From the NCBI GenBank assembly GCA_943704425.1, contig CALSCP010000216.1, positions 62,001-126,000 on the forward strand: 64,000 nt of DNA, given 5' to 3'. The notes under the pieces were generated by a model. That model did no database searches and had not been told where the DNA came from. It saw only the letters and a list, made by a program, of their open reading frames with translations. The position numbers and the translations under genes are program-made. This stretch comes from Ministeria vibrans ATCC 50519 (taxonomy: Eukaryota; Protista; Filasterea). This document shows positions 1-64,000 of the stretch, one piece after another. Positions within the stretch are counted from its first letter, which is position 1; the number at the start of each line of letters is the position of its first letter.

Positions 1-734
1 TAGTTACCCTCAAGAATTGCAGCTCGCACAGGAATCTTGGCTCCTCGTTTAGGGCCTTCGGGAAGACCGAATTGAACAAACTTGGTCGGTCGCTTGAGAT
101 GCTGTCAATGTACAGTGACAAACAAAGAGAGTGCGAGAGAGAGAGAGTCGGTGAGAGGAGAGCAGAAGAGGAATACATTACTGCTGCTTCACAGCGGCTG
201 CATGTACCTTCCACATGTACCATGCGCGCCAGATGGCATTGTCAAGGCGCTTTTTGTCTCCTACGGTTCGCAGTCAGGCACACGAGTCAGGATCAGTTGC
301 ATATTCACTCGCACTCTCTCGCACTCTCTTGCACTCGCCGTACTCTTGTCGGCGTCCGACCCCTGCGCGCGAGAGAATCGCTTCCAGCTGCGGTAAGTGG
401 GGGAGAGCAGACGAAGCGGTGAGAGTCGGACAGGACGAGAGAGACAAAGGAACACACAACGACAATTAATCCGTTTGGCGCACTCTGCTCACTCAGCAAC
501 GCGACAAGGAGTCGACGGCGTACCTTGGGCCGTGATTGACCGTTTCCGACGCGTACTCCAGCGTCATGTGGCGGAACAGCTGCAGTGGGAGGCAGTGAGC
601 AGTGCATCAGTACACTCTCGGCTGAGCTGCCAAGACCATCTCACCTCGACAAACGAATTGTCCGTTTTTGGTGTGCCCGTCGACGCCGCCGCCATCGTTG
701 CATCCATATTCAAGTCGTGAGGATGCTCAGACAT
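1..734 (-). CDS. Mondo/ChREBP-like (MLXIP/MLXIPL family) transcription factor, 5' portion only; gene runs off the window start
   Basis: Hand-spliced GT-AG exons 734-645, 579-524, 387-344, 260-208 and 101-1 stay in frame. They give MSEHPHDLNMDATMAAASTGTPKTDNSFVELFRHMTLEYASETVNHGPSWKRFSRAQGSDADKRDKKRLDNAIWRAWYMWKHLKRPTKFVQFGLPEGPKRGAKIPVRAAILEGNY. This matches the Mondo conserved regions (LFECMTLAY..PKWKNF..RDKIRLNNAIWRAWY..AVVLEGNY). The bHLH-ZIP domain is not in the window. Confidence 0.85.
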
Positions 735-894
735 CGACACGACGTACGATGAATATTTCTAATTTTCTATCAAGTCGATTAAAATTTCCCAGATCAAGTA
801 TCAACAGTTTTAGTTTGTTTTACTCTCATCTCAGGTCGCCCGGTCGCTCCGCATCGTCCGACTTGCCGCGCCGTCACGTCGCCCCGGAGTCCCC

Positions 895-2557
895 ATGCAA
901 GATCCCTTGAAGCCCGACCCGCTCGACGGCCGAGTGGACGTGGAGGCGCTGCTTGCGTCCCTTCCGCATGACACCGTCGATTCGTGGGATGGCGGCCGCG
1001 TAAGGAGCCCCTGCATTCCTTCTTCTTGCTTCCCCACTACGCCTGCAGCCCCGGAGACTTTTCACACTTCTCCTTGCGTTTTTTTTTTTCTTCTTTTCTT
1101 TACGCTAAGAAGTTGTTTGGACNNNNNNNNNNAAAAAAAAAAAAAAAAAAAAAAAAAAGGAGAGCCAAAAGTCTCATGTGACCTTGAAAAAGAGGGTGTG
1201 CCATACTCACTGCGTGCATGTGTATTGCCTGTACTGCCAACTTCGGGCGCGAAAGCCACTCAAATCGACCCACATCTGACACAAAACGCACTTTTTTTCC
1301 TTCTTTGTTCGCAGTCAACAACACTTCGCGGTCTGAGTGTGCGCAGCCGCGTCCTGCTGGTTCTGGTGACCTTGGAGATCATTGCCATCATCGGCCTCTC
1401 CATTGAGCGGTACGCACGCCCCTCCTGCGGCCAATCGCACTCGGTTGCGTTGCACTCACCCGTCTCATTCTCATTCGCTCGCTGCTCTCCCTTTTCAGCC
1501 TCGCTACGATTACGCTGCCGCTCAACACAGACTCACGAAGGGCAGACTTCACCTATGCTCTGGTTCTCATTCTCAATTCGATTTTCTGCTGCTACTACGC
1601 GTTTCATGGGTGTCTTCGCGAGCGACGAATGGAGCTGATCATCTTTGTGCTTGCCTCCATTCTTGTGAGCGTCTATGTAATTTATCAGTTTGCCTCGACC
1701 CACGTCGGAGTTTATTCTGACTGGAAGGCCGTACAGCTGGCACGCTTCATCATTGTGTGTGTACTTGTGCCGCCCTCGTCAATATTAGCAGGGGTGGTGG
1801 CGCATGACTTTGGCTGGCTCGAGTTTAAGACGGTGGGCGCCGACGAAGCGCTCAAGTCTATGTTCCGCACCTACGGTCTCTTTACGGGGCTTCTCAAGCT
1901 GGATCTCCAGCTGGCAATGACTCTGGTGATTATGAGTGGCTTCAATGGCCTGACGGTTGGCGTGGAGCTTGCCATCAACATTGTTGGCCTCGTTGTGACG
2001 CTAATCTGGTGCTTTGCTGCCTGGTACTGGGTACGAAAAAAAAAAAGAAAAAAACGAGGGGGCGAATGTATACAATTATATTATAATGCATTGAGTACGG
2101 CTCTCGATTCTCTATTTATTTTCCTATAATATCATATTAATCAACTCGTGTGTGTAGGTTCGGTATGAGATTGCACACATACACATTCCGCTGGCCATCT
2201 TTAGTCTGTTTGAGCCTGCGTACATTATCTGGAAGGTCATTAACATCATGAATGCCGATCAAACTGCCTATGTGGAAGCGCCTGTTGTGTTCGTCGGTAA
2301 GATACGATGCTTCCGCGACGCATAGAGAGCCACGCATTTTTGACTCGCTTTATTTATTTGACTCGTTCGTTTCGAATGTATTCGCCCACTCACCTCGACA
2401 CTGCGTAGCGTGTGGCGCGATGATTGTACGTGTGCTTCTAATCATCTTTGGAGCTAAGGCCTTTTTCAACTTTGGGCGCGGACTAAAGAACAGAGTGCTT
2501 GTCAAAAAGAACGATTTTGGTGAGGAATCACCACTCATCCGTCCCTCAACCACTTAG
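895..2557 (+). CDS. Uncharacterised multi-pass membrane protein (about 8-9 hydrophobic helices), multi-exon
   Basis: Spliced reading gives successive hydrophobic segments (VLLVLVTLEIIAIIGLSI; FTYALVLILNSIFCCYYAFHG; ELIIFVLASILVSVYVIYQF; LARFIIVCVLVPP; LKLDLQLAMTLVIMSG; LAINIVGLVVTLIWCFAAWYW; IVRVLLIIFGAKAFFNFGRGLK). Start codon and some exon ends are uncertain. Confidence 0.65.
2088..2116 (+). repeat. Dispersed ~23-29 bp repeat, copy 1 (GCATTGAGTACGGCTCTCGATTCTCTATT), intronic
   Basis: Near-identical copies at 13720-13742 and 47209-47237. Confidence 0.85.
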
Positions 2558-2613
2558 TCTCTACCATCTACAACGAATAAACTATTATACTCCTACTAAT
2601 GTGCTTTATAAAA

Positions 2614-4931
<2,318 letters not shown>

Positions 4932-5191
4932 TGCCGATTGTGGTATACGCACTGGTAAAATATTTAAACTTTAAAGATTAATTTATTTAGATATCATTGT
5001 GTGATAAGTGATTTGTGTCATATTTGCAAGGAGTTTTTTTTTGAAAATCAAAAGAATACTGGAGCAAACATTTTATTCGTGTTCCTTATCACATGGATCA
5101 CTGCACGGTGATGTGTTCTGCGTCCTCTGAAGCGTGCATCATTCGTATCAAAACAAAAAATTGCTTCATTTATTGTTATGTACAACACAGT

Positions 5192-11075
<5,884 letters not shown>

Positions 11076-11391
11076 CGAGCAACAGGGCGCGCTGCAGTCA
11101 AAAGCGGGCCGGAGGTTGTGCGAGATTTAATTAAAAGAAATGATTGTACGATTGTTCTCTCTGTATTTACAATAATAATTAATAATTATTGTACTTTTGA
11201 CTGTGATTGTGACTGTCGAGGTGTGATTGCGCCTGATCTGGCTCTGCATGCCCTTGTATCTCTTCAAGTCTCAAGAGATTTTTGACGTTTGAGTTCCAGT
11301 TTTACATACTGAGTGAGTAGTGTAACGTCTGAGACTCTGAGTGTCTATTCAGGATTAAATTTTCTTCTTCTTCAATCTTTTTTCCAACAGC

Positions 11392-12970
11392 ATGAGCGTA
11401 AGTCTTTTGATGGTTGCTCGTAGTTGCACATAGTGCAGCAGAGAACTCTTTCCGTCTCTCTATCACTTTTTTTTCCTCTCTCTCTCACTTGGTCTTTATT
11501 TCCTCTCACTTGGTCTTTATTTCGTCTCTCTCTCACTTGGTCCTTTCTCTCTCTCTCTCTCTCTTCACCTACCAGTTCAATCCAGTGGACCATGGCTTGG
11601 CTGCGGATTTCCGCCTGACGGCTTTCACCAAGCTGAAAGGATGAGGGTGTAAGGTCCCTCAAGAGGAGCTGCTACAACTCTTGGAGGGACTTGGGGCGAC
11701 ACCGTCGTCGCCCATTGAAGGTGTTGGCATTGGTGCTGGCCTCGACAGTTGTGTGATTCCACTGCGCCACAATATGTCGCTGGTGCAAACCACTGACTTC
11801 TTCTTCCCGCTCGTCGACGACCCCTACGTCATGGGCAAGATCGCCTGCGCCAACGTGCTGTCCGACCTGTACGCGATGGGCGTGGCCGACTGCGACAATG
11901 TGCTCATGCTCCTGGGCGTGCCGACCGGCATGACGTCGCATGAGCGCACCACCGTCACCCCCATGGTCATGAAAGGGTTCAACGACCTCTGCCACGAGGC
12001 TGGCACCGTTGTACGCGGTGGTCAGACCACTTTGAATCCATGGTAAGGATGTGACTATGGCAAATTCGCAATCGTCCATTCTGAAATTGTGCCTCATTTC
12101 AGGTTTTTGATTGGTGGAGTTGCAAGTGCCGTGTGTGCGCCAGACGAGTGGATCATTCCCAATGGTGCTGTGGAGGGTGATGTGTTGGTGTTGACGAAAC
12201 CGTTGGGAACACAACCTGCAGTGAATGCGCATGAGTGGCTCGCAATGGAGAGCAAAGCAGAGCGCACCGCGCAATTGGCGAGTGCAGGTGTGACGCCCGA
12301 GGATATTGAGAGTGCCTATGCTTTGGCAGAGCAGTCCATGTCGAGCCTGAACCGCACGGCGGCGCGCCTGATGCACACTCACGGCGCGCACGGTGCAACC
12401 GACGTGACAGGGTTTGGTCTGCTGGGCCATGCCCGCAATCTTGCCCTCTGCCAGAAGGAAGCAGTCTCCTTTCGTATCCACACCTTCCCCGTCATTCACC
12501 ACATGTGTCTCGTAGACAAGGCACGCAAAATAGATAGAGAGAGAGAGGAAAAAAAAAAGCAAAAAAAAACAAACAAACAAACAAACAAAAAGAGACAGAG
12601 TGTGTAACTGTTGTATGTATGTAGACTGTGTCGTTTTCGTTGCGAGAAGGATTCAGCGCGGAGACGAGTGGAGGACTTTTGGTGCTTTTGCCGTCGCGCA
12701 GTGCGGCCGATGCCTTCATTGGTGACCTCAAGACCCTCCATGATCGCACGGCCTGGATTGTTGGTGATGTCATTGCAGGTGTGCATTTGTGTGTGTGTGT
12801 GTGTGTGCATGTGTGTGTGTTCGTTCTTATTTCTCATATCGACACTAGCGTTTTGTTTTGTTTTGTTTTGTTTTTACTCTGTATATTATACTCACTGTAT
12901 CTATTGATTAGGCGATCGCTCTGCTGCGTTGGCTGACGACCTTAAGTTCATTGAGGTCACTTCTTTGTAA
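11392..12970 (+). CDS. SEPHS2: Selenophosphate synthetase 2 (selenoprotein; Sec encoded by in-frame TGA at 11642-11644)
   Basis: [23 protein letters not shown] is the KGUGCK motif. Also [56 protein letters not shown] and SAETSGGLL. The first coding exon is only ATG AGC; a SECIS lies downstream. Confidence 0.95.
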
Positions 12971-13177
12971 CTTTATCTTTGTTCTTTATCTATGTTTGTT
13001 CGTGTTTGTGCACCGACTCTGGAACGATGGGAATAGTAAGAACTGCGAGTTTTTTTTTTTTTTAAAAAAAACACGACTCATGTGTTTGCTGGTGTATTGT
13101 TGTAGGGCGAAAAGAGTCGCAGCAATTTTCAATGTCTCTCCTATCACTTTCAGCTTTTGGCGTTTTTTTTTCTGCTT

Positions 13178-13252
13178 GACATTCGTTTTGTGACGACCTA
13201 ACGGGCAAATCGTAATATTAGTTTATTGCAATCCGTTTGGTTTGATGAGTGT
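13178..13252 (+). promoter_or_regulatory. Eukaryotic SECIS element (type II, GUGA core) in the SPS2 3' UTR
   Basis: Helix I ACAUUC/GAGUGU; core GUGAC (13190-13194)...UGAU (13243-13246); 11-position helix II GACCUAACGGG/UCCGUUUGGUU with one U.U mismatch; unpaired AAA at 13207-13209; apical mini-stem GUAAUA/UAUUGC. Confidence 0.88.
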
Positions 13253-13719
13253 ATCTAATACACTGAGTGTTTCAAGGTGAAAATATTTGTCAGTACAGGG
13301 GAGAGTGAGAGGGTGTGACAGACAAATTTCATCAGTCACGCACGATTCTTATTTTAATTATAATTATAATTAAGTATTATCAAAGGCTTTGGTCTCTGAA
13401 ACAATGCACGAATGTGGTGAGCAATTCACCCGTTTTACATAGGCACACACGAAACACGTAAAAAACAAAAAATGACTGCTCTTTTGTATGGCTAATACCT
13501 GCGAGATCAATTTAATGAAGGTTCCCACCAGCCAGACATGTACACAATTGTGTGAATTGATTCGAGAGTCAGACAGACAGACGGATGGCGCTGTTGTATG
13601 GTCATGAATGTCCACTGGATCTATGGGCTTCTTTTGGGACATTCTCGTATTAAAGTCTACGGCGGAAGTACGGAGTATTGTGCTGCCCTTTGTTTTGTAT
13701 AATTATAGTTTTGTTTTGA

Positions 13720-13742
13720 CATTGAGTACAGCTCTCGATTCT
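13720..13742 (+). repeat. Dispersed repeat copy 2 (CATTGAGTACAGCTCTCGATTCT), intergenic
   Basis: One mismatch to each of the other two copies over 23 bp. Confidence 0.85.
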
Positions 13743-13898
13743 TTAAGTTCTAACTTCTAAATTAATTATTGGTATTTTTATTTTTGAGTCTCTCAGTCTC
13801 GACGCGCACTCCCGAGTTCTCGCCCTCACAGACCATAGCGGGGCGTGTTTCAAACGATCTCTGCGTGTGTGTGTGTGTGTCCTGCGGTTGTTCACAGC

Positions 13899-16800
13899 AT
13901 GACAGACATGACAGATGTTGACGCAGCCACGCAAGCCGAACGGCTCACGGCACTGCTCTCCCTCACGCCCGATGACGAGCACCTTGGAGAACCTATTCCA
14001 CTCAGCGATGTCCCTCTCGCCTTTGCTGTGAGTTTGCAAATGATGAGAAAAGAAGAGAACAAAAAAAAAAAGAACCGACCGTCGACTTTTGTTTCGTCTT
14101 CAGCGCACAGTCAAAAGCCGAGAAGCACCCGCCGCAGCGGCTCGACAGGGCATTGTTGGGCAGGAGAACCAAGATGTGGTCCTTCAGCGCCCTTTCGTCG
14201 GCTCTGCGTCGCTCAGGTATTGCTGTGTGGGTGTGCGTCAGTGTGCTTCACGAATGATCTCACTCTTTTATCTTCTTCTCTCCGCTTCAGTCCATCGGCG
14301 CTTCGCGTTGAGTCGCAGTCAAGCTTTTGCTCGGTTCGTGCCAACGCAGTTGTGTTTGGCTCACGGTGGCAATACGAAGTGACCCTTGAATCTTGTGTGA
14401 GTGTGTGTGTCTGAGTGAGTGAGTGAGTGTGTGTGTGTGTCTGTCTGAGTGAGTGAGTGAGTGAGTCTTTTTGTCTGAGTGTACTGTGTGAGTGTTTGTG
14501 TGTGAGTGTTTTTGTCTGTGTGTGTATCTGAGTGAATGAGTGTTTGTATCTGTGCCTCTCTGAGTGAGTGAGTGGGTGTTTGTGACTGAGTGTCGTGTGG
14601 TGTATATATAATTAACTATTATAAATGTGTGCACAATGAATTTGTCTTTATTTTTAATTATTATTTTCATCTAGGGCGTATTACAAGTCGGCTGGGCCAC
14701 ACGCGAGTACTGGTATCAGTGCTCGTCGGAGAACGGCGTTGGTGATGTGCCCTTCTCGTATGCATACGATGGCAAGCGCCGAAAGAAATGGAACGGTGGC
14801 TCGGCGTCGTACGGAGAACAGTGGGCGACCGGAGACGTCATTGGTGTGTGCATTGATCTCACGGTGGGCACCATCTCGTACTATCGCAATGGTCGCTCGC
14901 TTGGCGTTGCCTTTGAGAATCTGCCACGCGAGCGTGTCGGACTCGCCTACTTCCCGGCCATGTCCATATCGCAGCACGAAAGTTGCCAAGTCAACTTTGG
15001 CGGGGCACCCTTCATCTATCCAGTCGAAGATTACGCTCCCCTCCAACCCCGTCCGTCCGGTCGCTGTGTTGTCGCCTCCTATCTCCTTGACTCGTTTTTC
15101 ACCCTCGCACGCGAACCCCCGTCGCCTGTCGTCATCATGTGCCAGTGGGCGGCCCTCGAGCGCGTTGCTGCACTCCTCTCCTCTGGCTATGTCTGTGACG
15201 CCGAACTCTTGCCACGCCTCCTCTTTACTGCACGCCACAGCGGCATCGAGGCGCTCTCCCAATTATTCTCCGACCTCGTCGAACGTCTCGAGGTAGAGAG
15301 AAACAAAAACGACGCGCGCGCACTCGTGCAAGTCTAATCATCAACATTTATTTGTCATTTTAGCCTCACGAGTCGATTAAAATGATGGAGAACGTACTGG
15401 AGAGCATTGGACGACGTGCACGATCCCTGTGTGTTCTTCCAGGTGTCGATGCACCCGTGAGTGGCTCGGCGTCTGTGGCCGAGTACCTCGAAGTTGCACA
15501 AGCACTGTTTAACAGTGAAAAGGCCCTTGCTGTGTGGTGTACTACTGATGTACAGACGCGCGCCAATGTGTCGCGCTTGTCAATTAACGTCCCACCGGTC
15601 CCTTCCGTCGCCGCACGCGTTCTCGAACATCTGTTTAGCACGCCCGAGTACTCTGATGTTGATCTAGAGCGTCTACTTCCCGTGCCCTGGGCACCCGATC
15701 TCGAGGACACCGAAAACCCTCTCTCTTCCGTCGAAAACTTTGCAGCATTTGGTGCTGTCACTTCTCGCATCCAACAAGTGAGCGTGCCTATTAATATTAC
15801 TATTAATAATAATGCTTTTTATATCTTTATTATTATTATTTTTTTCTATTATATTTTTGTTTGTATTTTTGTTAAATCTTTTTTTTTCGTTTGTAGGAAT
15901 CAAGTCGACAGGACGCAGCGCTCCGTACGATTGTCACAACGTTTATGCGTTCACCAACAGCGAGTAGCTGGTTTATGGAGTGGCTGACGTCGCTGCTTAA
16001 GATCAACGAGGGCATCGCGCGCGAAATACAGCCATCCGGCCTGTCGAATCCCACCACGCTTTCGCGCATTCTCCTTACGTTGCTGCGGTACGTTCGTAGC
16101 GATATCATCCCACACGGATTTCCCAAATACGACGTGGCCGACGTGCTTCCACGCGACGACAAAGTCACAATCGAAGCTGCCGATACAGATGTGTTTGAGT
16201 CGGTGTCCCTCTTTGGCGGTGCACTCACTGTGCCCAAGTGGCTCTTTGTAAGTCATGTTGCGTCGTCAAGTGCGCGACTTGGTGGCGTTTTTTCGCACTT
16301 GGAAGGCAATCTGAGGACACATTTGAATTTGCCGCGTCCCGCTGCGAGCTCTCGCCTCCGCGGTTCACAACATCAACGCGAAGCGGCCGAGCTGATGCGC
16401 CTGGCTGTGCAGTGTGCCTCACGATTGCGTCCCGATCTCGTCGTGGCAAAGGCTCCAAATGCGTCGTCGCCGTCGTCGCCGTCGTCGTCGCTGTTGTTGG
16501 GCGGCGGGAGACTAATGGACGCTGTGCGTCCCTTTGGTGATCATGTAAACGCTACCGAGAGACACGATCAGTCATTACGCTCCATTGTGCAACAGCTAGG
16601 TGCCCATGCCATGGAAGGTGTGGTGCAGTCTTCTCATGACGACAACAATGGTGACGATGACGACGATGACGACGACGAGGCTTGGGACGAGGTAGACGCA
16701 GCCGAAATGTACGGCGAAGACTGCGCCGAGTTCAACGTCGAGAGGAATGCCGATACCATCAGCGACACCAACGCCAACGTGTCCACCTTTACGAGTGACG

Positions 16801-18914
16801 TCGATGCTGCTGTCGATGACTCAGAGGCACGACTGCGCGAGGCACTACCGACACTGCCGCGGTCTTTTGAAGTGATTGAAATGTGTGTGACGCTTGGCTC
16901 GATTGTTGGAGTGCGCGTCGCGTCCACTGGCATGACACGACTGCGTCGTATGCGCCAGTTGCAGTGGCATCGCATGGAGACTCTACGTGTTCTTGCGGCG
17001 CTTCCCACCAAAACAACAACGGAAACAGACGCAGTGGACGTCGACGATGAGACGAAGGCCAAGGAAACGCTTGAAGCCGAAGTACAACGACGCCATCTAC
17101 AAGTGCGTGTCGAGTCGTTTGACAAGGAAATTGCGACTCTTGCTCGTCTCGTGGGCATGCGCGCGAGTACCACGCTGGACGATGAGAATGAGCGACTTTG
17201 GACCTTTCTTAGCGTCCTTTCTACTGACATTTTGCGTCAGTTCTCTTCGACCCCCTACTTTGAGTTTGTTCCCGAGCACTACATGGAGGTATTATAATTA
17301 TATTATTATAATATTATTATAATATTATTATGACTATTATATTATTATGATTATTATTATTATTATAATTATTCGTTTGTGATTGATAATAAATTGGAAA
17401 TGTCTCTCAACTAATTTGTTGTTCTTCTTCTAATTATGATTATTATTTTGATTGTAGGTTGCTGTCGATTTGATGTCATCGCTGTGTCTGTGGAATCGAG
17501 ACAAGTTTGCTGGCGACGAGTGTGAGGAGCGCGCGAGTGCGTTTCAGCGTGTTTTGAGTGAGACGTTGGTACACCTGAGTGATCGACGTATTGTAAGTCC
17601 TGGCATGACGGAACTACTTTCACGTTTTGTGTCGGTGTTTGGCTCGGACACGCGCGTGATGGCTGCAGTGGAGCGCAATGCGACGGTGCGTTGCTATCTG
17701 CTCCCGTCGCTGCTGGCGCTCTTTGACGACGAGCGCATGTGGGTGTACGTCTTGGCCTTTGTGCTGGAACTCAATCCAGAGACGGCGTACGCGGTGCCTT
17801 CGTCCATGCTTGGACTCAGTCATGTGACTCCGTCGACTGCACTTGCACGCACCATGGCTGACGCCATTGCGGCAGAACCAGTCGTAGCGCGTGCCTGTCT
17901 CAACAATGTGCTCAACTACCTGAATCGAGTGCTCACCGAGTTTACGGGTGCGGTCCAGGATTTGCTTGACACCCTCAATGTGACCGTGTGGCATCGCGAC
18001 GATGCGAACCAGGCGCGCATTGAACATCGCATCCGTCTCACCTTTTGCCTGGTGACGGCTCTCTCGGCGTTTCTTGAGCAACTTGCTTTGCACGGTGCTC
18101 GCGAGCTTTTCCTGGACGGCACGGAGGGTCGTGTAAATCGCAAGCGTGTTTCACAGCTGGTTTTTGCCATTGTGGGGCGACTGGTGAACATCACGCCGGC
18201 GGGCAAGTCCCTGGAAGGTGTGCTCGCTTTGAAGCTTCAGGGCTGGGAAGATTTTGATCGTGCTCGTGCCTTGGTGCCATTGCTGGGTTGTCTTGAAGGG
18301 ATCCAGGCTGCGGCCGATCGTTGCGGCGACGAGATGACGTGCGAGCGAGTGATGGAGACGCTGGTGTCGCTTGAGTCGTTTGACTTTGACTTGCTGCGTG
18401 CGCTCCTGGCCGACCGCTCTCTGCAGGTGGCCGAGCGTCCTTGGGCGCGTGGCCGCATGACTGCATTTGCTCAATTTCTGCGTCGCGTGTCTCACGCAAG
18501 TGACGCTCAAAAGGTGTCTTTTTCAAATGACCGTTTTTATAGCAGGACAACGTTTCACAGGTTTTTTTTTCTTTTTTTTCTGCGTTTTAGAAGGCCGACA
18601 AAGAGACTGTACTGAGGTCAACCGCAACAACGGGTGTCGCTTTGAATGGCCCAGGAACCGCAGCGGCACAAGAGCAGGGAGGATCCGACAGGAACAACAG
18701 CAGTGTTGTTACTGGTGGTGGTGGTGATGATGATGGAGTCGACGAAGACGACGGGCTCTGCACCATTTGCTATGCGTCCGTCGCCAACGTTTCCTTTGAG
18801 CCGTGTGCCCATCGTTCGTGCGAGGAGTGTATCACGCGCCACCTGATGAACTCAAAAGCGTGCTTCTTCTGCAAGGAGACTGTCCAGAAAGTCATTGAAG
18901 ATTCCATTGTATAA
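13899..18914 (+). CDS. RNF123: E3 ubiquitin ligase RNF123 / KPC1 (SPRY + C-terminal RING)
   Basis: SPRY segment GVGDVPFSYAYDGKRRKKWNG..W..GDVIGVCIDL..GTISYYRNGRSLGVAFENL..LAYFPAMS..VNFGGAPFIYPV. C-terminal RING CTICYASVANVSFEPCAHRSCEECITRHLMNSKACFFCK closely resembles RNF123. Confidence 0.92.
14394..14601 (+). repeat. Compound (GT)n/(GAGT)n microsatellite in an RNF123 intron
   Basis: Directly visible low-complexity tract. Confidence 0.9.
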
Positions 18915-19024
18915 CAATAAAAATAATTATGATAAAAATATAATAATAAAAATTAATATAGAACGACACCCTTCGTCTTTCTTTCTGATAACAATAATGA
19001 ATATACAATCATGTTTGCTTCAGT

Positions 19025-20544
19025 TTATGAAAAATCCATTTGCACCACGCGTGAGATTTGCTCAAGGATCGGCCCTACTTCTGGATGCGACAGAAACTGT
19101 CCAATAGCAGTGGGTTGTTGCAGCAGCTGCTCAAGGGCTGGAAGTAAACAATAATAAAATAATTATAAAAAAAAATTCCTAACAAAAACAAGAAAAAAAT
19201 TGCTGCAAACCTTGAATGGCACGTTTGCTGGTAATGCACATTTGAACACGGGCGTCGGCAAGTACCGCACGAACACGAGGATCCTCGATGAGACGTGCGA
19301 GATCCTTTGGAAAGGGTGCGTCGAGCTGCTCTTCATCGGCGTCGCCGTCGTCGCCGTCGTCAGCGTCGTCCCCCTCGTCGTCAGCGTCCATTTGCATCTG
19401 CGGAATCGCTCGGCCCTCAAGCAACCATAGAGCAGCCTGCTGAGTGTCGTTGCGACAGGCCCTGAGCACGCGACGGGCGTCTTCCGCATCAAAGCCCATG
19501 TCAACCAGAGAACGCACGCCAACCTCCAACGGACTCTCCTCCTCTCCGCCCTCCTCCGCCTGTGCACCGCCAGACGCGGCGCCGCCCGACACGGCTCTGT
19601 GTCTCCGGCGTGCTCGTTGAGCATGACGTTCTCTCTGTGCCTGCACTCGTTCTTCGTGTTGCCCCATGGCAAATGCAAGACGTTCGCTGTCGGCAATCAC
19701 AGCGGCACTCTCGTCACTCGTATCTTCCACTTCTAGAAGCCACATCATGGCAGCCGACGTGTCCCTACAAACAAGGCATCCCAAGAATAAATAGGTGATG
19801 AATATCTTGTGAATGAGTACGCATTGAGAATGAGTGCTTTGACGCAGAGCGCACGAGGAAAGCCTGCACTACAGAGCACTTCAATGGCACCGGCGTCAAT
19901 CATGGCTTCTAAATCTTCGTCGCTTGGCAATATTTCGCTGTTGAACTCGCCAATGTCTTCCTCCTCCTCCTCCTCCTCCTCTTCTTCTACTTCTTCGGCT
20001 TCATGTTGCTCGGTCGCCTCTGCTGAAATGGTGGTGGGGCCTTCCGCCACCGGTTCTGCTGACGTTGATGCATGCGAACGATCGCCAATAAGTTGCACAT
20101 CGTCGTCCACCTCGTCTTCAAGAAAGCTGTATTCTTCGTCGAGTCCTTCTAGAGCTTCGTCAATCATTTCGTCCGTGTCCCCTCTATGTTCGTTCTGATC
20201 GCGAAATTCGAGTTGTGTCATCATCTTTCCAATGACAACGAGAGCCTGCACAAGTCCTTGGAGCAGCAAGGGAAACTATAAATGCATGGAGGGTGAGTCG
20301 AGGAAGACGAGGCGAGACACGTCGTCGAGGGCGTACGTTCTTGCGAGCACCCGACTCTTGCATGAGCCCATCCGCCTCGTCGTCGCCCGTGAGTCGTCTG
20401 TGGAAGTGTGCAGTCGCCTGTTGAATGGCAGTTCCGCTTGGTATGGACGTGCACGGGGAGGGGTTCGTTCGTTGCGGTCGACGAGGCACAACGAGAAGTT
20501 TCGCTACACAATATTACATTACATTGATTGTGTTGAGTCGACGC

Positions 20545-20583
<39 letters not shown>

Positions 20584-20796
20584 TGAGACACGAAACTGCG
20601 TACCACCGTCGACAAGGCCCGCGGAAGCAAGCGACGCGTCTCTGTCTTGCGTTTCAAGGGATTTCCCCGTGGACAGGTCGACGAGACGAGGCGCGCCTTC
20701 GATGTGGAGTGTGTCGAAAAGTTCGTGAAAGTGTAAGTCGGGAGAACCCTCGAAAACAAGCTCAACGCCCGTCGTCGACGACACGACGAGGTGCAT
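19025..20796 (-). CDS. UBAC1: UBAC1 / KPC2 (UBL-UBA-UBA-STI1)
   Basis: N-terminal UBL-like region; UBA1 GFPRALCVKALILN..AAMMWLLE; UBA2 SLVDMGFDAEDARRVLRACRNDTQQAALWLL. The spliced STI1 tail AVLADARVQMCITSKRAIQALEQLLQQPTAIGQFLSHPEVGPILEQISRVVQ resembles the UBAC1 C-terminus (..GPVMLQISRIFQ). Confidence 0.85.
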
Positions 20797-20951
20797 TGCG
20801 GAACACTGGATCGGGGAGTGAGGAGGACGCTGCAGGAGGTGGTAAAAATGAGTTATGACTTATGAGTTTAATCAAATCAATTGAGTTTGAGTTCATTCTC
20901 CCTTGAGTGTTTTCTCTCATTGTAGTTTCAGTTGTTTGCTTTGAACTGTCC

Positions 20952-21833
20952 ATGTCAACACTGGCACAGATCCACAAAAAGTCTGAGGATGTCGTGCGTA
21001 GCATAAAGGAGACGGTACGGGGCGTTGGGAGGGGCAGACGAGCAGGTTTCAGCAACGCAGTGTAGATTGTCGATGCGCTGTCGGTGACGCAAGGGGTCGC
21101 TGTGGATCTGCTTGCAGACGAAGAGGAGGGTGCCGTGGAGAGGATGAAGGAGTTGCAGGCGGTCAGCGAGCTGTACATCAAGGGAATTGTCGAGTAGGGT
21201 TCAATAGTTGTTTTGGCGCGCTCTCAACTTGTCGTTTTGTGTTCCACTCAGACTGGAAGACTCACTGGGAGTCCTGAGTGACATGGTGGCGGAGAAGCCC
21301 GAGACAAACGACTGGGTGGCGCACTACGACGAGAAGCGTGCGGCGTTGAAGGAGACGCTGGCACTGCGGTGTGAGGAGAATGCGCAGATGCGACTGCTGC
21401 GCAAGAAGCTGGACAGCAACGACACAATGATCGCCGCAATCATCGACGACGACAACGAGATTGTCTTTGATACGCAGATGCCCATTCAAGATGTGTGTCC
21501 CATCACCAAGGTACAGCACCACAGGAGAACGGACGCGGACAAACTCTATGGCGTTTTTGTGTTTTGGCTTAGGTGGACTTTGTTGAGCCAGTGCGCAACA
21601 CAGCATGCGGTCATTGTTACTCTCGTGCGGCAATCGAGTCGCTCTTCCAACAACAGACACACTTGCATTTGCCGGCACGCGTGGCATGTCCCGTCACCGG
21701 CTGTTCCAAGCGCCTCGACCCAAGCACACTCGTGCCTGCGCCGACACTGCTGAGCGACATCAAACGCAGACGTCGCGAGGAAGCCGCCGCCCGCAAGCAA
21801 ACGGGCACCATGCACGACACCACTCAACTGTAG
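20952..21833 (+). CDS. NSMCE2: SP-RING SUMO E3 ligase NSE2/MMS21 of the SMC5/6 complex
   Basis: Helical N-terminus, then DDDNEIVF..CPITK|VDFVEPVRNTACGHCYSRAAI..CPVTGC (SP-RING). Confidence 0.85.
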
Positions 21834-21908
21834 TACATACGTACAATAATATACATATATAATTATATTTTTTTTTTTACGAATCATGATCGCTGGGTGT
21901 GTACTTTT

Positions 21909-23756
<1,848 letters not shown>

Positions 23757-23958
23757 CGGCAACGGTCGATATAACAAAAAAGAACTATTCGCTAAAAATA
23801 ATTGGTGAGTACGAGTCGAGAATAATGAATATTGATTAAACATTGCGTTCATTTTCGTTCATCTCAAATTAAAATTGGTGAATAATAAGTTCTGGCAAGC
23901 TTTTCTTTTCTTTCTTTTTTTTGAGGAGGGAGTTTTGTATTGACGATAATTTGCTTCA

Positions 23959-25671
23959 TTATTCGGGTTTGAAAAACAGGAGCTTGCGGGCGGAGGAAGC
24001 GGCAATGAAGTGGGCAGAGGGGCCAAAACGAAGGGCACCCACTGGGGTTTTGAGGGTCGCCAGACGGTCCCACGACTTGCTCATATACACACTGGAGGAA
24101 AGGAAGGAAATACAAAAGAGTGTGAGCAGACAGCGACGCAAATGTTTATCTGTGCGTGTTGTACCTGAGGTCTTCGCCGCCCACCGCCAGATACTGTCCG
24201 CTGTGATCAAATGCGACGCTGTGCACAGCCGAGGGTGCCGTGATCGTGTGAATGTTCTTGAGCTTACGCAAGTCCCAAATCTTCACTGTGGCATCCTTCG
24301 CGCCTGTTGCCAAATAGAACCTATGTGTGATAAATGGATTGAGAATTCATCCAAAACAAAGAGATGAATGATTACCCATTCTCCGAGAAGCACAGACTGC
24401 TAATCTGATCCTTGTGGCCCTCAAAGTTGGCGACATTCTGCTGGGACTTGACGTCCCAGATGCGCACGACGCCATCGACAAGGCCCGTGCCGAGAATGAG
24501 GCCATCGGGATGGAACTGAGCGCACGAGAAGGGCGCTGGGCCCGCCACGGAGAGCACCACCTTGCCTTGGTCAATGTCGCTAAAGGCCCAGGTGGAGTCA
24601 GCGCTCACGCTGACCAAATGAGTGCCGGGTGCGGACAGAGTTACGCCTGTCACGGCGTCCGTGTGGCCCTTGATCACGGCCGACGCCTTGTTGGTCTCTA
24701 GCGACCACACGCGCACCGTCTTGTCGGCACTTCCGCTCACAGCAACCGACTCGCGCTGCGCATGGAACGCAACGGTGGTCACCTTCTTCGTGTGGCCCGA
24801 CAGCGTGTGCGCCACTTTGCCCCCCGAAAAGACCACCACCTTCTTGTCGTTGCCACCGGTGAGAACGAGGTCGCCACGCACGTCGATCGACGTAATCTCC
24901 GACGAGCCGTGCAGACCCGACTGCGACAAAGACTCCTGTAACGTGCCCATGGCCTCGGCCGTGGTCAAATCGGCCGGCTTGCTGCGCTTCTTTCGCTGTT
25001 TCGTCAGCTCAGCACCCTTCTCTTCCATGGCAGCAATCACGGCGGCCGGGATGCCACTGCTGGCCGCACCGGCACTCTCTTGCACGTCCTCCATGGGCGC
25101 AGCGGTAGTGGTGGTGTCTGTCTTTGTTGTGGTTGAGGTTGAGGATGAGGTGGCGGCGGAGGCTGCTGTTGCGGTGGAGGGCTGAATAGAAGCAAGGGCG
25201 TCGCGTGCAGCGTCGCGCTCTTGCTTGAGACGCGCAATAACGCGACACGACGCGTCGTGTTGGTACAGAGTGTTGGCAAGCTCCTGTCTAATGACGCCGT
25301 AGTGCTGCTTCAGCGTGTACGTCTCCAGCATGAGCGCATCCCACTCGTCCTGCAGCGTCTTGAGCATCGCAGGGATGCTGGTGGCTGCGGGCGGCCGCGG
25401 GCGCACCACCGTCGGGTGTGGCTTGATGTCGACAATGTCCTCCTCCAGGTTGAGCACACGGCCCGTCTCGATGGGGTCGGTGCCGTTCTCGTTGACATAC
25501 TTGGCCAACAGTCGCTTCTCAAACACCCGTCCCGAAATGCGCGACACCACCGGCTCCTCAGGCACGTTGCCGGAAACTACAAAGCGCACACAGACATGAG
25601 CAACTGGCTGCTGCACCCTCCGATCACGCGTCCCAACACACACACGACTTACTTGCACAGACAAACGCCAT
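23959..25671 (-). CDS. PRPF19: Pre-mRNA processing factor 19 (U-box + coiled coil + WD40)
   Basis: U-box SGNVPEEPVVSRISGRVFEKRLL..GTDPI; PRPPAATSIPAMLKTLQDEWDALMLE..LYQHDASCRVIARL; FHPDGLILGTG; FSENG. Confidence 0.97.
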
Positions 25672-25741
25672 AGTCAAAACGCTTTCGCTTTGAATAAAAA
25701 AAAATCGTTAGAGAAAAAAAAAGGAAAAAAAAAAAACAGGA

Positions 25742-26354
25742 NNNNNNNNNNNNNNNNNNNNNNNNNNNNNNNNNNNNNNNNNNNNNNNNNNNNNNNNNNN
25801 NNNNNNNNNNNNNNNNNNNNNNNNNNNNNNNNNNNNNNNNNNNNNNNNNNNNNNNNNNNNNNNNNNNNNNNNNNNNNNNNNNNNNNNNNNNNNNNNNNNN
25901 NNNNNNNNNNNNNNNNNNNNNNNNNNNNNNNNNNNNNNNNNNNNNNNNNNNNNNNNNNNNNNNNNNNNNNNNNNNNNNNNNNNNNNNNNNNNNNNNNNNN
26001 NNNNNNNNNNNNNNNNNNNNNNNNNNNNNNNNNNNNNNNNNNNNNNNNNNNNNNNNNNNNNNNNNNNNNNNNNNNNNNNNNNNNNNNNNNNNNNNNNNNN
26101 NNNNNNNNNNNNNNNNNNNNNNNNNNNNNNNNNNNNNNNNNNNNNNNNNNNNNNNNNNNNNNNNNNNNNNNNNNNNNNNNNNNNNNNNNNNNNNNNNNNN
26201 NNNNNNNNNNNNNNNNNNNNNNNNNNNNNNNNNNNNNNNNNNNNNNNNNNNNNNNNNNNNNNNNNNNNNNNNNNNNNNNNNNNNNNNNNNNNNNNNNNNN
26301 NNNNNNNNNNNNNNNNNNNNNNNNNNNNNNNNNNNNNNNNNNNNNNNNNNNNNN
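25742..26354. other. Assembly gap (N run); a second 10-N gap is at 1123-1132
   Basis: Runs of N flanked by A-rich and poly-G sequence. Confidence 0.99.
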
Positions 26355-26391
26355 GGGGGGGGGGACTGAGGAGAAGGGACTCAGGAGGGAG

Positions 26392-27461
26392 TCAGGCTTG
26401 GTTGAATCGAGCGAGGCGCTTGCGGCGCATCTCGTCCACATCGTCGACGACACGCCCCCCCTTCCGCTGCTCCTTTTCGGCACGTCGCTTTGCAGCCGCC
26501 TCCGCATCCGCCAGCAGAGCCACCGTCCGGTCGTGCGCCATTGAAGCTGGAAGCTTACCCTCGATGAGAAAAATAGAGTAGTGCTCCAGCTGGAGCTGTT
26601 GGAGGAGGAGGCTGAGACCAAGAGTAAGGTCAGAAGACAGACATCCGCTGTTTGAATGCGCGTCTCTTACCCCAGTAACGTGTCTGAAACGGGCTCGGGG
26701 CGTTCAAGAGTGCTGTTTAAGTTGTACCATTGTGTACCGAAGCGCCGCAAGCAAGTCCAGTGTGACTGGTAATTGGCAATGAAGGCATTCTCTCGCTCAG
26801 GGTGATCGCGTGCTCCACTGTCTACTTCTTGTGCCGACAGAGGCACCATCTTGAGTGAGTACGTCTCCAGAGCTCGTTGAAGCACCTGGAAAGAAAGCGG
26901 GGGGTTACGAGACACACAAATACGAGATACATGAAAACCGCAAAGGCACGCACGCGGAGACACACAATTACACATGCACATATGTACCACAAACACACAC
27001 ACTATATATATATATATATATATATAATACCACAAACACACATGCATACACACACACACTAAATATATTATACCACAGACACACACACACACTGAAAGTG
27101 ACCTGAATTGAAAAATATCCACTGTCGTCCATATTAGATGACTGCGAGGCACCCGGTCGGTGTTGTAGAAGAGACGAACCCGTCTCCTGCCCGCCCTGTG
27201 TCCATATGGCTAGACGTGGTAGAACTTCAGTTTGAAGTTCACGAACATACAATCAAACCTCTCTCCTCCCGATCAAGCGCCGCTGCAACGTCCGCCAGCA
27301 TTACAGCCGAGAAAACCTTGTCTTGACACAGGTTGTTGAGGCAGTGCTGTGCGCAGAGTGCGCCTTCTTGCTGTGAATCAAACAGCGCAAGTGCAGTCAG
27401 AAATCGCCCTCTCCTCTTGCAAACGTACTCTCTCATGGTAGATCGCATCTACTGGATTCAT
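26392..27461 (-). CDS. ATXN3: Ataxin-3-like Josephin deubiquitinase, short form
   Basis: IYHER|QEGALCAQHCLNNL (catalytic Cys), SNMDDSGYFSIQV, FIANYQSHWTCLRRFGTQWYNLNS (His/Asn), LQQLQLEHYSIFLIEGKLP, ending DEMRRKRLARFNQA* at 26392. Confidence 0.92.
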
Positions 27462-27782
27462 AGTACGACTCAAGTCGATACAAGAAATATAATGCTAAGT
27501 TATGAGTAAGTCTTCAGTAATGAATAATTGAAAAAAATAATAATAGTTTGTCCTGAGTTAAATATTCCAAGTCAATCATTTAATATTATTAATCTGAATA
27601 TTATTGTATTTGTGGGTCTATGGGTGCTTCATCGTCTTGGGACTCCGGGCTTGCCTATGGCGAAAGGATCGTATCTCTCTGTGATTACTCTTCGTGCATT
27701 CCAATTTCATACTATTTACTTTCAAACGTATTAATTCACATTTCACAATTTTTTGAATGTTCTTCTACATTAACAAAATGTT

Positions 27783-30700
27783 TCAGTGCCCATACTTGGA
27801 CCGGCGACTCTCAAACTGTTCGTTGCCCTCCTGCACTACAATTGCCGGGTCGCGCTGCCTCCAATAGTCCCGTTCCGCCGCCTCCTCCCGATCAAGCTTG
27901 GCCTTCTCGCGTGTCAGAAGCGACATGAGCTTGCGCCACTCCATCTCGGCGGCCTGCAGGCGCTCACGCGCCGCATGCACATGCGGCAGCTCCATGTATT
28001 CCTTGTGCCGTCGCACCCACTTGGTATTGAATGCGTCCTGAATTGCTTCAATATGCACTCCAATCTGATGCGTGTACGAGCGCGAGCTGGTCAGCTCAGA
28101 GCGACGTTGAGCACACGCATGGTCCACCGCAATCTCATCCCACATGAGGTCCGTTGCCTCAGCGTCCACCTCGCTCGCCTCCACGTCAGCCACTTCGGAC
28201 GAATGAAAACCTGGCAACAACGACCGTCGCTGTGCCACAATCGCCGTGTAGTAGGCAAGCCACAGCTGCTTCTCCGCGTTGATAGCCAACGAGCGGAGCA
28301 CCTTAAGCTCTTTGAAGACGGAAAAGGCCAGCGAACTGTGTACCTCAACAAACTGCAGTGCTAGGTTGCGATGGAGCTCCTGTGGCATCTGCTCCAGCGC
28401 ATCGGCATGACTCACAAGCAGCGATGCAGACAGCGCGCCGCATCGACCCGCCACCGAAAAGGCAACCTGCACACAATGAAAAATCCCTTCGTCCTGCACC
28501 CGGCGAATCGGCATGCACGACATGAGCGCCGGCTCGCGCGCATCCGCAACGTGCTCGCGCGGACGCCACGCAAACGTGTACACCTTGTCGGGCGCTCGAT
28601 TAATCATGCGCGCCAAAATCTTCTCAGGCAACTCTTCCTCACCATCGCCCACGCGCTTAGGAATGCCCATCAGCTGCAGTCGCAGTCGCGATGGCACCGT
28701 AGTGCTCACTATCGTCCCATCGTCGCCAGTACGCTCGCTCGCCACTGTCGTCACCTTCTCTCCTTCTCCTCCTGACCCCGTTGCCTTCTCCGCGACAATC
28801 ATAAAGCGACAGCCGTGCCACTCAAACACCTGTGCATTCCGTTCAGCCTCCGCCATTTTCTGCTCCATTTCCCAGCGCGTCGAAAAAACAAGGACGTGCT
28901 CTCCACGCGAGAGCATCCCGTCCAGCTCCATCGACAGTGCCCCAGTCTCTTCGTCCTCATACACCGCATACACCAGACGCGCAATCTTCTTCACGTACAC
29001 CTGAACACCTTCCGCGCGCACATCACTCGCCGCGGATCGGTCCGGCTCATAGTGCAACGTGTAACCGTCGGAGAACACTTCGTGCGACGTAACCAGCGCC
29101 TGTCCCGGCAGCCCCCCCTCCGCCGTCACCACCTTCAGTGTGTCGTCGCTCTTGGATGCACCGCCAAACGCGTGTGAGGCTACCTCCGAGCGAATCGGAT
29201 GGCTCAGCTCGTCATCAAGACACGCATCGCCGCCCACATACAACGTCTGAATGCGCACCAACCAGCGCTTGCCGCGGCCCAGCATCAGTCCGCCCGGTAG
29301 CTCCATCACAATACTGTCACGGTTGCGCTCCAGCGCCGCCGCTCCATCGCGATCCACCGTCCGCCGCTGTTCGGTGCACGCCCACTCGCCCACCGCCTTC
29401 TGATACGCCGCCGGCACGGGTACATGCGCGTGTACCACCTTCCAGTGAACCGTCCGACTGCTCCCGTGCTCCGCCTCGTTGTAGTCCGACAACAGCTCCA
29501 CCTGGCGTTCCGCCGCACTCAGTCGTCGCACCGCCTCCGTCTCCTCAGTGTACTCAATGCGATAACCCAGCACACGCACATTCTGCCCAGAGACAACACG
29601 AGGGCGCCAGCTGACAGAAAATCCCTCCAGTGCCCCATACACAAAGTGACTTTCGTTCCGCGACACCAAAAATTGTTGTACAGGTCCCGGAGGCGACAGT
29701 GGAAAGCGCGTGCTCAGCGTCGATACATTTGATCGCTGCGGCGCCAGTCGACGCACCGCCTTAAACACCACCTCAACCCACACGTCGTAGCGCTTACACG
29801 GTTTCAGATCGCCAAAAGCCGCTCGATACTCGCGCGAGCCTTCCTCCACAGGCAAGCCTTTGGACTTGAGAGGCGCATTCGCGTCGTCTTCGTACGCCTC
29901 CAGTGCCGCCTCGTCCTCCTCGTCCTCCTCGTCCTCCTCGTCGTCGTCGTCATCGTCCGCAATGCCATCGCTGTTGGCACGTCCGCGTGTTGTCAGCATC
30001 GGATGTGTTGCCCATTCATCGTCGTCGCCGTCCTCCTCATCGTCGGCAGCCTCCAGTCGAAATAACACCGTCGTCTTGGTCGTGTCAAAGCCCTCAGGGG
30101 CAACCCAGCGCAAGGCCAACGAACGCTCGCGTCGCATAGTGGCACTCGGCATTTGCGGGCGGAACTTTCCAATGACATACAAAAAGTGTCGCTTCGGCGG
30201 CTCCGACGGATCTTCGGGCGTCACCGTGATGGCAAGACTCAAGAACATACCAGGATGGACACGCAGCGGCATCGTGACCTCTTCACCATCCACGTCGGCA
30301 GACGCACCCGCCTTACGCGCATCTGCTTGCAACTTGCGTCGCCCAAACGTACCACCCCGACGCATGGTCTTCATCGCCGCCTGCTTAGCACTACGCTCAA
30401 TGTCCAGCGCAACGTGCCACGCGGAGCATTTGGCGCGAGGATGCGTCTGTGGACGCAAGTCCACCATGGTCCACTTGCGCGTTTGCACACGAATCACACC
30501 GTCCATCGACTTGACTGTCGTCGATGCTTCGAGTCCTCGTGTTCGTGTGCAGTGCCCAACCACGCACGCGACATCGGCGTCGTCACTCAATGCGTACAGG
30601 TGAATAAAGTGATTCTTGGGCGGTCCCTTCTGCGCCTTCACCTGTACCTGCACCACCGTCTCATAGCCGGGCAGCACATCAACCTCCTCCTTGCCACGCA

Positions 30701-33700
30701 CCTCTCGTCGCGACACACCACTGTCCTCCTCCGCCATGCGCACTGCACTCGCCTTGCCCTCCTCCTGTCCGTCCGGAAGATCTCGTGGTTCAAAGGCATA
30801 CAGGGTTGTGCTCGTCGTGGAAGCCTCAGGCTTCACATGTATCACTACCTTGCCGGGCACATCCGCACGGTGGTGAATGCCGTCCGGGTCGCTCCGCAAG
30901 TGAATACCACCTGAGTTCTTGCCCTTGAGCGTGCTCACTTGAATAACATTGAGGGTCGTGTTGCATTCGTTTGATGCACACGTTGTCACCGACACCGGCG
31001 CCGACCATGGCCCCGCAAGAACCACCTGTTGGTCAGTCTCAACGACGAGCCGTGCAAACAATCGATGTTCCGTGTTCGCCTGCAAACCCTCAATCACAAG
31101 CTCGCGTAGACGCGCCACGTCTCGTTCCTTCACGCGCGCCACAACCGTCTTTGAGTCGTCTGCATTACCCGCTTTGCCCGTCGTCGCCACCATCTGATAG
31201 TACCGCTGTGAGACACCCGCACGCTCAGCCATCAGCAAAGGCTCGAGTCGTGCCTCATGACACGACACCGATGCACTCGAGTCGAGCACATTGGCGATGT
31301 CCAGCAAATGAGGCGCATCGCCACCGCCGACAATTACTTGACGCGCCTCGTCGCCCAACGATCGAGTAAGCAAGGTGCGCCACAGCTCACGATGATACTG
31401 CGGCTCCTTCGTCGTCATGGTGAAGCGAGGATCGCTCCAGGGTCCCGCCATCGTCATCTCAGTGCCCGTCGGATTGCCGTGTGTGTCCCGGAAGCGCATG
31501 CTGAGGACGGCACGAACGCGCAACGTGTACTTGGTGTTCTCAGGCACGTTAGCCAGGCACACAATGGTATCGTCGCGTACGGGTCGCTCGTCAGGTAGTC
31601 CACTTTCGTCGCGATTGTGCGCCACCGGCTCGATCCACTCGTCCATACCTCGGTTAATGCCAATGTTCACTTGACGACGCACAATGCACATTTGCGGCAT
31701 CACACTGCCCGCTCGCTGGCCCGTCTCGTCGGCCCAACTCAGCGAGCGCTCAGTCACACGTACCACCATGGAGCGGTCAAGCGGTGTGATCTCCACGGGA
31801 GGGTCCACGTGCAACACATCCGTCTCGACAAGCGCCTCGACCGTCTCATGGGAGGTCTCCACACCACGAGGAGGTGTGGTGAACCAGTCAATAATGGTAT
31901 ACGAGCCGGCAGCCTTCACCGACTCAGCCCCGCCGCTCTCATCGCGTGTTACCAACCGCCGTGCCACCACAGTGTAAGCGGTGCCTGGCTGGACGGGCAC
32001 CCAGGTACCCTGCGAGTCGGCAATGATGGCACACGAGGATGGATCGGGACGCCACTTTACCATGTCTTTCTTCACCATGTTACCGGGAACCACGCGGAAT
32101 TCGTAGCGTATCACGTCACTCTCGGGCATCGCCAACTGCACATGTGCTGCATTGGTTAACACGATCGGTGAACGCGCACACCGCACGGGAGGAAGTGCCT
32201 CATGCCGATCAAACTCCGCCTGTAGTCGAAAGTTGCGCTCGTCGCTCTCAAGTCGCGACAAGATCTCGTGATCGTGGTCGACGGTATTCGCGTTGCGCGC
32301 CGAACCAAACACTTCAAGAGCCCGAGGCACCACTGGTACCGGTGGAATGGGCACTTCTTCCGGGACCTTTGCTAGCGGTGGCTGTGCCTCTGGCGCCGCT
32401 TTCGGGTTGCTCGGGCCTGGCGGCTCAGGTTTTGCTGCCTTTGGTTCAGCAACAAACACACTGACCGTACCTTCGTCCAGATAGGAAGGATTCAGTATCA
32501 ATGGGGCCGGATCTTCTCCGTTGAAGGAGTCGGACGAATCGGAAAAGACTGACATTTGCAAAGAGTTCAACCGTTCGTGACCCTGCTTATGGCGGTGGCG
32601 ACGACGACTACGACGGCGCGCGCAGAGCACACAACAACAGCCAAGAAGGAGAACCAAAAGCAACCCAGCAAGACCAGCCGCAAGGTAAATCCAGGGAAAC
32701 GAAGCGGCGGGATCAGAAACGGTCGAAACAATTGTCTGACACGCGAACAAAGACGGATCGCCCACTGCACTTCGAATGTGCTGGCACTTGGTACCGGTGG
32801 GACACGCCACGCAACAACCGTCTTGCTCCGACGTGGGCGCCTGAATCGACCCAGTCGTCGTGTACGACGAGTTGGTTGGCACACAGCCTTCGTTGTTGCA
32901 AAGTGCCGCGCAGGGTTCGCACGTATAATTGACCAAGTTGGGTCGCGTGTCGACTGGACACGCAAGAAGACAAAGCGTGTTCGCCTCGGGGGTACATTTG
33001 GACACCTCAAAGCGAAGCGAATCTTGACAGTTGGTGCACCGTGTGCATTGACGATCAGCCAGGGTTGTACAGGGTTGTGACTGGTAGTGTCCGTGGGGAC
33101 AGCCGACGGAACACGGGACGCACGTGGCTGTTGCATTGAGGGTGAGGCCGGTACATGGCGCATCGAGAAAGGTTGCGCCAATCGTACACTGTGCAGCTGT
33201 CATGCAATCGTTGCAAATTGTGTTGTGCGTCGAGTTGCACCCCCGTTCAATATACTCGTGCACTTCACACTCGTGGCATACGGTGCAGTTGAGACCGTCG
33301 CCCCACTGGCCAGGCGGACAAGGTGCACAGTCAAAGCCTAAATCAGGCGCGGCCCGATCCGTGCAGTTGGTGAAACAGGGCGACGTGCGACACGCATCAA
33401 TGTCACGACAGGTGCGATCGTGCGTTGCGTTGCATGCAAGATGGTCCTCAAAGCCAGCGGGGCAGCTGTGAAGCGGTGTGCAGGCAGCGCACAGTGTACG
33501 AGCGTCGCCAAAATATCCACTGTGGCATTCACATGTGTAGGCGCCTACCAAATTGGTGCAGTTGGCATTGGAAACACACACACTCGGTGTTTCAACACAC
33601 TCGTTGATGTCCATGTCGCACACAGAGCCAGTCCAGCCAGCGGCACACGCACATGTAAAGCCGTTGAACAGATCGCTGCATGTGCCGTCGTTGGCACACG

Positions 33701-36700
33701 GGTTGGACGCACACTCTTGCAGCTCACATTCGCACGAGGGTCCGGTGAGTCCAGCAGGACAGTCACACACAAATCGCGCGATTGCATCAATGCAAATGCC
33801 GCCCTTGAGACACGCGCCATCAATGGGTAGACTGGAATTAAACGTGGTGGGTCGCATCCAGGGCAGCGGGCACATCAAATCGCTCTCGGTGTCATTCAGT
33901 GCGCCGCCGAAAAGCAGTAGAGCAGCCAGTGGATTCACCCCGTAGCTCACAGCCTGCGCAATCGTCGCGGGTGCGCACTCGTCAATGTTAATTTCGCAAC
34001 AGGGCCCGGTGAAACCCGCGGCGCACGCACACGAGCCGTTGAAGGCTACACAGTGGGCCGAAGCAGCAATGCCGCCCGATGGAGCAATATCAAGACACGT
34101 GCCATTATTAAGGCATGGCGATAGTGGCTCTTGATTGGCAAAACTCGTTTTGATGTAGTTGTAGCAAGAGGAATTGCGCACGAGAAGTGTTTCACAGAAA
34201 GTGCCGGTGTACTCGGGCGGACACGAGCAAAAGTCACAGGAGGTGTCGTTGAGCAAGCCCCCGTTGAAGCAAGGGTCGCCAATCTCACAGAGATCGCCGT
34301 GAAAGCCTCCAACGCACTCACAGCGATAGCGCGGATCCGTCGGCGACTCAATAGGAATGTCCAGACACGACCCGCAATTTTGGCATGGATTGATGGCGCA
34401 CGCAGTGGTATTCACCTCACAAAGTGCACCGTACACGCCAAGGGGACAGTCGCAGCGCCACGGATTGCCAAACCGTGACAAATCGCTCCCAGCCATGTCG
34501 GTGCAGGAGCCTTGCACACAGGTGATGTTGTGCGCGTCGCAGCCGTCGATGTCCTCGTCGCAACGCACACCTCGATACCCCTCGCGACACGTGCACGCAA
34601 AAGCGAGCGCGACACCATCGGTACAATTGATCGCGCCCGTGATACTACACGGGACAGTACGGCACACGTCAACGTCGTCTTGGCACGTGGGTCCTTCAAA
34701 ACCCTCAGGACAGGCACAGACAAATGAGGCAAGTGCAGGACGCAGAATGCAGGTGGCGCCCACGCCGCAGGGCGACGACCCACAGAAATCCACCTCGGTC
34801 TCACAACGGGAGCCCGTGTAGCCCGCTGTACACGTACACTTAGGCACAAGACCCAAGTCGACACAGCTGCCGCGATGCTGACATGGGTTCGGATCACAAT
34901 GGTCAATCTCGACGGAGCAGAGCGTGCCGGTGTAACCTTGTGGGCACAGGCAGACAAACGAAGCGCCAATAAGAGCACAGGTGCTGCCCGATGCACATGG
35001 TGCACCTGCACACGGATCGGGCACGGTGCCAATAGGTGTGCACGACAGTGGGTTCGTGAGCAGCCCTTGAGAGTTACAAGTGCGCACAAAGAAGTTGGTG
35101 CCATTGAGAAAGCCGTTGGTCGTGAATCCTCCATCGCACACGTACACGGCCGTATCGCCAAACACAAGCTCGGTGCCAGCCGGTGTCACTGTGGCATTGG
35201 CAATGTTTGGCGCAACGCCACAGCGAATGCGCTCGAGACAGAGGGTGTTGACAAAACCTTGCGCACACACACACTCAAACGAGGAGAGTCCATCGAGACA
35301 GGTGCCACCATGAGCACACGGGTTCGAGAGACACTCGTCAAAATCCACATCGCAGAGGGTACCAGTCCAGCCAGCGGCACAAGTGCACGCAAAGGTACAT
35401 GCGTCTACAGTGTTGGCGGTGCACACGCCGCCATTGGCACATGGATTTGACGAGCACACGTCAACTGACGCGTCACAAGTGGCACCAGTGAATCCACAAG
35501 AACACGCGCACGAGTACCCTCCCAAGTGGTCTGTGCAGTTACCGCCGTTGGCACAGGGTAGAAGCAGTTGGCTCTGCAGTGGAATTACTCCGTGTTGGTC
35601 CCAGTAGTCTAGCGTCGCTTGGAGTGTGAGGGGCCTGCAGAAGGTTTGGACAATGTCACAGTGAGTACCAATGAACCCTGTTGGACAGGTGCACGTTTGA
35701 CCGGCGGCAACGAGAAGGGTACAATTGGCACACTGCGTGTCAAAGAGAGCATTGCACTCGCTCACAAGTGACTCCCCCTGCCCACACGTGCTGCACGGCT
35801 CACACGTGCCTGTCTGCGCATTCGCATAGAACCCAGCATGACAAAAGCGCACGCAGCGATCTTCAAACAACGTCAAGTTTTGGCTGGCGTTGCACTCGAC
35901 ACAAACACGTGCGCTCGTACACGTGACACAACCAGGTTCGCATGCAGTGCACGTGCGATCTTCCGTCGCAGTGCACGCCTGACTCTCAAATGTACCGGAG
36001 GGACATCCGAGCTGACAGGGTGTGCACAATGCATCGCTGTTGGGTAGCGGTGCAAACGAGCCGGAGGGACACGCGGCACAGACACGATCGGTGCTCGAGA
36101 GGCACGGGGCGCTTTGATGGAAGCCAGCCGAGCAGAGGGTGCAGATTTGACAGATAGTATCAAAAGAGCCGTGACAACCGGCAAGTGCAAAAGTGCTGGG
36201 GGAGCAGATGGAGCACGGATCGCACGAGGTGCTCTGAATGCCGTCGGCACATGTGCCATTAAGAAACTCGCCCAAAGCACAAGACGTCTCACACGGCTCG
36301 CATGCCTCACCACCGTTGACGGCCTTGAACGATCCTTGGGGACAAGCAACACACTGGTCGTCGGTCGACGCTCCACATATGCCGAGGAGCTCTTGGCCCG
36401 GTGGACACGCCGACGTGCAGTTGGCACAGTTGCGATCGGCAAAGCCCGAACTCAGACAGCCACCCGAGGCAAATTGGTTGGCGCCGCAGAGAGTGCAGGG
36501 CCGACATTCGCGCGTCGGCGACACAACCTTGTAGTAATCAGATGGGCATGTGCTCACGCACGTCTGCGAGGCGGACAAAAGAAAGGTGGGGTCAACGCAC
36601 GCAACGCAGTTGTTGCTGTCTGGACCAAAGCAGGCAGCGCACGCAGGGTTGCAGGGAAGACAAGCACTGCCGCTGGCATCTTGGTAGTTTCCGGTAGTAC

Positions 36701-39700
36701 ACGCACTCACACAAGAAGATCCCTCGAGGAGAAAAGAGCCCACGCAAGTGAGACACGTCGAGGGGGAGTTGCGCGCGCAAGTAGCGCACGTGGAGTCACA
36801 CGGCGTGCAGACGGGTGTCGACGTGGCCGTACAGTCGCCTACAAGGGTTTCGGCAACCGAAGGGCACGACGCGGTACATGGCGAGCAGGGGAGGGCGGAG
36901 CGTGTGAGTGAGTAATGCTGTGGAGGACACACTGGGCACGACGGCGATGTGATCGACGTGCAACTGCCAGTCAGCTCGGTGCCCGCATCGCACGCCTGAG
37001 TGCACGCCGCGCAAGCAACATTGCCCACCAAAGGCTTGAATGTGCCCGTAGTACACGGCAAGCAAATCTGGTTTTGAGTCGCGCTGCATGCGGCACTGAG
37101 GGTAAACCCCGCCCCACACATTGTCGAAGTACACGGCGTGCATAAAGTCGCAGCTGAAGCGATCCCTTTGAAGGTATTTGGCGGACAAGGTGAACACTGC
37201 AGCGTGAGTAGGCCGTTGCCGCACAGACCTGACTGAAACAAGCCGGCGGGGCAATCTGCGGAGGGACATGCAGCGCAGACACGGTCGTTCGTTGGTGTGG
37301 GTGAGACCATCTCGAATTCGGTTGCATTGCAGACGCGCAGTGGTGTGCAGCCCGTGTCGTAAAAGAGGGTGCACGCTCGCGATACAAAGCTTGTGCTGGG
37401 ACAGGTCGAGCAAGATTGACATACAGTGTCGACGCTGAGAGAACAGTTTTGCGTGGCAAAGGAGACGCCCGAGATGCATGTGGTGCACGCCTGGCACTGG
37501 CGTTGAGCAGTGGCGGTGCAAGGTGACACCTCAAAGGTGATGCCAAAGGAGCAGGAAATACAGGCAGGACAAGTGCCCGTCGTGGCATCAAGATAAAACC
37601 CCGGTACGATGGCGCTGAGTCCCTGAGTGCCACAACAAGTGGCGCAACCCGAGGGACACGCAGTGAAAATGGGCAATGGAGAAAATTCGCCCGACATGAC
37701 GGGAGCATAGCTACCGGGGACATTGTCGTTGAGTTGGAGCACGTAGTTGTTAGGTCCATCCCAATCTGTGTTGAGATAGGTGACAGTAGTTGCAGCAGAG
37801 GTCAGTCCACCCGCGTCATAACGCACTACGACCACTGCCACCTGGATGGTGGTCGCCTCCGAGACGACTAGCGACGCACGAGCAGAAAAGGTGGCGCCAC
37901 TCTGAGTGGCAAGAACAACTTCATTGCTCGAGACCATGGTGCCTTGGCAGGCAGTCGCAGTCAGTGTGCCAGTCACAGGTTTCAAGTGAAAGTACACATC
38001 GGCGGTGACTGACGACGCTGGGGTCGGCGTATCGGCAAGAGAGGCACTCAGTTGAAAGGAGGGTCCAACCTGAATGGGAGCTTCAAACTCCGCAATGTAT
38101 GTGGCGGCCGAAATAGCACGGTTGAGGCGAGACACGTCATTAATTTGAAGCAATTGGTTGTGATCAACGTCGAGCACGTCAAGATCCAGTACAACTCCCG
38201 GCGCAGCGACGCAGGGCGAGGTGAGAGAATTTTGACACTGATGTACGAGGAACAATTGGAGCAGCTGGGCGTCGGTGCCTGTCACTTGTGCGTCGCAGTT
38301 AACATCACCACGAACAGGTGTGACCATGCAGGCAGTGGCACGAGTAACACGCGAGACTTCGTGGTTGGCAGTTAATGCGCTGTCGAGGTCAGCGCTTCCA
38401 GGAGGGAGTTGGATGCTGGAAAAAATTCGCGCGAGATCCTCCTCGACATCTTCTTCTTCGATCCCATCGTCGCGTCGACGCCGACGCCCGAGCGAGGCCG
38501 AGACAACCATGGCGCCTGTGCCCGCCTGAAAGGTACGAGGGTATGACACCGACGCGATAAGCGTGTTGCCAGCGCGGTTGTTCAGTTCGACAAGGCTGCC
38601 ACTGAAACTGGCCGTCCCCGACGTCCCAGCGCGTGCACGGAACGTGAGGGTGACCACGGAGACAACGTTGGTCAGGAGACCCGTCGACTTAACGAGACCC
38701 AACACACGAACACAGCCGACACAGACGGCATCGGGTGTGACAAGAATTTCGCTCCAGTCACTACGCGAGTCACGTTGGGAGCCAAGCAATTCGAGACGCG
38801 TCTTGTCGTAGTACACATCAGCAAGAAAGAAGCCCAGGGGTATGGAGCCCACATTGACACGCACCTCGATGTCAAATTGAACGCCTGGTGCCATTTGAGC
38901 GAATGGAAAGGACACGAGAGGGCCCAGATCAACGTCGCCCATGACGGGAGCAAGATTACAGCTTACCGCGGCGGTATCGCTTGTTGAAGAGCTGCACGAC
39001 AGCTTCGCCATAATCTCTACCGGTGACGAGCCGACGCTGTTCAAACGAAGTGTTACCAAACCTGTGGCAGAATCGACGCTGGCAATCGAGCTGTTACTCG
39101 ACGAGTATGCAAGAGGGATGTCGGAGCGTGCGCTCGCAGCGGTCACACGTGTGCCATCGGCGAGAACCAAATCAACGTAGGTCTGCGCGGTAGCAACTCC
39201 CGACTGTCCCACAAGGGTGAAGCCCATCTCGGTCGGCGATTGAAAGTAGGTGACCATCAACGTGACGGAAACAGGCGAGTTGAGGGCACCAAAGGACTCG
39301 GTGGCGTCCACGCCGTTCCCGTTCAGTCCAAAATTGGCACTGACCGTGACAGTCCCAGGCGATTCGGGAGTCACCACCACCACACCGCTGGTGGCGGAGT
39401 AATAGCGCGACTCAGGCGCCGAAATAATACCGTTAGTGGCCGTGAAGATAGTATGTTGTGTGACAGGTTGAGAAGCGCCGTCGCTGGCCACAAGCTTGAG
39501 GCTAAGTGACCGTTGTTGAAAGGGAGCAAGGGCGCAACCGAGACGCCCCACGTCGTCGTCGCCGAGGTCGACCATGTCGCTTGGCCACAGATTGACGGCG
39601 CCTGAGTTTACGTCGGGTGGATACTGGTGCACACCGACGGTGAACGAGTCGGTGGCAACGACGCTGATGGTGACCGGGTCAGACGCGACCGCATGTTGAC

Positions 39701-42700
39701 CTGGTAATTTGACAGTGGCCACAAGCGTGAGGGTTCCACTCGAGGCACCCGTTGGCGTGGCACTCGGTTGTGCGGTCACAACCAATCGAGAGGGATCGCT
39801 CGAGGTAATGGATGTGCTATCGCTCGTAGAAAATGTCGCCTGGAGACCCGTCTCGAAGATGACCAAGACAAAAAGCGAGCTGCTGGTAGACAATCCAAGG
39901 AGTGCGAGAGGATCGGAGGCACTAATGGCCAGACGCGGCTCTGTGACGGAGAGGGTGACAGAGGCAATTTTGGGAAACTTGACGACAACGGTCGCCGAGG
40001 TGCGAAGGAGCGTGGCGAGACCGGCTTGAAACGCGACTGAATTTTCGGAGCAGGTCGAAAAAATTCCTTCAAGACCTTCGCGACACCAGTCAAACATTGC
40101 AAGCGCACGGTATGTTGGCATGCCCGCAAGGTCGACCGCATCGACCACACGCACGGCACCTTCAGTCAGGTTAGCGTGGACGAGGAGCGAGCCGGGTGTG
40201 ACACGGGTCACTTCTTGAACGGTACCATCACTGAGGAGGAGCCACACAATGATTTCGGCCTCGGCACCGGGCACCTCGAGGCTCTGTACGACGCCAGTCA
40301 CGTTGATGGTTGCGCCCGGCATGCCTGCTGCATCGAAAGTCGTAAGAGGTGTGGCGCCCGACGACGACGTGAGTAGTCCCGTGGCGGCAGCGACATGTAG
40401 TGACACAATGGTCACTGGTGCACTCGTGGACACCGTCAGCAAAGTGCTGGCCAACGGAGTTTGGTCGGACGGACGGAGTGCAGAGATAGGTGTTGTCCCC
40501 GTCGTGAGACCCTCAATGATTACAGAAGACGTGGACGAGCTGGGAATGCTTTCGGTGCGCACGCTTGCAACGGCGTTGTTGTCGGCGGTAAGCGAGACAA
40601 GGCCCGTCACGTCGACCGTGCCCGCTTGAACAGAACCGTCCGCGTTTTGCAGGGTGGCGAGCACATGCGCGCCAGTGGACTGGAAACGATTGGCGTTGCT
40701 GGCGGTACTCTGACAGTCAGCGGGATAGTGTTGAATGGACTGCAACGTGGAGCGGTCAAGAACAACGCGCAACGAAGCAAAGGACCACGGTGAGAATACC
40801 ATGGACGTTTGTTTCGAGTCGAGCGTCGCCACGACTTCCGTGGCGGCGACTGGAGAAGGCACTACCTCGCCACCAGTAAGCTGCACTTGACAGCCACCGG
40901 TGCGAGATGTGACCGAAAACATGTTGTTATGAAGCGCAGAGCAGGCAGTGGGTGTGACGAGCGTGACGGGTGTGGAAGCGGACGAGTAGACGGCGTAGGT
41001 GTGAAGATCGCGAGTCAGAGATTCCCCCGTCAACATGGCCGTGTTGACAAGGTTGTTTGAGGGTGTCTCGGAGGTGGAGGTGGGGGCGCGCATCAGAAGA
41101 ATACCGCGCAAATCGTTGGTGCGAAACGAGACACTCCCTTGACTGCTTCGTCCCGTCGCATCGTCAAAGGTACAAGGGGTTGAAGCGTCGCCAAACTCGG
41201 CGTTTCCATCACTGAGCTGAATACCACCGCACCCGAATAGAGCCGTGGAAGCAGTGACGACCGACGACCTGACTGTGAAGCGCACGGTCGCAAGGGGAAC
41301 AGCAGTGCCTGATGTGGTGACCGTGTCGGTTGTGAGGCCATTGAGACCAAGGGTGCCCAGCGACGAGACTTTGATTAGGCCACTGAAGCCAATGGCAATC
41401 GTGGATCCTTGAGTGTCGTCGTGTGCTGTGACCGAGGAGCTGTCGTACGTGAGCGTCACCTGCCAAGCTTTAAGAGTACGCGGAAGCACCGACGCAAAGA
41501 CGCTGGTGGTGAAGGTGTCGCCGGGTGCGAGAGGCGCCAGTGGAAGCGACCAGTAGACAGCAATGTCGGCGATGGGAGGCGAGTAGGTGACTGTCGCGTG
41601 CAAGCTGGGCATGGCGGTGAGCCCAGTGACGGCAAGGGGCGCGGCCGCAGACGCGCTGGGTGATGTAAATGCGAGCAGCAAGGGGACTGCTGCGGATGGC
41701 GAGAACCAGGCGGTCGGCAGCCCGAGACTGAAGACGCACGGTGCGACGCCGACATGGCACGTCTCCGAACGAGTGTCGGCGGGCACGGTAGCGCGCGCCA
41801 CGACCAATGCTAGCGTAGAGCCGCTGATCACAAGCGAGCTGCCCGTGGCATCGTACGCGGCTGCTACGACTCGTACGTTGGGCGCATCCACAAAAATGGA
41901 GTCGGCGAGCGCAATTGCCTCAACCCGAGCAATCTGCCGCCGTGGCTTGTCGCTGAATTGCGTCGACGAGAGAGACTGTTGTAGTAGTGGGCGTCTGGCG
42001 AGGGAAATAGCCTTTGGAGCGACATCGTCGGAGCTAGTCGCGATCTGAAAAACAATACGTGAATAAAAATAATGAATTAATGAAGATAGTCACTCAATAC
42101 TGTGCACTCAGACGTCAGAGAACTGAAGACCGTAAGGTAAAGAGAGTTCAACAGTGAGCAGAAGAAAGTAGAATGCTGAGATGACTCGGAGAGAAGGAAA
42201 TGGGGACGATTGTTATTGCGAGCAGGTTTAGTGTCGAGCGATATCGAAGCGCACGGAACGTGTGCACATTTGAAGGCCGGTGAATGGTTTTAGTGGCATA
42301 CTTGCAATGTGGCAGTGTAAAATTTGGATTCTTATCGAGGGGGAGGGGGGGCGCGTCCGACTTTTTGACGGGGTGATTGTTAATCCCAACCCTTTTGACG
42401 CTATTTTGCGGTGATTATGCGAATTTTCTATTTTACCGGGAAAGTCGTTGAGTCGGCGGATTCGACTGCAACAACGCTTGGTACAAGCTGTGGAGTGGCT
42501 TGCAAAAAGGATTGTGAGATGAGTTGGGTAGGGAGAGGGAGGCGAAGGTCGGGAGACAAGCACGGCAGGTCGACAGCTGTTGCGTTTGCGCATGTGCAGT
42601 TGTGGCTCGACGTGGCGACGCTTCCTGAGCAGTCTAGAGTAAGCAGCTGGAAGCACGAACTGTCTGAATCAAGCTGGCAGGTGCGGTAGAGTGCAATCTG

Positions 42701-42841
42701 TGTTGACGGCAAACCGGTCGACACTGTCCCCGCAGTGACATTTGACGAGCAAGGGTTGCACTGGGCAGACTGTACGGTCAGCAGAAGCCAAAGGCCCAAG
42801 AGGGGAGCAAAGATACGCAGGAAGGTTGTTATCGAGGCCAT
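27783..42841 (-). CDS. Giant (~4,900 aa) type I membrane protein: signal peptide, TMEM132-like cohesin + Ig-like domains, second cohesin, furin sites, dockerin, TNFR/furin-like Cys repeats, EGF repeats, one sushi, TM, cytoplasmic FN3-like repeats and C-terminal coiled coil
   Basis: Signal-like MASITTFLRIFAPLLGLWLLLTVQSAQC at 42841; one uninterrupted exon 42044-27783; EGF consensus such as DECLSNPCAHGGTCLDGLSSFECVCAQGF; TM WIYLAAGLAGLLLVLLLGCCCVLC followed by RRRSRRR at ~32600-32695. Small exons between 42044 and 42436 are uncertain. Confidence 0.9.
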
Positions 42842-43356
42842 AAAAAAGAAAGCATGAAAATGTCTAAACAATAAACACGAGACGACGTCTGGGTCGAAGT
42901 CGAAGTAGATTCAGTCGGTGGCGAAAACTACTCAAAAAGAGCACCACACGAGCGACTCATGTGGTCGCACTGGTCTGTAACTTGTCAACGTAATCAGGTG
43001 AATATGCAGCAATAACAGCATCGAACTATCTCACGAATACAGACAGGTTCAGAAAGGATAAGCAAACGTACATCGAAAATAAGCGAGAATTGTTTGATTA
43101 CCATTGAGATGGAAAGAGAACTACCAGAGACTTCCCAGAGACACCGGAGGTCGGCCTTAAGCGGTTGGGCTGACAATTTAACACCCACTCAGGCACTCAC
43201 ACCCAGAGTCCCAGACGAGTGACGATATGTACAAACCCATGGTCTCTCTTTTTTTTAATAGTCGAACAAATAACAATAATTTACACACCTTTTTCTATTT
43301 TTGTTTGTTAGCTTTTCTCTTCTTTATCTCTGACTGCACGTCTCTGCCATCAAACC

Positions 43357-45569
43357 ATGGCATGTCCTTACTGCAACTCTGATGTGAGCGGTCTTGTACA
43401 GCAAGTCAAGGAACGCGACCGGCGCATTCGGGTGCTGGAGGCGCAGCTTGCATCGGCCAAAGGAGAGCGAGACGAGAGTCGACGACAATTTAGCGCGCTT
43501 CACACGCAGCTTGCTGCGGCCCCGGGCGTCAGCGAGCTCAATCGAATCAATCAGAGTGTCCGTCATATTGATCTGGAGTCAGTTGCGCGGGAACGTGAGC
43601 AGCGGAGGAGCGAATTTGAAACGGCTCGACTGGCGGCAATTGAGGCGTCGCGCCTCGCGACACTCGCACAGGAGCGACTTCAGCAGCTGTCCACACCGTA
43701 CGAGAAACACCCGTGTTTAACTAGACACAAGCTTTGCTTGGTGGCGCGCGCGCGTCATATTGTTTTGGGAGAGAAAGAAAGGATTTCACACTTGCATACT
43801 TGTGTTTGTTTGTGTAGTGAACGATCAGTGTTGGTTGCTCGCGAAATTCACTTTGACCAAACGCGACCGGGTTCCTTTGAAGTACCAACCGACCACTATC
43901 GTGACCGTCCAGGCGTCGCGCGCGTTGTGACTCGCCCCATAAGCGGATCTCGCGTCAGCTCGACAGGCGGCCAGTCTCCCTCGCCACGGCCCAACGTCAA
44001 CCCTGGCGGAAGCAGCTGTGTCGAGGATATTGTTGACGACGCCGACAAAGATACTGATCATGAAGAACTTCCTCCTACCATTGCGCCCCGGACGAGCAAG
44101 TCTGTATCCGTCTCGCACGAGTCAAACGTCTACGTGAGCGCGTCTGATTTAGTCGAGCCCGCTCGCAACCCTTGGCCAGTGCCGACCCCCAGCGCTAGTG
44201 CAGTTCCAGCGCCAGCTGTGACGCGTCCAACATCAACATCAACGTCAACGTCAACGTCAACGTCATCAACGCCGGCGCCGGGCGGAAAAAGTGAAAGTTC
44301 ATTTTTTGCACCCTCGTCGTCGGATTATTCGAGGTCGACGAGTAACATGGTCGAGAACGAGTACTGCGAGATACTTGACGATGACCCGCGAACCGAGTCA
44401 AACAATGAGGTGCCCAGCGAAAGGCATTTTTCACAGGCCGGCATTTATGGCGATCTTCCACTGTTTTTGGGCGAGGTGGAGGCAAATCAATTGCTTGTTG
44501 ACGACGCAAACATCGCAACCATTGGTAGCGGCAGCATGAGCTCGGTCATGCGCGGTCGCTTGCAGTTGCGACGTGACGGACGCACGAGTGTACCGGTGGC
44601 GGTAAAACGTTTGCTGCCCGACGCGCGCGGTCGCTTTCGTGAGGAGCAAAAGTACGCCTTCAAGAAGGAAGTTGAGCACTTGTTGCAGCTGCGGCATCCT
44701 CATATTGTACAAATGCTGGCTCATGTGCAGAAGGGCACTAACCCGGCCGATTGGGCGATTGTTCTCGAACTGGCTGGCTGCTCCTTGGACAAGTTTCTCC
44801 GCCAGAACCCTCGATTTCTCGAACCCGATCGTGTCACTGCCGCACTCCAGATTGTAGATGCCTGTCAATTTCTGTCCAAGCAAAATGTCTTTCATCGAGA
44901 CGTAAGTACGAAAAATGAGGATAAGAGTCCACTCACACAATATAATAATTATTATTAATTATTATTATTATATTTTTGTCAAACTTTTAATGTTTTTCTC
45001 ATGAATATTGCGTTTCATTTGACAGTTGGCAGCTCGAAACTGTCTTGTGTTCTTGGACAGAGACACCGACTACTTGGTCATGAAGTTATCGGATTTTGGA
45101 ATGAGTCGCAAAGCAAACATAGATGCAGGGGAAGAGGTACAAAAATAGAATAAGATAATAATTAATAATAATATTTTTTCCGCAAAGATGTAAAAAGGAT
45201 AATAATAATAATAATAATAATAATTATTATTAATTGTACTATTTTTAGCCAATATATGAGCAAACCAACTTTACAACCCTTCCGGCGCAAAGTGCTCCTG
45301 AGACGTGGAACGACGCGATAACCACAAGCGCATCGGACGTGTATCAATTTGGCTACTTACTCTGGGAGATTGTTTCTTCCTCTCCGCTCGGTTGGACGTG
45401 CCCATATTTTGAGACGCTTACTCGCGTTGGGTCGCTTCCGCGTCTACCAGGTGCTCATGCGCAGCTTCTTCTTCTCATGGACAAATGTGTGGATGAAAAT
45501 CCTGCCAAACGTCCTTCGTTTGCCACGGTCGCGCAAAGACTCCACAACGTTTCACGTTCATTTCAATAA
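43357..45569 (+). CDS. Cytoplasmic tyrosine kinase (coiled-coil N-terminus, Pro/Ser-rich linker)
   Basis: VAVKRL, FKKEVEHLLQLRHPHIVQ, HRD|LAARNCLV, KLSDFGMSR, SAPE, SDVYQFGYLLWEI, C..ENPAKRPSF; introns 44902-45025 and 45137-45248 keep the frame; no signal peptide or TM seen. Confidence 0.88.
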
Positions 45570-45749
45570 TTGATAGAAGAAGATTAGAAGAAGAAGAAGA
45601 AGAAGAAGAAGTATACAACTCATTTATAAATAAAAGAAGAATGAGAATTATTACTCAAGCTTCATTTATTATATTTTTATTAATAATTATTATTATTATC
45701 ATTTCTACGAATACTGATTATTATTATTAATTTTTGTTTCGCTCTCTTG

Positions 45750-46982
45750 ATGCCAAGAAAACGAAAGCCGAAACAGTACCTGCCACGACGAGGGCCACCT
45801 ACTGGCGATGGGTTGTCTGCAGATGCAGTGTCTCTCACGGCTGGTCCTCTCGGGGATCTTCCGGGATTCTATTTCGATTCGCTTCGTCAAAAGTACTTCA
45901 AAGGCACTGCTCCACCAAGCGCATCTCCAACATGCTCGACGACACCCCGGCTGCCCTCGTCGCACACCACTCACTGTTCGCTCTACGGTGCGCTCTATGG
46001 ACGCGAACTGGCGCGTGCGACGCACCAGTCGCTCCAGCGCGCAACCCTGCGGCGTTCGCTGCACGCCACCGCGCCAGTGCGGCAGCTGGACTCGCTGTCC
46101 GTCATTGTCGATGCTGACCGGTCGAGGCACGGCAACCCCGCCGTGTTTGTCGCCAACCGCTACGGCCAAGTGTTCGAGCTCACCTCCGAGAAGGAGCGTG
46201 CGATTGCTTTGCCGCCAACCACGTCCCTTCTGAAAGCATTGCGTTGCGACGCGAAAGGCCACACCCTCGCCGTCGCATTCTCAGACCATGTCACTGTGAC
46301 TGACGTGTCCTGCGAGCCTGCCACGTTGCTGTGTAGAATGACCTTTAGTGTGGGTGAGCTCGATGCGGTGGCTGTGCAGTCAACGCTTGGAATGCCTCGT
46401 CACTTCGCCGTCGCCAAGCGTGATCAACTCGTCCTTTTTGACTATGCCCGCGGCCAAACTTTGAATGTACCCGCCGCCAAGTTGACAACGGCCGTAGAGT
46501 TTTTCGGTGACTCCGAAACTGTCGTGTGCGGCTCGATGCGAGGCAAAGTGGGCATGTTCGATTTGCGCGACGCGGACACCCGCCGTCGTGCGTCTGTGTC
46601 GCTAGTCGCTGCTGCTGCCTCTGTCTCTTCCCTTGTCCCGTTTGATGATACACATCGCCTTGTTGTGTCATCTGTTGACGGGCATGTGACGGTGCGTGAC
46701 CTGCGCATGCCCGATGCAATCGTGACACACTGCTTAGGCGCCTCGTGTGGCGGCATGCGTGTTCGTCTGACTGCAAACGAATTGCTACTGACAATCGGTT
46801 CGCACCATGGGCGAGTGTACTCGTGGGACATTTCGCACGCTGGCGAGCGCATCATGCCCTTGCTCGACTGCCATGTAGGCGCCCCAGATGAGCCAGTCAT
46901 CGCGGCTTGGCCCTCGCTTGAGCCGCGATGCCTCACTGCCACCGTCACCCAGCGACGCGCTCGCCTCCTTCGACCATTCTAA
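45750..46982 (+). CDS. DCAF4/WDR21-like WD40 protein, intronless
   Basis: N-terminal LPGFYFDSLRQKYFK resembles the DCAF4 motif LPGFYFDPEKKRYF; WD-like repeats ending FDLR, RDLR and WDIS. Confidence 0.7.
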   Translation: MPRKRKPKQYLPRRGPPTGDGLSADAVSLTAGPLGDLPGFYFDSLRQKYFKGTAPPSASPTCSTTPRLPSSHTTHCSLYGALYGRELARATHQSLQRATLRRSLHATAPVRQLDSLSVIVDADRSRHGNPAVFVANRYGQVFELTSEKERAIALPPTTSLLKALRCDAKGHTLAVAFSDHVTVTDVSCEPATLLCRMTFSVGELDAVAVQSTLGMPRHFAVAKRDQLVLFDYARGQTLNVPAAKLTTAVEFFGDSETVVCGSMRGKVGMFDLRDADTRRRASVSLVAAAASVSSLVPFDDTHRLVVSSVDGHVTVRDLRMPDAIVTHCLGASCGGMRVRLTANELLLTIGSHHGRVYSWDISHAGERIMPLLDCHVGAPDEPVIAAWPSLEPRCLTATVTQRRARLLRPF

Positions 46983-47208
46983 CACTTTCTCCCTCCACCA
47001 AATGTTTAATAATTTTGTATTACAATAAATTATGTGAATTATGTGTAAGATGTAGTAAATATTTTTATTTTTATTAAAATAATAATTATAATTAAATTAT
47101 CATCATCATAATAATAATTTATTATTATTATTTTTATATAATAATAATAATTTATTATTATTTTATATAATAATAATAATTATTATTATTATTATTAGTC
47201 TTGTTGTA

Positions 47209-47237
47209 GCATTGAGTACAGCTCTAGATTCTCTATT
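47209..47237 (+). repeat. Dispersed repeat copy 3 (GCATTGAGTACAGCTCTAGATTCTCTATT), intergenic
   Basis: Two mismatches to copy 1 over 29 bp. Confidence 0.85.
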
Positions 47238-47297
47238 AATTTGAAAATTTCATTCAAAAATAATTAATAATAAATATTTATTTTGTTGCATGGCTAC

Positions 47298-50200
47298 TTA
47301 GACACTAAAAAGTAGCAACCCCGCCTGCTCTTGCTCCTTTCGTGCACCATCCAACGTCGCCTGACGCTCGGCTGGAGAGGCAAACTCGCGCGCAACAACA
47401 CGCGGGAGATGCATGTGAGGGGCGGGAGAGGGACGCAGGGCAAGGTACTCGGCACGACTCAGGACGACATGTGACGCCGGCCAGGCATACATCGTGTTGT
47501 TCAGCGGCACTGACTGCCCACACAGAGACGACACCGTCGCGTCACTGCTACTAGATGCCGCCGGACTTGACCCCCCGGCCGTCGGGCCAGACGGCAAGCC
47601 CACAAGCGCGCGCTGCGTGCGTAACATTTCAAAGTGCTGCTCGGGCGACACGCCCGCCTTCTTCTTAGCCGCCTTCTCTTCTGACGCCCGCTTTCCCACG
47701 CGATCTCTTAAAGCCTTAAAATCTTCCGTGTGTTTAAACGCTAGCTGGCGCAACAGCACGTCAACCTTGCAAAAAAAAATCAGAAGAAGAAAAAAAATAG
47801 AATAAAATGATTCACCTGCTCCAGTGTGACAGAATTGATAAGAGCGCCGCGTCGCTTGGGCGAGACCATGTCCCAGCCGGAAGAGAGACGCTTGGAGATG
47901 CACACTAGCTGCACAGCCATGGCCACGAGCAGCGATCGCTTGACACACTCGGGTGGCAAGCCCGTCTGCGCGTCCGCGCCGTACCACTGGTTGCAAAACG
48001 CCCCCAAACGTACCAACCCTTCTTCCATCAGACGACGCTTCGACCACACACCCGTCCACTTGACCTCCGTCAACATTCCACTGGTACTACTGCTGGCACT
48101 CGCTGTCAGACTGTCTTCGGTGGGCGCAGGGGACGCGGAATTCGTCTCATCGGCGACAGGGGTGGTGGTGCGCGTGACGTTTGTGCTACTGGCTGTCGAC
48201 TCTACCAAGGGCTCGTCGGCCCTGGACGGGCCCAAGTCCTTGCCGTCGGCTTCCGCACCAGCACTCGCAGAGGTGCTACCGCCACTGCTACCATCGCCAG
48301 CAATACTCGTGCCGGCCACAATGCCCGTGGTGACACGATAACTTGACTGTTCGTCGAGCAAGTCGGAGACGATTGCGAGTGCAAGGGCAGATCCGACGCG
48401 CTTCTGCTCGGCATCCGTCGGCTGGTTCGGCAGCACCTTGGCAAAAATATGAAGTTTTTTTGCAAACGACACTGTCTTGAGCAAGTGAAAGAGGTTGGAG
48501 AGACCCAGGATGAAGGCGGGCGAGTGCACAACGGCCTCTGGTACCTCGTGCACAACCACCGAGGGATGATCGTGGTCGAGAGACCGTCGCACCTCGATAG
48601 TGCCCAGGTCCCAGTCGCTGCGCATGATGCCGCCCACCTTGGACGGGTGGAAGTGGTACACAATGACAACGCGCAGAGCGGGAAAGTGCTGCTCATAATG
48701 CTCCGCGATTTGACGCGCATACCGCACGAGATCCTCTTCCTTGGGCTTGCCAAAGAACATATAAGCCTCACGCACGCGAATCTCGTCAATCACTTCACCA
48801 CAGACCGGATCGCTCGTTTGACGATGCGCAGAAGGAGTCGCGCTGCCGTCGCCCACACTGCGCAACACTTCCACCGAGGGCCGTACGACGACCGACGAAG
48901 AGCCCTTTCGAGCAGCCGAGACCGTCTCTGTGGCGGCGACAGGAGCAGCCTTGAGCCACTGACCAGTGTTGCGAGGCATGTCACCCGAGACAACACCGCC
49001 ACGCTCGCGAGAAGACGCAACGGGACCCGCTGCTCCACGCTCAAGCATGGTCGTCGACCCCATACCACGATCGCCGTGAACCGAAAACGACCGGGAGTCA
49101 TCGCCCACGGCATCGTCAATCATGTCCTCGATACGTTGCGGTGCAGCCGCTCGCTCTCCAATCAGCTGAAGTGTTTCGACCCAAAGGGCGAGCGACGCCG
49201 GCGAGAGCGCTTCAAATGTACATAGCATGTCGGGAGTGCGCACCAGAAACGATAGCGTCTCGGCCTCGGTCGGCGTCGAGCCGGCGGCAGCGGTCACTTC
49301 GGAGACACGATCCACGGCAAAATGTGTCAGTGGAATGATGCGTTTAGCGGTGGCGTCCTCCTTGGCATTTGCAAACACAGTCAGGGAAGTGGGCTTCAGG
49401 ACACACCATCGCCGTCGACTACGACGCAACAGAGTGTCGCGCGACACAAGCCACCCGCGCAATTCGTCGCCGACCGCAACGGTCTCGTCGACTGCATCGT
49501 GGGCCGACGATGGGCTCTCATGTCCTGCCATACCCTCCACTGATGATTCTCCGGGCACCGCAACGTTTCTTTTTCTGTCGTCTTTGCGGTTGCCGTCTTC
49601 GTTGTTGTTGTCGTCGTCGTCGTCGTCGTCGTCGTCGTGCTGCAGCGCGCACAATTCTTGCATCCACTCGTCGGCGCTGTGTGCAATGGTTGCTGTTGAG
49701 TCAGCGGACGATTGTGTGCTCAAGTCGGCGTTGGCCTTGACACAAGCATCGCTCATCCAAAAGGTGTAAGAACGCTCTGCCGAACTAGCTGGTACAAAGT
49801 GAAACTTTGCAAGGTCCAAGTCACCAGGCTTCTCGCCACGCCCCACATGGAATTTCCCACCTGCCAACCAGATCATTCCTTGGGGTGCACTATCCTTGGC
49901 CGTCTTGTACCAACAGAGTGTTGCGGTATCGGGACGCAGCGCCCAAAAGCGCAGACGATACGACGTGTTGAAATGCCCGCGCTTCTCGAGCCAGCCTTTG
50001 ACCAGGGCCGGTTCGCTCGCAGCCATGGCAACGGGCCCTTTGAGGGCGGCAGCCGCCACCTCCGATGCGGTCGACGATGCAGAGCGGTGACGTGAAAAGG
50101 ACCGATGCCACGTCGTCGGCGACAACAAGCTGCGAGAAGAGCCAGCGCCCACAGAGGATGATGCTGAGGACGTGCCAGTCTCATGAGGACGATAAAGTGG

Positions 50201-52897
50201 TTGTGAGTGTTGTTGTGATTGTTGCCCCGTTTGTTGTTGTGGTTGATGTTGTTTTTCGGCGGCAAGTGCGGCGACGGCCACGTCTGCCATCGACTTGGCC
50301 TGTTCACCCAGCACCGAGGCGGAATGGTCGATGTTTTTGAGGAAAGACTTGACAGAGTCGTGAACCAGAGGATCACTAGTGCGAGAATGGGGAATGGCGT
50401 CCGCACGCAGACCCTCGTCGGAGCCATCGCCCGGCAAAATAGCGGAGGTGTCGCCAGGCATGAGTAGACGCGCCATGTCGACACTCTGCAAGGAGCCAAG
50501 AATGTAAAAGTGAATGCCAAAGTCACGCACACCAGCAAGCATGTCGCCCACGTCCACGTCGTCCATAGCCACCCTGGCCAAGCGCTCATTGTGCAAACGG
50601 CGAGTGTTGAGAATGACAATGGTTCGTCCAGCAAAGTCATCAAGCAGCTGTTCCGCGCGCAACGGTAGTCCACCGTACATGTCCACGTTCCACACGCGCG
50701 CCACCGTGCCAAGAAGGGCCGCCAGGTGACGCCAAGCACGCACCTCGGCGCCACACGTTCGGTTGTTGACGCACAAGAGGAACTCGGCCGTGCCGCCGCG
50801 GCGACTGCTGCTGCCTGTGTACGCGTCGGAAAGGAGAAAATCAAAGGGGCGCTCTTGGATCGTCTTGACAGGAGCTGTGTGTGGCGTGGGCAGAGTCGCG
50901 GACCAGGGCGCACCAATGTCGACGGCTAATCTCAAGTGAGCGCGTGACCAAGGCAATGCCTCAGGGCCAAAAGCGACGGTGGCGCTCACAGCGTGTGAGT
51001 CACCTGGTGCGAGCTGAGGAATTTCAAAGCTGAGACAATGTGAGTGGGCCAAGTTGCCTTTAGCGTCGCGAAACTGTACATCGGCTGTGGTCAACTCGGC
51101 TGGACTGACGCGTATCGCGTCGTCGTAGGGAGTAGTGTCCTTGAGGTCGTCGTCGTCGTCGTCGTCGTCGTCGTTGTCATTGTTGTCATTGTCGTCGTCG
51201 TCGTCATCATCGTCGCCAGTCACCGATGTTGTTTTGCCTACATCCTTATCGGTGAGAGGAATGCTCGCGTCGCTTGTCGGTGATTGAAGGGTAGAGTGAG
51301 CATGGACGGGTGAACGACGGAAGCCGTGGAGGTAGAGGCGCAGAACAAGGCGACGGCGCGACGACGAGTGGACACCCAACGGCTGAGAGCCAATGTTGCG
51401 CACGGAAAAGCAAAGGGGCGCTTCCTGTCCGGCCTCGGATGCACACGATGGGCCCACGACAATGGACGCCTGTACGGGAAATTGCACGATAAAGGGCGTC
51501 TGCTGTGCCGCCACACGGTCAAATTGGTGGTTGACTCGCGCGACAATGGCGCGGTGCTCGAGAACACCCGCCGCCATGAGCGCATTGCCAAAGGTGGGAC
51601 GCAAAATGTCCTTGACGGTCCACACGAGAGGTGCAGGAAGCGGGGAGTGCTCGCCAACAGAGAGAAAGCCCGGCAAAAAGACACGATCGGCAACCCAGTC
51701 GAAATGGGCCCAACGATTGGAGGCGAGTGCGCAATAAATAGTGCCCGTGTCGCGACGCACCGGCGTGGGCATAGCACCGGTGTTAACCAGGTCGTACGTG
51801 AGCGCCATTTTTGAGCCGGGCTCGATGACACCAAAGTCAAATTGAGGTGTGAGCACGACCGAGTCTGCGTTGATGGCGAGGTCGTAGCGCTGGGGGTAGT
51901 CTTGGATTCCGTCGGCGTGAGCCACGCGTAGAATGTAAGCGCCCGGTGGACCAGGTGGACCAAGTACGCCGGCACTGGCACTACGGCCTGGCGGGCCATC
52001 GGGGCCGCGCGAGCCACCAGGCTGGAGTGTTTCGCGGTTGAATCGATTCCCCGACGAGTCCAGAAGACGCTCTGTGAACTGCATGGGTGCACCACCTGCG
52101 CCACCAAAACCGCCACGGCCAGGTGTACCAGCACCACCAGGACGCCCTCCGGTACCACCGTCGACGTGAGGCTTGGCTGTGGACAGCAGCATGAGCAGGT
52201 CCATGTCGGCTTCGTCGACTCGCACCACGACGGCGCCCCCTCGACCGCCCGCACCTCCATTTCCGCCCGCGCCAGCCGCTCCGCCAGCACCGCCGGGCGT
52301 ACCGTTGCGCCCGGGCGTTAATTTCGTGGCGTTTGTTCCAGGGCAGCCATCACTGCCATCGCCGCCTTTTCCGCCATGTCTAGAGGGAAGAAATTAAGAG
52401 TGAGAGAGAGAGAGAGAGTGAATAAACGAAAAACACATGTTGTTGTTGTAAGGGAATGTACCCGGCATCGCCGCCACGCCCGCCGGCGGACGCTAGGCTG
52501 ATTGACGCGTAAGGATCGTCGAGTTTGAAGTCATGGTGGACGGGGGCGCGCGGACGGCCGCTGTTGCGCGCGGGCTCGAGGACGCCGCCGACGACCACCT
52601 TGTCGCCGTCGACAGCCAGCGTCAGCAGGATGTCGCCGCCGTCAGCACCCCGGGCGCCATCAGTGCCGGCCTCGGCATTGCCGCCGTGGCCGCTCGGGTA
52701 CGTACCGCGAGCTCCATTGACACCCTGTGTGGAGAAGGGCCGTGAGTTGCAACGAGCAGCGCAGACGACACGCTCGACCATACCATTCGCCCATTGGCTC
52801 CGTTGGCACCAGAGTTCTCCAGATGAAGGGCCGAGCCCGCAGCAAACACGGTCGCGGCAGTGTTGAGACTGGCGGGTGGCGGTGCTGGAGCTGCCAT
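47298..52897 (-). CDS. Large protein with Gly-rich N-terminus and two PH domains
   Basis: GGxGGxG repeats at the N-terminus; PH1 VKGWLEKRGHFNTSYRLRFWALR..LCWYKT..PQGMIWL (~50005-49640); PH2 LRGWLVSRDTLLRRSRRRWCVLK..LTVF (~49465-49160); 1482-aa ORF plus small flanking exons. Confidence 0.8.
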
Positions 52898-53168
52898 TTC
52901 AGCCGAGAAAAACCAAAAAAGTGAAAGTAGAGTAAATAACTTACAAGAAAGGTAATAGTTATTATTATTATTATCAGTATTATTTTATTTATTCTATGAA
53001 GTTTGAATCGTTAGAAATTATTTACGAAGAATTCAAAGATAATGAAGAAAAAGATCACGAACCTGCGGTTATATAAACTTATATTCAACTACACATATGA
53101 TATCGTCGAGATGCGTTTATAGAACTTGATCTCACTCAAGAAGGAAGGAAGGAAAAAATCTCAGGCAG

Positions 53169-55875
53169 TCAGGTGGATTGTTCCTCCTTTGCCTTCAGGC
53201 TATGTTCAAACCAGAGGACAGTATTGATCCAGCTGTCCGCCTCGGCTTTGACGCCGCTTATAGGATGCGCTTCGTCTTTGTACCAGAGCACATGTGTTGG
53301 AACTCGAAAGTGCTGAAATGCTCGCTAAGTAGAGACAGACAAACGCAATGATGATCAGTTGGACATTGAAGAAGGACTGTGCGCAATACGTAAAGTTCAA
53401 GCCCCTGAGTCGGAGGCACACGCAAGTCAACGCCGCCAAGCTTAAACAGCGTGGGTGTGCGTACATGAGGCCCCACATGCGAGACGGGCGACATGCCTAT
53501 AGAAGCGAGTCAAAAAAAAAAAAAAAAAAACATTAATGCTTATACATGGACACGGCTGTGATTACGTACGGAAGAGGCGCGAGTGTTGTTCTTCGGTGAA
53601 AAGGCCACGATAAGCACAGGTCGGGTCGATTCCACTCACAGAGCAAACCCAGTCGCCTAAACAACGAGAAAAGGAAAAAAAAGCAAGACAAATGATAAAA
53701 AGAAGCAGTGTGCAGCAACATGGCAGGTACCAATGTCGGAGGTAACAAGATCACTAACAAGGTTAGTGACGGGATTGTGGAGAACGGCAGCTGAGAAGCG
53801 AGTGGGGTGCTGAACGACCATGTGAGCACACACCCAGCCGCCATGACTGCCGCCCCACAGGAAGAGCCGCGCCGGGTCCACCGCCCGCGACTCTTCCATC
53901 GCACACACGTGGTCCACGGCCTCCACCATATCCTCCACCTCCATTGTTCCCACATGTCCCGACAGCGATTCCAAAAACTCCAGACCGCGTCCCGTCGACC
54001 CGCGATAGTTGACCTGAGAGGCATCGACACACGTCGGGTGGGTCAAGGCAGATTGAGAATCTCTTACAATGTACCTGCAAGGTGGCGTAGCCGAGAGCGT
54101 GCAGAAAGTTGAGAGTGGGCGAATAAGTGTTGATGTAGGCGCCGTGTGGACCGCCATGGGGGATGACGACAAGGGGAGGCGGATCAGAGTGGGAGACGGT
54201 GGGACGAGCAAGGACACAAAAGACATTGGGAAGAGCAAACGTACACACGTCAATAGTGGGGTCCTCAAGGGGTTGAGATGGGATGGGGAGGGAAAGTGGA
54301 GGGGTGGAAGAGGACGATGCTGTGTCAAAGACCATTGCATGAGGACGCTGGCTGTGACTGGATTGCAACAGGAGCACCAGAGAACCAAACACATCGAGGA
54401 CACTTGCGGAGGCATCCGCCTTGTCCGTGCACGTGTGAGGCGCAAGAGTGCCTGTCGCCGCATCCACAGCAATGACTCGCTCTAGCGGGCCCCATTGCGT
54501 CGTAAGATACACTTGATTCTCACTGGTGAAGCAACGTTTCGGAAGGCTGTGCAAAAAGAGCCCGGGAAAGTCCTAAGTAAAAATGGGTTAGCGCACACGA
54601 TGGCTCGAAGCAATATTCTTCTTCTCACGTTGGGCTGCGCAGGCGCAACGACAGAATCCACAAGAGTAGATAGTGTGCGGGAGGGCCAGTCGAGGCGACG
54701 CAGCAGAGAGCAGGTGTTGTGTCGATGAGTCTCGCGAATCGAGAGAAACACGACAAAGGAGCCATCAGGGGAGACGCGCGGGGATCTACACAAGCAAGCA
54801 AGTACACATTCGCATATTATAATATATATAACAAATATTTAGACAACATTTAAAATGTTGTGAAAAGGACAACATAAAATATGCCAAGCGAACCTCACTG
54901 CAAAATCGTCGTCAGAGGAGGTGATTTGTTCGAGTTTAGGAGTCTCGCTGGTAGCGCCAGAGGTGTAAAGCGCGGGTGAGGCAAAGAACAGCGAAGAGGC
55001 GTGGTTGAGGCAGTAGATGATGCCAAAACGATGGGACGGAACACGCCAACCGCAGAGGAGAAGACCGTCGCCAACGAACTGAGGCTGTCCAACGCAAAGG
55101 TCGTCGTCAATGCCCGAGACAGGGTAGACTCGCGGACGGGCGGTTCGCTCGACGACAAACACCCTTGAGCGATCAACACCAAGATACTGCTCTCCCCACG
55201 TCTCGAGCAGGTCGGCTTCAGCACCGACGAGCGACGGCGAATCGGTTTCCTTCTTCTTGTCAGGCTCGGTTGCCTGGTCGCCTGGGCATTTGCGCTCCTT
55301 TGAATCACGATGAAAGAAGCTCTTTGCGTCGCGCTCCAACGGCTGCGCAACATACGCAACGCGTTGTTCGTCCTTTGCGCAATAACAATGACAAGGGATA
55401 GGGTTAGGGTTAGAAAATTGTGAAATGTCAAGGGACGAATCGTCTGCGTTTGTTTTACCTTTGACCAGGCGACTCCCGCAAAGGTGGGGTCGGTTAGAAC
55501 TGCGCCGTGTATGCCATCGGTAGAGACGCAACCGACGAGTCGGGTTGGGGACCAGAACTCCAGGCGAAAGTGGTCCTTCACCTTGACGATGCGAAGGGCA
55601 TGGGAGGCGGACGGAGACCAGGAGGTGAGGACAAGGGACTCCTGGATGGGCACCGACGGCGCGCACTGGCAGAAGGCACGGCCGTCCGGCGCCCGACGAT
55701 ACTCAGCAGCGGACTTGCGCGGAGCACCGGCGCCGTCCACATCGCGCTGGGAAAGCGTCAGGCTGACCGTGTCGTCGTCGACGAGGCGGCCGCCAGCAAT
55801 GGCCACACTCTCGAGACACGTCTTCACATACACTTCAGTGAGTTCTTTGCGGCGTCCTTCGTCACTTCGGAACAT
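53169..55875 (-). CDS. APEH: Acylamino-acid-releasing enzyme (S9 peptidase)
   Basis: PLVVIPHGGPH, VNYRGSTGRG, nucleophile GGSHGG, HNPVTNL..SDI, DLRVPPTQGLELY and catalytic His in EAHPI; start codon uncertain. Confidence 0.9.
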
Positions 55876-56070
55876 GAGAATAACAGTAAAGAATAAAGAG
55901 TACAGACGATTTTGAATAGATGCAGAACAGAAGTGAAAAGATACAATCATTGACACATCACACAACAGAAATGGAAACGCACATCAAAAGTATCAGAAGG
56001 CAGCTTGACACACTGAGAGAGTCTGAGGCTGAGCGCGAGCTCAATTTGTTTACAGATACAGCCATTTTAG

Positions 56071-56708
56071 CTAAATGTCAATGATCACGTAGACATCGTG
56101 AACGTCGTCGGTGTCACGCACTTGCATATTGGAATAGGTGATCGCCTTCACTTCGGTACCCTGTTCGTGCTTGTCCTTGTCGAAAATTTCGCCATGGCCA
56201 CGTGAGCGGATGGTAAAGGTGCTACACACACACACAGCAGCATTTGAGTTGTGAAGCACAATACAATGGGTATTCGTACGTGCGGTCAAACTCGAGAATT
56301 TCCAATTCTCTGACAACAAAATAGTCGATGCAAAACTTCAACAGCCACTCATCCATGAAGTTGTACAAAAGCGAGTCAAGATCGTGGCCTACACAATGGA
56401 TTCAGATGAAATAAAAGATCACAAATAGCGGAGAAGTTTCTTACCTGAGATCTCCACCTCGCAAGTCTGCGACTCGTCAACACTGACACCTTTCAAAGGA
56501 GTCATATAATTGAACATGGCAATAACAGCCTGTACACCCACATACACAAACGAGAGATTCGTCAAGAGCAATATAACAGAATACAATAGTATGATAGTAT
56601 GACTTGGACTGGACCTCAGCATAAGCTTCTTGAATATTCGTGCCCCACGCATGGATCCTGTGCACAGTAGGACACGAGACGGTCAGAAAGTAAAGGAGAC
56701 AAACGAAG

Positions 56709-56807
<99 letters not shown>

Positions 56808-57183
56808 GGAGAAAGAAACAAAGTGATAGAGAGAGAGAGAAACAAAGTGATAGAGAGAGAGAGAGAGAGGAGGGAGAAAGAAACAAAGTGATAAAGAGAG
56901 AGAGAGAGAGAGGGAGAGAGAGAGAGAGAGAGAGAGAAAGAAAAAGAGAAAAGTCAAAAGACAAAGTTGGGCAATCGTACTGGATATCTGCAGTGTGGTC
57001 GTGGTCTGCGCGTGAAGGGAAGAACAATCGGGTTAGCGAGAAGGGAACCGGTGGCAAACACACCACGTCGTACATCTGAATCCCACAGAGGCGTTACCGC
57101 CGCCTTCGTCGTCGGCGTTGTCTGCGCTGCGTGCCTATGATGAGTGACAAATGCATCAGAGAGCGAGCGCGCGTGTGAGAAAC

Positions 57184-57228
<45 letters not shown>

Positions 57229-57291
57229 GACGCAGAGTATGTAGATGGGTGGATGTAAACGTACAGTGACGGCGGGAGCAGGGTCGGCCAT
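56071..57291 (-). CDS. ZBTB8OS: Archease (tRNA-ligase cofactor)
   Basis: DHTADIQ|IHAWG, AMFNYMT, GHDLDSLLYNFMDEWL, KHEQGTEVKAITYSNMQV..VYVIIDI*. Confidence 0.95.
56711..56940 (-). repeat. (GA)n microsatellite carrying three copies (one partial) of the TATCACTTTGTTTC element, archease intron
   Basis: GGAGGGAGAAAGAAACAAAGTGATA repeats within a GA run. Confidence 0.85.
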
Positions 57292-57426
57292 ATCGAGAGA
57301 AAGTGAAAAAATTGAGTTTTAAATCTAAATACTATTCAAAGACGATTATAATTATTATTGTTATTATTATGAAAGAAAATTAATTGCAACAAGACGTAAT
57401 AATAATTTTTACTCAACATCAAGCGA

Positions 57427-59017
57427 TTAATCGATCTTCTTTGTCTTTGATCGACGAGAAGCATTGTTGGCACTGTTAGAGGAGGAAGCGGAGGTGCGGG
57501 GTGCGGCAGCGTTGTCCACTGCTGTGGTGAGGTCGAGGGAGACCATGCTGAGCTTGAGGCAGTCGACCAGCGACGAGGAGCGGTACGGCAGGTTGTACTT
57601 GGCCAGAAGCGCCTTGACACGCTGCTGAATGAGAGGCAAATGCCCACGCGGCAGCATCGGGAAAAGATGGTGTTCAATCTGGAACGAGATATTGCCAGAG
57701 AAAAAGTCCAGAAGAGCACCACCGGCAATGTTGCGCGACGTGCGCGCCGTCTGCTCAAGGAATGACATTTCCTCGGCCGGCTTGGTCCCAAACTCGATCC
57801 CAATGCGGTCCTCGGCATAATGTGTGGAAAAGACAATCATGGCGGTGCCGGCGCCACGCACGAGCGACGCAACGACGAGAGGCGCCCAACCGGCGTTAAG
57901 GACGACGCAAGCGAGCGAAAGGTAGTGCAGCGTGAGAAGCACAATGCCACGCATAGCGGCCGCAGGACGGCGCGCAATAAACTGAAGGCTCTCGAAGCGC
58001 CAGTACAAATCCAGCACACACAGCATGGGCAAGTAGTAGTACTTTTGCAGACGCTGGATTGGATTGCGCAGGCGACGGGCCAAATCGGGAAACTGCTGCT
58101 GGAAGTGGAAGACGGGAGACGTCTTGATGTCCGGGTCGTTGCCGACCTCGTTGGTAACAACATGATGAGTGTTGTGGCGAGCCTTCCACCAGCCCACCTC
58201 GTAGCCCTGCATGCACCCCACAACGGATGCCACCCAATCGTTGACAACTGGCGACGCAAATACTGAGTGATGTGAGTAGTCGTGGCCCACCCAGCCGGCC
58301 TGGTGTGTGCCCAGCACAAACATCAGACAACCCAGCCACACGTACGAGGTTGCCGCCATCAGGTATGTTCCAATCAGAATGTTCAAGACGGTGTACAGAA
58401 GCTGTTAAAAAAAATACAGAGCAAACAAGACAAAAGTCATAAACACACATGAAAAACTTTGCGAGGTTGCACACACGACTGACATTCGCAAGAAAGAAGT
58501 AAAAAGAACCTCGGAGAGTGGTTGTACCTTGGGCACTTCGTGGAGTAGTCTGGGACGAAAGAGACCCTCCTTGGTCATGTCCTCCTTGAGCAGACGCAAG
58601 TCGCGCTGTTGCTCCGTCTCCACACGACTGACTGTCTCGCCCTTCTTGATAAATCCTTGCAACAGCTTCTTGGCAGCCTCGGTGTGCATCGCGTCAAACT
58701 GCTCCGTGGCATCACGGTCCTCAAAAATGCGCAGAACCTAATGAATAAAAATGATTGATTAGCAAACTGAAGAAGAGGAAAAAAAAAAGATATAATAAAA
58801 AAGCATGGGTGGAACAGAGTGGAGGTGAAGGGAAGTCGAACGCAGTTGAATCGGAGCGGGATGCGGGAGCAGTGACGAGAAAGCGAACCTTTGAACCACC
58901 CGGATGGGTTTTCATCCAATGTGTCACGTCGACTCGCGCGCCGTGCAACAGTACGTAGTGGCGCTTGGAGGGCGCCTCCTTGGGCATTTCAGTGTCGGGG
59001 ACGGCATTCGGCGCCAT
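57427..59017 (-). CDS. Front-end (cytochrome b5-fused) fatty acid desaturase
   Basis: Cyt b5 HPGG plus the three His boxes HDYSHH, HNTHH and QIEHH. Confidence 0.93.
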
Positions 59018-59315
59018 GATGGGAGTCGGTCTGTGGCACAATGTGCAAGATGCAAAAATTCACTCAACATCCCAACAAAATAGTCTCTCACTGTGACGAA
59101 CCACAAAGAAAATGTCGGAGACGAAACAATGGAAATAGCGGTGCTCTGTTGAGGTGGGCCACTCGTCGACAAAGACAATGGCAGAAAAGAGACGAAAAAA
59201 AAGTAATAAATGAACTGAATGATCAATGAGGTTGTGACTCACTTGTGACTTGTCCACATTTCATTAATCTGTAATCATTTCTTTTTCTGATTACGACCCA
59301 TCTACTTCACTCAAC

Positions 59316-59677
59316 ATGCTCTCTCGCATTTCCGCTGTTCGATCGGTCATCCCTCGTAAGGGTTCAATCACTTATATATATATATTTATATACAAAAACG
59401 GCCCTTCTCTTTGTCTGCCTCCACCGGCACTCCAAATGGACACGCTGTACACGTTGAGAGTTGACTAAACGCCGCTGCCGCGCGGCCTGTGCTGTGCGTT
59501 GCCTTGCAGATGTGGGCCGCCAGATGAGCAGTGCTGCTGAAAACCTTGCGTCGACGCGCTCCGCCTTACTAATCAACTCCGAGACCAAGGTCATCTGCCA
59601 GGGCTTTACCGGACGCCAGGTATGTCTTGCAAAATGTCTCACGATGGCGACCAAAAGAGCGAGAGAGAAAGGAGAAG

Positions 59678-59710
<33 letters not shown>

Positions 59711-60864
59711 CATCAGAAAAGCTGACCATCGCAACCGTCACTCTATAGGGCACGCTTCACAGCAGAGAGGCCATTGCATACGGCACCAAGATGGTTGGAG
59801 GGGTTTCGCCCAACAAGGGGGGCCAGGAACACCTTGGACTGCCTGTGTTCAACACGGTTGCCGAGGCTAAACAGGCCACACAGTGCGACGCGTCTGTCAT
59901 CTACGTTCCACCGCCCAGGGCCGCCGACGCAGTGCTGCAGGCGATCAGCGAAGAGATCCCGCTCGTCGTGTGTATCACGGAAGGAATCCCACAGCTCGAC
60001 ATGGTGCGCGTAAAGCACGCGCTCAGCACCCAGACCAAAACCCGCCTCATCGGCCCCAACTGTCCCGGTATGCCATGCCGCGCCAACCGTCTCTCTACTT
60101 TCTTCTCAAGACTCTTTTACACTTCTCTTTATTTCCTTATGTGTCTCATTTTGATTCTTTGTCTCCCTTTTCTCCATCACTCTCCATCGTCTCCATCACC
60201 ACTATTAATTAATTAATTCTATAACTAATAATAATAATACTTATTATTATTATCATTCTTCTTTTGTCCCGCCCGCTTTCTCTGTCGTGCTTAGGAATCA
60301 TTGCTCCTGAACAGTGCAAGATTGGCATTATGCCTGGCTTCATCCACAAACGCGGCAACATTGGCATTGTGTCGCGTTCGGGCACACTCACGTACGAGGC
60401 TGTTGCGCAGACGACCGCCGCGGGACTGGGTCAGTCCTTGTGTGTTGGCATTGGCGGAGATCCCTTCAACGGCACCAACTTCATCGACTGCCTTGACATC
60501 TTCATTAAGGATCCCGACACGAAAGGTGAGCCAATCGGACATCACTTCATCCCTTTCGGTGCGTCCCTCATTTCTCCGTTATTGTGTTTCAGGAATCGTC
60601 CTCATTGGTGAGATCGGAGGCAGTGCCGAGGAGGAGGCCGCTGAGTTCCTGATCGCCATGAAGAATACCAAACCGGTGGTGTCTTTCATTGCGGGTGTGA
60701 CAGCACCCCCCGGTCGCCGCATGGGTCATGCAGGCGCCATCATTAGCGGCGGCAAGGGAGGCACTGCCGCCAAGATTGCTGCTCTCCAGGCGGCCGGTGT
60801 TCACGTGGTTGACTCGCCTGCCGACATGGGCAAGGCTATGGCGGCGAAAATGGCCGCGCTCTGA
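59316..60864 (+). CDS. SUCLG1: Succinyl-CoA ligase alpha subunit, mitochondrial
   Basis: Presequence [13 protein letters not shown]; [64 protein letters not shown]. Confidence 0.98.
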
Positions 60865-61288
60865 GAAAGTAAAAATGCATCAAATTAATTTTGTTGCTTT
60901 CAGTAAAGGGAAGAGACAAGAAGGATGAAACGGATGTATTTTGGGACAGAAGATGAGCTGGCCAATTAGAATCACTGAACATACACCATTTTATTCCTTT
61001 CACGTCGTTTCAGTAGGTTTCTGTGATGCAAGGTACAAGATGACTGAATGAATAGGAATAAATGAAGTGAAATTTTTTACTCAAGAAGATGAAAATATAA
61101 GACCCACGATTAAGAATTTAGTATAAATAGTATTAGCATTTACTCACCATTTAGCGATTAGCGAAGAATACACCAATTTACAATGCTTTCACCATACACT
61201 CGCCCACCACCAAGAAAAATCAAACAAATGAAGAAAATTGATTAGATTTCATTTCCAAATTTTCCTAAATAAAACTTTTTTAACTGAA

Positions 61289-63709
61289 ATGTTCGGCGCG
61301 ATGGCAGGCCCGCGCCGCATTGGGTCTGAGCAGATCAAATGGGCCAAACATTTGGAGACGCTGATGCGGGCGGGACGCTCCGAGACGGGACTTTCGCGGC
61401 ACACGGGACGGACACGACTGCTGCTGCGCACGACGACGCCCGACATCAGCAGAACCTTCATTGGGCCCGTCACAGCACAGATCGAGCGTCTCACCCACCA
61501 TGGCTACTCTCCGCCCAACGTCAACGACTCCATTGCCTCCTACTGCGACGCCCTCACCGCCTACTATCCAACTGCGAAGTTTTCTCTCCAAGACTTGTCC
61601 AACATCTCACCGCTTGTCGCCCGATCCGTCTATCAGACGCGCCCCGTCCTCCTCGACCACATTTCAACCACCTTTGTTCGTCTCATGGCGCGAAGAAGCG
61701 CCAATTGGGCGGTCCAGGGGTCGCTTCCCAGCGAGTTTGTCAAGATTGTCACGAGTTTTGGATTGACCAGCCACGCTCACCAAAGTCTTGTCTACGACGC
61801 CGCCGCTCGCTACATCATTAGCGTTCAAGACACTATTCGGCTTGCGAAGCCCACTCTCAGCCAAAGCGACCGCGACAACACCCACAGTCGCAACAACAAC
61901 GACAGGGACAGCAGCAACAACAAGCCCGCCACCGATCACAATAAGCACAGAAAACACGATGCGCCACGCCAGCGCCAGAACCGCACCGACAAACCCGCCC
62001 CCGCGTCCTATCAATCTGCCACAGTCGAGGATGTCGTAGCTCTCGTTCATGCGTTCTCCAAGTCGACGGAACACAAGCCCATCGCTGCCATGGAAGTGCT
62101 CGCTCAAATCCTGTGCAAGTGCGACTTGACCAGCCTGAACCCTAAGAACATCCACATGTGCTATGCGGCATTTGCCAACACCTCTCACCTTCCAGCAGAC
62201 AACAGCACATCGTACTTCCCCAAGATCCGCGCCCGCTGCATTGAAGCAGGCAAGCGCCTGTCAGGCGAAGCCGGCCTGCGCATGGTTGGCGTGGCAAATT
62301 TCCACAACCTCGTCGACGACGTGTCACAGATGCTTGGCAGCGCCCTTCCTCGCTTCAAACTTACCGAAGGTTTCCTTGTGCGGATTTGGGATTTTGGCTG
62401 CTCCAAAGATCTCACCGTCCAGCAGTTGGAGCTGCTTCGCGTCGAGTTTCGCACGAGACTACAGGCGCGTGACGACGATGCCGCTGCCGCACTGCTCCTC
62501 TTTGTCACTCGCAGACAGCGGCATGCCATCGCCGCAGACATTATCGCCGAGATCCAACGGCGAGGCGATCCCAAGCTCCTGTCAGTCCTCCTACTCTCGT
62601 CGGCTGCACACTTGACAGCCAACGCGCCTGCGGCGAGTAACTCTTCTGTCGACACCACCAGTGTATACGATGCCATTGCGGACCACCCAAAGCTGCGAGC
62701 GAACAGGTTGTCTGCAATACCCCTCTACCACGCTGCCACTGCGTTGGCCCATGTCCATCACCCACAGACTTGCCGCGTTGCCGCCGACACAGTCGCGGCC
62801 GCCTTGGCCACAGAGCAGATTTACTACCCTTCGATGATCACGTCCATGCTGCGCGCCACTCGCTTTTACAGCCCGGAGCTCATCCACAAGCTAGTTCAGC
62901 ACACGGACGCGGCACCGTTCTTGGTCGAAGCCCTGTCGAACGTCCTTCACGTTTCCGGTATGTTCAGCATCCCCATTCAGCTGCCGGAACGTGTCTACAC
63001 GACATTCAGAAGCGAAATTGCGGACAATTCTCGCGACCCGAATTTCGCGACACACTTTCGGTCCTTCATCAAGACGGCGCACGCCTTTATGAGCCTCAAC
63101 ACGCACGACACGTCCTTGTGGGACAGTGTCGTGACGTTCTTCGAGCGTGGCATTGAGCACGATAATCGCGAGCGGCGATCCGTTCTTATGACCATCTCGA
63201 GCGCCGTCCGCACCTACCTCGAGCAGTCACACGTGCCCGAGACCCAGGCGCTTGCGAATCGCATCCGCTATTCTGAGGAGGCGCTCTCGGTCGTTCTCTT
63301 GCAAGGCTCGCGTGTTCTTGACCCCCCGTTGGAGGCGGTCGACCGCGTTGCGCGCGAATTCCTTGCTGCCGAGCACCCCGACTGTTCCCTGGATGATATT
63401 GTACACGAGCACTTCTGCCCAGCCTCCGCCACCCTCAGCCAAATTGCACTTCCCTCGCGCAAGGTCATTGTCGAAGTGTCGACACCCCAAATGTCCGCTA
63501 TCAACATGCCCGAACTTGCTCTGTCGCGTGTGCTTCTCAAGCTGCGGAGATTGCGAGCCGCTGGCTGGACCGTTCATCATCTTCGAGGTGAGGAGGCCGA
63601 CGGGTCTCTGCGGCTTGCAGGCAAATGGACTGACACGCTCACGTCGATCGATCAATGCCTCCTTCAAGTCAGCGTGCAGGAGGCGAAGGCGGGAAACGAG
63701 AACAAATGA
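61289..63709 (+). CDS. Helical-repeat protein with C-terminal RAP-like domain (FASTK/OPR-like, probable organellar RNA-binding), intronless
   Basis: ~800-aa ORF with a basic N-terminus, helical body and C-terminal IALPSRKVIVEV..LKLRRLRAAGWTVHHL, typical of RAP domains. Confidence 0.6.
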   Translation: MFGAMAGPRRIGSEQIKWAKHLETLMRAGRSETGLSRHTGRTRLLLRTTTPDISRTFIGPVTAQIERLTHHGYSPPNVNDSIASYCDALTAYYPTAKFSLQDLSNISPLVARSVYQTRPVLLDHISTTFVRLMARRSANWAVQGSLPSEFVKIVTSFGLTSHAHQSLVYDAAARYIISVQDTIRLAKPTLSQSDRDNTHSRNNNDRDSSNNKPATDHNKHRKHDAPRQRQNRTDKPAPASYQSATVEDVVALVHAFSKSTEHKPIAAMEVLAQILCKCDLTSLNPKNIHMCYAAFANTSHLPADNSTSYFPKIRARCIEAGKRLSGEAGLRMVGVANFHNLVDDVSQMLGSALPRFKLTEGFLVRIWDFGCSKDLTVQQLELLRVEFRTRLQARDDDAAAALLLFVTRRQRHAIAADIIAEIQRRGDPKLLSVLLLSSAAHLTANAPAASNSSVDTTSVYDAIADHPKLRANRLSAIPLYHAATALAHVHHPQTCRVAADTVAAALATEQIYYPSMITSMLRATRFYSPELIHKLVQHTDAAPFLVEALSNVLHVSGMFSIPIQLPERVYTTFRSEIADNSRDPNFATHFRSFIKTAHAFMSLNTHDTSLWDSVVTFFERGIEHDNRERRSVLMTISSAVRTYLEQSHVPETQALANRIRYSEEALSVVLLQGSRVLDPPLEAVDRVAREFLAAEHPDCSLDDIVHEHFCPASATLSQIALPSRKVIVEVSTPQMSAINMPELALSRVLLKLRRLRAAGWTVHHLRGEEADGSLRLAGKWTDTLTSIDQCLLQVSVQEAKAGNENK

Positions 63710-63742
63710 GCGAGAGACAGAAGAGAGGAACGAGAGAAATGG

Positions 63743-63808
<66 letters not shown>

Positions 63809-64000
63809 GAGACAGTTCAAATTACAACAATAATACTTAAAATGGTATTGTCATAAACGTTTCTGTTGCAATTGAAAAAGAATAATAAGAAAAGTAGTGT
63901 AAAAAACTCCGAACACACTTTGAATAAATTTGATTGTTAACTTACAGAGTTGCAAATGTTGTTCGCTGTGATAACTGATAAGCCAGTCGCTGGCTAACCC

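What the first reader, a model, noticed from the sequence alone, without database searches (positions are those of the whole stretch)
38110..38900. Cohesin - furin sites - dockerin cassette: candidate cleavable Ca2+-dependent latch in a eukaryotic receptor
Seen, in N-to-C order: a cohesin-like domain (PGVQFDIEVRVNV..FLADVYYDKTRLELLG..VVTLTFRARAGTSGTASFSGS; ~38900-38505); RRRRR (38486-38472); an acidic spacer; a second RxxR site, RVTR (38351-38340); then a two-loop dockerin-like module (GDVNCDAQVTGTDAQLLQLFL..DVDHNQLLQINDVSRLNRAI; ~38310-38110). Known: cohesin-dockerin pairs are the very high-affinity, Ca2+-dependent, mechanically strong connectors of bacterial cellulosomes, and proprotein convertases cut after RxxR. 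Inference: cleavage would excise the spacer and leave the distal adhesion head held on the membrane-anchored stalk only by cohesin-dockerin binding. This would be a releasable or force/Ca2+-sensitive heterodimer, analogous to Notch S1/NRR or GAIN domains. With two cohesins per chain it could also cross-link receptors in trans or dock other dockerin-tagged secreted proteins, giving a cellulosome-like surface scaffold. I know of no described eukaryotic system of this design.
Basis: partly seen in the sequence, partly recalled or inferred. Interest (0 to 1): 0.9.

Follow-up and report, generated by a model that had tools for sequence, protein, structure and literature searches.

The report
Cleavable cohesin-dockerin joint in receptor
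A giant surface receptor of a single-celled eukaryote has a bacterial-type cohesin and dockerin side by side, separated by conserved furin-type cutting sites, so it is probably cut in two and held together only by that calcium-dependent clasp, a design I could not find described.

Summary

**What is there**
- The predicted fold of the cohesin-like module matches solved cohesins.
- A profile of the family matches only solved cohesins and dockerins.
- Both dockerin calcium loops are intact.

**Conservation**
- In about 140 cassettes from about 100 homologous eukaryotic proteins, R-x-[KR]-R motifs are 63 times denser in the cohesin-dockerin linker than elsewhere in the same proteins.
- The motifs sit at two fixed places: just after the last cohesin strand, and 10-25 residues before the dockerin.
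- Homologues include choanoflagellate giant cadherins, Salpingoeca rosetta PTSG_03507 and the green alga Mesostigma.

**Support for cleavage and binding**
- The protein has a signal peptide on an upstream exon; transcript contigs support the splice.
- The genome encodes two furin/kexin-type convertases.
- The genome has no other dockerin.
- A complex prediction supports cohesin-2 binding the dockerin (0.71 against 0.01 for the best control).
- The strongest covarying column pair between the two modules is one of the predicted contacts, and it is complementary in size.

**Limits**
- Neither cleavage nor binding has been shown.
- A scaffold for other dockerin-tagged proteins is not supported.
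- Eukaryotic cohesins are known (TMEM132, coherins). I found no paper describing the dockerin with cleavage sites.
- The scan also noted this stretch in an overlapping window.

The parts
42437..42841 (-). Exon 1: ATG plus 135 codons. It holds a signal peptide (basic start, Leu-rich core, ...VQSAQ then Cys) and a short Cys-containing N-terminal region.
   Evidence: Read from the sequence. Transcript contigs of runs X1 and X3 join 42437 to 42044.
42045..42436 (-). Intron of 392 nt, GT..AG on the minus strand, phase 0.
   Evidence: the joint skips 392 bases in two transcript assemblies and is absent from DNA run X5. The frame was checked.
27783..42044 (-). Exon 2: the rest of the roughly 4888-aa type I membrane protein. 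The listed ORF of 4702 aa starts at the GTG at 41891; add 186 for full-length numbering.
41253..41567 (-). N-terminal cohesin (cohesin-1), of the TMEM132 type.
   Evidence: Family profile A1 hits it at E 1.1e-8. Pfam Cohesin scores E 0.005, below the cut-off.
40425..41060 (-). TMEM132-like Ig domains (aa 278-350 and 396-489).
   Evidence: Pfam Ig_TMEM132_4th E 0.0013 and 5th E 0.027, both below cut-off. Homologues carry them above cut-off.
38487..38939 (-). Cohesin-2 (aa 985-1135).
   Evidence: AlphaFold2 pLDDT is 88-97. The Foldseek top hits, about 40 of them, are nearly all cohesins, the best being 6kgf_C at E 3.4e-7 and TM 0.75. Profile A1 matches solved cohesins at E 1.5e-5. The homologous module in P0005 is Pfam Cohesin at 1.1e-24.
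38472..38486 (-). Site 1: RRRRR, a candidate proprotein-convertase site just after the last cohesin strand.
   Evidence: It is the only R-x-[KR]-R in the ectodomain. The homologous position holds RRRR in most cassettes, peaking at +140 to +155 from GDVDLG. The model has pLDDT about 50 at this site and under 50 in much of the linker.
38352..38471 (-). Spacer of 40 aa that would be cut out (30% Asp/Glu here).
   Evidence: The family spacer has a median of 20 aa (range 4-77) and is not generally acidic. Much of it is low-confidence in the model, with two short low-confidence helices.
38340..38351 (-). Site 2: RVTR, a minimal R-x-x-R, 10 residues before the dockerin Gly (its first Arg is 14 residues before).
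   Evidence: Homologues have R-x-[KR]-R 10-25 aa before the dockerin in 65 of 139 cassettes.
38100..38309 (-). Dockerin (aa 1195-1264). Calcium loop 1 is at nt 38271-38306 and loop 2 at nt 38136-38171; each is followed by a helix.
   Evidence: EF-hand positions 1, 3, 5, 12 read D,N,D,D and D,D,N,D. Pfam Dockerin_1 scores 18.4 bits, below the 22.9 cut-off. Profile A1 matches solved dockerins at E 7.5e-7. Homologues P0005 (32.8 bits) and P0002 (29.1 bits) pass the cut-off.
37668..38099 (-). Conserved beta-rich domain directly after the dockerin; fold not identified.
   Evidence: Beta strands at pLDDT 55-73. Homologue alignments continue through it.
32694..37667 (-). Cys-rich stalk of TNFR-type and EGF repeats.
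   Evidence: Pfam EGF 2.6e-41 and TNFR_c6 7.8e-32.
32625..32693 (-). Transmembrane helix (aa 3067-3089), followed by a basic stop-transfer stretch.
27786..32624 (-). Cytoplasmic tail of about 1600 aa.
   Evidence: There is a weak fn3 hit. Not studied further.

Best explanation
The stretch is one copy of a conserved eukaryotic cassette: cohesin, multibasic site, spacer, multibasic site, dockerin.

Proposed mechanism:
1. The dockerin, folded around two calcium ions, binds the cohesin just upstream, using its two helices in the canonical way.
2. In the secretory pathway a furin/kexin-type convertase cuts after RRRRR, and probably also after RVTR, removing the spacer.
3. The receptor becomes two chains. 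One is the TMEM132-like adhesion head ending in cohesin-2. The other is the membrane-anchored stalk starting with the dockerin.
4. The two chains are held together only by cohesin-dockerin binding.

Shown: the homology of both modules, the conserved sites, the signal peptide, the convertase genes and the transcript.

Inferred: binding (from prediction and covariation), cleavage (from motif conservation), and any release by force or calcium loss.
For: Module identity
- Cohesin fold: AlphaFold2 pLDDT 88-97; Foldseek top hits nearly all cohesins.
- Family profile A1 against the sequences of all solved structures: nearly all matches, and all the significant ones, are dockerins (best 7.5e-7) and cohesins (best 1.5e-5).
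- Homologues pass Pfam cut-offs for Cohesin and Dockerin_1 at the aligned places.
- Calcium-loop positions 1 and 12 are 96-100% conserved in 135 cassettes.

Cleavage sites
- R-x-[KR]-R occurs at 20.3 per 1000 aa in the linker against 0.32 elsewhere in the same 153 proteins, a 63-fold difference.
- 105 of 139 cassettes have at least one site and 66 have two separated sites, at fixed positions.
- RRRRR is the only such motif in this ectodomain.

Access to the protease
- The signal-peptide exon is joined in frame, supported by two transcript assemblies.
- Two loci encode Peptidase_S8 plus P-domain proteins, one about 50% identical to animal PC1, furin and PACE4.

Binding
- Complex prediction of cohesin-2, two calcium ions and the dockerin: score 0.71, best of 3 controls 0.01. 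On the tool's calibration 51 of 78 solved complexes and 2 of 108 mismatched pairs reached the mark. The three runs agree in at least 98% of contacts and the partner pLDDT is at least 69.
- The contacts fall on dockerin positions 9-11, 13-15, 17, 18 and 21 of the first loop and helix, and 13, 14, 17, 18 and 20-23 of the second.
- Covariation: of about 15,000 column pairs between the two modules, the top pair (cohesin column 90, dockerin column 287; corrected mutual information 0.484, next best 0.29) is a predicted contact.
- That pair is complementary in size. Gly pairs with Phe in 68 cassettes. Val, Leu or Thr pair with Ala, Ser or Val. Non-Gly pairs with Phe in only 2 cassettes.
- The 25 listed contacts score above background, p 0.005.

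No outside partner
- No other dockerin or cohesin gene was found in the genome.
Against: - There is no protein-level evidence for cleavage or binding.
- This protein's own modules fall below Pfam cut-offs: Dockerin_1 scores 18.4 bits against 22.9, and cohesin-2 gets no hit.
- The dockerin folded alone gave a mediocre model (pLDDT 68.5) with no significant structural match.
- The complex score may come from the model's memory of solved cohesin-dockerin complexes (caveat).
- Predicted interface columns are not more conserved than the rest (1.73 against 1.94 bits).
- The phylogeny-controlled test of the covarying pair is underpowered: about 4.4 pairs go the same way and essentially none the opposite way (0.0 on average), median p 0.125.
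- About a quarter of cassettes lack a strict R-x-[KR]-R motif, and site 2 here is only R-x-x-R.
- Covariation cannot tell binding within one molecule from binding between two copies of the same protein.
- The pairing of cohesin-1 with the dockerin was not tested.
Confidence: 0.5

Rival explanations
1. Uncut internal clasp. The dockerin binds the adjacent cohesin in one continuous chain as a rigid or shock-absorbing joint. The Arg runs have another role, such as binding sulfated glycans or acting as a charged hinge, and are not cleaved.
For: Binding support is the same as for the best explanation. Tandem cohesin-dockerin proteins also exist in bacteria, which have no furin (nearest ESM Atlas clusters). 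About a quarter of cassettes lack a strict motif.
Against: The motif fits the convertase consensus, not mere Arg-richness: flanking positions are not Arg-rich. It sits at two fixed places in a linker much of which is modelled with low confidence, on a secretory protein, with a 63-fold enrichment. Convertases are encoded in the genome.
Confidence: 0.2
2. Docking between molecules. Cleavage frees the dockerin end of the stalk to bind cohesin-1 or cohesin-2 on neighbouring copies. This would give homophilic cross-linking or adhesion rather than a clasp within one molecule.
For: There are two cohesins and one dockerin per chain. Covariation would look the same if a cassette bound its own type on another copy. 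The head resembles adhesion proteins (PMC6030884).
Against: In homologues nearly every dockerin directly follows its own cohesin, one to one. Linkers as short as 5-25 aa favour binding within the chain. The single-chain model has pTM 0.68 despite about 100 low-confidence residues (pLDDT under 50).
Confidence: 0.15
3. Simple shedding. Convertase cleavage releases the head as a soluble fragment, and the two modules no longer bind each other.
For: Conserved sites. The interface is not especially conserved.
Against: Calcium-binding residues are nearly invariant. There is size-complementary covariation at a predicted contact. The complex prediction passes its controls.
Confidence: 0.1
4. Scaffold for other dockerin-bearing secreted proteins, like a cellulosome.
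For: Two cohesins per chain.
Against: No other dockerin or cohesin was found in the 29.7-Mb assembly by Pfam, single-sequence or family-profile search. The assembly is fragmented, so this is not absolute.
Confidence: 0.03

Closest known systems
Bacterial cellulosomal type I cohesin-dockerin pairs (for example 1OHZ, 2VN5, 6KGF, 4FL4)
   Same: Cohesin beta-sandwich fold. Dockerin built from two calcium-loop-plus-helix repeats. The predicted contacts use the dockerin helices against one sheet of the cohesin.
   Different: Here both modules lie in one polypeptide, in a eukaryotic type I membrane receptor. Multibasic sites lie between them. The stretch between the two dockerin repeats is longer: the loops start 40-50 aa apart. 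Cysteines sit before and inside loop 1. No carbohydrate-active enzyme is attached.
TMEM132 proteins and the coherin, lefftyrin and hedgling cadherins of choanoflagellates and sponges (Sanchez-Pulido and Ponting 2018, PMC6030884; Nichols et al. 2012, cited there but not readable here)
   Same: Homologous head with an N-terminal cohesin and TMEM132-type Ig domains. The giant cadherin homologues P0004-P0016 and P0021 (Salpingoeca urceolata) carry the same cassette, up to four times.
   Different: This protein has no cadherin repeat. The TMEM132 paper reports one cohesin, says dockerins are not detectable in vertebrates, and mentions neither eukaryotic dockerins nor cleavage.
Receptors cut by furin or by autoproteolysis into non-covalent two-chain forms (Notch S1, LAR-type phosphatases, FAT1; GAIN and SEA domains). 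Named from general knowledge.
   Same: Predicted cut in the ectodomain, with the outer and membrane-bound parts staying together without a covalent link. This raises the possibility of release under force.
   Different: The holding device would be a cohesin-dockerin pair, not an LNR/HD, GAIN or SEA fold. None of those Pfam families is found here. Two cuts would remove a spacer.
Non-cellulosomal tandem cohesin-dockerin proteins of bacteria and archaea (Peer et al. 2009, not readable here; ESM Atlas clusters from Chloroflexota, Bacillota and Planctomycetota)
   Same: Cohesin and dockerin in one short polypeptide with no cellulase context.
   Different: Prokaryotic; I did not examine their linkers. 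The eukaryotic cassette has the convertase-type sites and sits inside giant adhesion receptors.

Membership tests
Cohesin (PF00963) | Nine-stranded beta-sandwich cohesin fold | tested here: met
   AlphaFold2 pLDDT 88-97. Foldseek top hits are nearly all cohesins: 6kgf_C at E 3.4e-7, TM 0.75.
Cohesin (PF00963) | Significant sequence-profile match | tested here: inconclusive
   The window's own cohesin-2 gets no Pfam hit even at E 10. By contrast, family profile A1 hits solved cohesins at 1.5e-5, the aligned module of P0005 is Pfam Cohesin at 1.1e-24, and 17 of 31 short homologues match.
Cohesin (PF00963) | Binds a dockerin | not testable with these tools
   Prediction only: score 0.71 against 0.01 for the best control. 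Covariation at a predicted contact.
Dockerin type I (PF00404) | Two tandem segments, each an EF-hand-like calcium loop (Asp/Asn at positions 1, 3, 5, 12) followed by a helix | tested here: met
   The loops read D,N,D,D and D,D,N,D at those positions. A helix follows each loop. Positions 1 and 12 are 96-100% conserved in the family.
Dockerin type I (PF00404) | Pfam gathering score (22.9 bits) | tested here: not met
   The window's own sequence scores 18.4 bits, E 0.0026. Homologues P0005 (32.8) and P0002 (29.1) pass. Profile A1 hits solved dockerins over their full length at 7.5e-7.
Dockerin type I (PF00404) | Dockerin three-dimensional fold | tested here: inconclusive
   The isolated model has pLDDT 68.5. 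The best Foldseek hit is dockerin 4fl4_D at E 1.7. The best VIA-align Z is 4.2 (unrelated chains); S100 EF-hand pairs score about 4.
Substrate of furin/kexin-type proprotein convertases | R-x-[KR]-R in an exposed, flexible, lumenal or extracellular segment | tested here: met
   RRRRR lies at the start of the linker, where pLDDT is about 50 and falls below 50 over much of its length, between the signal peptide and the transmembrane helix.
Substrate of furin/kexin-type proprotein convertases | A convertase is present in the same organism | tested here: met
   Two loci encode Peptidase_S8 plus P_proprotein (115 and 85 bits). One is about 50% identical to animal PC1 and furin.
Substrate of furin/kexin-type proprotein convertases | Cleavage actually occurs | not testable with these tools
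   Indirect only: 63-fold enrichment of the motif at fixed positions in homologues.
TMEM132 / coherin-type head | N-terminal cohesin followed by TMEM132-type Ig domains | tested here: inconclusive
   Cohesin-1 is hit by profile A1 at 1.1e-8. Ig_TMEM132_4th scores 19.1 bits and 5th 15 bits, both below cut-off. Homologues pass.
Coherin cadherins | Cadherin repeats | tested here: not met
   No Cadherin family appears among the Pfam hits over the whole 4702-aa ORF.
Notch NRR, GAIN or SEA heterodimerisation domains | The respective domain is present | tested here: not met
   No such Pfam family is found. The likeness is functional only.

The most novel reading that the evidence does not exclude
The cohesin, convertase site, dockerin cassette is an ancient, widespread eukaryotic device. 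It would turn giant adhesion receptors, including choanoflagellate and early-animal cadherins with up to four cassettes, into chains of separate polypeptides joined only by calcium-dependent cohesin-dockerin clasps. Such clasps could act as mechanical fuses or release points. This would be the first function assigned to eukaryotic dockerins, and a holding device unrelated to Notch, GAIN or SEA.
Probability: 0.4. Interest if true: 0.85.

Novelty: new variant of a known kind. Interest (0 to 1): 0.72.

Why it matters
Eukaryotic cohesin domains have been noted since 2008-2012, and since 2017 in human TMEM132 disease genes, but no partner or function has been assigned.

This work finds a dockerin partner next door, in the same chain. 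The two are separated by conserved convertase sites, with covariation at a predicted contact. That gives a concrete mechanism that can be tested with a blot, EDTA release and calorimetry. The mechanism is receptors processed into non-covalent subunits held by one of the strongest known protein-protein clasps.

The cassette occurs in filasterean-like, choanoflagellate and green-algal proteins and in giant cadherins. It therefore bears on how cell-adhesion machinery was built before animals arose. It could also supply calcium-switchable, protease-activated connectors for protein engineering.

Tried and rejected
- **Pfam on the window's own modules.** The dockerin is below the cut-off and cohesin-2 gets no hit. 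Membership rests on the family profile and on homologues.
- **Single-sequence search of solved structures.** Only marginal dockerin hits, E 0.7-1.1.
- **Dockerin folded alone.** Low confidence; Foldseek and VIA-align gave nothing diagnostic.
- **Interface conservation.** No enrichment: 1.73 against 1.94 bits.
- **Phylogenetically independent pairs for the Gly/Phe covariation.** The direction is consistent, but the test is underpowered, median p 0.125.
- **Other dockerin or cohesin genes in the genome.** None found. This rejects the scaffold idea as stated.
- **The search for related loci with the family alignment.** Bacterial relatives and their linkers were therefore not examined.
- **Peer et al. 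2009 and Nichols et al. 2012.** Not held in the library, so what they say about eukaryotic dockerins is unchecked.
- **Organism.** Not identified. The convertase search returned only relatives at about 50% identity.
- **Joined exon 1 plus exon 2 protein.** Never submitted to any tool. The exons were handled separately by reference.
Full report
**The gene**

The finding lies in a 14.1-kb open reading frame on the minus strand (27783-41891, 4702 aa from a GTG). This is not the whole gene.

- Upstream there is an ATG exon (42841-42437) encoding a typical signal peptide. A 392-nt GT..AG intron follows, and an acceptor at 42044 continues in frame into the long exon.
- Two transcript assemblies (runs X1 and X3) skip exactly 42045-42436. 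A DNA assembly (X5) does not.
- The transcript contigs run unbroken from 38000 to 42044. The cassette is therefore in the mature mRNA.
- The product is a type I membrane protein of about 4888 aa.

Its layout, from the N-terminus:
1. signal peptide;
2. a TMEM132-like head with an N-terminal cohesin and Ig domains;
3. the cassette;
4. a beta-rich domain;
5. about 1650 aa of TNFR-type and EGF repeats;
6. a transmembrane helix at ORF aa 3067;
7. a tail of about 1600 aa.

I did not submit the joined two-exon protein to any tool.

**The observation**

RRRRR is the only R-x-[KR]-R motif in the 3066-aa ectodomain.

**Are the modules real?**

On its own sequence the evidence is thin. Dockerin_1 scores 18.4 bits, below the 22.9 cut-off, and cohesin-2 gets no Pfam hit.

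Homologues settle the question.
- Searches of two large protein collections found 153 eukaryotic relatives at about 25-35% identity.
- In P0005 the aligned module is Pfam Cohesin at 1.1e-24, followed by Dockerin_1 at 32.8 bits.
- A profile of 31 family members, searched against the sequences of all solved structures, hits almost only dockerins (best 7.5e-7, full length) and cohesins (best 1.5e-5); the few other matches are not significant.
- An AlphaFold2 model built with that alignment gives the cohesin pLDDT 88-97 and the dockerin helices 80-92. Much of the linker falls below 50.
- Foldseek returns cohesins for nearly all of the top hits, about 40.
- Both calcium loops have Asp or Asn at EF-hand positions 1, 3, 5 and 12. 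Positions 1 and 12 are 96-100% conserved across 135 cassettes.
- The dockerin folded alone gave only a mediocre model and no diagnostic structural match. The fold test for the dockerin is therefore inconclusive.

**The basic sites**

A motif scan that did not use the basic residues found 139 cassettes in 97 proteins.
- R-x-[KR]-R density is 20.3 per 1000 aa in the linker and 0.32 elsewhere in the same proteins, a 63-fold difference.
- 105 of 139 cassettes have at least one site, and 66 have two separated sites.
- Site 1, mostly RRRR, lies 140-155 aa after the GDVDLG start, directly after the last cohesin strand.
- Site 2 lies 10-25 aa before the dockerin glycine.
- The flanks are not Arg-rich, so this is a discrete motif.

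Named carriers include Salpingoeca rosetta PTSG_03507, a Salpingoeca urceolata cadherin, an acanthoecid choanoflagellate and the green alga Mesostigma viride.

The genome encodes two subtilase-plus-P-domain convertases. One is about 50% identical to animal PC1, furin and PACE4.

**Do the modules bind each other?**

*Complex prediction.* I submitted cohesin-2 (aa 975-1135), two calcium ions and the dockerin (aa 1185-1275). The score was 0.71 against 0.01 for the best of 3 controls. In the tool's calibration 51 of 78 solved complexes and 2 of 108 mismatched pairs reached the mark. The three runs agree in at least 98% of contacts, and the partner pLDDT is at least 69. The tool warns that a pass for a family with solved complexes may reflect memory. 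The contacts lie on both dockerin helices at the positions used in bacterial complexes.

*Covariation, as an independent check.* I aligned 135 cassettes and computed corrected mutual information for all column pairs between the two modules, about 15,000 in total.
- The top pair scored 0.484; the next best scored 0.29, and the background standard deviation is 0.05.
- That pair is cohesin column 90 with dockerin column 287, which is one of the predicted contacts.
- The pairing is complementary in size. Gly pairs with Phe in 68 cassettes. Bulkier cohesin residues pair with Ala, Ser or Val. In this protein the pair is Leu with Ser.
- The 25 listed contacts score above background, p 0.005.
- A test on phylogenetically independent pairs goes the same way about 4.4 times and essentially never the opposite way (0.0 on average), but it lacks power (median p 0.125).

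Interface columns are not more conserved than the rest. That result is neutral, because specificity-determining interfaces do vary.

**Other partners**

Pfam, single-sequence and family-profile searches of the 29.7-Mb assembly find no dockerin or cohesin outside this gene. A scaffold for other dockerin-tagged proteins is therefore not supported. Binding between copies of the same protein remains possible.

**Comparison with what is known**

Cohesins in TMEM132 and in coherin, lefftyrin and hedgling cadherins are published. That paper states that vertebrates have no detectable dockerin, and it does not mention eukaryotic dockerins or cleavage.

Full-text searches for dockerin with choanoflagellate, with furin or with TMEM132 returned nothing relevant. 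Peer et al. 2009 and Nichols et al. 2012 could not be read.

Tandem cohesin-dockerin proteins also exist in bacteria.

In function, the design resembles furin-processed or autoproteolytic two-chain receptors such as Notch, LAR-type phosphatases, FAT1, GAIN and SEA. It shares none of their domains.

**Verdict**

- The cassette is real, conserved and probably functional.
- The cleavable-latch reading is the best explanation, at about even odds. It still needs protein-level evidence.
- I rate it a new variant of known kinds, and interesting.

Noticed in passing
window 42437-42841 and 42045-42436: The giant exon is not the whole gene. An upstream exon carries the ATG and signal peptide, and a 392-nt intron is removed in transcript assemblies. 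This corrects the first-stage note of a single 14.3-kb exon.
   Followed up: yes
window about 42844: The transcript contig of run X1 continues for 38 letters that do not match the genome beyond 42844. This suggests a further 5' untranslated exon or a leader sequence.
   Followed up: no
window 37668-38099: A beta-rich domain directly follows the dockerin and is conserved in homologues (an LLRF-type motif, then strands). Its fold was not identified. It may stabilise the dockerin.
   Followed up: partly
window 38289-38339 and homologues: Most homologues have a Cys pattern (often PPCxxC) just before the dockerin and a Cys inside calcium loop 1, which bacterial dockerins lack. This protein has four Cys in the dockerin half. 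Disulfide bonds are likely but unassigned.
   Followed up: no
G000:C257:30365-30625 (L001) and G000:C2383:3443-3700 (L002): Two furin/kexin-type convertase genes (subtilase plus P-domain). L002 is a 777-aa single-exon ORF.
   Followed up: partly
P0058 (Mesostigma viride) and P0017 (Cymbomonas tetramitiformis): The cassette also occurs in green-algal proteins. It is therefore either older than Holozoa, or was transferred, or these are contaminant sequences.
   Followed up: no
P0004, P0008, P0022, P0027, P0033 and similar: Giant cadherin homologues carry up to four cassettes per chain (mostly two or three). If all were cut, the protein would become several non-covalently linked pieces.
   Followed up: no
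P0123, P0133, P0148: Some cassette-bearing homologues have cytoplasmic tails that appear to carry ankyrin or PDZ domains instead of this protein's long tail. The domains were read from the sequences, and one search shows one short homologue each with Pfam Ank or PDZ hits.
   Followed up: no
runs X1-X4 (organism A) against X5-X6 (organism B): Transcript assemblies labelled as a different coded organism hold 90% of the stretch's sampled words. Where they were laid on it, they showed no differing letters.
   Followed up: no
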